Positions 1 to 64,000 of a stretch of DNA of 64,000 bases are shown in pieces. The first letter of the stretch is position 1. Every line of letters starts with the position of its first letter. Made by a program: the position numbers and the translations under genes. This DNA comes from a virus. The notes beneath the pieces are model-generated. The model was not told the DNA's origin. It did not search any database and saw only the letters and a program-made list of their open reading frames with translations. Location: the IMG/VR virus record IMGVR_UViG_3300044613_002638, positions 32,001-96,000 of that record; one strand, written 5' to 3'.

Positions 1-476
1 GAAAATTTGTTAAAGTGAATTTTCCTCCGTTTCAACATTATAAGGTAGACGAAAACGGAGTGCCATATTGTGTAGGTAAAAGTCACTGGCAAGGTGATTT
101 GATTAAAGGAAAATTTAATCGCGAACACGGAACAATGACTAGAACACTAGCACACATGTTTATGAAGTTATGCGAACGGTACGCTACCAGATCAAACTGG
201 CGCGGATACACCTACAACGACGAAATGCGTAGTCAAGCATTACTACAATTATCACAGATAGGATTACAATTTGATGAAAGTAAATCGCAGAACCCTTTCG
301 CTTATTACACTGCCGCTATCACTAATAGTTTTACTAGGGTTCTTAATATCGAGAAGCGTAATCAGAACTTACGAGACGATATTCTCGAAATGAACGGACT
401 CACACCAAGTTATACAAGACAGGGCATGGGTTCGTGGGGTGGCGGTGCTCCAACCGGCGATTATAATGACGATTAA
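1..476 (+). CDS. gp55: T4 gp55-like late-transcription sigma factor (5'-truncated)
   Basis: Motifs 'NWRGYTYNDEM' and 'FDESKSQNPFAYYT' are typical of gp55. The frame is open to the window edge and lies upstream of gp47/gp46, as in T4-like phages. Confidence 0.8.
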   Translation, partial: KFVKVNFPPFQHYKVDENGVPYCVGKSHWQGDLIKGKFNREHGTMTRTLAHMFMKLCERYATRSNWRGYTYNDEMRSQALLQLSQIGLQFDESKSQNPFAYYTAAITNSFTRVLNIEKRNQNLRDDILEMNGLTPSYTRQGMGSWGGGAPTGDYNDD

Positions 477-1767
477 CGTGTCTCGAGTAGTTTTTCCTAT
501 TAGAACTCAACCTGCTTGTTTACTAAAATGGAATTGGAGCACTATATATTTTCAAAGCGGCACTACCGCTTCGTGTCATCGGACTCAAAAATACAGTATA
601 GATCCTGATAACTTTAACGATTTTCATAATTTGCCCGATAAGGTAAACGCAAGAAAGCTGATGCTTGATGGTAAATGGCCTGGAGCTGGTTGCCAATATT
701 GTAAAACAATAGAAGATGCAGGAGGTATAAGTGATAGAATTTTCCAAGTTCAACAACTATCAGATAGTCAATTGGTGCCACCGGAGCTGTATAGTGATAA
801 TACCGCTGTTAACATATCTCCTACTATACTAGAAGTATACTTCAAAAATACGTGTAACATGGCCTGTGTTTATTGTGGACCACACTTTAGTAGCAGGTGG
901 GAAGACGAAAATAGGAAATATGGTTCGCCGCATGATGAATCGGCTGACGCATTTAGTATAACAGTAAACCAGCAAAATGTTCACTATAAAAAAATGGTAA
1001 ATGATCTGTGGAATTTTTTAAAAATCAACAACAACGCCAAAAAAATACAAAGGTATCATATCTTGGGAGGCGAACCATTTCTATTAGAAGAACTTGATCA
1101 AAGTATAGCATTCTGGGCGCAGTATGGTCACCCAGATTTACAATTTAGCATTGTCAGTAATCTAAATATACCACACACGCTATTTCAAAAATATCTTAAA
1201 AAATTTGAACTATTGGCAGATAAAAAAAAGATATGGCGTTTGCAACTCACTGCTAGTTTAGATTGTTGGGGCGATGAACAAGAATATATACGATATGGTT
1301 TAGACTTGGGTTTATGGAAAAAAAACTTTAACCTATTGTTAAACAAGCCATGGATTTATCCATCTATTAACAGTGCCATATCAGCACTTTCAATAAAATC
1401 GTTGCCACAACTTGTTGAACAAATTAACATTTGGAATTTAAATCAACAAGATGTAGTAGAAGAATTTAGGAGTTATTCTAACCAAATACTTCATAGTTTT
1501 AATACAACTAATGCTGTAGATGAGGTATACATTTTTTCTGGTGATGTTTTTAAAAAAGATTTTGATGCAGTTATTGCTGCAATGCCTGAAGAAACCGATA
1601 CACAAATTGGGCAAAAACAAATGATGGCTGGTATGGCATCAAAAAGCAGTCAATGTAAAAATAACATTGAAAAAATTAAAAATCTTAAAAACTATCTAAC
1701 CAAGTTAGATCAAAGACGTGGTACAAATTGGCAAATAACTTTTCCATGGTTAAAAAAAATAAATTAA
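466..1767 (+). CDS. Radical SAM protein with N-terminal Cys-rich (twitch-like) segment
   Basis: CNMACVYC (CxxxCxxC) and GGEPF motifs; additional N-terminal Cys residues (SCH, CQYC). The likely start ATG 466 overlaps the gp55 end. Confidence 0.85.
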   Translation: MTINVSRVVFPIRTQPACLLKWNWSTIYFQSGTTASCHRTQKYSIDPDNFNDFHNLPDKVNARKLMLDGKWPGAGCQYCKTIEDAGGISDRIFQVQQLSDSQLVPPELYSDNTAVNISPTILEVYFKNTCNMACVYCGPHFSSRWEDENRKYGSPHDESADAFSITVNQQNVHYKKMVNDLWNFLKINNNAKKIQRYHILGGEPFLLEELDQSIAFWAQYGHPDLQFSIVSNLNIPHTLFQKYLKKFELLADKKKIWRLQLTASLDCWGDEQEYIRYGLDLGLWKKNFNLLLNKPWIYPSINSAISALSIKSLPQLVEQINIWNLNQQDVVEEFRSYSNQILHSFNTTNAVDEVYIFSGDVFKKDFDAVIAAMPEETDTQIGQKQMMAGMASKSSQCKNNIEKIKNLKNYLTKLDQRRGTNWQITFPWLKKIN

Positions 1768-1826
1768 TCATGTTTTTATTATCAATCAATTTGATTTCGT
1801 ATATTATAATAATGTAAAATAGTAAA

Positions 1827-2846
1827 ATGTCTAACTTATTCAAACGAGCAGCAGTCTGTACAGATATACACTTTGGTTTAAAAAGCAATAGTCAAACACA
1901 TAACGAAGATTGTTTAAATTTTATCAAATGGTTTACTACTAAAGCACGGGAGGAAGGATGTGAAACAGCGTTTTTTCTTGGAGATTGGCATAACAATCGT
2001 GCTAGTATCAATATTGTCACTCTTAACTATAGTCTCCGTGCTTTGGAACATCTCAACGACAACTTCGATCGTGTGTATTTTATTCCTGGCAATCACGACT
2101 TATACTATCGCGACAAGCGGGATGTTCAAAGTGTTGAATGGGCTAAACATCTTCCGAATGTGGTCATTTGTAATGATTGGCTACACCACGGTGATGTTAT
2201 TGTGGCCCCTTGGTTGGTAGGTGAAGACTACAAACGTATCCCTAAACTGAGTGCCAAGTACATGTTTGGGCATTTTGAATTGCCTACATTCTATATGAAT
2301 GCCATGGTACAGATGCCCGACCATGGCGATGTAAAACGTGAAGACTTTACAGGCATCGAACATGTGTTTACTGGACATTTTCACAAACGCCAAACACAAA
2401 AAAATATTACATACATTGGCAACTGTTTTCCACACAACTATGCAGACAATCACGACGATGAGCGAGGCATGATGATACTAGAATGGGGACAAGAACCTGA
2501 GTATCATGCCTGGCCCGATCAACCTAGATATCGTGTATATCAACTAAGTGATGTTTTAACTAACACTGATTCATTGTTGCACAAAGGCATGCATGTACGT
2601 GTTAACCTCGATGTTGATATCAGTTACGAAGAAGCTACGTTTATTAAGGAAACTTTTGTAAACACTTACAATCTCAGAGAAATTACACTAATTCCTCAAA
2701 AGACAGTAAGCGAAGATATTAACTATGATATTACTGGTAACATTATGTTTGAAAGTGTTGACACTATTGTAACCAATCAACTTACAAATATTCAAAGTGA
2801 GCAGTATAATAAAACACTGTTACTCGACATCTATAGAAATTTATGA
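1827..2846 (+). CDS. gp47: Recombination endonuclease, Mre11/SbcD-like
   Basis: Metallophosphoesterase motifs DIHFG, GDWH, GNHD and GHFH; paired with gp46. Confidence 0.92.
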   Translation: MSNLFKRAAVCTDIHFGLKSNSQTHNEDCLNFIKWFTTKAREEGCETAFFLGDWHNNRASINIVTLNYSLRALEHLNDNFDRVYFIPGNHDLYYRDKRDVQSVEWAKHLPNVVICNDWLHHGDVIVAPWLVGEDYKRIPKLSAKYMFGHFELPTFYMNAMVQMPDHGDVKREDFTGIEHVFTGHFHKRQTQKNITYIGNCFPHNYADNHDDERGMMILEWGQEPEYHAWPDQPRYRVYQLSDVLTNTDSLLHKGMHVRVNLDVDISYEEATFIKETFVNTYNLREITLIPQKTVSEDINYDITGNIMFESVDTIVTNQLTNIQSEQYNKTLLLDIYRNL

Positions 2847-3538
2847 AATTTAGACACACTAAGTTTTGGCAGAACTACGAAAAATTTGACAAAATAGTTG
2901 GTAATTCTTCAATGAGATGCACAATAGATGCTATCATTTATTGGAAACTGTTTCAACATTTTACGTTTAATAAAATTTTAGAGATTGGCGTTTACCAAGG
3001 ACTAACATCTGGTCTGATGCTTGAGAGTAGTAATGCAAATCTGATTGGTGTTGATCATTATTTAAAACTGGATGTATTTAATTCTGTTTTTAAAGATTCT
3101 GCTGATCGGGCCACATTTATAAGTAGTACAAGTCAAGACTTTAGTACTACAGAAACATTTGATTTTATATTAATTGATGGAGACCATGCCGTTGATATAG
3201 CCTATCAAGACATAGTAAAATTTACACCTCTTCTATCTCGAACAGGTATTTTAGCAATAGATGACTACAACGAGGTACTAGTGCCAAAAACTGTACACAA
3301 ACTTCGCTCGTTAGGATTAGTTCCAATGATTCAAGCCGAGCAAACAGAATTTTGGCATTACCCAGATCAAGATCGATCAGCATTTTTAGATAATTTGTTG
3401 GTTGATAAAATCAGTCAACTTATTTTATTATACAACATTGATTTACATCATTGCACTGTACTAAAAGCTAAAACAGTTAAGGCATTCACCGACAATATAG
3501 AGTTATTTGACAGAGCGTTGGAACTATACGATGTTTAA
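2843..3538 (+). CDS. Class I SAM-dependent methyltransferase (Methyltransf_24-like)
   Basis: Motifs ILEIGVYQG, FDFILIDGDH and GILAIDD. Confidence 0.8.
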   Translation: MKFRHTKFWQNYEKFDKIVGNSSMRCTIDAIIYWKLFQHFTFNKILEIGVYQGLTSGLMLESSNANLIGVDHYLKLDVFNSVFKDSADRATFISSTSQDFSTTETFDFILIDGDHAVDIAYQDIVKFTPLLSRTGILAIDDYNEVLVPKTVHKLRSLGLVPMIQAEQTEFWHYPDQDRSAFLDNLLVDKISQLILLYNIDLHHCTVLKAKTVKAFTDNIELFDRALELYDV

Positions 3539-5300
3539 AATTAAAACACTAGCAGTTAAAAACTTCATGAGTGTAGGAAATGCCACTCAGGCTGTTCAGT
3601 TTGATCGTAGAGATCTTACTCTAGTACTAGGACAAAATTTAGATCTAGGCGGAGACGACACAGGAGCCAGAAATGGAACTGGCAAAACAACCATTATTAA
3701 TGCACTAAGCTATGCGCTGTATGGATCTGCTCTAACTAATATCAAAAAAGATAATCTTATCAATAAAACCAATGGCAAGAACATGTTGGTTACCATTGAG
3801 TTCGAAAAAGATGGTATTGACTACAGAATCGAGCGTGGTCGTAAACCCAACACAATGGCATTCTATGTGGGCGGCCAAGAACAACAAATCACCGACGAAA
3901 GTCAAGGTGATAGTAGAGAAACACAGGCAGAAATTGAACGTATGCTTGGAATGAGTCACGACATGTTCAAACACATTGTGGCCCTTAACACTTATACAGA
4001 ACCGTTTTTAGCATTGAAGGCCAATGATCAACGAACTATCATTGAACAGTTGCTTGGTATTACTATGCTGAGTGAAAAGGCTGACGCACTCAAAGAGCAA
4101 TTAAAAGCCACCAAAGACGCTATTATACAAGAAGAATATCGTATCAAAGCAGTTACAGATGCAAACGGCCGTATACAAGAGCAAATTGAAGCCACACGGC
4201 GTAGACAAAATCTATGGAGAAATAAACAAGTAAATGAGTTAATAGAACTTGAACGAGCCTTAGAAGTTGTAGGCGATTTAGATATTGATCAAGAATTGCT
4301 CAATCATGACCTATTAGAAGAATACAATACCAAAACAAATAAACGTAAAGAAATATCTAAATGGCAGGTTGCATGTGAGTCAGAACAAGTGCGACTGTTA
4401 AAACAATTAGATAAACTAAAGTCTGAAATTGAAAAATTAGAAAAACATGAATGCTATGCCTGCGGTCAGGCAATTCATGACAGCAAACATGAGGAAGTAC
4501 TAGAAGAAAAACGTAATACACTAAAAGAAACTAGTTTACAATATCTTGCCAATGATACACAGCTAGCCGAGCATGTTGCGGCACTGGCACTTGTTGGTGA
4601 CCCAGGGAAACCCCCTAAGGTATTTTATGACAACAAAGAAGATGCTATCAATCATAAAAATACTGTGGCAAACTTGCGTCAACAACTAGAAACAAAACAA
4701 GCGGAAGTGGATCCTTATGAAGAACAGATTCGCGAAATGGAAACACAGGCGCTCGAAGAAATAAATTACGACTTAATTAATGAACTTGTTAACGTTCGAG
4801 AACATCAAGAGTTCTTGCTTAAACTATTAACCAACAAAGATAGTTTTATACGTAAACGTATCATTGATCAAAACTTATCATATCTAAACGCTAGACTAAG
4901 TCAGTATCTAGATCGTATTGGCTTGCCACACACTGTCAAGTTTCAAAATGATTTGACTGTCAGCATTGAAGAATTAGGACGCGAGTTAGATTTTGATAAT
5001 CTAAGTCGCGGCGAACGTAATAGATTGATTCTAAGTTTATCGTGGGCATTTAGAGATGTGTGGGAAAGTTTATACCAACCTATCAACTTGCTATTCATTG
5101 ACGAAGTTATTGATACCGGTATGGATAGCTCGGGTGTTGAAAATAGTTTGGCAATACTAAAGAAAATGTCACGTGAAGGTAATAGATCAGTCTGGTTAGT
5201 ATCACACAAAGACGAACTGGCTGGTCGTGTTAATAATGTATTGAGTGTGATCAAAGAAAATGGATTTACTAGCTACAATACGGACGTGGAAATAAAATGA
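3531..5300 (+). CDS. gp46: Recombination exonuclease ATPase, Rad50/SbcC-like
   Basis: Walker A NGTGKTT, coiled coil, zinc hook CYAC, signature LSRGE and Walker B LLFIDE. Likely start ATG 3531. Confidence 0.93.
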   Translation: MFKIKTLAVKNFMSVGNATQAVQFDRRDLTLVLGQNLDLGGDDTGARNGTGKTTIINALSYALYGSALTNIKKDNLINKTNGKNMLVTIEFEKDGIDYRIERGRKPNTMAFYVGGQEQQITDESQGDSRETQAEIERMLGMSHDMFKHIVALNTYTEPFLALKANDQRTIIEQLLGITMLSEKADALKEQLKATKDAIIQEEYRIKAVTDANGRIQEQIEATRRRQNLWRNKQVNELIELERALEVVGDLDIDQELLNHDLLEEYNTKTNKRKEISKWQVACESEQVRLLKQLDKLKSEIEKLEKHECYACGQAIHDSKHEEVLEEKRNTLKETSLQYLANDTQLAEHVAALALVGDPGKPPKVFYDNKEDAINHKNTVANLRQQLETKQAEVDPYEEQIREMETQALEEINYDLINELVNVREHQEFLLKLLTNKDSFIRKRIIDQNLSYLNARLSQYLDRIGLPHTVKFQNDLTVSIEELGRELDFDNLSRGERNRLILSLSWAFRDVWESLYQPINLLFIDEVIDTGMDSSGVENSLAILKKMSREGNRSVWLVSHKDELAGRVNNVLSVIKENGFTSYNTDVEIK

Positions 5301-5827
5301 AAATTGGAATTACTGGACATAGTCGTGGCCTAGGATTGGCCCTTGCTAATAAGTTATCTGCTAATAATCAAATAATTGGTTTTAGTAGATCTAATGGCTA
5401 TAACATTGCACATGTACATGAAATAATTAAGGATGCTCTAGATTGCGATATGTTTATCAATAACGCCTATAACAACTATTATCAAAGCGATTTATTATTA
5501 TATCTATTTAGATTGTGGCAAGATAATCCAAATAAATCTATTGTGAATATAGGAAGCACTGTAACTACATATCCAAGAATTGAAACGGAAATAGATCATT
5601 TACCTTGGGCATACCGTGATCATAAAATTGCATTAGAACGTTTATTTAGACACTTAGTTAAACAAACACATAAATGTCACATGTTGCTTGTAGCACCAGG
5701 TGCCATTGATACAGACATGATAGCACATCATAATGGTATAAAAGCGTCGGCAGACCAGGTAGCTGATATTATAATTGATGCAATATCTAAACCATTAATT
5801 AAAGAAATTACCATCTATGAACAATAG
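5297..5827 (+). CDS. Short-chain dehydrogenase/reductase
   Basis: ITGHSRGLG Rossmann motif, INNA, YxxxK (YRDHK) and PGAIDT. Confidence 0.82.
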   Translation: MKIGITGHSRGLGLALANKLSANNQIIGFSRSNGYNIAHVHEIIKDALDCDMFINNAYNNYYQSDLLLYLFRLWQDNPNKSIVNIGSTVTTYPRIETEIDHLPWAYRDHKIALERLFRHLVKQTHKCHMLLVAPGAIDTDMIAHHNGIKASADQVADIIIDAISKPLIKEITIYEQ

Positions 5828-6938
5828 ATATGGGTTTCAATTTTATCATTGGCATCTAGAACCCAGTTCTAGATGTACACTCAAATGCCCTAGATGTCCT
5901 CGAGAAGAAATGTCTAAAAATATTCCTTGGCTACAGAAAGATATCTCCCTTGAATTATTTCAAAAAGTGTTCAGTGAAGATATGTTGAAAACACAAGTCA
6001 AAAGAATTACTATGTGCGGAGATGTGGGCGATCCTATTTACTGTCGAGACTTTTTAAAAATTTGCAGCTATATTAAACAAGTTAACTCTAATATTCACAT
6101 TTATACAATTACCAATGGCAGCTACAAAAACCAAGACTGGTGGACAGAATTAGGAAAAATATTAAACGAACGCGATACTGTTGCATTCAGTATTGATGGT
6201 TATGATAACGCTAGTAATAATTTATATAGAGTGAATAGCAACTGGGAAAGTATTATTACAGGGGTAACCACGTTAACTGCTATGCGCAGGGCACATGTCA
6301 CATGGGCCACAATTGTTTTTGCATTTAATCAGGACCATTTGGAACACATCGAAGATTTAGCCAGATCCCTCAATTGTGATAGTTTACAAATCACAAAAAG
6401 TATTAAATTTGGATCAAGGTTTGAATCCTATATGACAGATAACAATTTTGATGCTTTAGAACCCCGACCAGAACATGTGAGTCAAAGCGGAAGATACGAA
6501 AGATATAGTGTACAACTAAGCAATCGTTTGATAGACAACACAGATTATTTAGAAACGAACCAGGTGCTTTGGCAACGAACAGTTGAAGAATACAAAAACA
6601 AATATGTTATTCCTTTGTGTCTAATAGGAAATAGAGGATTATATTTAAACGCTGCTGGACAACTTTATCCTTGTAGTTGGGTAGCTGCCCCGCACTTGGG
6701 CAGACATAGTCCAGTCACCGGAAAAAATTTAAAACTAGAAGATAGTTTATTTAGAAAATACGAGCACTTGTTTGATACACACAATCGTACTCTTGAAGAA
6801 ATTATTAACGATCCTGTTTGGGAAAAATTGTTTCAAAGTTGGAACAAGCGTGAAAATTCATTCATTGAGTGCGAGGAAAAATGCATAAGCAATCAAGTTG
6901 AAAAGTCGAATTACAGTGTAGGATATTTAACAAACTGA
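5817..6938 (+). CDS. Radical SAM protein with C-terminal SPASM/twitch-like Cys motifs
   Basis: CTLKCPRC; C-terminal C...YPC...CEEKC. Confidence 0.85.
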   Translation: MNNRYGFQFYHWHLEPSSRCTLKCPRCPREEMSKNIPWLQKDISLELFQKVFSEDMLKTQVKRITMCGDVGDPIYCRDFLKICSYIKQVNSNIHIYTITNGSYKNQDWWTELGKILNERDTVAFSIDGYDNASNNLYRVNSNWESIITGVTTLTAMRRAHVTWATIVFAFNQDHLEHIEDLARSLNCDSLQITKSIKFGSRFESYMTDNNFDALEPRPEHVSQSGRYERYSVQLSNRLIDNTDYLETNQVLWQRTVEEYKNKYVIPLCLIGNRGLYLNAAGQLYPCSWVAAPHLGRHSPVTGKNLKLEDSLFRKYEHLFDTHNRTLEEIINDPVWEKLFQSWNKRENSFIECEEKCISNQVEKSNYSVGYLTN

Positions 6939-6976
6939 ATATTTTATCAAGGAAAAATTATCATAACTAATGCTGT

Positions 6977-7411
6977 ATGTCATGGCTATTCGAGTCCACA
7001 CCGGTGGAATCACTTCCTGAAGATTGCGTTGGATTTGTGTATTTGATAACAAATACTGTATCTGGGCGCAAATATATAGGAAAAAAACTAGCCAAATTTT
7101 CAAAAACTACAGTAAAAACAGTAAAACTTAAAAACGGTACTAAAAAGAAAAAGAAGATCAGAAGCAAAATAGACAGCGATTGGCAACTATATTATGGCTC
7201 AAATGACGAACTTAAAAAAGACATACACACACTAGGCCCAGAGAAATTTACTAGACAAATACTATATTACTGTAAATCAAAAGCAGAATGTTCATATATT
7301 GAAGCAAGAGAACAATTCCGACACCAAGTCTTAGAATCAGATGATTATTATAACGGACATATACAAGTCCGTGTCCATGGCTCTCACATAAAAAACAAGT
7401 TAGGCAGTTAA
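6977..7411 (+). CDS. Small GIY-YIG nuclease (EndoII/Seg-like catalytic domain)
   Basis: GFVY-(10)-YIG, YYGS, conserved Glu (YIEARE) and YYN. A very basic insertion follows YIG; there is no C-terminal DNA-binding domain. Confidence 0.8.
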   Translation: MSWLFESTPVESLPEDCVGFVYLITNTVSGRKYIGKKLAKFSKTTVKTVKLKNGTKKKKKIRSKIDSDWQLYYGSNDELKKDIHTLGPEKFTRQILYYCKSKAECSYIEAREQFRHQVLESDDYYNGHIQVRVHGSHIKNKLGS

Positions 7412-7815
7412 GCTAGCACAGGCTAACATCGTGTGCCCTAGACCTGGTTGAAACATATGCAGGGACGGAAGCCTTCTCGCTGCAAGAAGCACTCAACTAC
7501 TACCCGCAAGGATGAAGATCGCAAACGCCGCGATTTAGTTGTTTGAATAGGATAACATGGCTAAAAAGACGTACTAGCGATAGTACACGTTTGCAATGCA
7601 GGCTGATATTTGTATTGTAAACCGCCGTTGTATAAAGACGGAGCTCGAGGTACCGGACAACCGCCTCTGTAATGCTCTAATATCAGTGACTGTGCTACTC
7701 AGATGAAGTCATACTTTTGCCCGCCCTGGGCAAAGAGTGACCAATTAATCTAGATGAAATCTAAAAAACAAATTGATGAGCGTAAGCGAAATCAATAGAC
7801 TAACGAAGTTAGTCT
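7412..7815 (+). ncRNA. Candidate large structured non-coding RNA (family not recognised)
   Basis: ORF-free, GC-richer ~400 nt with more than 10 consecutive helices, GNRA loops and G-U pairs. Includes a loop pseudoknot (7603-7608/7681-7686) and a long-range helix (7414-7421/7690-7697). Confidence 0.6.
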
Positions 7816-8045
7816 TAAAAGAATGGCATTCCAGACTTTTTAGCAGTTTCTAAATTGTCTTTTACAATTTCACTTATGATCTTTCGATCTTCAAAGCCAA
7901 GTAACATGGCTTCATCATAGGTAATACCGCCGCGCATGTACCAGCAGAATCTTAATATTTCGTCTTTAATTTTTCTTACTTGATTTTCGTAGCTCTTAAC
8001 TAAACCTAGAATGCCGTTGGTGTCGAGTGTTAAGAGCTGCTGGCG
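7815..8045 (-). CDS. gp51-like / tail-chaperone extension, probably reached by -1 frameshift from the upstream gene
   Basis: Open frame RQQLLTLD...FCWYMRGGITYDEAMLL...SGMPFF* (76 aa), missing from the ORF track. It has no ATG in its first half and begins at the slippery site T TTT TTC. Confidence 0.7.
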   Translation of the reverse strand, partial: RQQLLTLDTNGILGLVKSYENQVRKIKDEILRFCWYMRGGITYDEAMLLGFEDRKIISEIVKDNLETAKKSGMPFF

Positions 8046-8878
8046 AAAAAACTTGCGTAGTCAAATGTCAATGTTATATCAAATGTTTTAGTACATTCGG
8101 TACAAGTTCCTGCTTGTGATTTAATTGCGCCTTGACGATTTACTTCAATAATTTTATTCTGTAGTTCTTTACATAAATCAGCATCACAATTAAAATAAAA
8201 TTCTTCAATGAATTCTGGTTCATTTACTATGGTGCCAGTGTTGACTATTTCAATGTACTCGGTGTTATCAACTAGTAATTTTGCATTTAAATCAACTAAA
8301 CGAGATATATGTTTTTTATACTCTGCTACTCGGTTAATATCTTCGCTGCCGTCTAACGCTATGTTTTCTAGTACTCTTTGCTGTTCATAGTTAATTTTGT
8401 TTGTTTCGTTTAGACTGGCGTAATGTTGCGGTTTAATTTTAATTTTAATTTGATCATGTTCAATTTTTTGATTGTAGTCAGGCACTACCACACTATCTAA
8501 ATAGCCGTTTAAATCTACTTCAAATGTATTCTCTGCTTCGCAGTGCGGGCATTTGGAATCAATACTCATGGTATTACCGTATGAAGCTATTCTAATAGCA
8601 ATCAATACAGAATCAACATCAATACTGGGCATTTGCCATGCATCTGTGATATGCGGACAGCAACTTTGAATAACATCAACTACACCTTGACCATTTAACA
8701 ATGCGTCTGGCGTTTTTAACAGTATTTCATCTCTAGCTGTCATAGGGTAAACAGGTATTTCACCTATTTCTGGTAAGTCTAATCCACTGTTCCAAAATTG
8801 ACCACCACTGGGTAGTCTTAGATAAATTGCTGGCTGTCTGAAATGCGCTCGTAAAGGATTTACGGGTTTTTGGTCCAT
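8030..8878 (-). CDS. T4 gp26-like baseplate hub / tail assembly chaperone
   Basis: 'YLRLPSGG', 'PMTARDEILL', 'LIAIRIASYG', two CxxC pairs (CPHC, CTEC) and a near-terminal FF; adjacent to the tape measure gene. Confidence 0.75.
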   Translation of the reverse strand: MDQKPVNPLRAHFRQPAIYLRLPSGGQFWNSGLDLPEIGEIPVYPMTARDEILLKTPDALLNGQGVVDVIQSCCPHITDAWQMPSIDVDSVLIAIRIASYGNTMSIDSKCPHCEAENTFEVDLNGYLDSVVVPDYNQKIEHDQIKIKIKPQHYASLNETNKINYEQQRVLENIALDGSEDINRVAEYKKHISRLVDLNAKLLVDNTEYIEIVNTGTIVNEPEFIEEFYFNCDADLCKELQNKIIEVNRQGAIKSQAGTCTECTKTFDITLTFDYASFFASSS

Positions 8879-8886
8879 TTTTGATT

Positions 8887-8919
8887 CCTATAAATAATTG
8901 ATAACACTATATTTATAGG
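8887..8919. promoter_or_regulatory. Pair of oppositely oriented T4-type late promoters (TATAAATA)
   Basis: TATAAATA at 8889-8896 (+) and at 8910-8917 (-), forming the perfect inverted repeat cctataaata/tatttatagg between divergent genes. Confidence 0.75.
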
Positions 8920-8927
8920 CAGAAATT

Positions 8928-11492
8928 ATGGCAGATGCAGATGTTCAACAGGCATTACAGGCACTAGCACAGTTAGGTGCAGCAGCAGGGGGTTCACGAG
9001 CAGCGGTAGCATCCGTTGGTCAAAGTATGGCTAGACTGCGTATAGAGATGCAACGCGGCACAGGAACCATACAATCTAATGCTGCTGCACTACAAAGATT
9101 AGCAAGTGATTTTGAAGATCTAGATGAAGGTGTAAGAAAGTCAACGGCTGGACAGGCCATGCTGGCAGAACAGACTAGAATGGCCGGTCAGATCATGCGT
9201 GATGCCAGTGGTCAACTATCTGCAGGTTTGTTAAAAGGCGGCCTAGTTGAAGCTATAGATTATGTTGCAAAACAAATATACAGCACAATATCAAGTTATC
9301 AAGATGGTGCCAGCGGTATCCAAACAGCGTTTAACATGCAAAACGCTGCTATGGAAAGTCAAATTAGGATATTAGATAGACTGAGTCAAGGTGCCACTGT
9401 AGCAGCCGAAACTCTAGCACTGATACCAAGCCCCTATGCCAAAGCGGCAGCTGCCTTGTCAGGACTGGTAGCAGGTGCAGCAGGACTTGGCAAAGGGCTA
9501 AGTGAAATGCAAACTAAAGCATTTCAAGGTTTTCAAAAAGAAGTAGCTACAACTGTAATGTCATTTGACATCTTGAACAAAAGCGGAGCATTGGTAACAG
9601 GTGGCTTTACTGGTATGCGTAGAACAGCTGGTGAGCTACAGCTAACACTTCCTGAGCTTTCAAAAACTGTAAATGAAAATAAAAGAGATTTGACTGAGTT
9701 TGGAAATAGTGTGATTGGCGGAGTTAAAAAAGTAAAAAATGTTGGAATAGCATTTACACAATTAGCAACACAAGGCAAAGATCTAAGAAAAGAATTGGAG
9801 TACGCTGGTTATTCATCTCAAGAACAAGTGGATGGTTTAGTTCAGTATATGGAAATGTTAAACAAATCCGGACAGCTACGGTCAAAAAGTGACACTGAGA
9901 TAGCAATAGGAGCTACTGAATATCTTAAAAATCTAAAGGCGATTTCAGCGTTTACCGGAGAAGATGTTAAAACAGCACAAAAACGGGCACAACAAGCCAG
10001 CGAGCAGTTAGCAGTTCAAGCAAAATTGAACAAACAAGGTCCGGGTGCTATGGAAAGATTTACGTCGGCTGTTGCTAGTATGGGGCCAGAAATACAAAAA
10101 GGCCTGCAACAAATGACAGCTTTTGATGGTACCATAGTAGATAAAAATTTAAATCAACTGTTAGCAGCTAGCCCTACACGTAAAAAATTATTAGAAGAAA
10201 CTTATGCAGACATGCAAAATTCTGCCCTTGGTGCAGAAGAAGTTAATAAACGATACCAACAGAGAGTAAAAGAATATGGCGATGCTCTAAAAAATGAAGC
10301 ATTAGCAGCCGGAGAAACATATGGTGCTATTACTTTGGCAACAGGTGCCCAGGGCGACGTGACTAATATGTTACAGCAACAGGCAGATCTAGGAAGAAAA
10401 GGCGAAGCTGCTAGAGAAAAAGAAATAGCTGCCTTGGGTGACACTACAGTACAAATGAGTAGACTAGTAACTGAAGGAATTGATCCGTTTAGAGATTCTA
10501 TCATTGCAGCAGAACGAGTAAATCGCGAAAGACTGCCGCGGATGATCAATGATATGACTGGTGTCACTGAAGCCTATGTGCGAACGTTAAACCCAGCCAA
10601 GATGATGGCTGAACAAGAAAAGCAAATGAGAGAACTAATGACAAAAGCACTAGGTGAATTTGCCAAAACAGATATTTTTACAAAACCAGGCGGTCGAGCA
10701 GCTGAAGTAATGACAGGCACTGTAGATGTATTGGTTAAAGGTTTAAGCGTGGCGTCTGATAAACTAGGCAAGGCAGCAGACAAGTTAGGAAAATTTGCCG
10801 ATGATGTAGGAAATTTAATAAAGAAAATTCCTGGTGTTGGGTCTACCAGAGACTCTGGCACCTTGGGAATGACAGGATCCTTATTTGAAAAAGAAGATTT
10901 TTTTGGTAAAGTTGCTAAAGGTGAAACTGTTCTTACACCACAACAATTAGAAAATCTAGTAAAAGGAGTAAGTACCACTGGCATTCAAGCAGGTCAGCGA
11001 TCAACAGATAAGCTAGATGCAAATATGGCATCTGTATTTGAACAGTTTACTGATAAAAATAAATCTGGTGTAGATGATGTAAAAAATACTATAACATCAA
11101 TGTTTGGTAAATTATCTGCAGTTAAACAACCTGATATAAATCTAGCAGTACCAAATCCAAAAAATGATAATTTGCAAATAAGCAGTAACCAGATAAAAGA
11201 TAGTTTTGCACAATCAATGGCAGCATTTCAACAACAAAAACTAGAAGCAGAAACAGCCAAACCTGCTGCGGATGATACAGAATCTACAAAGATAGTTGAA
11301 GCAATACAAGAAGCTTTTTCTGGACAAAACGGCTTTAATCAGATGTTATCTAGCCTTAAAGGACAATTAGAAACAGACAATGGTAAGCAAATAGCTGTAT
11401 TACAGGAACAGGTATCAAAATTAGAAGACTTATTATCAGCCATGCAAGACAATGTAGATTACTCAAAAAGAATAGCTGACAACATAGCTTAA
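8928..11492 (+). CDS. Probable tail tape measure protein
   Basis: 854 aa, Ala/Gln/Gly-rich and helical; C-terminal 'GETVLTPQQL' segment; adjacent to a frameshifting chaperone. Confidence 0.65.
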   Translation: MADADVQQALQALAQLGAAAGGSRAAVASVGQSMARLRIEMQRGTGTIQSNAAALQRLASDFEDLDEGVRKSTAGQAMLAEQTRMAGQIMRDASGQLSAGLLKGGLVEAIDYVAKQIYSTISSYQDGASGIQTAFNMQNAAMESQIRILDRLSQGATVAAETLALIPSPYAKAAAALSGLVAGAAGLGKGLSEMQTKAFQGFQKEVATTVMSFDILNKSGALVTGGFTGMRRTAGELQLTLPELSKTVNENKRDLTEFGNSVIGGVKKVKNVGIAFTQLATQGKDLRKELEYAGYSSQEQVDGLVQYMEMLNKSGQLRSKSDTEIAIGATEYLKNLKAISAFTGEDVKTAQKRAQQASEQLAVQAKLNKQGPGAMERFTSAVASMGPEIQKGLQQMTAFDGTIVDKNLNQLLAASPTRKKLLEETYADMQNSALGAEEVNKRYQQRVKEYGDALKNEALAAGETYGAITLATGAQGDVTNMLQQQADLGRKGEAAREKEIAALGDTTVQMSRLVTEGIDPFRDSIIAAERVNRERLPRMINDMTGVTEAYVRTLNPAKMMAEQEKQMRELMTKALGEFAKTDIFTKPGGRAAEVMTGTVDVLVKGLSVASDKLGKAADKLGKFADDVGNLIKKIPGVGSTRDSGTLGMTGSLFEKEDFFGKVAKGETVLTPQQLENLVKGVSTTGIQAGQRSTDKLDANMASVFEQFTDKNKSGVDDVKNTITSMFGKLSAVKQPDINLAVPNPKNDNLQISSNQIKDSFAQSMAAFQQQKLEAETAKPAADDTESTKIVEAIQEAFSGQNGFNQMLSSLKGQLETDNGKQIAVLQEQVSKLEDLLSAMQDNVDYSKRIADNIA

Positions 11493-11498
11493 ACACGG

Positions 11499-11504
11499 TA
11501 AATA
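11499..11504 (+). promoter_or_regulatory. Late promoter core TAAATA upstream of portal
   Basis: The same hexamer recurs a few to ~75 nt before most structural genes: 13249, 13540, 16362, 17641, 18277, 23626, 28149, 32928, 36228, 38673, 43812, 53833, 59280 and 61683 on +; 57743 and 61623 on -. Confidence 0.65.
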
Positions 11505-11525
11505 CTATATTCATTGAGATAACAT

Positions 11526-13238
11526 ATGACTTGGCGTAAGTATTTTAAAAGTAGCAATCTACCCAGTAACATTAGTCCTCTAGGCAGTGGTCGTATGCCA
11601 GATCCTGGTTACAGAAACTATCAGAGCAATCTTCCAGATGTGTATATAGGACACCCTAATCGTATTGAACGTTATAATCAATATGAACAAATGGACATGG
11701 ATTCAGAAATTAATGCAGCTTTAGATATTTTATCTGAGTTTATGACTCAGAAAAACGAAGCTAACAATACTCCATTTGACATTAAATTTAAAGATGATCC
11801 TACAGATAATGAAGTAAAAATTATAAAAGAACAACTTCAACAATGGGTCAAATTAAACGAATTTAACAGCAGAATATTTAAAATAGTAAGAAATACCATA
11901 AAATACGGTGATCAAGTGTTTGTTCGTGATCCAGAAAACTTTAAATTATTCTGGGTAGAAATGAGTAAAGTGGTCAAGGTTATTGTTAATGAAAGTGAAG
12001 GCAAAAAACCTGAGCAGTATATTTTAAAAGACATTAATCCTAACTTTGAAAATCTTACAGTCACAGCAGTGACTACGTCTGACCAATACATGAACCATCC
12101 ACAAGTAGGCGGTCCAAGTGGTAGTTACATTCAACCTAGTGTACCAACAGGCGGTGGCGGCAGATTTACTCGTGCGCAAAATGAAGCAGCGATCAATTCT
12201 GAACATGTTGTGCATCTAAGTTTAACCGAAGGTTTAGATGTATATTGGCCATTTGGCACAAGTGTACTAGAAAATGTTTTCAAAGTGTTTAAGCAAAAAG
12301 AATTACTAGAAGACGCAATTATTATCTATCGAGTGCAACGTGCTCCTGAGCGTAGAGTATTTAAAATCGACGTGGGTAATATGCCCAGTCACATGGCTAT
12401 GGCATTTGTTGAGCGTATCAAAAACGAAATCAGTCAGCGTAGAATTCCTACACAAACAGGCGGTGGTGCCAACATGATGGATGCCACTTACAATCCATTG
12501 GCACAAATGGAAGATTATTTTTTCCCTGTAACAGCCGAAGGTCGCGGATCTAGTGTTGACACATTACAAGGCGCAAGTAACCTAGGAGAAATCACAGACT
12601 TACGCTATTTTACAAACAAATTATTCCGTGGCCTGCGTATTCCTAGCAGTTACTTGCCGGTTACCCTGGAAGACGGTACACAAGCATTCAATGACGGGCG
12701 TGTGGGTACAGCCTTGATTCAAGAATGGCGATTTAATCAATATTGCCAGAGACTACAAAGCAGTATTATTGAAACTCTAGATCAGGAGTTTAAACTGTTT
12801 ATGCGTTGGCGCGGTGTAAACATTGATAGTCAGTTATTTGAATTAATATTTGAACCGCCACAGAACTTTGCACAGTATCGCCAGGCTGATGTTGACAGTG
12901 CTAGAATTGCTACATTCACTGCACTTGAGGCATATCCATACTTTAGTAAACGTTATCTAATGAAACGTTATTTGGGTATGAGTGAACAAGAAATGAGCGA
13001 AAATGAAACCATGTGGTCAGAAGAACAAGGTGATGTTGAGCTAGCCCCGGTCGAAGATCCCAATTTAAGAAGTGTAGGTATAAGTCCAGGTGGTATAGCT
13101 GGCGATTTAGAAAATGTTGCTCCGCCCACAGAAACTCCTCCAGAAGGTGAAGCCGGCGCACCAGGCGGAGCAGTACCAGCAGCAGGAGGACCAGTGGGCG
13201 TTCCTGCACAAACGGCACCCGCTGGTGCAACAATTTAA
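11526..13238 (+). CDS. gp20: Portal vertex protein
   Basis: 'LLEDAIIIYRVQRAPERRVFKIDVGNMP', 'EDYFFP' and 'LRIPSSYL' are T4 gp20 motifs. Confidence 0.95.
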   Translation: MTWRKYFKSSNLPSNISPLGSGRMPDPGYRNYQSNLPDVYIGHPNRIERYNQYEQMDMDSEINAALDILSEFMTQKNEANNTPFDIKFKDDPTDNEVKIIKEQLQQWVKLNEFNSRIFKIVRNTIKYGDQVFVRDPENFKLFWVEMSKVVKVIVNESEGKKPEQYILKDINPNFENLTVTAVTTSDQYMNHPQVGGPSGSYIQPSVPTGGGGRFTRAQNEAAINSEHVVHLSLTEGLDVYWPFGTSVLENVFKVFKQKELLEDAIIIYRVQRAPERRVFKIDVGNMPSHMAMAFVERIKNEISQRRIPTQTGGGANMMDATYNPLAQMEDYFFPVTAEGRGSSVDTLQGASNLGEITDLRYFTNKLFRGLRIPSSYLPVTLEDGTQAFNDGRVGTALIQEWRFNQYCQRLQSSIIETLDQEFKLFMRWRGVNIDSQLFELIFEPPQNFAQYRQADVDSARIATFTALEAYPYFSKRYLMKRYLGMSEQEMSENETMWSEEQGDVELAPVEDPNLRSVGISPGGIAGDLENVAPPTETPPEGEAGAPGGAVPAAGGPVGVPAQTAPAGATI

Positions 13239-13259
13239 CAGGTTTGAGTAAATAGTATT

Positions 13260-13484
13260 ATGATTGTTACAGAATTATTTGACCCTGCTAAACCTGGATA
13301 CGAAACTCCTAGCTTGGATAATACACCTCTTAAGCTGTCAGATCTACGCAAAACTAGACTTACTCTAGCCGATCTAAGCAGACTGAGAATGGCCAATGAT
13401 GTACGTAAAGTAGAACACGAAAAGAAATTAGAAAAAGTATCAAAACAGTATAAACCGCCTGCAGCAGCACCTGCACCGATGTAG
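13260..13484 (+). CDS. Small head-module protein, unknown function
   Basis: Lies between portal and scaffold genes and has its own TAAATA. Confidence 0.6.
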   Translation: MIVTELFDPAKPGYETPSLDNTPLKLSDLRKTRLTLADLSRLRMANDVRKVEHEKKLEKVSKQYKPPAAAPAPM

Positions 13485-13580
13485 TCCGCCTAAATCCTTC
13501 AAAAAAACACCATTTAACCCCATTATCTAGGTATTTTAGTAAATAAAATACAGCCATATTATTATTTTAAGGAGTCCCTA

Positions 13581-14585
13581 ATGAACAAATATGAACAGCT
13601 AATTGAACACATTATCAACGACGAGGAAGACAAAGCTCGTGCGTTGTTTCACGAAATCGTGGTTGAAAAATCACGTGACATTTACGAAAGTCTAATGGAT
13701 GAAGAGTATGCCGAAGAAGCAGTAGGCGGTGATCAAGTTGAGTCCATGGTTGACGAAATCTCTATGGATGAAACAGACGGCATCGGTGAAGGCGACGACG
13801 AAGATGACGGCGAACTAGACATGGGCGACATGAGCAGCATGGATGACTCAGGCGACGATCATCATGACGATGTAGGCGGCGACGAAAATCTAGAGCAAAA
13901 AGTTATGGATCTCGAGTCAGAATTAGAAGCATTGAAAGCAGAATTTGAACAACTGATGGGCGGCGACGACGACATGGGCGACGACATGGGCATGGATGAC
14001 ATGGGCATGGATGACATGGGAGACGACATGGGTGGCAACGGTGACGAATTCAAGATGATGGAAGAGTCAGACGACGAAGAAGAAATGACCGAAGCCAAAG
14101 AAGAAGATGACGAAAAAGATGACGACGACAAAGTAGAAGAGTCTGTATACGAGTCAAAGCGTCAGCCACTACAAAAGACCGCAGTAGATCTAATGCGTGA
14201 ATATGTAGAAAAAATCAGCGCACCAAGCAACACAGAAGGTCAGCCAGCAGGTACTAGTACAGGCGGCGATCACGCAAATGTAAACACCCAGTCAACAGTA
14301 GCAGGTAAAAACGACATGGGCGGTACTGCTAAAAATTTAGTACAAGGTGGCACTGGTGCAGATGCTAATCCTGATGGCACAAGTCCAAAAGGTAAAGTTG
14401 ATGGCAAACTAGTAAAGAATGTACAAGAGATTGACGTTGCTAAACGCAATGTAAATAAGCCCGGTGGTAACAAAGGTGCGCAGAATTTCTACAACACCAA
14501 AGCTGGTGCCAAAAAGGGCGAAGGGCAAACTACCGATGGCTCAGTACCTGTCCAGAAGAAGAGTATTGAACCAGGTGGTAATTAA
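13581..14585 (+). CDS. Acidic prohead core/scaffold-like protein
   Basis: Very D/E-rich with DDMG repeats; strong RBS (aaggag); located between portal and protease. Confidence 0.65.
   Translation: MNKYEQLIEHIINDEEDKARALFHEIVVEKSRDIYESLMDEEYAEEAVGGDQVESMVDEISMDETDGIGEGDDEDDGELDMGDMSSMDDSGDDHHDDVGGDENLEQKVMDLESELEALKAEFEQLMGGDDDMGDDMGMDDMGMDDMGDDMGGNGDEFKMMEESDDEEEMTEAKEEDDEKDDDDKVEESVYESKRQPLQKTAVDLMREYVEKISAPSNTEGQPAGTSTGGDHANVNTQSTVAGKNDMGGTAKNLVQGGTGADANPDGTSPKGKVDGKLVKNVQEIDVAKRNVNKPGGNKGAQNFYNTKAGAKKGEGQTTDGSVPVQKKSIEPGGN
13965..14035 (+). repeat. Coding tandem repeat (DDMG/MDDMG)
   Basis: About 5 gacgacatgggc/gatgacatgggc units. Confidence 0.8.
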
Positions 14586-14598
14586 TTAGGGCAATAAT

Positions 14599-15240
14599 AT
14601 GGCTTTGTACCTAAAAGAAGATCTTACTTTTGACCGTGCTCAGATAGAAGTCTTATCCGAAGATTCTACTAACGGTCAAGGTAAGAATCTGTATATGAAA
14701 GGGATATTCATTGAGGGCGGCGTGAAAAATGCTAACCAACGTGTTTATCCCGTTCACGAAATTGAAAAAGCCGTTACGCAGATTAACGAACAAATCAAGA
14801 GCGGACACAGTGTTCTTGGTGAAGTTGATCACCCTGATGACCTAAAAATTAATTTGGATCGTGTAAGTCACATGATTGAAGGCATGTGGATGGACGGTCC
14901 TTGCGGCCACGGTAAATTAAAAATCCTACCAACACCAATGGGCAAACTAGTTGAAGCTATGTTGACTAGTGGTGTAAAGTTAGGCGTTAGTAGTCGTGGA
15001 TCAGGTGAAGTAAATGAAAGTTCGGGACATGTCAGTGGTTTTGATATTATTACTGTTGACATTGTAGCACAGCCTTCGGCTCCGCATGCATATCCTAAAG
15101 CAATCTATGAGGGCTTGATGAATATGCGTCATGGACACCGAGTGTTAGAAGTGGCTCGTGATGCCACACAAGATCAAAAAGTACAGAAGTACCTGAAAGA
15201 AGGCCTAACACGCCTAATCAATGACCTTAAGTTAAAATAG
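14599..15240 (+). CDS. gp21: Prohead core protease
   Basis: 'NANQRVYP', 'GEVDHP', 'GVSSRGSG' and 'DIVAQPSAP' motifs. Confidence 0.93.
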   Translation: MALYLKEDLTFDRAQIEVLSEDSTNGQGKNLYMKGIFIEGGVKNANQRVYPVHEIEKAVTQINEQIKSGHSVLGEVDHPDDLKINLDRVSHMIEGMWMDGPCGHGKLKILPTPMGKLVEAMLTSGVKLGVSSRGSGEVNESSGHVSGFDIITVDIVAQPSAPHAYPKAIYEGLMNMRHGHRVLEVARDATQDQKVQKYLKEGLTRLINDLKLK

Positions 15241-15250
15241 GAGAAACCTG

Positions 15251-16357
15251 ATGTTATTAGATGCTATCAAACCATTGGTAGACAGCGGCATCATAAACGA
15301 AGATACTAAGCAGGCAATTAGCGAAGCTTGGGAAGCAAAACTTCTCGAAGCTCGTGAAAGTGTTCGTGCAGAACTTCGCGAAGAATTCGCTCAAAGATAC
15401 CAACATGACAAGCAAGTTATGGTTGAAGCTCTAGACAAAATGGTAACTGAATCTCTACAAAACGAACTCGAAGAGTTTGCAGCAGAGAAACAAGCTCTAG
15501 CAGAAGATCGTGCGAAATTTAAAGTTCACATGGTCGAAAACAGTACTAAGTTTAATAATTTCATGGTTAGCAAACTAGCCGAAGAAATTAAAGAACTGCG
15601 CGAAGACCGTAAACAATATGAAAATAGTATTAGTAAGCTAGAATCATTTGTTATCAAGTCTTTAGCAGAAGAAATTTCTGAGTTTGAGCAAGACAAGCAA
15701 GCAGTGGTTGAGACAAAAGTTCGTCTAATTGCTGGTGCTAAAGACAAGCTTGCTGAATTACAACAGAATTTTATTAGTCGTTCTGCAGAACTAGTTAAGG
15801 AATCAATTACCAAGAAACTAGAGTCAGAAATGACTCAACTCAAAGAAGACATCCAAATTGCTCGCGAGAACATGTTTGGTCGTCAACTCTTTGAAGCTTT
15901 TGCAAGTGAATTTGCAGTTACTCACTTAAATGAGAACAAAGAAATTCGCAAGCTACAGGCTGTCATTGCCACTAAAGAGCAAGCACTGCAAGAGGCACAA
16001 GCTCAAGCAGAACAAGCCGCAATGATTGTTGAATCAAAAGACAAAGAGATTAAGATTATTAAAGAATCAACAGAACGTAAGGAAATCCTTACTAATCTAT
16101 TGAAAACTTTAAACAAGGAGAAAGCTGTAGTCATGAGCGAACTTCTTGAAAGTGTGCAAACTGCAAAGTTGCAGAGTGCATACGAAAAGTATCTACCAGC
16201 AGTACTAAACAACACAGCAGCACCTGCAGCAAAGCCAAAAACAATGCTCGCAGAAGGCCGTGTAGAAGTAACTGGTGATAAATCTGCTACAACACCTGCA
16301 GTCGAAGAAAACGTACATAATGTTTTTGAGATCAAGCGTTTAGCAGGGCTTAAGTAA
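15251..16357 (+). CDS. gp22: Prohead scaffolding protein (gp22-like)
   Basis: Long acidic coiled coil between the protease and capsid genes. Confidence 0.75.
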   Translation: MLLDAIKPLVDSGIINEDTKQAISEAWEAKLLEARESVRAELREEFAQRYQHDKQVMVEALDKMVTESLQNELEEFAAEKQALAEDRAKFKVHMVENSTKFNNFMVSKLAEEIKELREDRKQYENSISKLESFVIKSLAEEISEFEQDKQAVVETKVRLIAGAKDKLAELQQNFISRSAELVKESITKKLESEMTQLKEDIQIARENMFGRQLFEAFASEFAVTHLNENKEIRKLQAVIATKEQALQEAQAQAEQAAMIVESKDKEIKIIKESTERKEILTNLLKTLNKEKAVVMSELLESVQTAKLQSAYEKYLPAVLNNTAAPAAKPKTMLAEGRVEVTGDKSATTPAVEENVHNVFEIKRLAGLK

Positions 16358-16384
16358 ACCCTAAATAGGAGAAAAGGAATAAAA

Positions 16385-17581
16385 ATGACACAAGCATTAC
16401 TAGAAAGCCGTTGGGGCGAAACTAAAGACGCTCTGTTAGAAGGCTTAAACGGTTCTAAAAGAACCACAATGGGTGTAATCCTCGAGAACACTCGCAAGCA
16501 CTTGATGGAAGCAGCTACAGCTGGTGCTACAGCCGCTTCAAACGTTGCAACACTAAATCGTGTAATTCTACCAGTTATTCGACGTGTGATGCCAACAGTT
16601 ATTGCAAACGAAATCGTTGGTGTTCAGCCAATGACTGGACCTGTTGCACAGATCCATACTCTACGTGTTCGTTATGCAGACAACACCACTGACACTGCTA
16701 GCCCATACGCTACTGGTACCACAGCTGGTGATGAAGCACTAAGTCCATTTAAGATTGCTGTTGCTTACTCCGGTTTAACCGCAGGTGGTACAGCTACAAC
16801 TGGTAAGGCAGCTACTACTTCTACTCTAGAAGGTGTACCTGGTAACCGTATCAACGTACAAATCTTAAAGCAAGTTGTTGAAGCGAAAACACGTAAGTTA
16901 AGTGCTCGCTGGACATTTGAAGCTGCTCAAGATGCACAAGCCATGCATGGTTTGGATATTGAAGCAGAAATCATGGCAGCTCTAGCACAAGAAATCACTG
17001 TTGAAATTGACCAAGAAATTCTTGGTTCACTACGCAGTCTTTCTGCTACTGAGTTTACATTTGACCAAGCTGCTGTAAGTGGTACTGCAACATTCGTTGG
17101 TGACGAACACGCTGCTTTAGCTGTTCTAATCAATCGTACAGCAAACCTAATCGCTTCACGTACACGTCGTGGTGCTGGTAACTGGGCAGTTGTTAGCCCA
17201 GCAGCTTTAACTGTACTACAAAGCGCAACAACTTCAGCATTTGCTCGTACAACTGAAGGTACCTTTGAAGCACCTACTAACACTAAGTTTGTTGGTACAT
17301 TAAATGGCGCAATGCGTATCTATGTTGACAGCTATGCAAGCGATACACAGGCAGTTTTAGTTGGTTATAAGGGTTCAAGCGAGGCTGATGCAGCCGCGTT
17401 CTACTGCCCATATATTCCTCTAATGAGTTCTGGTGTTGTTCTAGATCCAGCAACATTTGAACCAGTAGTTGGCTTTATGACACGTTACGGTTATGTTGAG
17501 TTGACAAACACAGCATCATCGTTCGGTAACGCAGCCGACTACCTAGGTGAGATTGCTGTTTCTAACCTATCGTTCCAGTAA
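16385..17581 (+). CDS. gp23: Major capsid protein
   Basis: 'IVGVQPMTGP', 'AKTRKLSARWTFEAAQD', 'FYCPYIPL' and 'FMTRYG'. Confidence 0.96.
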   Translation: MTQALLESRWGETKDALLEGLNGSKRTTMGVILENTRKHLMEAATAGATAASNVATLNRVILPVIRRVMPTVIANEIVGVQPMTGPVAQIHTLRVRYADNTTDTASPYATGTTAGDEALSPFKIAVAYSGLTAGGTATTGKAATTSTLEGVPGNRINVQILKQVVEAKTRKLSARWTFEAAQDAQAMHGLDIEAEIMAALAQEITVEIDQEILGSLRSLSATEFTFDQAAVSGTATFVGDEHAALAVLINRTANLIASRTRRGAGNWAVVSPAALTVLQSATTSAFARTTEGTFEAPTNTKFVGTLNGAMRIYVDSYASDTQAVLVGYKGSSEADAAAFYCPYIPLMSSGVVLDPATFEPVVGFMTRYGYVELTNTASSFGNAADYLGEIAVSNLSFQ

Positions 17582-17606
17582 TTTTCCACTCGGGATGGGA
17601 AACATT

Positions 17607-17629
17607 AAAGGGCCGCAAGGCCCTTTTTT
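17607..17629 (+). terminator. Rho-independent terminator after capsid gene
   Basis: aaagggcc-gcaa-ggcccttt followed by a T-run. Confidence 0.88.
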
Positions 17630-17716
17630 GTTGGGTACAATAAATATTATTGTTCACAAGAACTTATGCGGAGCCAACCGTGTAGGCCTAGAACGCCAAC
17701 TTTAAGGAGAATAAAA

Positions 17717-18208
17717 ATGGCAAGAGGTTTAAAAATTAGTCATGAGCGTAGTGATGGTACTTTAGTTGATCAAGAAGTAAGTACAACAATAAGTTCAATT
17801 GGTGGTACAGGCGGTATACCCCAATGGATTACTGTACAAGGTGTAAAAACTGTTAAAGTTCAATTTAGAACTGATGCAGGTATTTTACATGCTAATGCTT
17901 ATATCATTGCACAGAAAGGTGCTAAACAGTTTTTAGTTGCAAACGCCGTAGGCGCAGTAGGAAGTCACACACAATCAAATGCTAGCATTACTGTTGCAAC
18001 ATTGACAGCAGGTGCTGATGCAGCAAACGCCGAGCCAGCAAGTGGATCAAGTACTATGACTGTTACAGGTTATAATACAAGCAATGTCCGTTTTTATGTA
18101 AAGCGTATTTCTAATAAATTTGTTTGGGATTTCAGTGATAATAGATATCGCTGGAGAACTAGCGACAGTGTTGCTACTTCAACTTTTGCTAATGTTGAAT
18201 GTCATTGA
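17717..18208 (+). CDS. Virion protein, possibly head decoration
   Basis: Strong RBS taaggaga before ATG 17717; own TAAATA and terminator; immediately after the capsid gene. Confidence 0.6.
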   Translation: MARGLKISHERSDGTLVDQEVSTTISSIGGTGGIPQWITVQGVKTVKVQFRTDAGILHANAYIIAQKGAKQFLVANAVGAVGSHTQSNASITVATLTAGADAANAEPASGSSTMTVTGYNTSNVRFYVKRISNKFVWDFSDNRYRWRTSDSVATSTFANVECH

Positions 18209-18225
18209 CCTTCATCAAACGGTAG

Positions 18226-18249
18226 AAACCCGCTTCGGCGGGTTTTTTT
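18226..18249 (+). terminator. Rho-independent terminator
   Basis: aaacccgc-ttcg-gcgggttt followed by a T-run. Confidence 0.9.
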
Positions 18250-18301
18250 ATTGGATCACTCAAACTTATATTAGCATAAATATTATTAATAAGGACATTA
18301 T

Positions 18302-18682
18302 ATGCCAGTAGTTAAAAGTTTAAATACTGATTACATCATTACCAATAAGTTAAAGGCTAATGCTAACATAACTTTATCTACAGATACAGTTTTTATTCAA
18401 GGTAACTTGTATGTTGGAGGAAATGCCACTGCCGTAACAAAAACTGATTTAAATATCACTGATAACATAATTACACTTAACGCAGGGGAAACTGGCCCTG
18501 GCGTATCATTAATTACTTCTGGTATTAATGTTGATCGAGGCTCGTTAGCTAATGTAGCAGTATTATGGAATGAAACACTAGGCCAATGGACACTAACCAA
18601 TGATGGTAGTACCTACGGTGTTATTCAAACAGTAACCGTGGGATCAGTGACATCACCACAAGTCTATGCCCTAGTATTATAA
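18302..18682 (+). CDS. Small virion/fibre-associated protein
   Basis: 'DNIITLN...GINVDRG...VLWNE' module resembles the N-terminal parts of the 23656 and 27424 proteins. Confidence 0.6.
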   Translation: MPVVKSLNTDYIITNKLKANANITLSTDTVFIQGNLYVGGNATAVTKTDLNITDNIITLNAGETGPGVSLITSGINVDRGSLANVAVLWNETLGQWTLTNDGSTYGVIQTVTVGSVTSPQVYALVL

Positions 18683-18691
18683 GGAATAAAA

Positions 18692-19015
18692 ATGGCAATT
18701 CACAGTACAGTTTTAGTAGATACAGGACAACAAGCAGCTAATGTGTTAGAATCATCAGGAGTCAGCGGCGTAGCTGTCACTACTATGTATTTTTGCAATA
18801 CAAACACTGCTGCCACTGCGTTTACGTTGCATGTAGTTGGAGCAGGATTTATTGCTAACGCAAACAACATTGTTTATAAAAATAAAGTAATTACAGCAGG
18901 TGACACTTATGTAGTTGATTGGGAAAAATTAGTTTTAGGACCCGGCGACACTATAAGAGGTAACGCAAATGTGGGTAATTCTATTGTAGCTACAGTAAGC
19001 ACTATAGGTGTATAA
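18692..19015 (+). CDS. ~110-aa beta-rich virion protein, likely paralog of 31229/33236/36907/39007
   Basis: Shared pattern 'xCN...F.LxV...I.AxDT...LxLxxGDxI'. Confidence 0.6.
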   Translation: MAIHSTVLVDTGQQAANVLESSGVSGVAVTTMYFCNTNTAATAFTLHVVGAGFIANANNIVYKNKVITAGDTYVVDWEKLVLGPGDTIRGNANVGNSIVATVSTIGV

Positions 19016-19440
19016 TGGGACGTTATTTAAAAAATACACAACTGCAAGGAGGAAGTTATGCTATACAATTACCATTGGGTAGTAATAGCATTGGTCCTGA
19101 CCAACCAGTTAATGGACAAATAAGATTTAATACTAGTAACAATCGTGTAGAATTATTTTTTGCTGGTGTATGGAATCAAGTTGCAAAAATTGGTTCTGTT
19201 AACATTACAGTAGACGAATTTACTGGAGACGGTGTAACAACCACATTTACCATGAGTCAGGCTGAAAGCAGTGAAAGTGCTATTTTAGTTTCAATTGGCG
19301 GTGTTTATCAACAACCTATTACAAATTATACTGTTGATGGTAGCACTACAATTACTTTTACTAGTCCACCACCAGCCCCTGGTGTTAATCCTAACAAAAT
19401 TGTTGTAGTGCATAATCTCAACAGCACTGATGCTGCATAA
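19015..19440 (+). CDS. Virion structural protein
   Basis: 'GQIRFNT' and 'FTGDGVTTTFT...VSIGGVYQQP..YTV.G.TITFTSPP' domain, also found in the 19450 and 23656 proteins. Confidence 0.65.
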   Translation: MGRYLKNTQLQGGSYAIQLPLGSNSIGPDQPVNGQIRFNTSNNRVELFFAGVWNQVAKIGSVNITVDEFTGDGVTTTFTMSQAESSESAILVSIGGVYQQPITNYTVDGSTTITFTSPPPAPGVNPNKIVVVHNLNSTDAA

Positions 19441-19449
19441 GGACCAGTA

Positions 19450-22400
19450 ATGGCCATTGGTAGAATTAGCGGCGCACTACTATTTTCCGACCTAGATCGA
19501 CAAGGCACAGATCTTGCTTTTACCACCAATGGCCAGCCATTGGTTTACATGGATTTTACCAACTTTAGACTAGGTATCAATACTAATTCTATTGTTGATA
19601 CGTTTACAGTTGATGGAACTGCTAATGTTTCAGGCATAACAAAAATTTATGGAAATTTAGTTGCTGCATCTGGTGTTGAAGCATATGATGTTACTACGGG
19701 TGCATTCAATGTGGTTGGCGGTGCTGGTATCACTGGTAATTTATATGCAGGTAATTTATTTGCCAACAACTTCAGTGGTAATATCTCTAATGCCGGCGGC
19801 AGTTCTATTTTTGGTAATATCGCAGTCACCTATGCAGGAGTATTTGGATCACTTAACACAGCGAATGCCGTAATCACTGGTGGCTATATAAATGACCTAG
19901 CCAATCTTACCGCTACTGCTGCTCAGTTTTCAAATTTTAGTTCAGGTAACATACTAGTTTCTGGCGGTTATATCTCATCGCTGTCAAATATTACAGCTAC
20001 CACAGGCAATGTAGAAAGTTGGTATGCTACTGCACTTAATGCTACCAATGGTAATATAACTACCCTTACTGTTACAAATTTTAGCACTGGTAATGCTGTT
20101 ATTAGTGGTGGTTATATAACCAGTTTAAGTAATGCATATATCACAACCAGTGATGTAACAAATTTTAGCACAGGCAACGCTGTTATAAGCGGTGGCTATA
20201 TTGCTGGATTGGCAAATGCAACTATAACCACAGGTAATGTAGAAAGTTGGTATGCTACAGAATTAAATGGCACCAATGGTAATATCACTAATCTAACTGC
20301 TACAAACTTTAGTTCAGGCAACGTTCTAATTTCTGGCGGATATATTAGTCAACTTTCTAATATAACTGCGGTCACTGCTAATCTTGGTAATTTACAGATT
20401 GAAGATATTACATTATCTAGTTTAGTAGGTAATATAATCATCGAGCCCTTATTGAGTGATAGTAATGCTTTAACAATTATAAGTGGAACTAGCGCATTAC
20501 AATTACCTTCTGGAACAACTGTACAACAACCCAGTAATGCTTATCCAGGTGCTATAAGATGGAACACTAGTATAAGCAGCATCGAAGTATATTCGGATCC
20601 AACTTGGATTCCTTTACTAAGCGAAATAAACAACCAAGTAATTACCCCAGACGGTGTGAGCAATAATTACGTATTGGATTATGTCAGCACTGCTGAAGGT
20701 ATTATTGTCAGCATTAACGGAACATTACAGCAACCTGGAACAGCCTATACAGTATCTGGATCTACTATTTCCTTTACAGAAGTTCCATTAGTATCAGATA
20801 TTATATCTATTAGATTCATTTCTGCCGGTATTACTGAAAACAATGTTAATTTTGGAAACATTGCTGCTAATCTTATACCTTATGCTAATGTCACTTATGA
20901 TTTAGGATCTACATCTAATAGATGGAGAGATTTATGGTTAGCAGGAAACAGTATTCATCTGGGTGCAGCACTAATAACTAGTGTAGGCAATACAGTACAA
21001 CTACCAGCCGGTTCTACTGTAGGAGGTGCCAATGTTGATATTACATCAATTGAATCTAATATTATTGTTTTAAATGCAAATGTAGAAGCAGCTAACGCAG
21101 CTATAATTACTGCAAACTCGGCAATGAAAACCTATGTTGACGTTAACATTGCCGATGCTATCTTCATCGCTGGAAGTTATGGCAATGCAGTTGTTGCAGA
21201 ATATTTGTATTTTGACCCTTTAATATTATCTATTAGAGCCAACCTTGGTTCGACTCAAATTTGGGCTAATGCAAATATAGCTACCATTAATGCCAATTTG
21301 GGTTCATATCAAACATATGCCAATGCTAACGTTGTGGCTATACAGGACAACTTAAGTGCATATCAAACATACGCTAATGCCAATGTTGTGGCTATCCAGG
21401 ACAATTTAAGCGCATATCAAACATATGCCAATGCTAACGTTGTGGCTATACAGGCCAATTTGGGTTCATATCAAACATATGCCAATGCTAATGTTGTAGC
21501 TATACAAGCCAATCTAGGTGCCTACCAAACGTATGCAAATGCCAATGTTGTTGCCACTCAGGCTAACTTAGGTTCTTTTCAGACATACGCTAATACCAAA
21601 ATTGGAACTAATAGCAACAGCAATCTGGTGGTTGTAGCGACTACCGCTACAACTTCAACCACTACAGGTGCATTAATTGTTAGAGGCGGAACTGGAATAG
21701 CTGGTGCTGCTGTGGTTGCTGGTAATGTAACAATAGGCACCACAGCCCTTTCGTCACGAGCTAATTTATATCTTACAGGAGGAAATTTAGCAGCAGCTCC
21801 TGGTAGTTCACTTAAGATTGCAGAATTTCATTCAACAGTTACTAATGCTTCATATATTCAATTTTTAACACAAAGACACGCTCAAGGTGCAGATTGGACC
21901 ACTGCTAACACTAGAATACAGCAAATGATTGATGTAACTCCGCAGGGTTACATTGAATTTAATCCCAATGGGGCACAGTATGGAGTGGCAATAGGGTCTC
22001 AAAATTTCCAGGATATTGCACGATTTCACGACAGTACTGGTAATGTGGTTATCAGATCAACTACCGCAACAACATCAACAACCACAGGTGCTTTAGTTGT
22101 TGCTGGTGGTGTTGGTGTGGGTGGTAGTATCAGAGTTAGTGGAAATGTAGGAATTGGAACGTCAACTCCGCAAACAGGAACTTTATTCAATGTAGCAGGA
22201 ATTTCGGACCTTGGCAGAGATGGTTCGAATGGTTACATCCAAGTAGTTGGTGGTGGTGTAACTAATACAGGGTACATAGGATTTTATACCAGTGCCGATG
22301 TTCGACAAGCATATATCGGTTATATAGGTACTCCCAATGATGCGCTCAACATCGAAACTGATGCAGGATCAAATAAACCAATTCGATTTGCAACAAATGC

Positions 22401-23301
22401 TACACCTAGAATGACTATTGCCAGTAGTGGCAACGTAACGGTATCTAACTACTTAACTGCAAACTTAACAACCACAACTAGCGGTCCATTTGATTCAGGT
22501 ACAGGTGCTACGTGGACCAATCCTCGAACTACAGCAACTTGGGCTAAAATTGAAATCTGGGGTGGCGGTGGCGGTGGTGGTGGTTCCGCTTCTGGTGGTG
22601 CAGGAGGTGGTGGTGGCGGTGGTGCGTATTTTACTGTGACAGTCCCGTTTAATTATCTTGGCGCTACAGAAACTTACACCGTTGGCGGAGGCGGCGCAGG
22701 AGTAGCTTCTGCAACTAACGGAAGCGGTGGTGGAACTACTACGTTTACTATTTCAAATTGGCCTGGCGGTGCAAGAACCATCTCTGCTTACGGTGGCGGT
22801 GGCGGAGGTGGCGCCGCATCTACTGTTGGTTATTCTGGTGGCGGTGGCGGAGGTGTTTTAGGAACGGGCGGTAGCGCAGCAGGCGGAACAATTGGGCAAG
22901 GAGGTGCTCCTATAGCCGGCGTACAGGCCAGTGGTGATGGTAACGAAGGTTATGGCGGAGGAGCCGGGTCCGGCGCAGTAGCAACACCAGGTGGTTTTGC
23001 CTACTACGGAGGTGGTGGTGGAGGTTGTGGCGAAAATGCTACTGGAACAGGCGTTACTGGAATAGGTGGTAGTTCTGTGTATGGTGGAGGTGGTGGAGGT
23101 GGTGGTAACGACTCCGGCACTGTACGTTGCCCCGGTGGAACCTCTACATTTGGGGGTAAAGGCGGTGATGGTGGCTATGGAAATAATACCACTCCAGCGC
23201 AAGACGGCACAGTTCCCGGCGGTGGGGGAGGTGGTTCCGACTTAGGCACAGCAGGTTCTGGTGCCGGCGCAGCAGGTAGATTGCTAATTACTATATGGTA
23301 A
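19450..23301 (+). CDS. Long tail fibre with internal repeats and a C-terminal glycine-rich adhesin-like domain
   Basis: 1283 aa with N/T/G-rich beta repeats, an 18-aa repeat block and a polyglycine C-terminus. Confidence 0.75.
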   Translation: MAIGRISGALLFSDLDRQGTDLAFTTNGQPLVYMDFTNFRLGINTNSIVDTFTVDGTANVSGITKIYGNLVAASGVEAYDVTTGAFNVVGGAGITGNLYAGNLFANNFSGNISNAGGSSIFGNIAVTYAGVFGSLNTANAVITGGYINDLANLTATAAQFSNFSSGNILVSGGYISSLSNITATTGNVESWYATALNATNGNITTLTVTNFSTGNAVISGGYITSLSNAYITTSDVTNFSTGNAVISGGYIAGLANATITTGNVESWYATELNGTNGNITNLTATNFSSGNVLISGGYISQLSNITAVTANLGNLQIEDITLSSLVGNIIIEPLLSDSNALTIISGTSALQLPSGTTVQQPSNAYPGAIRWNTSISSIEVYSDPTWIPLLSEINNQVITPDGVSNNYVLDYVSTAEGIIVSINGTLQQPGTAYTVSGSTISFTEVPLVSDIISIRFISAGITENNVNFGNIAANLIPYANVTYDLGSTSNRWRDLWLAGNSIHLGAALITSVGNTVQLPAGSTVGGANVDITSIESNIIVLNANVEAANAAIITANSAMKTYVDVNIADAIFIAGSYGNAVVAEYLYFDPLILSIRANLGSTQIWANANIATINANLGSYQTYANANVVAIQDNLSAYQTYANANVVAIQDNLSAYQTYANANVVAIQANLGSYQTYANANVVAIQANLGAYQTYANANVVATQANLGSFQTYANTKIGTNSNSNLVVVATTATTSTTTGALIVRGGTGIAGAAVVAGNVTIGTTALSSRANLYLTGGNLAAAPGSSLKIAEFHSTVTNASYIQFLTQRHAQGADWTTANTRIQQMIDVTPQGYIEFNPNGAQYGVAIGSQNFQDIARFHDSTGNVVIRSTTATTSTTTGALVVAGGVGVGGSIRVSGNVGIGTSTPQTGTLFNVAGISDLGRDGSNGYIQVVGGGVTNTGYIGFYTSADVRQAYIGYIGTPNDALNIETDAGSNKPIRFATNATPRMTIASSGNVTVSNYLTANLTTTTSGPFDSGTGATWTNPRTTATWAKIEIWGGGGGGGGSASGGAGGGGGGGAYFTVTVPFNYLGATETYTVGGGGAGVASATNGSGGGTTTFTISNWPGGARTISAYGGGGGGGAASTVGYSGGGGGGVLGTGGSAAGGTIGQGGAPIAGVQASGDGNEGYGGGAGSGAVATPGGFAYYGGGGGGCGENATGTGVTGIGGSSVYGGGGGGGGNDSGTVRCPGGTSTFGGKGGDGGYGNNTTPAQDGTVPGGGGGGSDLGTAGSGAGAAGRLLITIW
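21295..21600 (+). repeat. 54-bp coding tandem repeat (NLGSYQTYANANVVAIQA, about 5.5 copies)
   Basis: Visible in both DNA and protein. Confidence 0.9.
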
Positions 23302-23305
23302 AATT

Positions 23306-23548
23306 ATGACTACTTTTGCAATTATTAATAGGAATACTTCTCGAGTTGAAAATATCAGTGAAGATCAGCGCAATGCTGAAGAAATAGTTCTTCCTGATCC
23401 ATATTTTGTTGTACCCATAAAAGACACACCTTCACTTGTGTGGACGCATGATGGCAACGAGTGGACTCAAATTTTGGGTTCAGGGATGGGCGGAATCGGC
23501 GACACATGGGACGGTGACAAATTTATCAGACCAAAACCTGTTGCATAA
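23306..23548 (+). CDS. Small tail-fibre chaperone/assembly-like protein
   Basis: Follows a Gly-rich fibre; C-terminal 'GIGDTWDGDKFIRP' motif. Confidence 0.55.
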   Translation: MTTFAIINRNTSRVENISEDQRNAEEIVLPDPYFVVPIKDTPSLVWTHDGNEWTQILGSGMGGIGDTWDGDKFIRPKPVA

Positions 23549-23655
23549 TCTTGCAGCAATACATCAATAAAAATACACTTTTATTTTCATAGTTTTACAC
23601 TTACGCAGCTGAATCTTTTTTTTGGTAAATAGTAGATATATCCTAAGGATTCATA

Positions 23656-26600
23656 ATGGCTGTCACACGAATTAAAAATAATCAGATCACTGACGCTACA
23701 ATTACAGCAGCTAAAATTGCAAGTCAAACATTAGTTGGCAGTTTATTTGCTACAGATCTTACGCTAAACTCCAATTTAAGTATTATTGGTAATCTTACCA
23801 TTACTGGAACATCCAGTAACATCAATGCTACCAATACGTTTATTTCTGATCCATTTGTAATTTTTAACAACGGTTACACAGGCTCGTTGACTAATTATAC
23901 AATTGGTATGTTGTTAAATCGTAATCTTTCTAGCTTAGGGGATTTTGGCGCAGTAAACACAGCTTGGGTTTGGTCAGAAGCAGATGCAGCATTTACAGGT
24001 ATAGCAACCACTGATACAGGTTCGGGTATCGTAAGCATTAATAATTCTGGTTACGCTAATATTAAAATAGGTAATTTACAAGCCGTTACTGCAATAAATG
24101 CTTCTAGCATTAGTGCTACTACAATTAGTTTCAATGACGCATCAGTAGCAAACTTAGTGGTAACAAATTTTAGTACCGGTAATGCAGTTATAAGTGGCGG
24201 TTATATTTCTGATTTAGCTAATGCCACTATAACAACTGGTAATGTACAGAGTTGGTATGCAACAGACTTAAATTCTACCAATGGAAATATCACTACCCTT
24301 ACAGCAACAACTGTTAATGCTGGTACAACAACATCAGCAACACTAAATGCAACAACTGGTAATGTCACTACATTAGGTGCTATAGATACAACTACAGTAA
24401 ATTTAAATGTTACCAGTGGTAATGTCACCACCTTAGGTGCTATAGATACAACTACAGTGAATCTAAATGCAACCAATGGAAATGTTACTACATTGGGCGT
24501 TGGAACTGCAACAGCCACTACACTTAACGCAACCAATGGTAATGTTACCACATTAGGCGCTGTAGATACCACTACAGTGAATTTGAATGTAACCAGTGGT
24601 AATGTTACCACCTTAGGTGCTATAGATACAACTACTGTAAATTTAAACGTTACTACTGGTAATATAACTACACTAGGTGCTGGAACTACAACTACCACTA
24701 CACTTAATACAACTACTGCTAATATAACAAGCGGAGATGCTACTACTTTTGTAGCTGATAATTTTAGTTCTGGTAATGCTGTTATTACAGGCGGCAGCAT
24801 AAACAGCAGTCCGGTAGGTAATTCTACACCATCAACTGGTGCGTTTACTACTTTGTCGTCGAATGGTTTAACAACTTTCACTGATGCAACACAAAGCGAT
24901 AACGCATCAACTGGTGCAGTTGTAGTTACTGGTGGTGTAGGTATTGGTGCTAATTTAAATGTAGCCGGAAATGTAACTATACTTGGTAATCTTCTAGTAT
25001 TAGGAAATACTACAACACTTAACACTGAAACATTAAATGTAGAAGATTTGAATATTACTGTAGCGGCCAATGCTACAAGTGGAGCTGAAGCTAATGGAGC
25101 CGGATTAACAGTAGCCGGAGCCAATGCCACCTTTACCTATTTAAATGCAGACGATAGCTGGAATCTGAATAAAAAATTAAACGGAACTAGTTTCAATGCA
25201 GCAGTAGCAAATATCACAAGTGCCAATATCACAACAATAGATGCAAGCACAACTACAACTGCAAATATAAATTCAACTACTGGTAATATTACTACACTTA
25301 CATCGACCACAATCAACGCAGGAACAACTACGTCTGCTGTGTTAAATGCTACTACAGGTAATATTACTACACTAGATTCAGGAACTACTACAACTGCTAA
25401 TCTTAACACTAGCAATGCGAATATTACCTCTGGTTTTGCTACTACATTGGTAGTCACTAATTTTAGTTCGCCTAACGCAGTAGTAACAGGCGGTTCTATC
25501 AACAATACTATTATTGGAAATTCCACGCCAGCTGCTGCTACGGTAACTCTGCTATTGGCTGAAGGTAACATTGTTGCTAACTCGGGTACTTTAGCAACTA
25601 ATTATACCACTGGTGCCATTGTGGTACCAAATGGCGGTGGTGTTGGTATTACAGGCGATTTATGGGTTCAAGGGCCTAGCACATTTGCTGGTAATATTGT
25701 AGCAGGTAACATTCAGTTAAGCGGTAATATAAACGTACCAGTTGGCGGAACTTTCTCCAATACAGGTGTGTTCTTTGGTAATGCTGGAGGTATTGGTGCT
25801 TTGTATGCTGGTACTACCACATACACTGCCTTGCCTACTACTGTTTTACAACTTAGTGGAAATGTAGACACTTACGCTCAGCTTAACTTTCAAAATATAA
25901 ATTCTGGAAGTGCAGCTAGTACAGACTTTGTAGCAACAGCCGACAACGGGTCAGACACAGACGGATATATCAACCTAGGTATAAACTCTAGCACATTTAA
26001 TGTACCAGAATATCCTGGATATTATCCAAATGATGGTTATTTGATCTTGCATGGACTTGAACCAGGCACGGGTAATCTAAATATTCATTCGCATGCATCA
26101 ACTTCAGTAATTAAATTTATTCAAGGTGAGTTTGATGATGGCAATACAAAAGCAGCTATTACTTCCAACGGATTATTTGTAAATGCCACTACTGCCACTA
26201 CATCAACCACTAGCGGTGCTTTCATTGTTACAGGCGGTGCTGCTTTTGGAAGTAATATTAATGCCGCTCAAGGCGCAGTGTTCAACGTGTCCAAAACTGC
26301 TAACTATGATTTTATTGTACGCGGTGACAACGACGATACATTGATTTGGGCCAGACCTAGTAGTGCATATGATTCAGTTGTAATTGGTAATAGTGCTACA
26401 ACAAGCACATTGGTTGCAGGCGCTAAATTAATTATCAACACCACTGATTCTATTTTAATTCCAGTTGGATCTACGGCACAAAGACCAGGGTCGACTGGCG
26501 GCACTGATACTGCTGGTATGATAAGATTTAATACCAGTAACGCACAATTAGAATTTTATAATGGTTCAAGTTGGACTAATACTGGCACCAGTTTTACAGT

Positions 26601-27411
26601 TATTGCGTCTGAAACCTTTGATGGTGATGATCTGACAGTAAACTTTACACTTGCTGCGTCGGCTACTACTGCCAGCGTTATTGTGAGCACAAACGGTGTT
26701 CTACAAATCCCAGGACTGGCTTATACAGTGAGTGGTACTACACTTACTTTCACATCGGCACCGGCCACAGGTGACAAAATAGAAGTTCGTAGACTTGCAA
26801 CTACAGCAACAGTATCAACATTAGAGTCATCAAATGGATTTGTATCTTTTGTAACAACTAATACTTTTGCCAACATCAATGCTGGTACAGGATCTGCTGT
26901 TACTAGAATGAGTTTCAACACCACTGGTAATGTTGCAGTTACTGGTAATATAGCTCCTAGTGCAAACGTTGCTTATGATTTAGGTGATTCTACCAATTGG
27001 TTTAAAAATATTTTTGTAAATTCAACTATAACTGGTGGTGCTGATATCGCAGAAAATTATATAGCTGACGCTGTTTATAACCCAGGTACAGTTGTTGAAT
27101 TCGGAGGCGAAGCAGAAGTAACCGTTTCAATGACTGAAGGTAGCACCAAAATTGCCGGCGTAATAACTTCAAATCCTGCTCATGTCATGAATGGTGGTTT
27201 AAAAGGCAGTTCTATTGCTAGTGTGGCCTTATTGGGTCGTGTACCTGTAAATGTAATTGGACCAGTTTATAAAGGGGATATGTTGATTAGTGCGGGTTAT
27301 GGATTCGCACGTGCCTGTTCAAATCCAATAATAGGATCAGTGATTGGCAAGGCATTGGCAAATTTTGATGGAGAAAAAGGTTCAGTCGAAGTGGTTGTTG
27401 GCAGGCTATAA
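23656..27411 (+). CDS. Long fibre/spike protein with C-terminal intramolecular chaperone (peptidase G2-like) domain
   Basis: Thr-rich 20-aa repeats; C-terminal 'ADIAENY...PGTVV.FGG...AGVI...GRVPV...KGD.L...IGKAL'. Confidence 0.75.
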   Translation: MAVTRIKNNQITDATITAAKIASQTLVGSLFATDLTLNSNLSIIGNLTITGTSSNINATNTFISDPFVIFNNGYTGSLTNYTIGMLLNRNLSSLGDFGAVNTAWVWSEADAAFTGIATTDTGSGIVSINNSGYANIKIGNLQAVTAINASSISATTISFNDASVANLVVTNFSTGNAVISGGYISDLANATITTGNVQSWYATDLNSTNGNITTLTATTVNAGTTTSATLNATTGNVTTLGAIDTTTVNLNVTSGNVTTLGAIDTTTVNLNATNGNVTTLGVGTATATTLNATNGNVTTLGAVDTTTVNLNVTSGNVTTLGAIDTTTVNLNVTTGNITTLGAGTTTTTTLNTTTANITSGDATTFVADNFSSGNAVITGGSINSSPVGNSTPSTGAFTTLSSNGLTTFTDATQSDNASTGAVVVTGGVGIGANLNVAGNVTILGNLLVLGNTTTLNTETLNVEDLNITVAANATSGAEANGAGLTVAGANATFTYLNADDSWNLNKKLNGTSFNAAVANITSANITTIDASTTTTANINSTTGNITTLTSTTINAGTTTSAVLNATTGNITTLDSGTTTTANLNTSNANITSGFATTLVVTNFSSPNAVVTGGSINNTIIGNSTPAAATVTLLLAEGNIVANSGTLATNYTTGAIVVPNGGGVGITGDLWVQGPSTFAGNIVAGNIQLSGNINVPVGGTFSNTGVFFGNAGGIGALYAGTTTYTALPTTVLQLSGNVDTYAQLNFQNINSGSAASTDFVATADNGSDTDGYINLGINSSTFNVPEYPGYYPNDGYLILHGLEPGTGNLNIHSHASTSVIKFIQGEFDDGNTKAAITSNGLFVNATTATTSTTSGAFIVTGGAAFGSNINAAQGAVFNVSKTANYDFIVRGDNDDTLIWARPSSAYDSVVIGNSATTSTLVAGAKLIINTTDSILIPVGSTAQRPGSTGGTDTAGMIRFNTSNAQLEFYNGSSWTNTGTSFTVIASETFDGDDLTVNFTLAASATTASVIVSTNGVLQIPGLAYTVSGTTLTFTSAPATGDKIEVRRLATTATVSTLESSNGFVSFVTTNTFANINAGTGSAVTRMSFNTTGNVAVTGNIAPSANVAYDLGDSTNWFKNIFVNSTITGGADIAENYIADAVYNPGTVVEFGGEAEVTVSMTEGSTKIAGVITSNPAHVMNGGLKGSSIASVALLGRVPVNVIGPVYKGDMLISAGYGFARACSNPIIGSVIGKALANFDGEKGSVEVVVGRL
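24340..24720 (+). repeat. 60-bp coding tandem repeat (GNVTTLGAIDTTTVNLNVTS)
   Basis: About 6 imperfect copies at 60-nt period. Confidence 0.88.
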
Positions 27412-27423
27412 AGGTTAACTAAA

Positions 27424-28137
27424 ATGGCTTTAACAAAACCCAAGCTTAGTCAGAATATCGACACCGATGTCTCAGTTTTTAGCGATCCAATATTAGTATT
27501 ACATCAAGGATCAACATCTGCAAATTTAGATGTTGGTTTTTTAATGAATCGTTCAAACGGTTTAACGTCCAATGCTGCGGTTATTTGGCAAGAAAGCACG
27601 AGAAGTTTTGTTTATATATTAACAAACGATAGTGGTGCATCAAATTCAAATCTTAATGTTTTATCATATGCCAACGTAACAGTAGGTAATATAACTTCCA
27701 ACGTTTTATACACTTACGAAGGTATTCGTTGGGCAGGTAATGGTAACGTTTTTGCGTCTGGCGGCGGTGGGGGCATAACTTACACAGCAAGTGCAACGGC
27801 TCCGTTGTCTCCTACAATTGGCGATCAATGGTATGATACCGGAACAGATATATTATTTGAATATATTGACGATGGGGATGATGTTTATTGGGTAGATATC
27901 AATTCGCCTACACTGTATACAAATAATATTGTAACTGGTACAAGTTTATCAATAACAGGTAATGCAACTGTAAACGATACTATGACTGCAGGCAATATTA
28001 GAACCAATGGAATATATTGGTCGGCAAATGGAATACCAATTACAAGCACTACCGGCGGATTGCCAATTGATTTTGGTTTTGTAACTGATCCAGTGGCTTC
28101 ATTAAACAGTCAAATTAATTTTGGTACTGTTATATAA
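27424..28137 (+). CDS. Fibre-associated structural protein
   Basis: 'APLSPTIGDQWYDT...LFEYIDDG...YWVDI' module shared with 29483, 36252 and 38698. Confidence 0.65.
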   Translation: MALTKPKLSQNIDTDVSVFSDPILVLHQGSTSANLDVGFLMNRSNGLTSNAAVIWQESTRSFVYILTNDSGASNSNLNVLSYANVTVGNITSNVLYTYEGIRWAGNGNVFASGGGGGITYTASATAPLSPTIGDQWYDTGTDILFEYIDDGDDVYWVDINSPTLYTNNIVTGTSLSITGNATVNDTMTAGNIRTNGIYWSANGIPITSTTGGLPIDFGFVTDPVASLNSQINFGTVI

Positions 28138-28173
28138 AACCAGGCAAATAAATATAAAGATAAAGGTTTAGAA

Positions 28174-29481
28174 ATGAGTACACAAGTACAATGGCGAAGA
28201 GGAACCGACAGCGAGATTGCTGCATTTACTGGTGCTGACGGCGAAATCACTGTTAACACCACTAATTACACATTAAATGTTCACGATGGTGTAACTGCCG
28301 GTGGCTTTGCTATTGTGGGCACGACAGCTACTCAAGCTCTTTCTAACAAAACTTTGAGCGGCAACACTACAATTAGCGGTAATTTAATTCCTGGTGCAAA
28401 TATTACTTACAGTTTAGGCACAAGCACAGCTAGGTTTAAAGATTTATGGTTAGCTGGAAATACAATCTATTTAGATGGTGCCAATATTAGTGTAGTCAAT
28501 GGTAACATTGTGTTTTATAATACCCAAGGTGCATCTGTTGATATTGGGTCATTGGATTCAACTTCAACTGCTTTTCAAACTTATGCAAATACAAAAATTG
28601 GAACAAACTCTAATAGTAATTTAGTTGTGCTGAGTACAACAGCTACAACTTCTGCTACCACTGGTGCACTAGTAGTGAGAGGCGGAGTTGGTATAGCTGG
28701 TAATGTTATAGTAGGCGGAACTGGTGCGAGTTCTCTAAGAGCAGGTGCATTTGTCACTGATGTTCTTAATCTTGATCCTGGCACAAGTAATATAGCTTCG
28801 AGATTTGGAAAAGGGGCCATAGCATCAGGCACAGGCATAATAGGATGGAATCGCAGTGCCGGTCGTGGCGAAATGTCTTTCGTACAAAACAAAAACGGCG
28901 GATCCCAAGGCGGATTTGTATTTTATGATTGGGCCAACACAGCAGTTAACACAACCACAGAGATTTTCGCTATAACAGAAACTGGAAATATAAGTGTGTT
29001 TGGTAATATTACACCAAATGCAAACGTGATTTACGATATAGGTAGTCCTACGTCTTGGTTTAATACATTTTATGGAGTATCAACTCAAGCTAGATACGCC
29101 GACTTGGCAGAAAACTATCAAGCAGACGATGACTATGAACCAGGTGCTGTGTTGGTATTTGGTGGTACACACGAAGTTACTATATCAACACAATCTCATG
29201 ACACCACAGTGGCAGGTGTTGTATCTACTAGCCCTGCACATTTAATGAATGGAGCATTGCAAGGGCACAATGTTGTAGCATTGGCATTGCAGGGACGAGT
29301 ACCTTGCCGTGTGCAAGGGCCTGTGAACAAAGGCACTGTATTAGTTTCAAGTTCAATACCAGGAACTGCTGAAGCAATTGATTATACATATTATCAACCA
29401 GGCTCAATTTTAGGAAAAAGCTTAGAACAAATTGAAGATAACAGTATTAGAACAATAGAAATAGTTGTAGGAAGATTCTAA
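28174..29481 (+). CDS. Fibre with Mtd_N-like N-terminus and C-terminal peptidase G2-like chaperone
   Basis: N-terminal 'QVQWRRGT...GEITV...VHDGVTAGG'; C-terminal 'ADLAENY...GRVPC'. Confidence 0.72.
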   Translation: MSTQVQWRRGTDSEIAAFTGADGEITVNTTNYTLNVHDGVTAGGFAIVGTTATQALSNKTLSGNTTISGNLIPGANITYSLGTSTARFKDLWLAGNTIYLDGANISVVNGNIVFYNTQGASVDIGSLDSTSTAFQTYANTKIGTNSNSNLVVLSTTATTSATTGALVVRGGVGIAGNVIVGGTGASSLRAGAFVTDVLNLDPGTSNIASRFGKGAIASGTGIIGWNRSAGRGEMSFVQNKNGGSQGGFVFYDWANTAVNTTTEIFAITETGNISVFGNITPNANVIYDIGSPTSWFNTFYGVSTQARYADLAENYQADDDYEPGAVLVFGGTHEVTISTQSHDTTVAGVVSTSPAHLMNGALQGHNVVALALQGRVPCRVQGPVNKGTVLVSSSIPGTAEAIDYTYYQPGSILGKSLEQIEDNSIRTIEIVVGRF

Positions 29482-29482
29482 C

Positions 29483-31225
29483 ATGGGATTTCCTAGCAGT
29501 CCAACAAACGGTCAACAGGTAGTAGTCAACAATATTACCTACATCTATAACAGTTCTAAAACTGCGTGGTTGAGATTAAGTACTCCTGGTGTACCCTTAA
29601 GTGCCAATAGTTTAGTTTTAACTAGTCCTAATGTGTCAATCAGTACCACTTCTGGTGCACTTATAGTTACTGGCGGTGCTGGTATTGGTGGCAACTTACA
29701 CGCTGACAGGTACTATACTCACAACGGTCTTTATTGGGCTAATAATAACGAAAGCATCCTCGGTGGCCTAAACTATGGTAACACTGAAGTAGCAGCATAC
29801 CTTGATTCGCAAAAAATTACAAGTGCAAATATTGGTGGTAGTCAAATATTTGCTAATGCAAATGCTGCTGTGCAGGCAACATCAATAAATTCTATTAATG
29901 CAAATATAGGATCATTTCAGACCTACGCCAATTCTAAAATTGGCACAAACACTAATAGCAATTTAGTAGTTGTATCTACTACAAGTTCAACATCAAACGT
30001 TACAGGTGCCTTAGTGGTAGCCGGGGGCGCCGGGATAGCAGGTAACGTTTATGCAGGAAAAATTTATACCTCAGAAGGCTTATATTGGGCAGGCAACGGC
30101 AACGTTATAGTAACAGGAGGCGGCGGTGGCGGAGTATTTACAGCTAGCAACACAGCACCTGTTGCGCCAAATGAAAGTGATTTTTGGTATAAAATCTCAT
30201 CTGACATATTATTACAATATATTACTGATGGCACTAGTAGTTACTGGGTAGATGTACAAAGTCAAACTTTGTTTGCTAATACTGCCGGCACTATCACTGA
30301 ACTAGGTGAAACTACTATCACTGGCAATCTTATACCTTCGGCCAACATTACATACAATCTTGGTAGTAGTACATCAAGATTCAAAGATATATTTTTAAGC
30401 GGTAACACGATTGATCTAGGCGGCGCCACTATTAAAACACACAGTGACAGTGGTGCAATAGCTTTTATTCCATCTATCACTGCGACTAATCCCAATCCAA
30501 GTGCTGTGGTAATCACACCAGCTGGAACTATTACCTCAGTTGAAACTGTTGGCGGTGTGGTATCAGACGCAAATATTGGTGCTGCATCTAATGCGGCATC
30601 AGAATCTGGTACTACTATTTTTGGTAACATTACGGTTACTGGTAACGTCATTGCTGCAAATATAACCGCCAATTCTAATATAGTTGCTAACAAAATTACA
30701 ACCACTGTGGGAATTTTTTGGTCTAACGGTAATGCTTTTATATCAGGAAGTGGTGGCAGTGGAATAACCTACACAGCAAATACTGCTCCACCAACCACAG
30801 GCAACATTTCAGGTGATAAATGGTACAACACCAACAATGATGTGTTGTACGAATATCTAGATGATGGAACAACATCATACTGGATTGATATTCAAAGTCA
30901 AACTTTAGCAGCTAACACCTCTACGCAAGAAACATCAATAGCCACGATTAATGCGAATATTGGTGCATTTCAAAACTATGCTAACACAAAAATTGGAACA
31001 AACACAAATGGTAATTTAGTAGTTCAAACAACAACTAGTTCAATATCAACTACTACAGGCGCATTGGTTGTAGTAGGCGGCGTAGGGGTGGCCGGTAATG
31101 TAACTGCAGATAGATTTGCAACCACAACTGGTTTATTTTGGGCAAACGGAACAGCTTTCAGTTCGGGACTGAGCTCGGCACAAGTTAATGCTCGTATTTG
31201 GGCACAAAATGTATTTTGGGGATAA
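29483..31225 (+). CDS. Fibre/adaptor protein, cassette 1 (MxFPxxPxNG family)
   Basis: N-terminus MGFPSSPTNGQ, shared with 32953, 36252, 38698 and 43277. Confidence 0.7.
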   Translation: MGFPSSPTNGQQVVVNNITYIYNSSKTAWLRLSTPGVPLSANSLVLTSPNVSISTTSGALIVTGGAGIGGNLHADRYYTHNGLYWANNNESILGGLNYGNTEVAAYLDSQKITSANIGGSQIFANANAAVQATSINSINANIGSFQTYANSKIGTNTNSNLVVVSTTSSTSNVTGALVVAGGAGIAGNVYAGKIYTSEGLYWAGNGNVIVTGGGGGGVFTASNTAPVAPNESDFWYKISSDILLQYITDGTSSYWVDVQSQTLFANTAGTITELGETTITGNLIPSANITYNLGSSTSRFKDIFLSGNTIDLGGATIKTHSDSGAIAFIPSITATNPNPSAVVITPAGTITSVETVGGVVSDANIGAASNAASESGTTIFGNITVTGNVIAANITANSNIVANKITTTVGIFWSNGNAFISGSGGSGITYTANTAPPTTGNISGDKWYNTNNDVLYEYLDDGTTSYWIDIQSQTLAANTSTQETSIATINANIGAFQNYANTKIGTNTNGNLVVQTTTSSISTTTGALVVVGGVGVAGNVTADRFATTTGLFWANGTAFSSGLSSAQVNARIWAQNVFWG

Positions 31226-31228
31226 AAA

Positions 31229-31585
31229 ATGGCAGCACCAAACTTAATTAATTCAACTACAGTATTAGGCAAACGAGCTTATGCCATATTAACAACATCA
31301 ATGGCTAATGTAATTACAAATGGCTCTACATCAGGTAATCTTATTAAGATTAGTGAAATGTCAATTTCTAATATTTCTTCATTGGCAATTCTTACTAATG
31401 TTGCAGTTGGTAGAGGTACAACACTATATTATTTGGCAGGAAATATTTCTGTGCCAGCTAATTCTATTTTAACGCTTGTATCAAGAGACAGTGCTTTTTA
31501 TATGGAAGAAGGAGATTATCTACAGGCCAATTCAAGTTCTGCTACAGCCGGGCATGTATCTGTATCTCATGAGGTAACATCGTAA
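31229..31585 (+). CDS. 118-aa MAAPN-family virion protein, cassette 1
   Basis: Clear paralog of 33236 and 36907 ('YxEEGDYLQAN'). Confidence 0.7.
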   Translation: MAAPNLINSTTVLGKRAYAILTTSMANVITNGSTSGNLIKISEMSISNISSLAILTNVAVGRGTTLYYLAGNISVPANSILTLVSRDSAFYMEEGDYLQANSSSATAGHVSVSHEVTS

Positions 31586-32550
31586 TGCCCTTGATTAAAA
31601 GCAATTATGGTATCATTGGTAATACTGTAACTGTAAGTGATTCAACATCTGGTTTTTCTTCCAGTAGAATGGATCAACAGTTGTTGATTGCTGCAGGTAA
31701 ATGGCCTAAATGGAAAGTTCCTGCACCACTGGTTGAGTATCTTGTTGTAGCAGGCGGTGGCGGTGGTGGACATGGTGGTGCTGGTGCCGGTGGATTATTG
31801 ACAAGTAGTTTTAGCGCCGCGGCAGGAACAACATATACTGTAACAATTGGCGGTGGTGGTAACGGTGATTCTTCTCCTTACCCTGGTCCATACACAGCTA
31901 CAAATGGAACAGCGTCGTCGCTTGGTTCAATTACGGCCATTGGAGGTGGTAGAGGAGCTAGTTTTTCTCAAGGATCGCCGTACTCTGGGTGGCAAGGGGG
32001 TTCGGGCAGTGGAGGAACTTATGGAGGTAGTGGCGCCGATGGCACAGCAGGACAAGGTAATGCAGGAGGTAATGGACCATTTAACTCAGGTTATGGAATA
32101 GGAGGCGGAGGCGGTGGGGCAGTATCTGTAGGTCTTGCGGGCGCAGCTGACGGTAGCGGCGGTGCAGGTGGTAATGGTGGGGCAGGTTTGTATTCATCTA
32201 TATCCGGAGCAAATGTAGCATATGCAGGAGGCGGTGGCGGGTCGTTAGACGGTAGGATGACCGGCACGAAAATAGCAGGTCAAGGAGGAGTAGGAGGTGG
32301 TGCTACAGCAGTTTTTGGCGACGGAGCGACTCCAAATTCTGGTAATGCGAATACTGGCGGCGGCGGTGGTGGAAATTATTTTGGTGTAGCAATTAATAAC
32401 GGAGCAGGCGGTAACGGAGGATCAGGAATAGTAATTTTGAGATATTTGGACACATTTGCCAATGCTACTACCACAGGATCGCCTCAATTAACAATATCTG
32501 GCGGCTACAGAATATATAGATTCACCGGTGACGGATCTATTACTTTTTAA
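31585..32550 (+). CDS. Glycine-rich adhesin-like protein, cassette 1
   Basis: 'VEYLVVAGGGGGG...GGSGIVILRY' polyglycine domain. Confidence 0.7.
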   Translation: MPLIKSNYGIIGNTVTVSDSTSGFSSSRMDQQLLIAAGKWPKWKVPAPLVEYLVVAGGGGGGHGGAGAGGLLTSSFSAAAGTTYTVTIGGGGNGDSSPYPGPYTATNGTASSLGSITAIGGGRGASFSQGSPYSGWQGGSGSGGTYGGSGADGTAGQGNAGGNGPFNSGYGIGGGGGGAVSVGLAGAADGSGGAGGNGGAGLYSSISGANVAYAGGGGGSLDGRMTGTKIAGQGGVGGGATAVFGDGATPNSGNANTGGGGGGNYFGVAINNGAGGNGGSGIVILRYLDTFANATTTGSPQLTISGGYRIYRFTGDGSITF

Positions 32551-32561
32551 CATAATTTGAT

Positions 32562-32930
32562 ATGGCACATTTTGCAAAATTAGACGAAAATAATCAAGTG
32601 TTAGCGGTTCATGTAGTTAATAATGAAGTACTACTAGATTCTAATGGAACAGAGAGAGAAGAACTTGGCGTGGCTTTTTTAATTTCATGGTCGGGCGGCC
32701 ATCCGTATTGGAAGCAAACCAGTTATAACAGCAATTTTAGGAAAAATTATGCTGGCTTTGGCTTTACTTACGATAGCGACAGAGATGCCTTTGTTCCGCC
32801 ACGCCCGTTTGCAAGTTGGACATTAGATGAAACAACTTGTCAATGGATTTCGCCTGTGCCACATCCAGCAGATGGTGATCGGTATATATGGAACGAGGAT
32901 ACTGTAAGTTGGGAACTGTTTAACCCATAA
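32562..32930 (+). CDS. Small fibre chaperone-like protein, cassette 1
   Basis: 'MAHFAKLD...RKNYAG.GFTYD...PVPHP...WNE...SW'; C-terminus homologous to 38268. Confidence 0.65.
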   Translation: MAHFAKLDENNQVLAVHVVNNEVLLDSNGTEREELGVAFLISWSGGHPYWKQTSYNSNFRKNYAGFGFTYDSDRDAFVPPRPFASWTLDETTCQWISPVPHPADGDRYIWNEDTVSWELFNP

Positions 32931-32952
32931 ATATGAAATCATAGGAAAATAG

Positions 32953-33234
32953 ATGACATTTCCAGTTGCTCCAATAAACGGCGATACAACCACAGTCAAT
33001 GGTATAAGCTATGTCTATGATTCCTCATTGCGGAGTTGGACTAGAGTAACCTCTACCTTGGGCAACATAACAGTTTCAAATAATGCCAACATTACAGGTA
33101 ATTTGACTGTAGGCGGTAATGTCACAGCAGACAGATTTACAACTACCGCAGGCGTATTTTACGCAAACAACACATCATATAATTCAGACGTAGCTTCGTT
33201 ATCAGTGGCCATGTCAATTATATACGGAGGATAA
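32953..33234 (+). CDS. MxFPxxPxNG adaptor protein, cassette 2
   Basis: N-terminus MTFPVAPING; C-terminus AMSIIYGG resembles 36252. Confidence 0.7.
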   Translation: MTFPVAPINGDTTTVNGISYVYDSSLRSWTRVTSTLGNITVSNNANITGNLTVGGNVTADRFTTTAGVFYANNTSYNSDVASLSVAMSIIYGG

Positions 33235-33235
33235 C

Positions 33236-33592
33236 ATGGCAGCACCCAACATAAGAAACGTATCAACAATTATTGGCAAGTCAATTTATGCAAATTTAAC
33301 TACGGTATATTCTAATGTAATTACCAATGGATCAACATCAGGCAACGTGTTAAAGGTAAATGAAATTACTGTGAGCAATTATACTGGTACAGGAGTAAGT
33401 TGTAACGTACAAGTGGGTAGAGGATCATCATTGTTTTTTATTGTAGGCAACATATCAGTTCCGGCGTCTAGTACACTGGTAGTAGTGGCCAAAGATACCA
33501 ACTTGTATTTAGAAGAAGGTGATTACATACAGGCCAATGCCACTGCCAATGTAACAGCACACTTAATTGCAAGCTATGAGGTTATTTCTTAA
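33236..33592 (+). CDS. 118-aa MAAPN-family protein, cassette 2
   Basis: Paralog of 31229 and 36907. Confidence 0.7.
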   Translation: MAAPNIRNVSTIIGKSIYANLTTVYSNVITNGSTSGNVLKVNEITVSNYTGTGVSCNVQVGRGSSLFFIVGNISVPASSTLVVVAKDTNLYLEEGDYIQANATANVTAHLIASYEVIS

Positions 33593-35769
33593 TGCCACGT
33601 ACAAGATTTAACAATGGTGTTCTTGGGCCAAGACAGACTACCACTGCTAGCGCAGCAGCTGGTTTGTTTGGCCTAGTAGATCATCAGGTGTTAACTGGTG
33701 GGGGACTGTTTCCACGTAGTCCTTTGCCGTTGACTGGAGATGAATTTTTTCCGTATGTGCCATTATTGATAAATGCCGATAGTACCAATGGAGCCACTAA
33801 TAACACTTTTCTTGACTCGAGTCAGAATAACACAACCTTAACACCTTTTGGTACCATGTCTCAAGGATCCTTTTCGCCTTTTGGAGACAATTGGTCAAAT
33901 TATTTTGACGGTACAGGTGATTATCTTAGTATAGCTGATAATGCTGCATTTGAATTAGGCAGTAACGATTTTACAATTGAAATGTGGATACATACAACAT
34001 CCACAAATCAATATCAAACTTTTGTAGGTAAAGATTCTGCTGCCGGGACTCGCGGATTTATATTAACTTCAGATACCCGCTCTTTAATTTTTGCAGTTGC
34101 AGGGGCAGCATCAGTAACCACTACAGGAAAATTTGATGTAGCAAAATGGAATTTACTTACAATAACTCGGTCAGGAAATACTATCTATCTTGGTATAAAT
34201 GGAACAGTTGAGAGCTTTTCATGGACCGCAGCTATTCCTGACGCATCTTCGCCATTGACTATTGCTTCACAACTTACGCCAGGCAGTGTTTACGTAAACT
34301 ATTTTTCAGGGTACATATCTAACTTACGAATAGTAAATGGATCATCTGTGGCCACATATAGATCAAATTTTAGTGTACCAACCGCGCCGTTGACTGCTAT
34401 CGCTAATACCTCACTGCTCACTTGTCAAAGTAATCGTTTTAGAGATAATAGCACAAATAATTTTGCAATTACTGTGGCTGGAGATGTGTCTGTACAAAGA
34501 TTTTCACCATTTAGTCCTGCAACTAGCTATTCAACTAGTACCATCAGCGGTGGCCTGGGTAAATTTGTTGGCAGCAATTATATTACTTTGCCAAGTAGTA
34601 ATTTTGCATTTGGAACTGCCAGCTTCACAGTTGAACTATGGTTGTATTATATTCCTGCCGAAACCGTGGCATCATACGGATGTTTTTTTGATAACGGTTC
34701 GCAAGGAGTATTTTTATCATTTGGTACCAGTAAAAATAATTTATTATTTTATGGCACTGCCAATAACGATACAACAGGATTTCCACATGGCATGGCCGGA
34801 AATACTTGGAATCATCTCGCATTTGTAAGAAACGGTACAACAATGACCATATATGTTAATGGATCGTCAATTGGATCATGGTCTGGCATTACAGGATCAA
34901 GTAGTCCTGGCAGTGCAACAGCATTTGTAGGAACTTATTCATTGGCGCCTGTTAGCTATCCTTGCGGAGGTTACATTGCAAATATGCGAGTAGTTAACGG
35001 TGTAGCAGTATACACTGGTAATTTTACACCGCCAATAGCACCGTTAACTACTGCTGGTGCTAGTTCTGCAGCCTGTTATCCAAGCACAACAAATGTTAAT
35101 ATTTCTTTTGCTGCGTCTAGTACCAGCTTGTTATTAAATGGAGCCAATTCGAATATCGTAGATCAAGCCGCTATGAATTTGTTAGGCACTATAGGTCAAG
35201 CTCAAGTGAGCACAGCGCAAAGTAAATTTGGTGGCAGTTCTATACTATTTGACGGCGACCAAGACTATATACGAATGCCATCAAGTCCCATGATATCAAA
35301 TTGGTTTTTGGGTGATTACACAATAGAGTATTGGATATATCCTAATGCATTCAATTCAAGCACAAATGGCGGATCAAATGTTTTCAGTCAGGCAACACCA
35401 GCCAGCACCGGAGAATATTTTTCTTTTGGTCCAAGAGCCAGTGGAGTTGTTGTTTTTTATTATTATAATGGTGCCGCTCAAACAATTACTTCGGGAAGTA
35501 TCAGTACAGGAACCTGGACCCATTTAGCAGCCACATATGAAAAATCATCGAACACACTTAGGATTTTTATTAACGGAACACTCACAACTTCTACTACAAT
35601 TTCCGGAACACCTTTATTGGGACCTGCAGATGCAACTGCTCCAATTTTGGTAGGAGCCAGTGCAAACGCACAATTTAACGGATACATTGACGATTTAAGG
35701 ATAACATCTGGCATAGCAAGATACACTAGCACTTTTACACCACCAACCACGAATTTCGCATTAAGATAG
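33592..35769 (+). CDS. Concanavalin A/LamG-like lectin repeat protein (about 3 domains), cassette 2
   Basis: Repeated 'FDGTGDYL...DFTIEMW...WxHLAxVRxG...GYIxxLRI' domains. Confidence 0.8.
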   Translation: MPRTRFNNGVLGPRQTTTASAAAGLFGLVDHQVLTGGGLFPRSPLPLTGDEFFPYVPLLINADSTNGATNNTFLDSSQNNTTLTPFGTMSQGSFSPFGDNWSNYFDGTGDYLSIADNAAFELGSNDFTIEMWIHTTSTNQYQTFVGKDSAAGTRGFILTSDTRSLIFAVAGAASVTTTGKFDVAKWNLLTITRSGNTIYLGINGTVESFSWTAAIPDASSPLTIASQLTPGSVYVNYFSGYISNLRIVNGSSVATYRSNFSVPTAPLTAIANTSLLTCQSNRFRDNSTNNFAITVAGDVSVQRFSPFSPATSYSTSTISGGLGKFVGSNYITLPSSNFAFGTASFTVELWLYYIPAETVASYGCFFDNGSQGVFLSFGTSKNNLLFYGTANNDTTGFPHGMAGNTWNHLAFVRNGTTMTIYVNGSSIGSWSGITGSSSPGSATAFVGTYSLAPVSYPCGGYIANMRVVNGVAVYTGNFTPPIAPLTTAGASSAACYPSTTNVNISFAASSTSLLLNGANSNIVDQAAMNLLGTIGQAQVSTAQSKFGGSSILFDGDQDYIRMPSSPMISNWFLGDYTIEYWIYPNAFNSSTNGGSNVFSQATPASTGEYFSFGPRASGVVVFYYYNGAAQTITSGSISTGTWTHLAATYEKSSNTLRIFINGTLTTSTTISGTPLLGPADATAPILVGASANAQFNGYIDDLRITSGIARYTSTFTPPTTNFALR

Positions 35770-35777
35770 GATAAAAA

Positions 35778-36230
35778 ATGTTCATAGCAAAAATACTAAA
35801 CGGACAAGTTGTACAAGTAGTAGATTCAAGAGAAGTGTTTGCGACTACAGCTCCAACCGCACAACAACTAGTTGAAAACAGTTACATGCAGGTTAATCTA
35901 TTTAGACCGCATGATAGATTGACTGAAAAACTAGTCACATGTGAACCAGTAATTGAAGGGGCGTGGGTATATACAGTAGAGGTACAGCCAATGACTGATC
36001 AAGAAATTCAAGCAGCCAAAGATTCTGCTATGGCACAGATTAGAGCACAAAGAAACGCTTTATTAAAACAATCAGATTATACACAAATTGCCGACAATCC
36101 TGATCCCAAGAAAGCAGAATGGGCCGCGTATAGACAAACCCTAAGAGATTTACCCGCTAATATCACAGGTGATCCAAGAACGTTTACAGACTGGCCCACT
36201 GACCCAGATTGGCAACCCATGGGTCAATAA
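35778..36230 (+). CDS. Phage tail assembly chaperone-like protein, cassette 2
   Basis: 'IRAQRNALLKQSDYTQ...WAAYRQTLRDLP...WP' motif. Confidence 0.78.
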   Translation: MFIAKILNGQVVQVVDSREVFATTAPTAQQLVENSYMQVNLFRPHDRLTEKLVTCEPVIEGAWVYTVEVQPMTDQEIQAAKDSAMAQIRAQRNALLKQSDYTQIADNPDPKKAEWAAYRQTLRDLPANITGDPRTFTDWPTDPDWQPMGQ

Positions 36231-36251
36231 ATAGATTAATTAGGATAATAA

Positions 36252-36905
36252 ATGACATTTCCAGTCGCACCAACAAACGGTCAATCCGCAACAGTAAATG
36301 GTATTAGGTACATCTACAACAGTACCGACAATGCTTGGTACAGGCAGACCAGCCCTGTTGCTAATTTAACTGTTTCTGGAAATATTGTCACAAATAAATT
36401 ATTCACCGCCCAAGGTCTATTCTGGGCCGGCAATGGACAAGTAATTGCAACTGGCGGTGGCGGTGGCGGAGGTTTAACATTCACTGCAGATACTGCTCCG
36501 CCAACCAGCGGTAACATCAGCGGAGATCAATGGTATAACACCACAACTGATATTTTATATGAATATATCAATGACGGCACAACAAGTTACTGGATTGATA
36601 CACAGAGTCTAGGTCAAGTTGGAAATATTACAACTATAGCAGATGCTACCTTGCAAGGTAATCTAGTGGTAGGTTTGGGAAATGTTTACAGCATTGGTGC
36701 CAGTAATGGTTTTGTTAAAAATATTTTTTCTCACAGCATTACGGCTAATATTGTAACTGTACAAGGTAATATTACTGCTGCCAATGTTACTACATCGGGA
36801 AATATACAGGCAAGTTTTGTTCATGGTGATGGATCAAAATTAACAAATTTAAATGCGGCAAGCACAGGAAAGGCTATCGCAATGTCGATAGTGTTCGGAG
36901 GATAA
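36252..36905 (+). CDS. MxFPxxPxNG adaptor protein, cassette 3
   Basis: N-terminus MTFPVAPTNG; GDQWY module; C-terminus AMSIVFGG. Confidence 0.7.
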   Translation: MTFPVAPTNGQSATVNGIRYIYNSTDNAWYRQTSPVANLTVSGNIVTNKLFTAQGLFWAGNGQVIATGGGGGGGLTFTADTAPPTSGNISGDQWYNTTTDILYEYINDGTTSYWIDTQSLGQVGNITTIADATLQGNLVVGLGNVYSIGASNGFVKNIFSHSITANIVTVQGNITAANVTTSGNIQASFVHGDGSKLTNLNAASTGKAIAMSIVFGG

Positions 36906-36906
36906 C

Positions 36907-37263
36907 ATGGCAGCACCTAACATAGTAAATGTGACTACAATTTTTGGAAAAACAAACGTTGCAGTTTTAAACACTACGCTATCTAATGTTTTAGTAAATT
37001 CTAGCACATCAGGTAATGTAATTAAAGTCAACGATATTACAATTAGCAATTTCACTGGCAGTGCAATGTATGCAAATTTAACTTTTGGAAGAGGTAGTTC
37101 GCTTTACTTTATTGCAGGTACACTAACTTTGCCTGCTTATTCCACAGTAGCCGCTATTGGTAAAGATACCACTATATACTTAGAAGAAGGCGATTATTTG
37201 CAGGCAAATACATCGTCGGCTACAGGATCGCACCTAATAGTGTCATATGAATCTATAAATTAA
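36907..37263 (+). CDS. 118-aa MAAPN-family protein, cassette 3
   Basis: Paralog of 31229 and 33236. Confidence 0.7.
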   Translation: MAAPNIVNVTTIFGKTNVAVLNTTLSNVLVNSSTSGNVIKVNDITISNFTGSAMYANLTFGRGSSLYFIAGTLTLPAYSTVAAIGKDTTIYLEEGDYLQANTSSATGSHLIVSYESIN

Positions 37264-37264
37264 A

Positions 37265-38266
37265 ATGCCTAGAGTAAGATCAAATTATTCAATATTAGGT
37301 AATGCCGTACCTACTTCAAATTCTACAGTAGGAAGAATGGCATCACTAGCCGACGTAAGAAATCTACAAAGCGAGGGATACTGGTATCAAAGTGTTCCTT
37401 CACAAAGTGTGTATACAACTCCTGGTACCTATACTTGGACAGCACCTCCGGGAGTAACAAGTGTATGTGCTGTGGTAGTTGGCGGTGGTGGCTGCGGAGA
37501 TAATGGAAACAGCGGCGATGGCGGTGGAGGCGGCGGAGCCGGGGGTGCTCTAGCATATGCTAACAATATTACAGTGATACCAGGTAACAATTATACCGTT
37601 GTTGTAGGAGCAGGGGGTAGCGACGCAAATGGGTTTGGAGTAAGAGCACAATCAGGCGGAAATTCAAGTGTTACATTTAGTACTTTTGTAATGACTGCAC
37701 AAGGTGGCCAAGGAGGTGATCCATATAGTGCAGATCCCGGAGCACCGGCCAGCGTGTTTAGTTTTACAAATACGCCAGTGGGTGTAACCACTGACGGTGG
37801 TCAAGGTGGCGGCGGTGGTGCTGGTTGGAATGGAGGCGGCGGGGGAGGCGGAGCTGGTGGATATGGAAACCGTGGCGGTAACGGTAGTCGATCATCTACC
37901 AGCCGTACTAATTTCACAACTGTAAATGCATTAGGCACCGGTGCTGGCGGTGGCGGTGGCGCTCAAACTGCTGCTGGCACCGGTCTTAGCGGTGGGGGCA
38001 ATGGCGGAACTGGGGGCGATGATCTGACAGGTGGCGGTGGCGGAGGAGCCACAATTTTTAGCAATACGAACCCTGTAAGCAACGGTGGTAACGGAAATAA
38101 TTTAACTTCTGCTGGATCAAAAGGAGGCAATGGCGGAAATTGGGGTGGTGGCGGCGGAGGCTCATATGATAATGGCACAGGAATCGCCGCTGCAGGTGCT
38201 AGTGGAGCAGTTAAAATTTTGTGGGGTGCCGGTAGATCTTTTCCAACTAATGCTTGGGATGTATAG
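37265..38266 (+). CDS. Glycine-rich adhesin-like protein, cassette 3
   Basis: 'YTTPGTYTWTAPPGVTSV...VGGGG...GAVKILWG' polyglycine domain. Confidence 0.72.
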   Translation: MPRVRSNYSILGNAVPTSNSTVGRMASLADVRNLQSEGYWYQSVPSQSVYTTPGTYTWTAPPGVTSVCAVVVGGGGCGDNGNSGDGGGGGGAGGALAYANNITVIPGNNYTVVVGAGGSDANGFGVRAQSGGNSSVTFSTFVMTAQGGQGGDPYSADPGAPASVFSFTNTPVGVTTDGGQGGGGGAGWNGGGGGGGAGGYGNRGGNGSRSSTSRTNFTTVNALGTGAGGGGGAQTAAGTGLSGGGNGGTGGDDLTGGGGGGATIFSNTNPVSNGGNGNNLTSAGSKGGNGGNWGGGGGGSYDNGTGIAAAGASGAVKILWGAGRSFPTNAWDV

Positions 38267-38267
38267 T

Positions 38268-38675
38268 ATGAATTTATATATTAGAATTGTAGACGGACAA
38301 ATAACAGATCATCCTATATTAGAAAGCAATCTATTACAAGCCTATCCTGGTATTGATCTAAATAACTCTCAAGAATATGTTAAGTTTACGAGAATTCCTA
38401 AAGATGTGTCTGAAGGTACTTATGAAATCGCCTATTACACCTACGAATGGGATGGTGATACAGTTCGAGATGCATGGCATACGAGACCAATGACCACCGC
38501 GGAAAGATTGGCAAAACAAGAAACGACAAAACAAGACTGGCAAACTTATGGTTATCCAAGTTGGCAATTCAACGAAACAACTTGCAGTTTTGAAGCACCT
38601 GTGCCTCATCCCAATGACGGAAACAAATACAGGTGGAGCGAAGCAACACTGAGTTGGGAACTGTTTACCCCATAA
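38268..38675 (+). CDS. Small fibre chaperone-like protein, cassette 3
   Basis: Likely start ATG 38268 (MNLYIRI); C-terminus 'PVPHPNDG..Y.W.E...SWELF.P' matches 32562. Confidence 0.65.
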   Translation: MNLYIRIVDGQITDHPILESNLLQAYPGIDLNNSQEYVKFTRIPKDVSEGTYEIAYYTYEWDGDTVRDAWHTRPMTTAERLAKQETTKQDWQTYGYPSWQFNETTCSFEAPVPHPNDGNKYRWSEATLSWELFTP

Positions 38676-38697
38676 ATATGAAACTATAGGATAAAAA

Positions 38698-38997
38698 ATG
38701 AGCTTTCCGGTCTCACCAGTTAACGGTCAAATTACTACTGTAAACGGAATTAGATACAGTTTTAATTCCACTGTAAATAGCTGGACTAGAATAAGTCCTG
38801 GTAGATATACCGCGTCTGCCACTGGTCCTACCAATGCTTCTACTGGTGATCATTGGTACGACACAAATGAAGATGTACTTTATGAATGGACATTTGATGG
38901 CACAAGTTACTACTGGGTGGATATATCTTCAGGACTGGTAGCAGGCACCACCACTACCGTGTTGCCATTTCATCCATTTTTATTATCAGGAATGTAA
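38698..38997 (+). CDS. MxFPxxPxNG adaptor protein, cassette 4
   Basis: N-terminus MSFPVSPVNG; GDHWY module. Confidence 0.7.
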   Translation: MSFPVSPVNGQITTVNGIRYSFNSTVNSWTRISPGRYTASATGPTNASTGDHWYDTNEDVLYEWTFDGTSYYWVDISSGLVAGTTTTVLPFHPFLLSGM

Positions 38998-39006
38998 GGA
39001 TACCGT

Positions 39007-39336
39007 ATGCCAACAGTTTATAAAGTTTTAGGACAAGTTAATCCCAGTGCAACCACCGACACAACATTGTACACAGTGCCTGCAGGCAATAGCACTGTGG
39101 TATCAACTTTAACTGTGTGTAATCAAATTGGCACAGCAGCAAATTTTAGAGTAGCTGTCAGGCCCGCTGGCGAAGCATTATCTAATAAACATTATTTAAA
39201 TTTTGATACACAGATTCCTGCCAATGATCAAATTGCTCTTACTCTTGGTATTACACTAGCAGCTACCGATGTAGTCACAGTGTATGCCAACACAGCAACA
39301 ATGTCATTTAATCTTTTTGGCACTGAGATGTTCTAA
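39007..39336 (+). CDS. ~110-aa virion protein occupying the MAAPN slot, cassette 4
   Basis: 'YKVLGQ...LYTVP...STLTVCN...[11 protein letters not shown]'. Confidence 0.65.
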
Positions 39337-42300
39337 TGGGCATTAGAAAAGCATCAGCTCAGACCGCAGTAAACCGTGGTACTCTAGCAGCAGCAGCCGT
39401 TACTGTGAATCAGATCACTATTGCTCCTGCCACAGCCACTTCAGTTGCCGGCGGCGGGTCGCTAGGCGGAGTAACAATAAGCAATGTTGCTATCACCGAT
39501 TCCACATTTGCCAATGTGCTCAGTGGTGATACAGCAATCAGTTCTGCAGGTGGATTTGTTCGTGTCACTGGCACAGGATTCAAAACCAATGCCAATGTGT
39601 TTTTTGGCAACACGCTTTGTGCAAATACATTTATAAATTCCACACAGATAAATGCCAACATACCTGCTAGTTCTAATGGAAGCTATCAATTTACCGTGTT
39701 TAATACCGACGGCACAGGCGGCATATGGGTGCCAGGACTGGCAGTGTCTGGACCACCCGCATGGACGCAAACCACATATTCAGCAACTTCATTGACATTA
39801 AACATTCAATTGTTAGCATCAGGCGACGCACCACTGACATATTACATACAACCAGGCAGCGCAAATCCGCAGAATTTGGCTGTGAGCACGTCGGGCTTGC
39901 TAACCGGCACGGTGCCAACTGATGGCAGCTATGACCTTACTGTAATTGTAGATGATGCACAAGCACAATCAGTGCAGGCCACTATCAGTATCGCAGTCAG
40001 TACATTTGATACATATTTTAATTTAACCACACTAGCATTGCCAGCAGATACTGGTGCCAATGTATGGATTCGCGATTCAAGTACCAATGATTTTAATTTA
40101 ACTGTGAATGGCGATGCTAGGCCCTCGAAGGTTAGTCCTTATCTTGCCAACTGGAGTAACTTCTTTGATGGCAATGGTGACAGAATACAAATTGCCAATA
40201 CCTCCGCGCTGGATTTTGGAACTGGGGATTTCACAATTGAATGCTGGGTTTACAGCGTAGCTTCGTTAACAAGTTATAGCCTAGAATATGCGCACCTATT
40301 GGGAAAAGGTAATGGCAACGGAGGCGGAACCTACGCATTAAGTTTTTATCAATCAAAGATATATTTCGCCGGTATACCATTACAAGGAGCTACAACTTTA
40401 TCTGCTGGAGTGTGGTATCATTTTGCAGCCACAAGGAGTGGATCAACCTTCAGACTTTTTGTGAACGGTGTGCAGGATGCCACAACAACAAACTCAACCA
40501 ATTTTACAAGTTCAGAATCTTTCAATATTGGCGATCGCCGAAACGGCGACCCTAGTGCCAATTATCCTTTCAATGGTTACATATCTAATGTTCGTGTAGT
40601 CAAGGGCACGGCACTTTATACAAGTAACTTTACTCCTTCGACTACACCATTAACTGCGGTGGCAAATACACAACTTTTAACGTGTCAAAGCAATAGGTTC
40701 AGAGATAATAGCACAAATGCTTTTGCTGTTACAGTAGAAGGTAATACCACTGTACAAACGTTCGCTCCATTTATAGAAACTGACCAAAATATAGGTAGCG
40801 GTTATTTTGATGGCACAGGAGACTTTATATCGCTGACAAATAGCGCACCTGTGAATTTTGGGTCTAGCAATTTTACTGTGGAATTTTGGGTATATCCAAC
40901 TAAGTTGGGTGCTGCGATGGTATTTTTCTCTACTAAAGCTGACAGTACGCAGACTGGAGATGTTGATATCAGAACTGACTACATTGGCGCAACCACTACA
41001 ACATTTTATGTTTCCGGCGGCGGCGGTTCAATAACCACAACGTTTACTGGTTGTTTTATTAATCAGTGGACACATATTGCATTGGCCAGAAACGGCGCTA
41101 CAGTTACTCTTTATTTTAATGGCACGGTAGCTGCATCAACTAGTGGAGGTACTCAAGGAACTAGCAACTTGGCTGGTATACGTATAGGTGGAGGGTCAGG
41201 ATTGCCTGCTGCAGGGTATGAAAGTACCACCGGATACATCGCTGATTTTCGTATCATAAACGGATCTACTGCATATACAGGGGCATTTACTCCGCCTAGT
41301 ATAAGTCTTACTGCTGTAGCTAATACTAGTTTCTTATCGCTGCAATATCCACAAGGTGAAAACAATCAGAGATTTGTAGATCAAAGCACAAATAGATTTG
41401 TGATCAATCGTAACGGTAGTAATACCACGCAAGGTACATTCAGCCCGTTTAGCCAGACGGGGTGGAGTAATTTCTTTGATGGAAGTGGGGATTTCTTAAG
41501 TTGGAACTCTGGTAGTTCTGTTGCTTTTGGTACTGGAGATTTTACCGTAGAGGCATTTGTTTATGTCACCAGTACGCCAAACACAAAATATATTATTGAT
41601 GCGCGGGATTCATCAAATACGGGCGCATGGGCATTTGCGTTTGGATTAGGCGGTATTGGTTACAAGTTGGGATTCTTTGACGGCACAACTACGATTGAAG
41701 AAGCCACAGCATCAATACCAAATAACTCTTGGCAACATTGTGTTGCTGTTCGTTCTGGAACAACATTATCTGTTTACTTGAACGGTAGTAGAGTTGCTAC
41801 TGCAACAAACTCAAAGAACCTAAATGTTTCCCCGACCACTAGTTATATTGGAACTAGATATACAGGTTCCGGTTATGACCTAGAAGGATACATTTCTAAC
41901 GTAAGAATAATAAAAGGTACTGCTGCTTATGACCCAACACAAACAACTATTACAGTACCTACTGCACAACTTACAGATGTAACAAATACTGTATTACTGA
42001 CTTGTGCAAGCAATAGGTTCTTTGACAAAAATACGCAAGCAACTGCAAAGACAATTACAGTTGCTGGCGGCACCCCGTCCGTCCAAGCCTTCAGCCCATT
42101 CGCTTCCGCTGCCGAATATAACGCAGCAGCCGTAGGTGGTAGTGGTTATTTTAATGGCATCGATTCCAATGAATTATGGGTATCAAATAATACAGGCCTC
42201 AACTTGGCCAGTGCGGCATGGACTGCGGAATGCTGGGTGTATTTAATAGGAAATTACGTCGACTACCACGCATTGTTTGCAAAAAGAGTATCTAATTCAG

Positions 42301-43256
42301 GTACAACCAGCTACGAAGGCTTCATAAACATAACCACTGGCGCATTAGCATATTACAACGGCACTATCTACGCCTCTTCTGGTATAGTTCCTCGTTTTGC
42401 GTGGTCGCATTGTGCGTGGTCTCATAACGGAACAACGCTTAAAATGTTCCTTAATGGTGCCGAAGTGTTTAGCCAAAATATTGCTGTTGTTGAACAAAAT
42501 GTACCGTTGTATATTGGTGGACTTTTGGGCTATGCAGGAGAAAATTTCAACGGATATATGGCAGATTTCAGGATAGTTAAAGGTACTGCCGTCTATACCT
42601 CCTCTTTTACTCCACCAACTGCGCCATTGACTAACATCGCTAACACTCAACTTCTCTTAAACTTTACTAATGCCGGAATTGTGGACGTCACCGCCAAGAA
42701 TGCACTTGAGGCAGTAGGGGGTGCAAGAGTTTCTAGAGTACAAAGCAAATTTGGTGGTAGTTCATTGGCGTTTGATGGAACGGGGGATTACCTAGCGTTG
42801 CCTAACTCTGTCAACCTAGATCAAACAGGTGATTTCACTCAAGAGTGCTGGTATTACAGAAGTGGCGCAGGAGATGGCAACTTAGATGTCATATTCATTA
42901 AGAACGTTACAAACTACCTATATCTTGCCGTTGATAGAAACAGCTTAAACAAAGTCGTTGTCAACCAACACAATGTTGGTAGCTTAATAACCGGCACAAC
43001 GCAAACGGTAACTAATACTTGGTATCACTTGGCGGTCACAAGAAGTGGGAGCAGCGTCAGGCTATTTGTGAATGGTACTCAAGAAGGATCAACAACAACC
43101 TATTCAACCAATACAAGTGGTAGTGCTGCTTCTTATGCTGGCGGCTTCCCTGCTGCTCATGGTCTTAACGGTTACATAGACGACCTACGCATCACCCGTT
43201 TCGCCCGTTACACCGCTAACTTTACACCACCCACAGCTACTTTCAAATTAAGATAA
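39336..43256 (+). CDS. Ig-like plus about 5 LamG/ConA-like domain adhesin, cassette 4
   Basis: IPT/Ig-like N-terminal part, then repeated LamG domains; the C-terminus matches 33592. Confidence 0.8.
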
Positions 43257-43276
43257 GTATGTAAAAAGGTCAAACG

Positions 43277-43807
43277 ATGTCATTTCCAACCAATCCTGCT
43301 AACGGCCAAACCACTACAGTAAATGGTATCACTTACATTTACAATCAAACAAATAATGCTTGGAAGAGACAAACATTAACAGATATTGTTACCACTGGTA
43401 ATATCACTGCGTCATATTTCACCCTTCTTTCGGGTATTAATTTTTCTGACAACAGCACAATTACATCTGCTGCTGTGTATGATCTTGACGAAATCTATCC
43501 TGATGGTACAATTAATACATTCGTTCCTAGGTATAATCAAAGTCAGGTCACATTAACCAGTCCTTGGAATTTACTGGTAACAATAAACGGCATTTTTCAG
43601 CCGGCGTTTGCTGAAAACTCGGATACGGTTTGGTTGAGCTCAACACTTTGCGCCAGTAGGGGCTATACCATATCCTCGGGCAATATAAAATTTGCAGATT
43701 CACCCCCGGCTGGAACTGTAGTTAATGCCCGGACTCAACCAGGCTCTAGTAATCCTACCCTAAAAATATACCCATTCAAACCAGTTGATATTGTGTTGGG
43801 TATGTAA
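43277..43807 (+). CDS. MxFPxxPxNG-family structural protein
   Basis: N-terminus MSFPTNPANG; variant promoter TAAGTA at 43254. Confidence 0.65.
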   Translation: MSFPTNPANGQTTTVNGITYIYNQTNNAWKRQTLTDIVTTGNITASYFTLLSGINFSDNSTITSAAVYDLDEIYPDGTINTFVPRYNQSQVTLTSPWNLLVTINGIFQPAFAENSDTVWLSSTLCASRGYTISSGNIKFADSPPAGTVVNARTQPGSSNPTLKIYPFKPVDIVLGM

Positions 43808-43837
43808 CAGCTAAATAAGGTATATATCGGAGCAACC

Positions 43838-46800
43838 ATGGCTAGAAAAGCGATTTTAGACACTTATTATACATTTATACCAAGTACAAGAACTATTATT
43901 ATACCTAGATCTTTACCTAGAGAGCGTTTTGTACTGATTACCAATGTAACTACAAATCAAGTAATTTTTAATTTTTCAGATGCTAGTTTAACAATTACCG
44001 GTCATAGCATTACTACTGATGCTGTGAACAATACCATAACCACTATTGTGTTGGCATATAACACTAGCGGCATGACCAGCACCGACAAACTGCAAATTAT
44101 CATTGACGAATTTGACGAAAGTTTTAAACCTTCAGAATTATACACAGATCCTGTAAACAAATTTAGAACAAGTACACCGCAGGCATTAATTGATACTGAC
44201 TTTGAATATAGCACACAAGCTACTAAATGGGAAAGTCTTGGTTTAACTAACAATCGTCCGTTTGCATCATGGAATACAAATAACCCAATTACCATCACTG
44301 GTGTTAATGTTACCAATGGTTCTAGAACAGTCACAGTACTAACTTCCAGTCCACCGGCTGCAGGAACACCAGTTTTTATTGTTGACACACTATTCGCAGG
44401 TGCAGATGGTTTATACATCATTGACAGTATTAGTGCTGGAACCAGTTTTTCATACACAGCTCGCAGTGCATTCACTGGTGTGACTGGTTCAATTTTTGTC
44501 AGCGGTGTCACTGCTGCATACAGCGGAACTTTGTTTAGTAATGCCGCTATCACTTTTAGCAGCATTGGGTTTAGTGGTAACTTGGTTAACGTAGTGACAT
44601 CAGTGCCACATGGTTTAGCAGTTGGCAACGAAATAGCAGTGTCTGGCACCAACCAGACTAACGCAAACGGATCATGGGTTGTATCAGGTGTAGGAAATAG
44701 TTTTTCTTTCAGTTATTATACAGTCAACGCTCCGGCTGGTAATCCCACTGGTGGCAATGTTTATGTAAGACCCCAAGGTGCTTTCCAACATCGCGCCTAT
44801 GACGGCGGTGTACAATTCAGTACATTTACCTCAAGTCATAACGAACAAATTATTAGACAAACTCGTAGATACTTCCGTTACCAGTCAGGTAAAGGTTTGC
44901 AAATGAGCACTGGCTCTACAATGAAGCCTAGTATTCAAGTTGACAGTATTACAAGCAGCGGTACCACAGTCACAGTGATAACCAAACAAGCTCAGTTTGT
45001 ACAACCAGGTTTAAACATAATTATAGCTGGCTGCAATGAAACAGCTTACAATGGCAGTTTCACAGTGGTGCAAAGCTTAGATAGATATAGATTTACATAT
45101 ACTGCTGCAAGTACGCCAAGCAGCGCCATCGCTACTGGTTTTCCGCAATTGACTGTGAATAATTGGGTAGGAGCAAGTATTAGACTAGGAATGTTTGACG
45201 ATCAAAACGGATTGTTCTTTGAATTTGATGGTCAGCAATTATACGCAGTCAAAAGAAGCTCTACGTATCAAATTGGTTCATTGGGGAATGTGGCAGTAGG
45301 AGGTGCAGTGGTATCTGCAGCTACTAACAATGGTGCTACCCCCATTTTTGCTAAACAGCTGAGTCCAAATGACTTCATTAATATCAAAGGTATGACCTAT
45401 CGTGTGGTTGATATTACATCAGATTCCAGTTTTACAATCACACCACCATATCGTGGTTTGATAGCAGCTAACAATGCAGTAATTACAAAAACTATAGATC
45501 AAAGAATCTCACAAAGTCAATGGAACATTGATCGAGTTGATGGTACTGGGCCTAGCGGATACAGATTAGATCTAGGTCGTATGCAGATGTTTTATATTGA
45601 TTATTCCTGGTACGGTGCAGGATTTATCCGTTGGGGTTTCCGTGGCACCAATGGAGATATCATATACTGCCACAAACAAGCCAATAACAATATAAACTAT
45701 GAAGCTTACATGCGTTCAGGTAACTTGCCAGGTAGATATGAAGTCAATACCCTAAGTAAGTATACAATATTGTCTTCTAGTCTAGGAACTGGCGATGCTA
45801 CTATAAATGTAGCAGATCATTTAGAGTTTCCTGCTGCAGGCACCTTATGGGTGCATAACCAGACCGCAAGTGAATTTGTTACATATACAGGAAAAAGTGG
45901 TGCAGCATTATTAAGTTTTAATCTTACTTCAGGCAGTACCACAATAACTGGCACTAATACTACCGGAATTTCTACAGGACAATATGTAGTTGCCAATGGT
46001 ATCCCGTCGGGAACTACTGTGCAAAGTGTGGTAACAAACACGTCAGTGACACTGAGTCAACCTGCCACATTTACCTCTACACAAACAGTTACATTTGGTC
46101 CAACCTTCACTGGATTAACTAGAGGCAGTCCAGGTGTAACACAAACTGTAGTTCAAACTGCCAACAGCGCAGTTGTGACAGCAAGTAACACAATTAATGT
46201 AAGAGTTGGACAGTATGTAGTAGGTACTGGTATTCCTGCAGACACGTTTGTAGCTAGTGTTTCCACAAACACAAGTGTCACATTGACCGAGGCAGCAACT
46301 TCGTCGACTACGCAAGCAATGATTTTTAGCACAATGGGAACCGGTGGTCCACAGAGCTTTACCTATAGTAACACAGCTCCGGTGGCAGTAGAACTACACA
46401 GTCCCAGCTTTAGTCCTACTATCAGTCACTGGGGTACTAGTGTTATCATGGACGGCCGTTATGATGATGATAAATCATTTGTGTTTACCCAAGGTATGAC
46501 GTCTACCCTTGCCATTGCGTCAGGAGCTACGAATGCTTTACTAAGCTTTAGAATTGCTCCTAGTGTGAGTAATGGTTTGGCCGGTGGCACACTAGGTTCT
46601 AGAGAACTTATAAATCGTATGCAGATGGTTTTACGACAGTTGGACTTTACAAGCACTGGCCAATTCTTGGTGACACTTGTTCTAAATGGCTTTGCAGGCA
46701 ATGGCTCGGTCAGCTGGCAGTCAGTGGGTGGTTCTAGCTTGGCCCAATATGTGCCTCATCAAGGAGGCACAACCCTAACCGGCGGTGAAACAATTTATGG

Positions 46801-47023
46801 ATTTTATCTAAATACAGCCGGTGGTTCTAACTTTACAACTACACAGCAAGAATTAGAGTTGGTAAGAGATATGGGATCAAGCATACTAGGTGGTGGAGAA
46901 TCTAGGAGCAATACTGCGTTTTACCCCAATGGTCCAGATATCATTACCATCATGGTTCGTAATATTGGATCATCAACCGCGTCATGTGCGTGTCGACTGT
47001 CATGGACTGAGGCGCAAGCATAA
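43838..47023 (+). CDS. Large virion structural protein with repeated beta domains
   Basis: 1061 aa; repeated 'TVTV...HGL.VG..I...G...NG...V' units; late promoter at 43812. Confidence 0.65.
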   Translation: MARKAILDTYYTFIPSTRTIIIPRSLPRERFVLITNVTTNQVIFNFSDASLTITGHSITTDAVNNTITTIVLAYNTSGMTSTDKLQIIIDEFDESFKPSELYTDPVNKFRTSTPQALIDTDFEYSTQATKWESLGLTNNRPFASWNTNNPITITGVNVTNGSRTVTVLTSSPPAAGTPVFIVDTLFAGADGLYIIDSISAGTSFSYTARSAFTGVTGSIFVSGVTAAYSGTLFSNAAITFSSIGFSGNLVNVVTSVPHGLAVGNEIAVSGTNQTNANGSWVVSGVGNSFSFSYYTVNAPAGNPTGGNVYVRPQGAFQHRAYDGGVQFSTFTSSHNEQIIRQTRRYFRYQSGKGLQMSTGSTMKPSIQVDSITSSGTTVTVITKQAQFVQPGLNIIIAGCNETAYNGSFTVVQSLDRYRFTYTAASTPSSAIATGFPQLTVNNWVGASIRLGMFDDQNGLFFEFDGQQLYAVKRSSTYQIGSLGNVAVGGAVVSAATNNGATPIFAKQLSPNDFINIKGMTYRVVDITSDSSFTITPPYRGLIAANNAVITKTIDQRISQSQWNIDRVDGTGPSGYRLDLGRMQMFYIDYSWYGAGFIRWGFRGTNGDIIYCHKQANNNINYEAYMRSGNLPGRYEVNTLSKYTILSSSLGTGDATINVADHLEFPAAGTLWVHNQTASEFVTYTGKSGAALLSFNLTSGSTTITGTNTTGISTGQYVVANGIPSGTTVQSVVTNTSVTLSQPATFTSTQTVTFGPTFTGLTRGSPGVTQTVVQTANSAVVTASNTINVRVGQYVVGTGIPADTFVASVSTNTSVTLTEAATSSTTQAMIFSTMGTGGPQSFTYSNTAPVAVELHSPSFSPTISHWGTSVIMDGRYDDDKSFVFTQGMTSTLAIASGATNALLSFRIAPSVSNGLAGGTLGSRELINRMQMVLRQLDFTSTGQFLVTLVLNGFAGNGSVSWQSVGGSSLAQYVPHQGGTTLTGGETIYGFYLNTAGGSNFTTTQQELELVRDMGSSILGGGESRSNTAFYPNGPDIITIMVRNIGSSTASCACRLSWTEAQA

Positions 47024-47634
47024 TGCTTAATTCGCAGTCTTTTCCGATCCTGCCAATTGGGACTGAATCGACAAATTATTACCTATCATTGCAACCTAGT
47101 ATATCGGGGAGAAGCACAAATCAATATGTTTCAAGTGCGCTCTCCTTCGTTCCTGGTTCTGGCACCTTTACGGCGCCAACAGTTAATATACTTTCTCAAA
47201 CTATCAGTATCAATAGTAATACCGGGGCGTTGGTAGTCAAGGGCGGAGTTGGCATAAATGGAAATCTAAATTTAACAGGAACTGCTTTTATAGGTAATGT
47301 GTCTGCTACAAATACTGTGGTGTTTCCTACTGAATTCAATAACAGCATTTCAGGACCTGTGTTTACTATTGATTGGCGAAATAGACAAAAACAAAATCTA
47401 ACCCTTACTGCAAACTGTGTTTTATCATACACTGCTCCAATTGGTGTAGGTAATTTTATTTTAAAATTAATTCAAGATGGTACCGGAGGTAGATTTGTAA
47501 CCTGGCCCACAGGAACACGCTGGCCAGGGGCAGTGGCACCAACACTAACTACAACACCAAATGCTGTAGATATTGTGAGCATTTATTATGATGGCACAAA
47601 CTATTATTCTCAATTTGGTTTAAACTTTGGTTAA
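47023..47634 (+). CDS. Short fibre-like protein
   Basis: TGALVVKGGVGI module plus C-terminal 'QDGTGGR.VTWP...AVDIVS' domain. Confidence 0.62.
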   Translation: MLNSQSFPILPIGTESTNYYLSLQPSISGRSTNQYVSSALSFVPGSGTFTAPTVNILSQTISINSNTGALVVKGGVGINGNLNLTGTAFIGNVSATNTVVFPTEFNNSISGPVFTIDWRNRQKQNLTLTANCVLSYTAPIGVGNFILKLIQDGTGGRFVTWPTGTRWPGAVAPTLTTTPNAVDIVSIYYDGTNYYSQFGLNFG

Positions 47635-48177
47635 ATGTCCTATCGCACCTTACCAGACAGTCTTGTTGTAGATCCAATAACCTCAAATAGCTATGTGCTC
47701 ACCTACGGATTTTATAACACATCCACTGACGTAAGCACACTAGTTGCCAATATCACAGCAACTATTAATGAATATATATTTGCAAACAGTTCTGCCAACG
47801 TGCGAGTTTACTCTGTTTTACAAATATCCCGATTTGCAACAATAGGAGATGCACAAGAAGGGCCACCGCCTACATATACCTATCAACTTACTCCTAACAT
47901 TTCATTGAATTTTGGCGCTACTTCTGTTTCGCTATATAATTCGTTGTCTTCTACTATAGTGGCCGGCGGGGCCAGTGGCGTGTACAGCAATGGATCAATA
48001 GTGGTTGATACTTTTGTTAGCACCACTTTGCCGCTTGGTTTTAGATATAATACTTGGGCATTGACTGCAACCATAACAACGGCAATAGTAGAACCTGTGC
48101 AGACTTTTGCTAACACTGCCACAAGATTAGTGAATTTACAAGGACCCAACGCAATTTATTTTGGCATGAATTTCTAA
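47635..48177 (+). CDS. Hypothetical S/T-rich virion protein
   Basis: Coupled to the previous gene; fibre-like composition. Confidence 0.5.
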   Translation: MSYRTLPDSLVVDPITSNSYVLTYGFYNTSTDVSTLVANITATINEYIFANSSANVRVYSVLQISRFATIGDAQEGPPPTYTYQLTPNISLNFGATSVSLYNSLSSTIVAGGASGVYSNGSIVVDTFVSTTLPLGFRYNTWALTATITTAIVEPVQTFANTATRLVNLQGPNAIYFGMNF

Positions 48178-48182
48178 AACAA

Positions 48183-49214
48183 ATGGACCCAACCACCAAA
48201 GTTTATACACTTTACGAAAAAGAAACACTACGCATTTTACAATTTTTTCAACCTAATGTCCCTCCTGTAACACCTGAGCAATATTTTGAGGAAAGATTAC
48301 GTTGCGATCCAGAATGTATAGGACGACCTGCAGATCAATTTGATGTCATTGTAGATGAACGATCGGCGTTTGAATCTGCAATGAAGGAAGCAGAAAATTA
48401 TATTATAAGTGTTGATCCTGGTAAAAAAAGATTAGTATATAATCTATTCAAACTAGTAATTAAAAATAAAACCTATAATACCCAAAGTATTAAACGAATG
48501 TTTTCATTTGAAGAAATTAAAAAAATGTATTACGAAGACTATATAAATTTTAATATGAAAAATTTTATTCGGTCAAAAAATCTTGTGGTTAAGTTTAATT
48601 ATCTATCAGATTTGAAATTGCGTAGTCATATGTTCAACAAAAATTGGAAATATTTTCATTATGATCCGTTTTTGGTAGATTCTCACAGCGATAAAACTGT
48701 ACTGGGTCGGGATATTTTACAAAATGGTACATACTATCCATTAGTAGTTGGACCCTTAATTGAAGATAAACCAAATGAGAAATATGTGTTTGAAGGTAAT
48801 CATAGAGCTGCCTCGTTGAAGTTGCTTCAAATGGAAGGTCTGGTACCGGAAGATTATAAAATCTGTTGTATAGAATACAAACAAAATTATGAAATGACAC
48901 AGCACAGAATGCGTTATCAAAGTTTACAAACTCCGTTTCAAATTCGTGGAATAATAGAATTAGTGTACGGTAATGTGATTTTAGTTGACGACTTAAAATA
49001 TCAAGCAGCTTTGAAATCTTTGCAAGAGGATGGAGGGCGAATGGTTGATGATTACACTATAGAATGGACCGGTTGCACTTATGATGATATTTTGTTTGCT
49101 TGTCAAACTTATCCTCATTGGCTACGAGATTTATTGTATCCGTATAAATCTAGCATTTTACCTAGCCCAGTATTCAATAACGAGAACGCATTCAATGAGT
49201 GGATAAATGAATGA
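48183..49214 (+). CDS. Hypothetical protein with ParB/sulfiredoxin-like motif
   Basis: 'YYPLVV...YVFEGNHRAASL' resembles the ParB/Srx GxHR motif. Confidence 0.5.
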   Translation: MDPTTKVYTLYEKETLRILQFFQPNVPPVTPEQYFEERLRCDPECIGRPADQFDVIVDERSAFESAMKEAENYIISVDPGKKRLVYNLFKLVIKNKTYNTQSIKRMFSFEEIKKMYYEDYINFNMKNFIRSKNLVVKFNYLSDLKLRSHMFNKNWKYFHYDPFLVDSHSDKTVLGRDILQNGTYYPLVVGPLIEDKPNEKYVFEGNHRAASLKLLQMEGLVPEDYKICCIEYKQNYEMTQHRMRYQSLQTPFQIRGIIELVYGNVILVDDLKYQAALKSLQEDGGRMVDDYTIEWTGCTYDDILFACQTYPHWLRDLLYPYKSSILPSPVFNNENAFNEWINE

Positions 49215-50202
49215 GCTCAGACACATAAGGCGAGTAGACATAGAATTACATAGTTTTTGTAATAGAACTTGTGATTGGTGTCCTAACAAAACCTATTTAC
49301 GAAACAAACAAGTTGTAATGGAAGATTGGTTGTTCTCTAAAATTCTTAGAGAACTAAACGAGTTTGGGTTTGGTCAGGATAGACAATTCGTCAACCGTAG
49401 AACAAGTGCTAGTACATTCAAAAATTATTATAGAGATTTTACAGAAAATCAACCAGTAGTTAGCTTCTTGGGTTATATGGAGCCAATGAGCGATATTAAA
49501 CTACTAAAAAAAAGAGTCAATGAAGCAAGTGAAACTTTAAATAATTTTGTTGAATTGGTATCAAACACTAGCGGCGATTATATTTCTAAAAAAAACTTAG
49601 ACGGATTACTCTTGACTACTTTAAACATTATGGACTACGATTGCCAAGGCAGAGAATTTTGGGAACATAAGTTAAAAGAAGCAGGTTGTCTGATTATAGA
49701 TGACGAAAATATAGGGTATAACGGAGTGATAGCTTTACATAAAACAATTGGCAATATTAGAGTTCAACTTGATTGGCCAAAAAATTGGCTCCTGGAAAAT
49801 AGAGGTGGTGCAATTTCACGCGACGAACAATCATTGGTACAAATGAATTGGAAAAATAATGCGGTTGAAAGAAAAGTACCATGCGTAGAACCTAGTTATT
49901 TTATAAACATTACATATGATGGTAACGTAATGCCATGTTGCCATCTAAGATCTGACATTCCAATGCATAAAGATTATATTCTAGGTAATCTTAGAGATCA
50001 AACTTTGAATGAAATATTTTATGGCGAGAAAGCAGTGTCTTTTAGAGAGTCGTTGACTAAAGAAAACGGGTTTTATCCTAAACCATGTACAAACTGCCAG
50101 AAAATAAGAAACGGAGTTTGCACAGGATCGCCCAATGGCTTTGACTATATAGGTCAAAGATACGCTAATAATGAAATAAATGAAAACATTTTTTTTACAT
50201 GA
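49207..50202 (+). CDS. Radical SAM/SPASM protein
   Basis: CNRTCDWC; C-terminal CVEP...DGNVMPCC...CTNC. Confidence 0.87.
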   Translation: MNELRHIRRVDIELHSFCNRTCDWCPNKTYLRNKQVVMEDWLFSKILRELNEFGFGQDRQFVNRRTSASTFKNYYRDFTENQPVVSFLGYMEPMSDIKLLKKRVNEASETLNNFVELVSNTSGDYISKKNLDGLLLTTLNIMDYDCQGREFWEHKLKEAGCLIIDDENIGYNGVIALHKTIGNIRVQLDWPKNWLLENRGGAISRDEQSLVQMNWKNNAVERKVPCVEPSYFINITYDGNVMPCCHLRSDIPMHKDYILGNLRDQTLNEIFYGEKAVSFRESLTKENGFYPKPCTNCQKIRNGVCTGSPNGFDYIGQRYANNEINENIFFT

Positions 50203-51041
50203 TTAAATTAATAGAAATAGAAGTATACAATTACTGTAACAGGAAATGTTCTTTTTGTCCTAATTCTTTACAGTCTAGTAGGCAAGATAGAAAAAATGTA
50301 AAAATTTTAGATTATTACAAATTTACTTCTTTGATAGATCAACTAAAAGAAATAAATTATTCCAACACAATCTCTTTTTCTAGATATAACGAACCCTTGG
50401 CTTTTTATGATTTAACAAAAAAATATGTTGACTATATCAAACAGAATCTTGATTGTAAAATTGTGTCAAATACAAATGGAGATTATTTAAACATAGAAAA
50501 TATTGAACTTTTTGATGAACTTACTATAATGGACTACGCAGGCAAAGGCAAGGAATGGTGGAAAAGAAAAGTAAAAAACTTGAATTTAAATTTTGTTGAC
50601 AGCAAAAGCAGTGCTGAATTTTTATATTTTGAAACAATTAGCAAAAAAAATATTTTGATTTTCTTAAATTTTAAAAATAATGCCACTATAGAAGATAGAG
50701 GCGGAGTAATAAAATTAAATTCTCTCAAATATAAAAATAACGGCGATCTTAGAACTAGACCTTGTTTTGAACCAAAAAAATTTTTAGGTATAGACTATGA
50801 CGGATCGGTTATGATTTGTTGTAATATGAATAGCGAATTTCATAATGATTATTCTATTGGAAATATATATAACATTACGCTAAATGAAATCTTAAACAGC
50901 GACAAAAGAAAACATTTTATAGATATTATGTCTAATGAAAATTATCATAATTATTTGAATCCATGTAAAAATTGTCAAAAAGATCCAGGCAGATATACTA
51001 GAGATACCCCAGGGATTTTTTATCAAGGCGAAAGAAAATGA
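50199..51041 (+). CDS. Radical SAM/SPASM protein (paralog of upstream gene)
   Basis: CNRKCSFC; CFEP...DGSVMICC...CKNC; shares IMDY and ExRGG motifs with 49207. Confidence 0.87.
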   Translation: MIKLIEIEVYNYCNRKCSFCPNSLQSSRQDRKNVKILDYYKFTSLIDQLKEINYSNTISFSRYNEPLAFYDLTKKYVDYIKQNLDCKIVSNTNGDYLNIENIELFDELTIMDYAGKGKEWWKRKVKNLNLNFVDSKSSAEFLYFETISKKNILIFLNFKNNATIEDRGGVIKLNSLKYKNNGDLRTRPCFEPKKFLGIDYDGSVMICCNMNSEFHNDYSIGNIYNITLNEILNSDKRKHFIDIMSNENYHNYLNPCKNCQKDPGRYTRDTPGIFYQGERK

Positions 51042-51691
51042 AACAAATTGGAGTGTTTATTCCAGGTAGGTTAAGCAGCGAACGTTTACCTAATAAATTA
51101 ATTTTACCGCTAGACAACACAAATTTATGGGAAATAGCCTGTGACAAGCTTAACAATCTTCCAACTCAATATAATAAATATGTTTTATGTTATGAAACAG
51201 AATTAATTAATATAGCGAAAAATTTTAAAAACATCAAGATTATAAAAAGAAGTAAGAAGACTGCCGAAGTTGATGGTCCGTTGACCTATATTTTTAAAGA
51301 TTTAAAAACTACACAAGATTCACATTTAATGTTTCTAAACCCATGTTTGAGCCTACTTAAATTAGAAACCATACACCATGCTTTAGATGATTTTCGTGAA
51401 TCACAATTTGATTATGCAACAAGTGTTAAAACTTATAAAAATTGGTTGTGGAATGTAAACAAAAAAATATTAACTGACATAGATTATAAAACGTTAAACA
51501 CAAAATTAATAGGCGATTATTACCAAGCAGCTCATTGTTTTCATATCTTTAATAAAACTAAATTTTTTAAAACTGGAAAAATGCTGAGAAAAAATTTGCA
51601 ACTCATTGAAGTGCAAGATAGTGAAACAATAGACGTAGACACAAATGAAGATTACCTCTACGTAAAATGGAGATTTACCAATGGGAAATAA
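51038..51691 (+). CDS. neuA: CMP-nonulosonate synthetase (acylneuraminate cytidylyltransferase family)
   Basis: 'IPGRLSSERLPNK' and C-terminal 'IDVDTNEDY'. Confidence 0.8.
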   Translation: MKQIGVFIPGRLSSERLPNKLILPLDNTNLWEIACDKLNNLPTQYNKYVLCYETELINIAKNFKNIKIIKRSKKTAEVDGPLTYIFKDLKTTQDSHLMFLNPCLSLLKLETIHHALDDFRESQFDYATSVKTYKNWLWNVNKKILTDIDYKTLNTKLIGDYYQAAHCFHIFNKTKFFKTGKMLRKNLQLIEVQDSETIDVDTNEDYLYVKWRFTNGK

Positions 51692-52379
51692 ACAAGAAAT
51701 ATTAGCACAGTACGAGAGTAATAGAATAGAGTTTACTAATGTAGAACTAACAAAACCATACCCTGCAATTTTTACAGATAATAATAGTTTACCTATAAAA
51801 AACTTTGGAACGCAATTCAGTGATGTAATTGAACCTTATGCTGAAGAAATACAAAATCAACTCAATGATCCTACAAAAGTTGTAATTAGACAGTTTTATG
51901 ATAATAATGTTGTAAGGGCAACACTCAAAGATAATACCATAGTTAATCCAATAGTAAATTACTTTGAAGAACTTTTTGGACGAAAAGCCAATAAAATATT
52001 AGTAAACAGAGGATACCCGTCGAGTGTGCCAAGTTATCAATCACTCAATGATTGTGATCAAAATAATTATTGGTTAAGTCAATATTGGCATATAGCTAAC
52101 TTTCCAAATGAATCATTATCTTTAGGCATTTATCTCAACGATGTTGACATTGATGGCGGTCAAATTGAACATATTAAAAATCCAAATTATTATTTTTACA
52201 ATCGATTTGTTGAAGGTAGAAGTTTAAGTAGAATTAGTAATTTAATATTAGACGAAGATGATATAATATCAATTGTAGGACCAAAATTTACCACCTTTGC
52301 ATTTGTGGCTAATTTTATACACCGAGGAACTTTTCCTCGCAATGGGCTAAGAGATTTTATTAGAATTAGATTTGATTAA
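51681..52379 (+). CDS. Fe(II)/2-oxoglutarate (PhyH-like) enzyme with HxA instead of HxD
   Basis: 'WHIA...IYLNDVDIDGG...HRG...R'. Confidence 0.6.
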   Translation: MGNKQEILAQYESNRIEFTNVELTKPYPAIFTDNNSLPIKNFGTQFSDVIEPYAEEIQNQLNDPTKVVIRQFYDNNVVRATLKDNTIVNPIVNYFEELFGRKANKILVNRGYPSSVPSYQSLNDCDQNNYWLSQYWHIANFPNESLSLGIYLNDVDIDGGQIEHIKNPNYYFYNRFVEGRSLSRISNLILDEDDIISIVGPKFTTFAFVANFIHRGTFPRNGLRDFIRIRFD

Positions 52380-52975
52380 AAACGGTATCCAAATTCTTCT
52401 ATGACATTTGAAAACGATTTTTCAATCTTACTTTTAGTTTCATTTGTGTAAAGTTCTTGATAGTTTTTTACTTGCCTATACCCACTTTTTAAAAAAATTT
52501 CAAGCAATTCGTTATTGTATGGAACAGGAATATTTTGAAAATCCTCATGCAATGATTCGTATTTTATAATTTTATCTACTATAATGTTGTCATGTAATGT
52601 GTATCTGTGCCAATCATTGAACTTGTTCAAATCTATGCAATTTAAAAAATGTTCAAAACTATGTTTGGCTATGATAGCATTTCGAGCAATTTTGTACCAA
52701 AAGTAAAAACTAACCATGGTGTCCCAAGGATTACGTACAATAGCAAATTTAAAGTAATTCTTCCATTCAATAGGATAATTTTCAGCTACCCAACTGGCAC
52801 CTATATGGTTACCGTTTTTAATAAATGTTCCAAGTCGCGGCGTGTTATCAAAATTTGACCCTGTACAAATATCAGTAGTGGGGTCTAAATAATTGACTAA
52901 GTACTTTTCAACACTGGATCCAGCAGTTTTTTTTGTCTTAATAAATATGAAACTGTGTTTTCTTGAAATTATCAT
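52376..52975 (-). CDS. Sulfotransferase (Sulfotransfer_2 family)
   Basis: PAPS-binding 'FIFIKTKKTAGSSV' and 'KFAIVRNPWD..VSFY'. Likely start ATG 52975. Confidence 0.8.
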   Translation of the reverse strand: MIISRKHSFIFIKTKKTAGSSVEKYLVNYLDPTTDICTGSNFDNTPRLGTFIKNGNHIGASWVAENYPIEWKNYFKFAIVRNPWDTMVSFYFWYKIARNAIIAKHSFEHFLNCIDLNKFNDWHRYTLHDNIIVDKIIKYESLHEDFQNIPVPYNNELLEIFLKSGYRQVKNYQELYTNETKSKIEKSFSNVIEEFGYRF

Positions 52976-52985
52976 GTAATTATAT

Positions 52986-53864
52986 ATGACTAACAAAATA
53001 TTTTTTATAGCTGAAATTGGGATCAATCATAATGGATCCATAAAAACAGCACTACGACTAATTAGAGAGTGCAAAGCAGCTGGAGTTAACCTAGTTAAAT
53101 TTCAAAAAAGAACACCTGCTATATGCGTACCTTTGGATCAACGAAATCAAAAAAGACAAACTCCTTGGGGCATATTAACTTATTATGATTACAAAAACAA
53201 GATTGAATTCGAAAAAAAGCACTACGACATAATTGATCGCTACTGTAAAAAAATTGGAATTCTGTGGACCGCTAGTGTGTGGGATATACCTAGTTTTAAT
53301 TTTATTCAAAATTATAATGTACCATTTGTCAAAATTCCCAGTGCCTTAATTACTAATGTTAAGTTGCTAGAAGAAGTTGCTATGTTTGCTACATGTCCAG
53401 TTATTATTTCTGTAGGAATGAGCACAATAAATGAAGTAGATAGAGCTGTTAGCATATTGTCAGACAAGTTATATGCTATTCTACATTGTAACAGTTCATA
53501 CCCATCAAAATACAATGAAATAGATATACGTGTTATAGAAACTTTGAAGTTAAAATATCCAAATTTAACAATTGGTTATAGCGGACACGAAAAAGACATT
53601 TTACCAAGTATAGTTGCAGCAAGTTTTGGTGCAGAGATAATCGAAAGACATGTAACTCTTAATAAAAATATGTGGGGTACAGATCACTCTGCTAGTCTTG
53701 ACATCACAGAATTAAACTTATTATTGCAAACTTTGCAAAACATAGAAATTATTTTAGGAAAAAAGGAACTAACTGTTTACCCAAGTGAAACAGCAGCAAT
53801 GCAACGTCTAAGGATTGACAGCAACTTTTTGGTAAATACTGAGTCTGGTGCTCATGGAACTTAA
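52986..53864 (+). CDS. neuB: N-acetylneuraminate/nonulosonate synthase
   Basis: 'IAEIGINHNGS', 'VKFQKR', 'LHCNSSYP', 'GYSGHE' and 'IERHVTL...DH'; lacks the C-terminal SAF domain. Confidence 0.9.
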   Translation: MTNKIFFIAEIGINHNGSIKTALRLIRECKAAGVNLVKFQKRTPAICVPLDQRNQKRQTPWGILTYYDYKNKIEFEKKHYDIIDRYCKKIGILWTASVWDIPSFNFIQNYNVPFVKIPSALITNVKLLEEVAMFATCPVIISVGMSTINEVDRAVSILSDKLYAILHCNSSYPSKYNEIDIRVIETLKLKYPNLTIGYSGHEKDILPSIVAASFGAEIIERHVTLNKNMWGTDHSASLDITELNLLLQTLQNIEIILGKKELTVYPSETAAMQRLRIDSNFLVNTESGAHGT

Positions 53865-53866
53865 TA

Positions 53867-54580
53867 ATGCAAAGCATTAAAAAACTATTTAGAAATATCT
53901 ATTATGAAGAAGATATTTACACCCTTGCTTCTTATACAAACGGCCAATGGAATTACGAATTAGAAAATGTTCCTAAAACTATTAACAATGTCCGTCACGG
54001 GCAAACTGCTATAGTTATAGGTAACGGATTAGATAGATTAACATTTGATTTAAAATACTTAAAAAAAAGCAAACTGCAAACTTACGGGTGTAATGCTCTT
54101 TATAGAGATTTTAACCCAGATTTTTTGATAGCTGTAGGCACTGAAATGTGTAATGAAATCGCAACAAGTGGTTATTGCGATAATCATGTAGTATATGCCT
54201 ATGCTAGTGAAATTGTTCGGCAACCAAAGAAATTTCACTTGATTCCACAAAACCCAACTTGGAACGCAGGATCTTTAGCAGCCTATCTGGCTTGTTTTGA
54301 TGGACACACCAAAGTCTATCTACTAGGTTTTGATGGCAACGATACTCCGGGATATAGCAATAATATTTACAATAACACCCCAGGATATTACTCAGACTTC
54401 AAAGATCAAAATGACCTGTATTGGAGTCTTACAATGACACAGGTCTTTAAAACATACCTTTTTGTTGATTTTGTGTTAGTTAATAGTACTGGCAGAGGTT
54501 ATATGCCTACAGCATGGCAAAATGTACCTAATTTAAGAAGAATTAGTTATAGAGATCTAGTGCTCGAGTGCGATCTCTAA
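53867..54580 (+). CDS. Maf/DUF115/sialyltransferase-like protein
   Basis: 'AIVIGNG', 'YGCNALYRDF.PDFL', 'NAG..A.YLA' and 'VYLLGFD' match the Maf/CstII-type GT-A pattern; TAAATA at 53833. Confidence 0.55.
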   Translation: MQSIKKLFRNIYYEEDIYTLASYTNGQWNYELENVPKTINNVRHGQTAIVIGNGLDRLTFDLKYLKKSKLQTYGCNALYRDFNPDFLIAVGTEMCNEIATSGYCDNHVVYAYASEIVRQPKKFHLIPQNPTWNAGSLAAYLACFDGHTKVYLLGFDGNDTPGYSNNIYNNTPGYYSDFKDQNDLYWSLTMTQVFKTYLFVDFVLVNSTGRGYMPTAWQNVPNLRRISYRDLVLECDL

Positions 54581-54997
54581 AGCTGATTCAAATGTTTTTA
54601 TTTTGTCAATAATACAATTAAAACTAAAAGTTCTCCATACACCAGGGTGAAGTGGTTTAGGACAATCGTTGATAGTAGTCCATGCATAACCTCGATGTTC
54701 AGAGTTTAGTTGTGGTATAAATTCATCATCAACTGTTATTAAATAGGTATGATATTCAAAACTGGTGTTTTCTGCTGTAAATTTTTCTAAAGGTATTATT
54801 TTTAAAATTTCAATGTCGCCAATTTCTTCGTTGATTTCTCTTCTTAGTGCATTTATGGGAGTTTCGTTTTGCTCAACACCACCGCCAACCAAACCCCATG
54901 ATCCTGAATGTTTTTTTTGATTTCTTAACAAAAACAAATATCGATGAGTTTTTTTACTATAAATTAAAGCACCACATCCTATATTACTATTGACCAT
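54557..54997 (-). CDS. Nudix hydrolase
   Basis: Nudix box GGVEQNETPINALRREINEEIG. Confidence 0.88.
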   Translation of the reverse strand: MVNSNIGCGALIYSKKTHRYLFLLRNQKKHSGSWGLVGGGVEQNETPINALRREINEEIGDIEILKIIPLEKFTAENTSFEYHTYLITVDDEFIPQLNSEHRGYAWTTINDCPKPLHPGVWRTFSFNCIIDKIKTFESALEIALEH

Positions 54998-56337
54998 TCG
55001 CCGCCTCGATATACACCTTCTACACTTTTAACCCATTCACTACCAGTCCATCTGTACTGTATACCAGTAAGATTATTAAGTATATATTCCATTGAAGTTT
55101 CAGTGTCGCTATCAAATACAACTTGCCACGATGATCCATTGTATTGAATAATATCGTTAGCATTTGCCACCAGGTCCCCCCATACTACGCTACCATCTAG
55201 GTTACTGAGACTGCCAATATCGTCGGTCAATAAATATCTAGTATTTGCACTTGGTGCCAATAAGTTGCTATCAACTTTTACATTTTGAGGATTAATAATT
55301 GCATCAACTGGCATTAATGTATTTGACGGAAGTGTGTCTTCAAACGGATCATATAGTAGAATGTATGGATCGGTGGGATGATATGCTATTGTGCCGATTA
55401 ACTCTGCTCCAGTAGGCAAAGCTAATCTAATTTCTGTTGTACCTGTTACTAGAGTTCCATAAATTTCTATTACCGATTTCCAGGTTACCGGTGGTTGCAC
55501 ATTTATGATATTATTGTTATCATCGACAACTTCTTGATATTTTAATAACTGTAGTTGGTTGCCAGTGTATAATATTCCATAATCCAATGGGGTTACATAT
55601 CTTCTAGATACTAAGTTAGTTAATAAAGTATTTTCATTGAGCATGCCTTGTTCGTCGTATATGCTGCCTATAAATTTTTGAATTACGCCCAAGCGTTTTA
55701 CTTTAGCAGGTGCGCTTATCCAAATTGGCATTGTAAATGTTAGTGTAGCAACATCAATGGGTTCTTCTGTTCCAGCTGGTATTACTCTAGATGTCCACAA
55801 CACACTTGTTAGCTGTACATAGCTCAAACTGGCCCAATCAATGTAATTGTCAGTGCTTTGAATTTCAAATGAAGGATTAAACAATACAGCCAATTGTTCA
55901 ATCAATTGCATTTTTTGTTCGGTATTACTAGTCCATATATCTAATTTGACTTCGAGATTATAAGGAACTGGCATTAATCGTTCAATGGTATAACTGTCGC
56001 CTTGTTGATTTGAATAAAGTCCTGTTTCTGGATCGTATTGCCGTTCTCGTAACTGCATTTTACTTACAAAATAAGGCTCTTGGACTCTAGTTTGATCGTA
56101 AGTAAAACCACTGATATAGGCACTCATTGCCGGTACTGCATTCATTATATTTTCGCTGTTTTGTTTAAGTATTGTGGCTGCTTGTCTGCTAGGGTCACCA
56201 TAATAAACAGGAACTCTTTGTAACGTTCTTACACCATCTCGGTCCTTGCCAAATTCTACGTCAAAGTTACTTACGATTCTTATAAATTGAATTAAGAATC
56301 TTCTTATTTGCGCATCGTAAAAGAATTGTTGAGCCAT
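54979..56337 (-). CDS. gp15: Tail completion / sheath stabiliser (gp15-like) with C-terminal extension
   Basis: 'FFYDAQIRR', 'VPVYYG', 'PVPYNL' and 'QLIEQL..LFNP'. Confidence 0.72.
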   Translation of the reverse strand: MAQQFFYDAQIRRFLIQFIRIVSNFDVEFGKDRDGVRTLQRVPVYYGDPSRQAATILKQNSENIMNAVPAMSAYISGFTYDQTRVQEPYFVSKMQLRERQYDPETGLYSNQQGDSYTIERLMPVPYNLEVKLDIWTSNTEQKMQLIEQLAVLFNPSFEIQSTDNYIDWASLSYVQLTSVLWTSRVIPAGTEEPIDVATLTFTMPIWISAPAKVKRLGVIQKFIGSIYDEQGMLNENTLLTNLVSRRYVTPLDYGILYTGNQLQLLKYQEVVDDNNNIINVQPPVTWKSVIEIYGTLVTGTTEIRLALPTGAELIGTIAYHPTDPYILLYDPFEDTLPSNTLMPVDAIINPQNVKVDSNLLAPSANTRYLLTDDIGSLSNLDGSVVWGDLVANANDIIQYNGSSWQVVFDSDTETSMEYILNNLTGIQYRWTGSEWVKSVEGVYRGGEWSIVI

Positions 56338-57722
56338 TAATTATCTGCCTTGGGTCTTAAAGCCTGGCTTAAACTTTGCCTACTAGTGACTTCGCCAGTG
56401 TTGTTTACAAATGTACTGGTGTTATTAATAAAGTAACTACGTAATGTAGTGTTATCAGGACCTTGAGTTAGTGTAGTCCTTACATTATCTTCTATTTTTA
56501 CCCAGCGTCTGCCGTCCCATCTAAATAACCTATTAGGCAGATAATCAGTGCGTAAAGCATAATCGCCTACTAGCGGATTATTAGGAAATGCTATTCCAGA
56601 AAATACTGGTAAACCATTTGGTGCTGAGCCTGTGCCGGTTAAGTAACCTTGAACAGTAGCATCAGGACTTTCAATGCCGCTGTCGGCATCTACTGTAACA
56701 TTATCTCCTGTTGAAATATTGTTATCAGCCGAAACACCTGATGGGTCTCCTGGACTACCATCGGGTTGGGTAGGTTTGATGTATAAAGTGCTAATGTCAT
56801 AACCACTAAACGGAACATTAGTTTCTGCTTCACGTAATATCGCATCATTAATTTCTATGTACTTGTTTACAATGCTAGATACAGATCCCAATGATACATT
56901 GCCTGTATTTCCTGTTATTGGATCAATATCAACTTTTATTTGATTTAAAATATCTTTATATTCTTGACTATCTGTAAGTGGATTTATTTTAACACGCCAT
57001 AAATGCGGCCACCATGTTGCAGAATATCCTTCTGCAGCATTATTACAATCACTAATTACATAGTATCTTTTTAGAGCCACTGGTATGCTATCATCAAGGG
57101 GGTAGTAATCTTTAAGATGCATGAGTTCAATGACATCACCTGGCATTAATTTTCTGCCTAAACTAGCAACTAAGTCATTAATATGAAACACCATGAATAA
57201 AGTTCCAGTTTGCAGGAACATGCCAAATTGGCTGAGATCAAATGTTACGTCTTGTGTTTGATATATCCCTCGCAATGAATAAACATTAGGATCATATTTT
57301 CTATCACGATTTTCTAAAAACAAAAGATCTTGTATGTTAAGAGCAGATTCATTAATATAGCTAGGCTTGGCTGCATCAGTATAAAATTTTACAGTTGCGC
57401 CTGATGACAATGCACTTGTAGTACTAGCGGTAAGTGTTATTGTATTTGCTGTTTTAGCAGATACCTGGGTACCTGTAGCGATACCAGTAGCAGTTACAAA
57501 CATACCTAGATCAATGTCTGATGTTGAAGAAAACGAAAGTATGTTGCCTGCAACGGGCTGGGCCGAACTTGTTGTTTTTGTTAAATTTTGCTCAGTTGTA
57601 CCAAGATATTTGTGTACCAAGATGCCAGTTCCGCCAACAGTGAACATTTCACTGATATTGCGGTCAATGTATTTGTAGTCGTTACTATGAGCTCCGTCTT
57701 TCCAAAGCGATAATCTTGGCAC
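56337..57722 (-). CDS. Neck / head completion protein (gp14-like)
   Basis: 'DLSQFGMF' and 'GDVIEL.HL'; GTG start; late promoter at 57743 (-); next to the gp15-like gene. Confidence 0.6.
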   Translation of the reverse strand: MPRLSLWKDGAHSNDYKYIDRNISEMFTVGGTGILVHKYLGTTEQNLTKTTSSAQPVAGNILSFSSTSDIDLGMFVTATGIATGTQVSAKTANTITLTASTTSALSSGATVKFYTDAAKPSYINESALNIQDLLFLENRDRKYDPNVYSLRGIYQTQDVTFDLSQFGMFLQTGTLFMVFHINDLVASLGRKLMPGDVIELMHLKDYYPLDDSIPVALKRYYVISDCNNAAEGYSATWWPHLWRVKINPLTDSQEYKDILNQIKVDIDPITGNTGNVSLGSVSSIVNKYIEINDAILREAETNVPFSGYDISTLYIKPTQPDGSPGDPSGVSADNNISTGDNVTVDADSGIESPDATVQGYLTGTGSAPNGLPVFSGIAFPNNPLVGDYALRTDYLPNRLFRWDGRRWVKIEDNVRTTLTQGPDNTTLRSYFINNTSTFVNNTGEVTSRQSLSQALRPKADN

Positions 57723-57761
57723 AATTGTTTCCTGTTATCTAGTATTTAGCGGACACCAAAA

Positions 57762-57790
57762 TTGACACAAATTAGGCAATGCTATATACT
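57762..57790 (+). promoter_or_regulatory. Sigma70-type early promoter
   Basis: TTGACA-17 nt-TATACT. Confidence 0.75.
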
Positions 57791-57795
57791 ATATT

Positions 57796-58077
57796 ATGAG
57801 TGATTTTAATTCTCTCGACGACTGGCCGGCTATAGATAGCCAAATTAGACGCAATCTATGGGCCATGTACAACTTGGCAAACAAACGTCAGCTGGAGCGT
57901 ATGTACAGAAATTTGGAGGCAAGTGTAAATGAACTTAGCCGGTTAAATGTTGATAGACGTAGGTACGGACACTCTGTACGCTATGACGAACAGTTAACAA
58001 AAGTGCAACAAGAGTTGCAAGAATTGCAAGGTTGGCTAATGTTTGGTGCCCTACTTGACCAAAAACCCAAAGAGTAG
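57796..58077 (+). CDS. Hypothetical helical protein
   Basis: 93-aa ORF starting 6 nt after a -10 box, so probably a leaderless mRNA. Confidence 0.6.
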   Translation: MSDFNSLDDWPAIDSQIRRNLWAMYNLANKRQLERMYRNLEASVNELSRLNVDRRRYGHSVRYDEQLTKVQQELQELQGWLMFGALLDQKPKE

Positions 58078-58083
58078 TATAAT
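58055..58083 (+). promoter_or_regulatory. Sigma70-type early promoter
   Basis: TTGACC-17 nt-TATAAT. Confidence 0.8.
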
Positions 58084-58112
58084 TATATTTTATACAACTC
58101 AAGGAGTTTGTA

Positions 58113-59282
58113 ATGGCACTTGCACAGTCTATCAAAGCACCCAAAAAAGCCCCACCAAAAAAGCGTGATCCACTGTTCGCTGATGAGAAGCACACAGGAC
58201 GTGAACCAGTGTGGGATACTGAACGAGCACTTGCAATGACGCAAGAAGAATTCGATCATCACTTGCGTAAAAGTTTTTTCTACTACAATTATTTTTATAG
58301 TACCAAAGACCTAAAAAAATATGTAGTAGATTGGATGAAGGATCATTATAGCAAAGTAGATGTCAGTCGCTTTATTCGTAGTAGCGATCGACTACTTCCT
58401 ATCACTGTTTGTAGTTTGATTAAAGCACACAAACAAGGCATGCCGTTGCGTGACAAAGAATTGAACTACGTTCGGGACCGCATAGACGAAATCTTGGGCA
58501 GTGATATTCCAGAAGAAGTTGTACAAAATACCGCAGTGGTTGCACCTGCTGCTGTAAAAACTATCCAAGATCGTCTTAATGAAAAAACCAGCGAACATCT
58601 AGGACACTTTGAAGGCTTGTATGACGAAGTAGTGGCAGGTGGCACAGTTGACCCAAAAGCTTACGACTATCTAGTAAGCAATGCAGTGCCGCAAAGTCAA
58701 ATTAAAAAGTTTGAAGATTTGTTCTTAGCTCGCAAAACTGAACTAGGCGAAGCACTAGGTCGGGCTGACGAACAAATAGCCGAAGCATATCGTCACTACA
58801 AGGCTTCTGACTATAAGCGCCATCATGCGTTTATTCAAAGTATATTAGACGCACTAGACCAGTATCGTAATGTCAAGAAAGCAACTAAAAAAGCTCGTGT
58901 CAAACGGGCACCTAATAAAGAAAAGGTTGTTAGCAAGCTCAAGTATTTAAAAGAAGAAAAGACACTAAAATTGGTGTCTATAAATCCGGTAGATATTATT
59001 GGTGCACAAGAATTATGGTGTTATAACACTAAAACTCGTAAATTATACAAGTATGTTGCTGATAGTGTAACTGGACCTTTGGGCATCAAAGGTACTTCAC
59101 TGACTGGCTACAATGAATCTTCAAGCATTGGCAAAACACTTAGAAAGCCCGAAGAAAAGCTAAAAGAGTTCTTCAAAGCTACCAAAGTGCAATTGCGTAA
59201 ATTCTTAGAAGATATCAAAGCCACAGAAACGCTAGGCAATGGACGTTTAAATTCAGATACCATTCTCCTTAAAGTGCAATAA
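58113..59282 (+). CDS. Basic hypothetical protein, early-expressed
   Basis: 389 aa with RBS aaggag and a Lys-rich C-terminal domain; no function recognised. Confidence 0.7.
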   Translation: MALAQSIKAPKKAPPKKRDPLFADEKHTGREPVWDTERALAMTQEEFDHHLRKSFFYYNYFYSTKDLKKYVVDWMKDHYSKVDVSRFIRSSDRLLPITVCSLIKAHKQGMPLRDKELNYVRDRIDEILGSDIPEEVVQNTAVVAPAAVKTIQDRLNEKTSEHLGHFEGLYDEVVAGGTVDPKAYDYLVSNAVPQSQIKKFEDLFLARKTELGEALGRADEQIAEAYRHYKASDYKRHHAFIQSILDALDQYRNVKKATKKARVKRAPNKEKVVSKLKYLKEEKTLKLVSINPVDIIGAQELWCYNTKTRKLYKYVADSVTGPLGIKGTSLTGYNESSSIGKTLRKPEEKLKEFFKATKVQLRKFLEDIKATETLGNGRLNSDTILLKVQ

Positions 59283-59307
59283 ATACGTTGTACTTTAGGA
59301 TATATGG

Positions 59308-60228
59308 ATGTCTAACCCTTTTACTGGTAATGTAGTTCCTGATACAACTTATTTTTACGCCAATGGCGTGTTGAAATCAGATAGTCTTTATAACCCTGCT
59401 ACTGGATCTGGTGTAGGGCATATTGAGTTTGACGAAAACGCAGAATGGTTAGACTCGCTTAACAAGCGTCGAGCCGCAATTACAGACTACATCAGGATGA
59501 GGCTCGGCGATGGTATTGTTGATGTAGAACTCGACAAGGAGCATTACGAAATGTCCATTGATCAGGCTTTGCTAAAATATAGACAGCGAGCTGGGAATAG
59601 TCAAGAAGAAAGCTATGCATTCTTAAAATTATTTCCTGAAACACAGGAAATCATACTGCCTAGTGTTGTTATGGATGTTAGAGCTGCATATAGACGCGGC
59701 ATTGGGTCAGTTTCGGGCACAACTGCTAGTCAATTTGAACCATTTGCATCAGGTTATTTAAATACCTATATGCTAGTGGCAGGGCGTGTGGGCGGATTGC
59801 TGAATTACGAATTGTTTGTTGATTATCAAAAACTAGCCATGCGTATGTTTGGCGGTTATTTAAACTATACATTTAACAAAACAACTAAAAAACTTACACT
59901 GATTAGAAAAATTCCTTTTGCAGGAGCTAATTCTAATCCCAATGATTTTGAAGATGTATTACTGCACTTGTATAACTACAAGCCAGATAGTATGTTATTA
60001 AACGACTATCAGGCATTTCCTTGGATACAAGAATATGCCTATAGTTTTGCCAAACGAATAGTAGGCGAAGCTAGAGAAAAATTTGCTAGTATTGCAGGAC
60101 CACAAGGTGGTACGCAACTAAACGGTGCCACACTTAAAGGTGAAGCTACCGCTGAAATGGAAAAGTTGGAACAAGAATTGAAAGATTATGTTGATGGTTC
60201 TTATCCAATGACATGGGTGATAGGCTAA
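59308..60228 (+). CDS. gp13: Neck protein (gp13-like)
   Basis: 'YIRMRLGDGIVDVEL', 'WIQEYA..AKRIVGEAREKF..I.GP.GG..LNG'. Confidence 0.78.
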   Translation: MSNPFTGNVVPDTTYFYANGVLKSDSLYNPATGSGVGHIEFDENAEWLDSLNKRRAAITDYIRMRLGDGIVDVELDKEHYEMSIDQALLKYRQRAGNSQEESYAFLKLFPETQEIILPSVVMDVRAAYRRGIGSVSGTTASQFEPFASGYLNTYMLVAGRVGGLLNYELFVDYQKLAMRMFGGYLNYTFNKTTKKLTLIRKIPFAGANSNPNDFEDVLLHLYNYKPDSMLLNDYQAFPWIQEYAYSFAKRIVGEAREKFASIAGPQGGTQLNGATLKGEATAEMEKLEQELKDYVDGSYPMTWVIG

Positions 60229-60602
60229 TGAAAATTAAAGATATTATTGTTGAAACGGCAGGAGAATTAAGTAAGCGTCAACGTTTTGCAATGCGCGGAC
60301 TCAATCGATTTACAGATGGTAAAAAATGGAACAGCGATTATACACTCTATCGCTTAGGACTTGCATTAGCAGCCACTGATGGTAAAACTATGCCGCCGGT
60401 GGATGAAGAATCCTGGTTAGGTAAGTGGAAAGCTACCGCCCCATACAGCAAAGAAGAACAAGATATGTTGAAATTAGCGTACAAACAGGTACATGCTAAC
60501 TACGAAGACATGAACAATGGTGATATGCGTAGTCAGGAGGGACCGACGATTAACAAAAGCAGTCCGGTACCAAAAAAAATAAAAAACAAATATGGTGTTT
60601 GA
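60228..60602 (+). CDS. Possible head-internal protein
   Basis: Start ATG 60228 overlaps the gp13 stop; N-terminus MKIKDIIVE. Confidence 0.55.
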   Translation: MKIKDIIVETAGELSKRQRFAMRGLNRFTDGKKWNSDYTLYRLGLALAATDGKTMPPVDEESWLGKWKATAPYSKEEQDMLKLAYKQVHANYEDMNNGDMRSQEGPTINKSSPVPKKIKNKYGV

Positions 60603-60626
60603 CTTGCACTTACACTGTAGTATAAT
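60599..60626 (+). promoter_or_regulatory. Sigma70-type promoter for dNMP kinase
   Basis: TTGACT-16 nt-TATAAT. Confidence 0.7.
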
Positions 60627-60649
60627 ATGCTCCTTAGGGGGCATTTTTT
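60627..60649 (+). terminator. Terminator-like hairpin for the upstream late transcript
   Basis: atgctcc-ttag-ggggcat followed by a T-run. Confidence 0.5.
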
Positions 60650-61309
60650 ATGATTATAGGCATCACAGGATTTATTTCAAGTGGCAAGGACACCGTAGCC
60701 AATTATCTAGTGGCAAAACACGGATTTGTAAGAGATAGCTTTGCAGGAACTCTTAAAGACGCTGTAGCTAAAGTATTTGGATGGGACAGAGAGCTGCTAG
60801 AAGGTTTGACCCCCGAAGCTAGAGAATGGCGAGAACAAGTTGATCCATGGTGGAGCAAACGTCTGAACATGCCCCGACTTACTCCAAGATTAATGCTCCA
60901 ACTATGGGGCACTGAAGTCTGTAGGAGCGGATTTCATGATGACATATGGATAGCCAGCTTAGAAAACAGGTTGCGTAAAACCACTGAAGACATTGTAATT
61001 AGTGATGTAAGATTCCCTAACGAAATAGCAGCAATAAGAAAACACGGTGGCATATGTATATGGGTAAAACGAGGCCCACTACCAGAGTGGTATGAGTGTG
61101 CATTACGAGAAAATACTACCCGTGAAGATAGGCAATGGCTGTTAGAGGATGCAGGGCAATTAATGCCGCAACGTTACCCTCTAGTGCATGCTAGTGAATG
61201 GGCTTGGATTGGGCAGACTTTTAACTACGAAATAGAAAATAACGGCTCAATCGAGGAACTATATCTAAAAGTCAATAATCTGCTACTAGCGGACTCTCAC
61301 GCCAGGTAG
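60650..61309 (+). CDS. Deoxynucleoside monophosphate kinase (T4 gp1-like)
   Basis: 'IIGITGFISSGKDT', 'RLMLQLWGTEVCR' and 'ISDVRFPNE'. Confidence 0.88.
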   Translation: MIIGITGFISSGKDTVANYLVAKHGFVRDSFAGTLKDAVAKVFGWDRELLEGLTPEAREWREQVDPWWSKRLNMPRLTPRLMLQLWGTEVCRSGFHDDIWIASLENRLRKTTEDIVISDVRFPNEIAAIRKHGGICIWVKRGPLPEWYECALRENTTREDRQWLLEDAGQLMPQRYPLVHASEWAWIGQTFNYEIENNGSIEELYLKVNNLLLADSHAR

Positions 61310-61616
61310 TCTTAGTAAGATTTAGTTCTATTCTACAATTGGCGCAAATACTTCGCAAATTTAACCAATTGTTATTTTTTAAATTACCGTCAATATAAAA
61401 TACAAATATTTGATTTGAGATTTTAGCACTAAAGTTACATCTTTCACAAACCAACTTTTTTTTATATCCGGTTTTAGTCCACCCTGGTTGTTCTTTAGTT
61501 CGTTTGGTTTTTCTAGCACAACTAGCACAAATTTTTCTGTAATAAATTTTATTACCGGCTTTATAATTTACAGCGGCAAAATTTCCTTTACAAATAGTAC
61601 ATAGAGGTCTAAGCAT
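61272..61616 (-). CDS. Zinc-finger protein with a degenerate HNH fold
   Basis: Four CxxC pairs; 'VFYIDGNLKNNNWLNL...CANC' lacks the usual His residues. Confidence 0.65.
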   Translation of the reverse strand: MLRPLCTICKGNFAAVNYKAGNKIYYRKICASCARKTKRTKEQPGWTKTGYKKKLVCERCNFSAKISNQIFVFYIDGNLKNNNWLNLRSICANCRIELNLTKTTWRESPLVADY

Positions 61617-61718
61617 ACTAGGTATTTATATGTAAAACCTTTCAAAGGCACCTTATATCTGGTTAAAATAATATCCTTTTAATAAATACTTGAAAATGTT
61701 TTGTTAAAGGAAAAAAAC

Positions 61719-64000
61719 ATGGCACTAGTATCTCCAGGTTTAGAAATTACCGTTACCGACGAAAGTCAATATGTTCCAGGCGCTGTAGGAACAGTTCCCT
61801 TAATTATTATGGCTACCGCTCAGGATAAGTCTAATCCATCAGGTGGATCCGCTACGGATACTACCGCAGCTAGAGCAGGTAAATTGTTGTCATATTCAAG
61901 TCAACGTGAATTGATAGCATCTATGGGTTATCCAAGCTTTAAACAAAGCGCGGCAGGAACTCCGCTACATGGCGATGAAAGAAATGAATATGGATTAATG
62001 ACAGCCTACAATGTGTTAGGTAATGTCAATAGAATTTATGCTATCCGTGCAGATGTAGATTTGGATGCATTAGAAGCTACAACTGTAAGACCTGTTGGCT
62101 CTGTTGCTGATGGAACTCATTGGATGGATCTTACTGAAAGTGTTTGGGGTATTAACGAATGGGATGCAATTAATAGTGTATTCACATTGAAGACACCTTT
62201 GTTGATTACAACGACCACTAATCAGACATTATCAGGTGGCATTTATGTTCCTAACAGCAGTGTTGGACAAATTGGTAGTTATGCAGTGTCGTTTGGTACT
62301 GGTAGTAATGCAATTTTGTTCTATAAAAATAGAAACAATACCTGGGTAAGGATTGGAACAGATGCGTGGGCTCAGAGTTGGCCAACAATTAAAGGCACAG
62401 TGACATTTGCAACAAGTGCCACTACAGCTATTCCAGCTAGCACTCCGGCTGCTGCACTGACAATTAACGGAACAGTTGTAACCGTTGGTAATACAGGTTC
62501 GCCAAGAACTATTGCACAAGTGGTTGCTGCAATAAATGGTGCTGGTATTACCGGTGTTTCTGCAGCCTATATTGAAAGTAAATTAGAAATTTATGCCACT
62601 GACAGTGCTGCCAGCGACGGTGTTACAGCCGACGGCGAAATAACAATATCTAATTCAGCAGGCACTCCAATGGCCAGTTTAGGATTAGGCACTTCTGGTA
62701 ATACATATGCAAATCCTTTATTAACTTTTGGAACTTTTGCCGGCATTCCAAATTGGCGTAGTACAGATACTGTACCACGTCCAAGCGGTAGTATCTTTAT
62801 GAAACTTGGTGCCACTGGTAGTGGAGCAGATATAGTTATTAAAAAGTATAGTAGCACTTCTTCGTCGTTCTCGGCTTTAGCTGCACCATTTTACAATAGA
62901 GCCGAAGATGCACTTTTTGGTTTAGATCCAGCTGGCGGCGGCAATGGTATAGTTGCTGGTACAATTTGGATAGCATGGGATCCGTTACGTGATGATACAA
63001 ACGGTTTTAAACCTTTCCGTAGAAGAGTAACAGGAGCAACATCCGTAAGCGGAAGTATACTTGGTGCTAACCCATTTACAAACGGCGAACAAATCAAAAT
63101 TGGTGTAACATCAATCGGAACTGATACAATTACAGAATATACTATTACTCTTACAGGAACGACACCTACAAGTTTTGTATCTGATATATTAGCAGTAGAT
63201 ATTCCAGAATTAAATGTAAGTGTAACAAACAACATTATTACGTTCACGCACATTTATGGCGGAGACATTTATCTAACTGATGTTAGTGGTACTCCTACTG
63301 CCGATGCAGGATTTACAAGTAATACAACTGGTACAATTGCATATGGTTCAGTTTTAGCGTTAACTAATTGGCAATCACTGACCTACACTTACAGCACTAC
63401 AGAACCATACCAGGCACCCGATGATGGTACTCTATGGTATTACAGCGACCCTGCTAGCGTTGATATTATGATCAATGACATTGGCGGATGGAGAGGTTAT
63501 AGAAGTTCTTACTGGTCAGGTAAAACTGATGCAAGAGGTTATGAACTAGAAAATACTGATCCAGAAGGCGTGATTGTTAGTGCTAGCCAACCAGAATATC
63601 AAAGCGATGGTGTTACTGCTCTTGTAGCAGGAGATCTTTGGTTAGATAGTGGAGATTTAGAAAATTATCCAGTTATATATCGTTATGATGGCACAGAATG
63701 GGTATTAATTGATAATACAGATCAAGTTGGCCAAAATGGTATTTTGTTTGCTGATGCACGTTGGGATACTGATGGCACAACAGATATTATTACAGGGTCA
63801 TTGCCAGCTATTACAGATTTATTGGCCAGTGACTACATTGACCAAGATGCGCCGGACTACAGATTATATCCGCGAGGAATGTTATTGTTTAATCTAAGAC
63901 GTAGCGGGTATAATGTTAAACAGTTTGTGAGTAACAAATTTAATGCTCAAGCCTATCCTGAATTGCCAACTGTACCTGGTGCCGGCGGATCGTTACCTAC
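61719..64000 (+). CDS. gp18: Tail sheath protein (3'-truncated, absent from the ORF track)
   Basis: MALVSPGLEITVTDESQY... N-terminus typical of contractile sheaths; RBS aaagga and TAAATA at 61683; appears open to the window end. Confidence 0.8.
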   Translation, partial: MALVSPGLEITVTDESQYVPGAVGTVPLIIMATAQDKSNPSGGSATDTTAARAGKLLSYSSQRELIASMGYPSFKQSAAGTPLHGDERNEYGLMTAYNVLGNVNRIYAIRADVDLDALEATTVRPVGSVADGTHWMDLTESVWGINEWDAINSVFTLKTPLLITTTTNQTLSGGIYVPNSSVGQIGSYAVSFGTGSNAILFYKNRNNTWVRIGTDAWAQSWPTIKGTVTFATSATTAIPASTPAAALTINGTVVTVGNTGSPRTIAQVVAAINGAGITGVSAAYIESKLEIYATDSAASDGVTADGEITISNSAGTPMASLGLGTSGNTYANPLLTFGTFAGIPNWRSTDTVPRPSGSIFMKLGATGSGADIVIKKYSSTSSSFSALAAPFYNRAEDALFGLDPAGGGNGIVAGTIWIAWDPLRDDTNGFKPFRRRVTGATSVSGSILGANPFTNGEQIKIGVTSIGTDTITEYTITLTGTTPTSFVSDILAVDIPELNVSVTNNIITFTHIYGGDIYLTDVSGTPTADAGFTSNTTGTIAYGSVLALTNWQSLTYTYSTTEPYQAPDDGTLWYYSDPASVDIMINDIGGWRGYRSSYWSGKTDARGYELENTDPEGVIVSASQPEYQSDGVTALVAGDLWLDSGDLENYPVIYRYDGTEWVLIDNTDQVGQNGILFADARWDTDGTTDIITGSLPAITDLLASDYIDQDAPDYRLYPRGMLLFNLRRSGYNVKQFVSNKFNAQAYPELPTVPGAGGSLP

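What the first reader, a model, noticed from the sequence alone, without database searches (positions are those of the whole stretch)
6977..7815. Unrecognised ~400-nt pseudoknotted RNA directly behind a minimal GIY-YIG nuclease: candidate nuclease-RNA system
Seen: this is the only long non-coding stretch in an otherwise gene-dense window, and it starts right at the GIY-YIG stop codon. Nearly all of it can pair. Helices: CCUG/CAGG (7443/7460); CUUCU/AGAAG (7473/7485); CAACUA/UAGUUG (7494/7536), enclosing CC-GCAA-GG and GAUCGC/GCGAUU; GUACUA-GCGA-UAGUAC (7571-7586); a 14-bp stem at 7589-7622 with four G-U pairs; CCGUU/GACGG; nested GAGC..GAGG..CGG-ACAA-CCG..CCUC..GCUC (7641-7677); and a hairpin at 7713-7738. 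The 6-nt loop CUGAUA (7603-7608) is exactly complementary to UAUCAG (7681-7686), giving a pseudoknot. UAGCACAG (7414-7421) can pair with CUGUGCUA (7690-7697), closing the domain. GNRA loops and G-U wobbles favour a + strand RNA. Known: HEARO/OMEGA RNAs, group I introns, GOLLD and ROOL are large structured RNAs tied to nucleases or phages, but I cannot match this one to them. Inference: it is a new phage ncRNA or ribozyme, possibly an RNP partner of the nuclease, which has a basic insert and no DNA-binding domain. A replication-origin RNA is an alternative.
Basis: partly seen in the sequence, partly recalled or inferred. Interest (0 to 1): 0.88.

Follow-up and report, generated by a model that had tools for sequence, protein, structure and literature searches.

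The report
Full-length Polynucleobacter-1 twin-box phage RNA
The gene-free 405 bases behind a small nuclease gene of this uncultured T4-like phage encode a real, knotted non-coding RNA whose first third is a catalogued orphan motif. Its function is unknown, but it almost always sits beside a small DNA-cutting or DNA-joining enzyme, in phages and in bacterial genomic islands.

Summary
Window 7411-7815 (+) is a conserved structured RNA. On 53 relatives, 94% of predicted pair cells pair, against 31-42% in slid controls, and 60 of 90 pairs show compensatory changes. The loop/3' pseudoknot (7603-08 with 7681-86) covaries. The proposed "closing helix" does not, and the CCGUU/GACGG helix is weak.

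It is not wholly unrecognised: 7411-7544 is Rfam RF01718 (Polynucleobacter-1, 106 bits). The other 270 nt are uncatalogued. They carry the same 7-nt word twice (AGAUGAA at 7701-07 and 7752-58). The two copies are identical in 133 of 137 relatives but differ between relatives. I found no partner for them, in cis or in trans. This scan has met this RNA family many times on other DNA (343 notes, at least 230 genomes).

New here:
- **Nuclease slot.** The slot 5' of the RNA holds the GIY-YIG gene in 86 of 92 loci, and an unrelated PD-(D/E)XK nuclease in some of the rest.
- **Age of the nuclease.** The GIY-YIG gene is as old as the phage backbone and under purifying selection.
- **Bacterial context.** In Burkholderiales chromosomes the same RNA lies in a genomic-island core, between DUF6641 and a 188-aa tyrosine recombinase that has only the catalytic domain.

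The RNA therefore does not depend on GIY-YIG, yet it keeps company with minimal DNA enzymes. Function remains unknown; an RNP role is neither shown nor excluded.

The parts
6977..7411 (+). 144-aa GIY-YIG nuclease gene (SegE-type domain only, no DNA-binding domain). Its stop codon abuts the RNA.
   Evidence: Pfam PF19835 E 1e-33; phrog_447. GFVY, YIG, R93, E109 and N126 are invariant in A2.
7411..7544 (+). 5' domain, equal to Rfam RF01718 Polynucleobacter-1. Helices: 7416-20/7432-36, 7443-46/7460-63, 7473-77/7485-89, 7494-99/7536-41, 7504-05/7510-11, 7517-22/7530-35.
   Evidence: cmscan 106.2 bits against a gathering score of 37, model positions 1-141. Helices 1-6 are 87-100% paired with compensatory changes.
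7411..7424 (+). Small 5' pseudoknot: 7411-7413 pairs with loop bases 7422-7424.
   Evidence: Column pairs 7412/7423 (G-C 34, A-U 18; 98% paired) and 7411/7424 (89%).
7571..7586 (+). Hairpin GUACUA-GCGA-UAGUAC.
   Evidence: Helices 7-9, covarying. Covariation is also visible in the flanks of Weinberg's raw alignment.
7589..7622 (+). 14-bp hairpin whose 6-nt loop (7603-7608) forms the main pseudoknot.
   Evidence: Helix 10: 94% paired, 13 of 14 pairs compensatory.
7681..7686 (+). 3' strand of the pseudoknot; pairs with 7603-7608.
   Evidence: Helix 11: 94% paired, 5 of 6 pairs change on both sides.
7625..7641 (+). Weak hairpin CCGUU/GACGG.
   Evidence: Helix 12: no compensatory change; the outer two pairs fail in 19-20 of 53 sequences.
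7642..7676 (+). Core hairpin holding the near-invariant GGUACCGGNCAACCGCCU (7649-7666). This is the most conserved part across all phage classes.
   Evidence: Helices 13-15. The motif alone retrieved 120 viral loci.
7686..7707 (+). Module 1: GUGAC, a 10-nt linker ending in ACUC, then box 1 AGAUGAA (7701-7707).
   Evidence: Twin-box analysis.
7716..7734 (+). Hairpin H, between the two boxes.
   Evidence: Helix 16: 98% paired. Class-B RNAs have a fully different but still complementary stem.
7737..7758 (+). Module 2: GUGAC, a 10-nt linker ending in AUCU, then box 2 AGAUGAA (7752-7758).
   Evidence: Box 1 and box 2 are identical in 133 of 137 unique RNAs. Mutual information between them is 1.0-1.1 bit at all three variable positions.
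7772..7796 (+). Hairpin K: a 5-bp covarying stem around the conserved YGAGCN..AGCGAA loop.
   Evidence: Helices 18-19. It is also present in the bacterial versions.
7798..7814 (+). Terminal hairpin T, the likely 3' end of the RNA. On the other strand it reads as a terminator for the convergent gene.
   Evidence: Helix 20: 96% paired, 6 of 7 pairs compensatory. Terminator-like on the minus strand.

Best explanation
Shown: 7411-7815 (+) encodes a roughly 405-nt structured ncRNA. It is the full-length form of the orphan Polynucleobacter-1 motif, which covers only its first 134 nt. It has sat in one syntenic slot in a deep lineage of T4-like phages: gp46, (optional genes), small nuclease, RNA, then convergent gp51-like/gp26. 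The same RNA family sits in the core of genomic islands of freshwater Burkholderiales.

The conserved business end is the 3' domain. Two structurally equivalent modules (helix, GUGAC, linker, YUCU/ACUC) each display the same single-stranded 7-nt word. That word is free to change between relatives but is always the same in both modules.

Inferred: the RNA is an RNA gene in its own right, probably made as the tail of the gp46-nuclease transcript. It acts as a bivalent adaptor: the two words each read one copy of the same short trans-acting sequence, or the two halves of a dimeric partner. That would explain why they must match each other and nothing else in cis.

Inferred: The near-constant company of small DNA enzymes suggests the RNA serves a DNA transaction of viral or mobile genomes. 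Either it is the conserved landing pad next to which such enzymes settle, or it works alongside them. Which of these holds is not settled.
For: - Rfam hit of 106 bits.
- Structure: 94% paired against 31-42% in controls, 60 of 90 compensatory pairs, pseudoknot covaries.
- All 73 GIY-YIG loci with enough downstream DNA carry the RNA.
- Synteny is fixed while gp46 identity ranges 53-88%.
- Twin words are identical in 133 of 137 RNAs. Mutual information with each other is 1.0-1.1 bit, and at most 0.27 with any other 3' column. Divergent and bacterial versions keep the rule with quite different words: AUGAAGA, UGGUAAU, ACGAAAU, AGCGAAA, ACCAAAA, GGAGAAA.
- Box 1 lies in a hairpin loop whose closing stem looks complementary in sequences read by eye (not counted formally).
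- Independence from GIY-YIG: RNA without it; GIY-YIG family without the RNA; no residue tracks the boxes (maximum MI 0.38).
- Company of DNA enzymes: GIY-YIG in 86 of 92 loci; PD-(D/E)XK in L099, L134 and L148, and a long SegE+NUMOD3 in L200; 10 of 12 PD-(D/E)XK relatives are followed by the RNA core motif; tyrosine recombinase 3' of the RNA in 13 of 15 bacterial loci.
Against: - No trans partner was found. Neither the reverse complement nor a further direct copy of the word is enriched within +-8 kb, in the window's own 107-kb record, or at flank-conserved sites in five phage genomes, two of them complete or nearly so.
- No transcript data could be obtained, so the ends of the RNA and its independence from the mRNA are inferred.
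- About 98% occupancy of the 5' slot by a nuclease, non-orthologous replacement, and purifying selection on GIY-YIG fit functional coupling better than selfish homing genes parked beside an RNA gene.
Confidence: 0.4

Rival explanations
1. RNA cofactor of swappable minimal DNA enzymes. The RNA would be the nucleic-acid-recognition subunit of an RNP whose catalytic subunit is whichever small enzyme is encoded next to it: GIY-YIG or PD-(D/E)XK nuclease in phages, or a catalytic-domain-only tyrosine recombinase in bacterial islands. The twin words would specify one short sequence that must be the same in two partner sites, as the overlap region must be in tyrosine recombination.
For: - Three unrelated enzyme folds, all without a separate DNA-binding domain, lie beside the same RNA.
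- The 5' slot is occupied in about 98% of phage loci, with non-orthologous replacement.
- GIY-YIG is under purifying selection and as old as gp46. Amino-acid identity is 0.74 against 0.64; synonymous third-position identity is 0.40 against 0.36.
- In bacteria the RNA lies 5' of the recombinase on the same strand, as bridge RNAs do in IS110.
- Words that vary freely but must match each other are what a crossover core would show.
Against: - The GIY-YIG family works without the RNA in cultured phages, and the basic insert is not specific to RNA-linked members.
- No GIY-YIG residue tracks the words.
- No copy or complement of the word lies at the borders of the bacterial block or within +-10 kb. 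Genome-wide hits of flank plus word are at chance level.
- The word is not depleted in the phage's own genome.
- Seven nucleotides give little specificity.
- Roughly 1-kb genes are inserted between GIY-YIG and the RNA in about 9 loci.
- Some RNA loci have no recognisable nuclease (L090, L157, L085).
Confidence: 0.17
2. Cis-acting untranslated region. The structure would be a 3' UTR that stabilises or terminates the gp46-nuclease mRNA in phages and a 5' leader that controls the recombinase gene in bacteria, with no trans function.
For: - It starts at the stop codon of the nuclease gene, and no sigma-70-like promoter lies in front of it.
- In bacteria it lies about 300 nt 5' of int188 on the same strand, and by my reading of L298 no U-run follows hairpin T.
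- Weinberg 2010 scored the motif as possibly cis-regulatory.
Against: - 400-570 nt with at least two pseudoknots and an invariant core is far more than protection or termination needs.
- The same RNA is 3' of a gene in phages and 5' of a gene in bacteria.
- It is kept when about 1 kb of other genes separates it from the nuclease and when the neighbour changes fold.
- Twin words that must match have no role in this model.
Confidence: 0.1
3. Element that works at the DNA level. The twin words with their flanks would be directly repeated protein-binding or crossover sites: iterons of a replication origin, or cores for the neighbouring recombinase. The transcript would be an origin or primer RNA.
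For: - Words identical within an element but different between elements are what plasmid iterons and recombination overlap regions show (my knowledge).
- The bacterial block also holds an AAA ATPase and a full-length integrase.
- The modules are imperfect direct repeats of about 23 bp.
Against: - The stems around and between the boxes show complementary changes rather than fixed sequence, which marks RNA structure and not protein-binding arms (for hairpin H; by eye for the box-1 stem).
- There are only two repeats, 47-61 bp apart, too close for intramolecular tyrosine recombination.
- Phage loci and the five phage genomes examined have no recombinase homologue.
- No protein column tracks the words.
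Confidence: 0.1
4. Self-processing RNA or bypass signal. The matched words would be two equivalent substrates (cleavage and ligation sites, or take-off and landing sites) flanking the roughly 50-nt hairpin segment. This is superficially like the gene 60 bypass of T4.
For: - Spacing is 47-61 nt around a stable hairpin.
- The word reads as a codon followed by UGA or UAA in 131 of 135 cases.
- Large conserved pseudoknotted RNAs are often ribozymes (my knowledge).
Against: - No open frame leads into box 1: the median is 6 codons, the same as the control frames.
- No Rfam ribozyme or intron family matches, even at E up to 10.
- No natural variant lacking the inter-box segment was seen among 137 RNAs.
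Confidence: 0.07

Closest known systems
Polynucleobacter-1 RNA motif (Rfam RF01718; Weinberg et al. 2010, Genome Biol 11:R31, PMC2864571)
   Same: 7411-7544 matches the whole model at 106 bits. Habitat is the same (freshwater and estuary metagenomes, Polynucleobacter). Position is the same, downstream of a small conserved gene with a cyanophage homologue. The function is unknown.
   Different: The catalogued motif is only the first third. The RNA runs on for 270 nt more here, and about 430 nt more in bacteria. That part has the main pseudoknot, an invariant core hairpin, two twin-box modules and two 3' hairpins, none of which is in Rfam. Classes B and C of the phage RNA have a different 5' domain that RF01718 does not detect. 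The 2010 paper found no example in a purified phage.
Bridge RNA / seekRNA of IS110/IS1111 elements (Durrant 2024; Hiraizumi 2024, PMC11208158)
   Same: A structured ncRNA is encoded next to a small recombinase in mobile DNA. Two display modules carry short programmable words. A short core is shared by both modules.
   Different: The enzyme here is a tyrosine recombinase or a GIY-YIG or PD-(D/E)XK nuclease, not a DEDD/RuvC-like recombinase. The two words are identical rather than target- and donor-specific. No match of the words to flanking DNA was found. The phage copies sit at a fixed syntenic site and are single-copy. No biochemical link is known.
HEARO / omega RNAs of IscB and TnpB (OMEGA systems)
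   Same: A large structured RNA keeps company with a compact nuclease gene. It was first seen only as an 'endonuclease-associated RNA'.
   Different: There is no Rfam match, no RuvC or HNH protein, and no variable guide at an RNA end next to a transposon end. The RNA also occurs without the nuclease.
Free-standing homing endonucleases of T4-like phages (Seg/Mob genes inserted beside conserved genes)
   Same: A GIY-YIG gene of the SegE type lies in an intergenic slot next to a highly conserved gene, here an RNA gene. Unrelated nuclease families alternate in the same slot. L200 carries a canonical long SegE+NUMOD3 form.
   Different: The 144-aa protein lacks the DNA-binding domain of Seg enzymes. 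It is present in about 93% of loci rather than sporadically. It is as old as the backbone and more conserved than gp46, unlike the invade-decay-loss cycle of homing genes (my knowledge).

Membership tests
Rfam RF01718 Polynucleobacter-1 | Covariance-model score at or above the curated gathering score over the full model | tested here: met
   106.2 bits against 37, model positions 1-141, window 7411-7544.
Rfam RF01718 Polynucleobacter-1 | Consensus helices kept through compensatory changes | tested here: met
   Helices 1-6 are 87-100% paired, and 19 of their 28 pairs change on both sides.
Rfam RF01718 Polynucleobacter-1 | Lies downstream of the GOS11034 gene family, which has possible homology to P-SSM2 ORF 218 | tested here: inconclusive
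   A conserved small gene (GIY-YIG, with homologues in about 400 cyanophage records) lies upstream. I could not check that it is GOS11034.
GIY-YIG nuclease superfamily | GIY and YIG motifs plus catalytic Arg, Glu and Asn | tested here: met
   PF19835 E 1e-33. GFVY, Y33-G35, R93, E109 and N126 are invariant in A2.
Seg-type homing endonuclease (T4 SegA-G) | C-terminal DNA-binding module (NUMOD or helix-turn-helix) after the GIY-YIG domain | tested here: not met
   The 144-aa protein is covered by the 123-position GIY-YIG domain alone. The long form with NUMOD3 is seen only in L200.
Seg-type homing endonuclease (T4 SegA-G) | Sporadic distribution and signs of recent horizontal spread | tested here: not met
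   Present in 86 of 92 loci at one syntenic site. Synonymous-site identity is 0.40 against 0.36 for gp46.
RNA-guided DNA enzymes (bridge RNA, omega RNA) | A variable RNA segment complementary to DNA at the element's target or ends | tested here: not met
   The word and its complement are not enriched within +-8 kb in 127 phage loci. They are not at the borders of the bacterial block, and genome-wide hits are at chance level.
RNA-guided DNA enzymes (bridge RNA, omega RNA) | Obligate co-occurrence of the RNA and one effector family | tested here: not met
   The RNA occurs with GIY-YIG, with PD-(D/E)XK, with a tyrosine recombinase, or with none recognised. The GIY-YIG family occurs without the RNA.
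RNA-guided DNA enzymes (bridge RNA, omega RNA) | Physical RNA-protein complex and RNA-dependent site choice | not testable with these tools
   Needs biochemistry.
Group I intron / HEARO / GOLLD / ROOL | Match to the family's covariance model | tested here: not met
   No hit, even at E up to 10, on 6900-8100. No interrupted gene on the + strand.
Translational bypass of the T4 gene 60 type | An open reading frame entering the take-off codon | tested here: not met
   The median open length before box 1 is 6 codons, equal to the control frames.
tRNA / tmRNA | ARAGORN detection | tested here: not met
   0 genes in the window.

The most novel reading that the evidence does not exclude
The twin-box RNA is the sequence-reading subunit of a modular ribonucleoprotein. 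Its catalytic subunit has been swapped during evolution: a GIY-YIG or PD-(D/E)XK nuclease in T4-like phages, and a tyrosine recombinase without its core-binding domain in Burkholderiales genomic islands. The two identical 7-nt words would select one short sequence that must be shared by two nucleic-acid partners. That would be the first RNA-directed tyrosine recombinase and the first RNA-directed GIY-YIG enzyme.
Probability: 0.13. Interest if true: 0.95.

Novelty: new variant of a known kind. Interest (0 to 1): 0.7.

Why it matters
Large, conserved, multiply knotted RNAs of unknown function are rare. In the past they have turned out to be ribozymes, riboswitches or guides.

This one is abundant. 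More than 587 IMG/VR stretches encode the linked nuclease, and 120 or more contigs carry the core motif. It is also present in cultivable Polynucleobacter strains, so it can be studied at the bench.

Three features give concrete handles:
- Two words that must be identical but may be anything.
- A nuclease slot filled by unrelated folds.
- A bacterial version beside a recombinase that lacks its DNA-binding half.

If the RNA proves to direct these enzymes, it would add a new class of RNA-programmed DNA tools. If it is a sponge or adaptor, it would reveal a partner that co-evolves rapidly with phages and islands. It also shows that RF01718 describes only a third of the molecule.

Tried and rejected
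1. **Closing helix 7414-21/7690-97.** It pairs no better than shuffled columns. Rejected in favour of the local Rfam helix.
2. **Coding reading of the gap.** The 36-aa ORF 7596-7706 ends in box 1, but no frame into box 1 is conserved.
3. **Hammerhead reading of hairpin K.** My reading of the alignments is that the core C is not conserved and the flanks simply pair.
4. **Cis partner of the boxes.** No column has mutual information above 0.27. Exact and wobble complements are not enriched. The apparent link to 7424, 7490 and 7742 is, in my judgement, shared ancestry within one clade.
5. **Trans partner in phage genomes.** The only flank-conserved hit in five genomes was a synonymous CAA/CAG change inside a coding region. 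Both large genomes carry tRNA-Arg(UCU) and tRNA-Gly(UCC), whichever word they have.
6. **GIY-YIG as reader.** No residue column tracks the boxes.
7. **Restriction-like model.** The word is not depleted in the phage's own genome.
8. **Recent horizontal spread of GIY-YIG.** Synonymous sites are as diverged as those of gp46.
9. **Word at island borders, or a third site in bacterial genomes.** Hits are at chance level. The one extra hit is a Shine-Dalgarno region. The nearby tRNA genes, tRNA-Phe in L281 and tRNA-Met in L283, showed no match to the word by eye.
10. **Similarity of GIY-YIG to a solved structure by sequence.** None found.
11. **Near-identical locus pairs with different words.** None is closer than 86% identity, too far apart for a difference list.
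13. **blastn of 6900-7900 against cultured phages.** No match.
14. **Literature.** No paper in the library links an RNA to a tyrosine recombinase or mentions DUF6641.
Full report
**What is there.** The ORF at 6977-7411 (+) is a 144-aa protein made of a SegE-type GIY-YIG domain and nothing else (Pfam PF19835, E 1e-33; phrog_447). From its stop codon to 7815 no ORF reaches 60 aa. At 7815 a convergent small gene and the gp26-like baseplate gene begin. The window is part of a 107-kb IMG/VR record of a T4-like phage. The + strand folds better than shuffles (z = -3.0) and better than the - strand (z = -1.7).

**Known part.** cmscan places Rfam RF01718 (Polynucleobacter-1) on 7411-7544 at 106 bits (gathering score 37), over the full model. 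Nothing else in Rfam 15 matches 7545-7815, even at E up to 10. Weinberg et al. 2010 (PMC2864571) described the motif from lake and estuary metagenomes and one Polynucleobacter genome. They noted that it follows a gene family with a cyanophage homologue, and found it in no purified phage. The flanks of their raw alignment already show conserved sequence beyond the motif.

**Conservation and structure.** A search with the GIY-YIG protein found more than 587 viral stretches. The best 80 loci are 70-96% identical in protein. In 71 of them nhmmer finds the whole 411-nt region downstream on the same strand. Six of the remaining nine loci are cut off by a contig end, and the other three (L020, L038, L056) carry divergent versions.

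60 of 90 pairs have changes on both sides, and no shuffle out of 500 reaches the observed values. The pseudoknot 7603-08/7681-86 is 94% paired, with 5 of 6 pairs compensatory. A second small pseudoknot (7411-13 with 7422-24) shows up in an all-against-all column scan.

- The closing helix pairs no better than shuffled columns (66% against 65%). Its 5' strand belongs to the local Rfam helix.
- CCGUU/GACGG has no compensatory change.

**Classes.** Phage RNAs fall into classes with different 5' domains. Only the Polynucleobacter-1 type is detected by RF01718. All classes share the same 3' domain: an invariant core hairpin, the 3' strand of the pseudoknot, two modules, hairpin H, hairpin K and a terminal hairpin.

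**Twin boxes.** Earlier notes of this scan pointed to a repeated 7-letter word, and I tested this here. After ..ACUC (module 1) and ..AUCU (module 2) the same 7-mer occurs twice, at 7701-07 and 7752-58 (AGAUGAA).
- It is identical in 133 of 137 unique RNAs. Three of the four exceptions are chance matches to the search motif rather than RNAs, and the fourth (L200) has a 6-nt twin.
- Three positions vary (A/G, G/A, A/U/G). Their mutual information between the two boxes equals their full entropy (1.0-1.1 bit). With every other 3' column or fixed offset it is at most 0.27.
- Divergent phage and bacterial versions keep the rule with unrelated words.
- Box 1 sits in a hairpin loop closed by a short stem that looks complementary by eye. 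That points to display on the RNA rather than a protein-binding DNA arm.

All of the following were negative:
- Exact or wobble complements and extra direct copies within +-8 kb of 127 loci.
- The window's own 107-kb record.
- Flank-conserved sites in five phage genomes, two of them complete or nearly so. The single hit was a synonymous codon change.
- tRNA sets.
- GIY-YIG residues.
- An open frame into the box.

**Link to the nuclease in phages.** Synteny is fixed: gp46, optional radical-SAM and SDR genes, GIY-YIG, RNA, optional inserts, then convergent gp51-like/gp26. This holds across gp46 identities of 53-88%. GIY-YIG is present in 86 of 92 RNA loci that have at least 3 kb of upstream DNA.

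It is not a recently spreading selfish gene. Over 3828 pairs its amino-acid identity (0.74) exceeds that of gp46 (0.64), while synonymous third positions are equally diverged (0.40 against 0.36).

Where GIY-YIG is missing:
- L099 and L134 carry a PF24608 PD-(D/E)XK endonuclease in exactly that slot.
- L148 carries one about 1.1 kb away.
- L200 carries a long SegE+NUMOD3 form.
- L090 and L157 show nothing recognisable, and L085 is rearranged.

Searching from the PD-(D/E)XK side, 10 of 12 relatives (down to 51% identity) are followed by the RNA core motif at the same syntenic site.

Against a dedicated partnership:
- The GIY-YIG family (T4-GC 213, often mislabelled NAD synthetase) is in about 470 cultured phage records. 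In the three I opened there is no room for the RNA downstream, and their genomes have no core motif.
- The basic insert and catalytic residues are shared by RNA-linked and RNA-less members.
- Genes of about 1 kb with no Pfam hit separate the nuclease from the RNA in some loci.

A motif from the Polynucleobacter version found 45 loci in species-representative genomes. About 20 of them, in Polynucleobacter, Limnohabitans and other Burkholderiales, carry the full RNA: RF01718 at 80-102 bits in eight of the nine loci tested (53 bits in L301), plus the core, twin boxes and hairpin K. None has a GIY-YIG.

The context is conserved down to 34-41% protein identity: a divergent DUF6641 gene, then the RNA, then about 300 nt further on the same strand a 188-aa tyrosine recombinase. 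This holds in 13 of 15 loci with enough DNA. The recombinase aligns only to the catalytic half of XerC/D/A.

In four genomes the block continues with two unknown genes, an AAA ATPase and a 424-aa integrase. Beyond that the flanks differ, and include resistance cargo. tRNA-Phe or tRNA-Met lies 4-5.5 kb away in two loci. This is the picture of a genomic-island core. There is one copy per genome.

Closely related bacterial RNAs differ in both boxes together: GGAGAAA, AGAGAAA and AGCGAAA. The word or its complement is not found at the borders of the block, and genome-wide matches are at chance level. Phage loci and genomes hold no homologue of the recombinase or of DUF6641.

**Reading.**
- Shown: a real RNA; the full-length form of a known orphan motif; twin matched words; independence from any single enzyme family; near-constant adjacency to small DNA enzymes.
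- Inferred: the words read two copies of one trans partner.

I rank an autonomous bivalent adaptor RNA first (0.40). An RNA cofactor of swappable enzymes comes second (0.17). That second reading is favoured by slot occupancy, non-orthologous replacement and purifying selection. It is disfavoured by the RNA-less nuclease homologues, the lack of any DNA match and the short word. A cis-acting UTR, a DNA-level origin or crossover site, and a self-processing RNA follow.

**Limits.**
- No expression data were available.
- Motif-based retrieval biases the sample towards conserved cores.
- Alignments are MAFFT-based.
- The bacterial analysis rests on 8-20 kb pieces.
- This RNA family has been reported many times by this scan on other DNA.

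Noticed in passing
window 7815-8051 (-): The frame downstream of the gp26-like gene (8030-8878) is conserved as protein in 91 of 98 related loci (33-77% identity by tblastn), although it has no early ATG. Another first-stage note proposes a -1 frameshift that fuses gp26 to this gp51-like frame.
   Followed up: partly
L039, L019, L044, L074, L010, L013 and others, between box 2 and hairpin K (window equivalent 7759-7771): Many relatives carry an optional UCGCUUCGCUC element, twice in L013. It is the exact complement of the conserved GAGCG.AAGCGA loop of hairpin K, which suggests an alternative pairing or switch. The window lacks it.
   Followed up: no
L298 3626-4063 (-) and 5074-5640 (+); also L273, L296, L281, L283, L309: Conserved bacterial triad: DUF6641, the RNA, and a 188-aa catalytic-domain-only tyrosine recombinase. 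It is followed by two unknown genes, an AAA ATPase and a 424-aa integrase, which together look like the core of a genomic island in freshwater Burkholderiales.
   Followed up: partly
L099 3896-4423 (-), L134 338-853 (-), L148 9425-9925 (-), L315-L325: A PF24608 PD-(D/E)XK endonuclease replaces the GIY-YIG gene in the slot between gp46 and the RNA in a minority of phages.
   Followed up: yes
G001 (347 kb, terminal repeats) and G002 (345 kb), the records behind L137 and L103: Complete or nearly complete giant T4-like freshwater phage genomes that carry the RNA also encode 27-28 tRNAs and a tmRNA.
   Followed up: no
window 5297-6938 (+): A short-chain dehydrogenase-like gene and a radical-SAM/SPASM gene sit between gp46 and the nuclease. 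The radical-SAM gene is present in about half of the related loci and the SDR gene in few.
   Followed up: no
L031 3429-4253, L011 3365-4435: Genes of 274 and 356 aa with no Pfam hit are inserted between the GIY-YIG gene and the RNA in about 9 loci.
   Followed up: partly
window 7513-7519: A third copy of GAUGAAG lies in the 5' domain. It does not follow the twin boxes when they change.
   Followed up: partly
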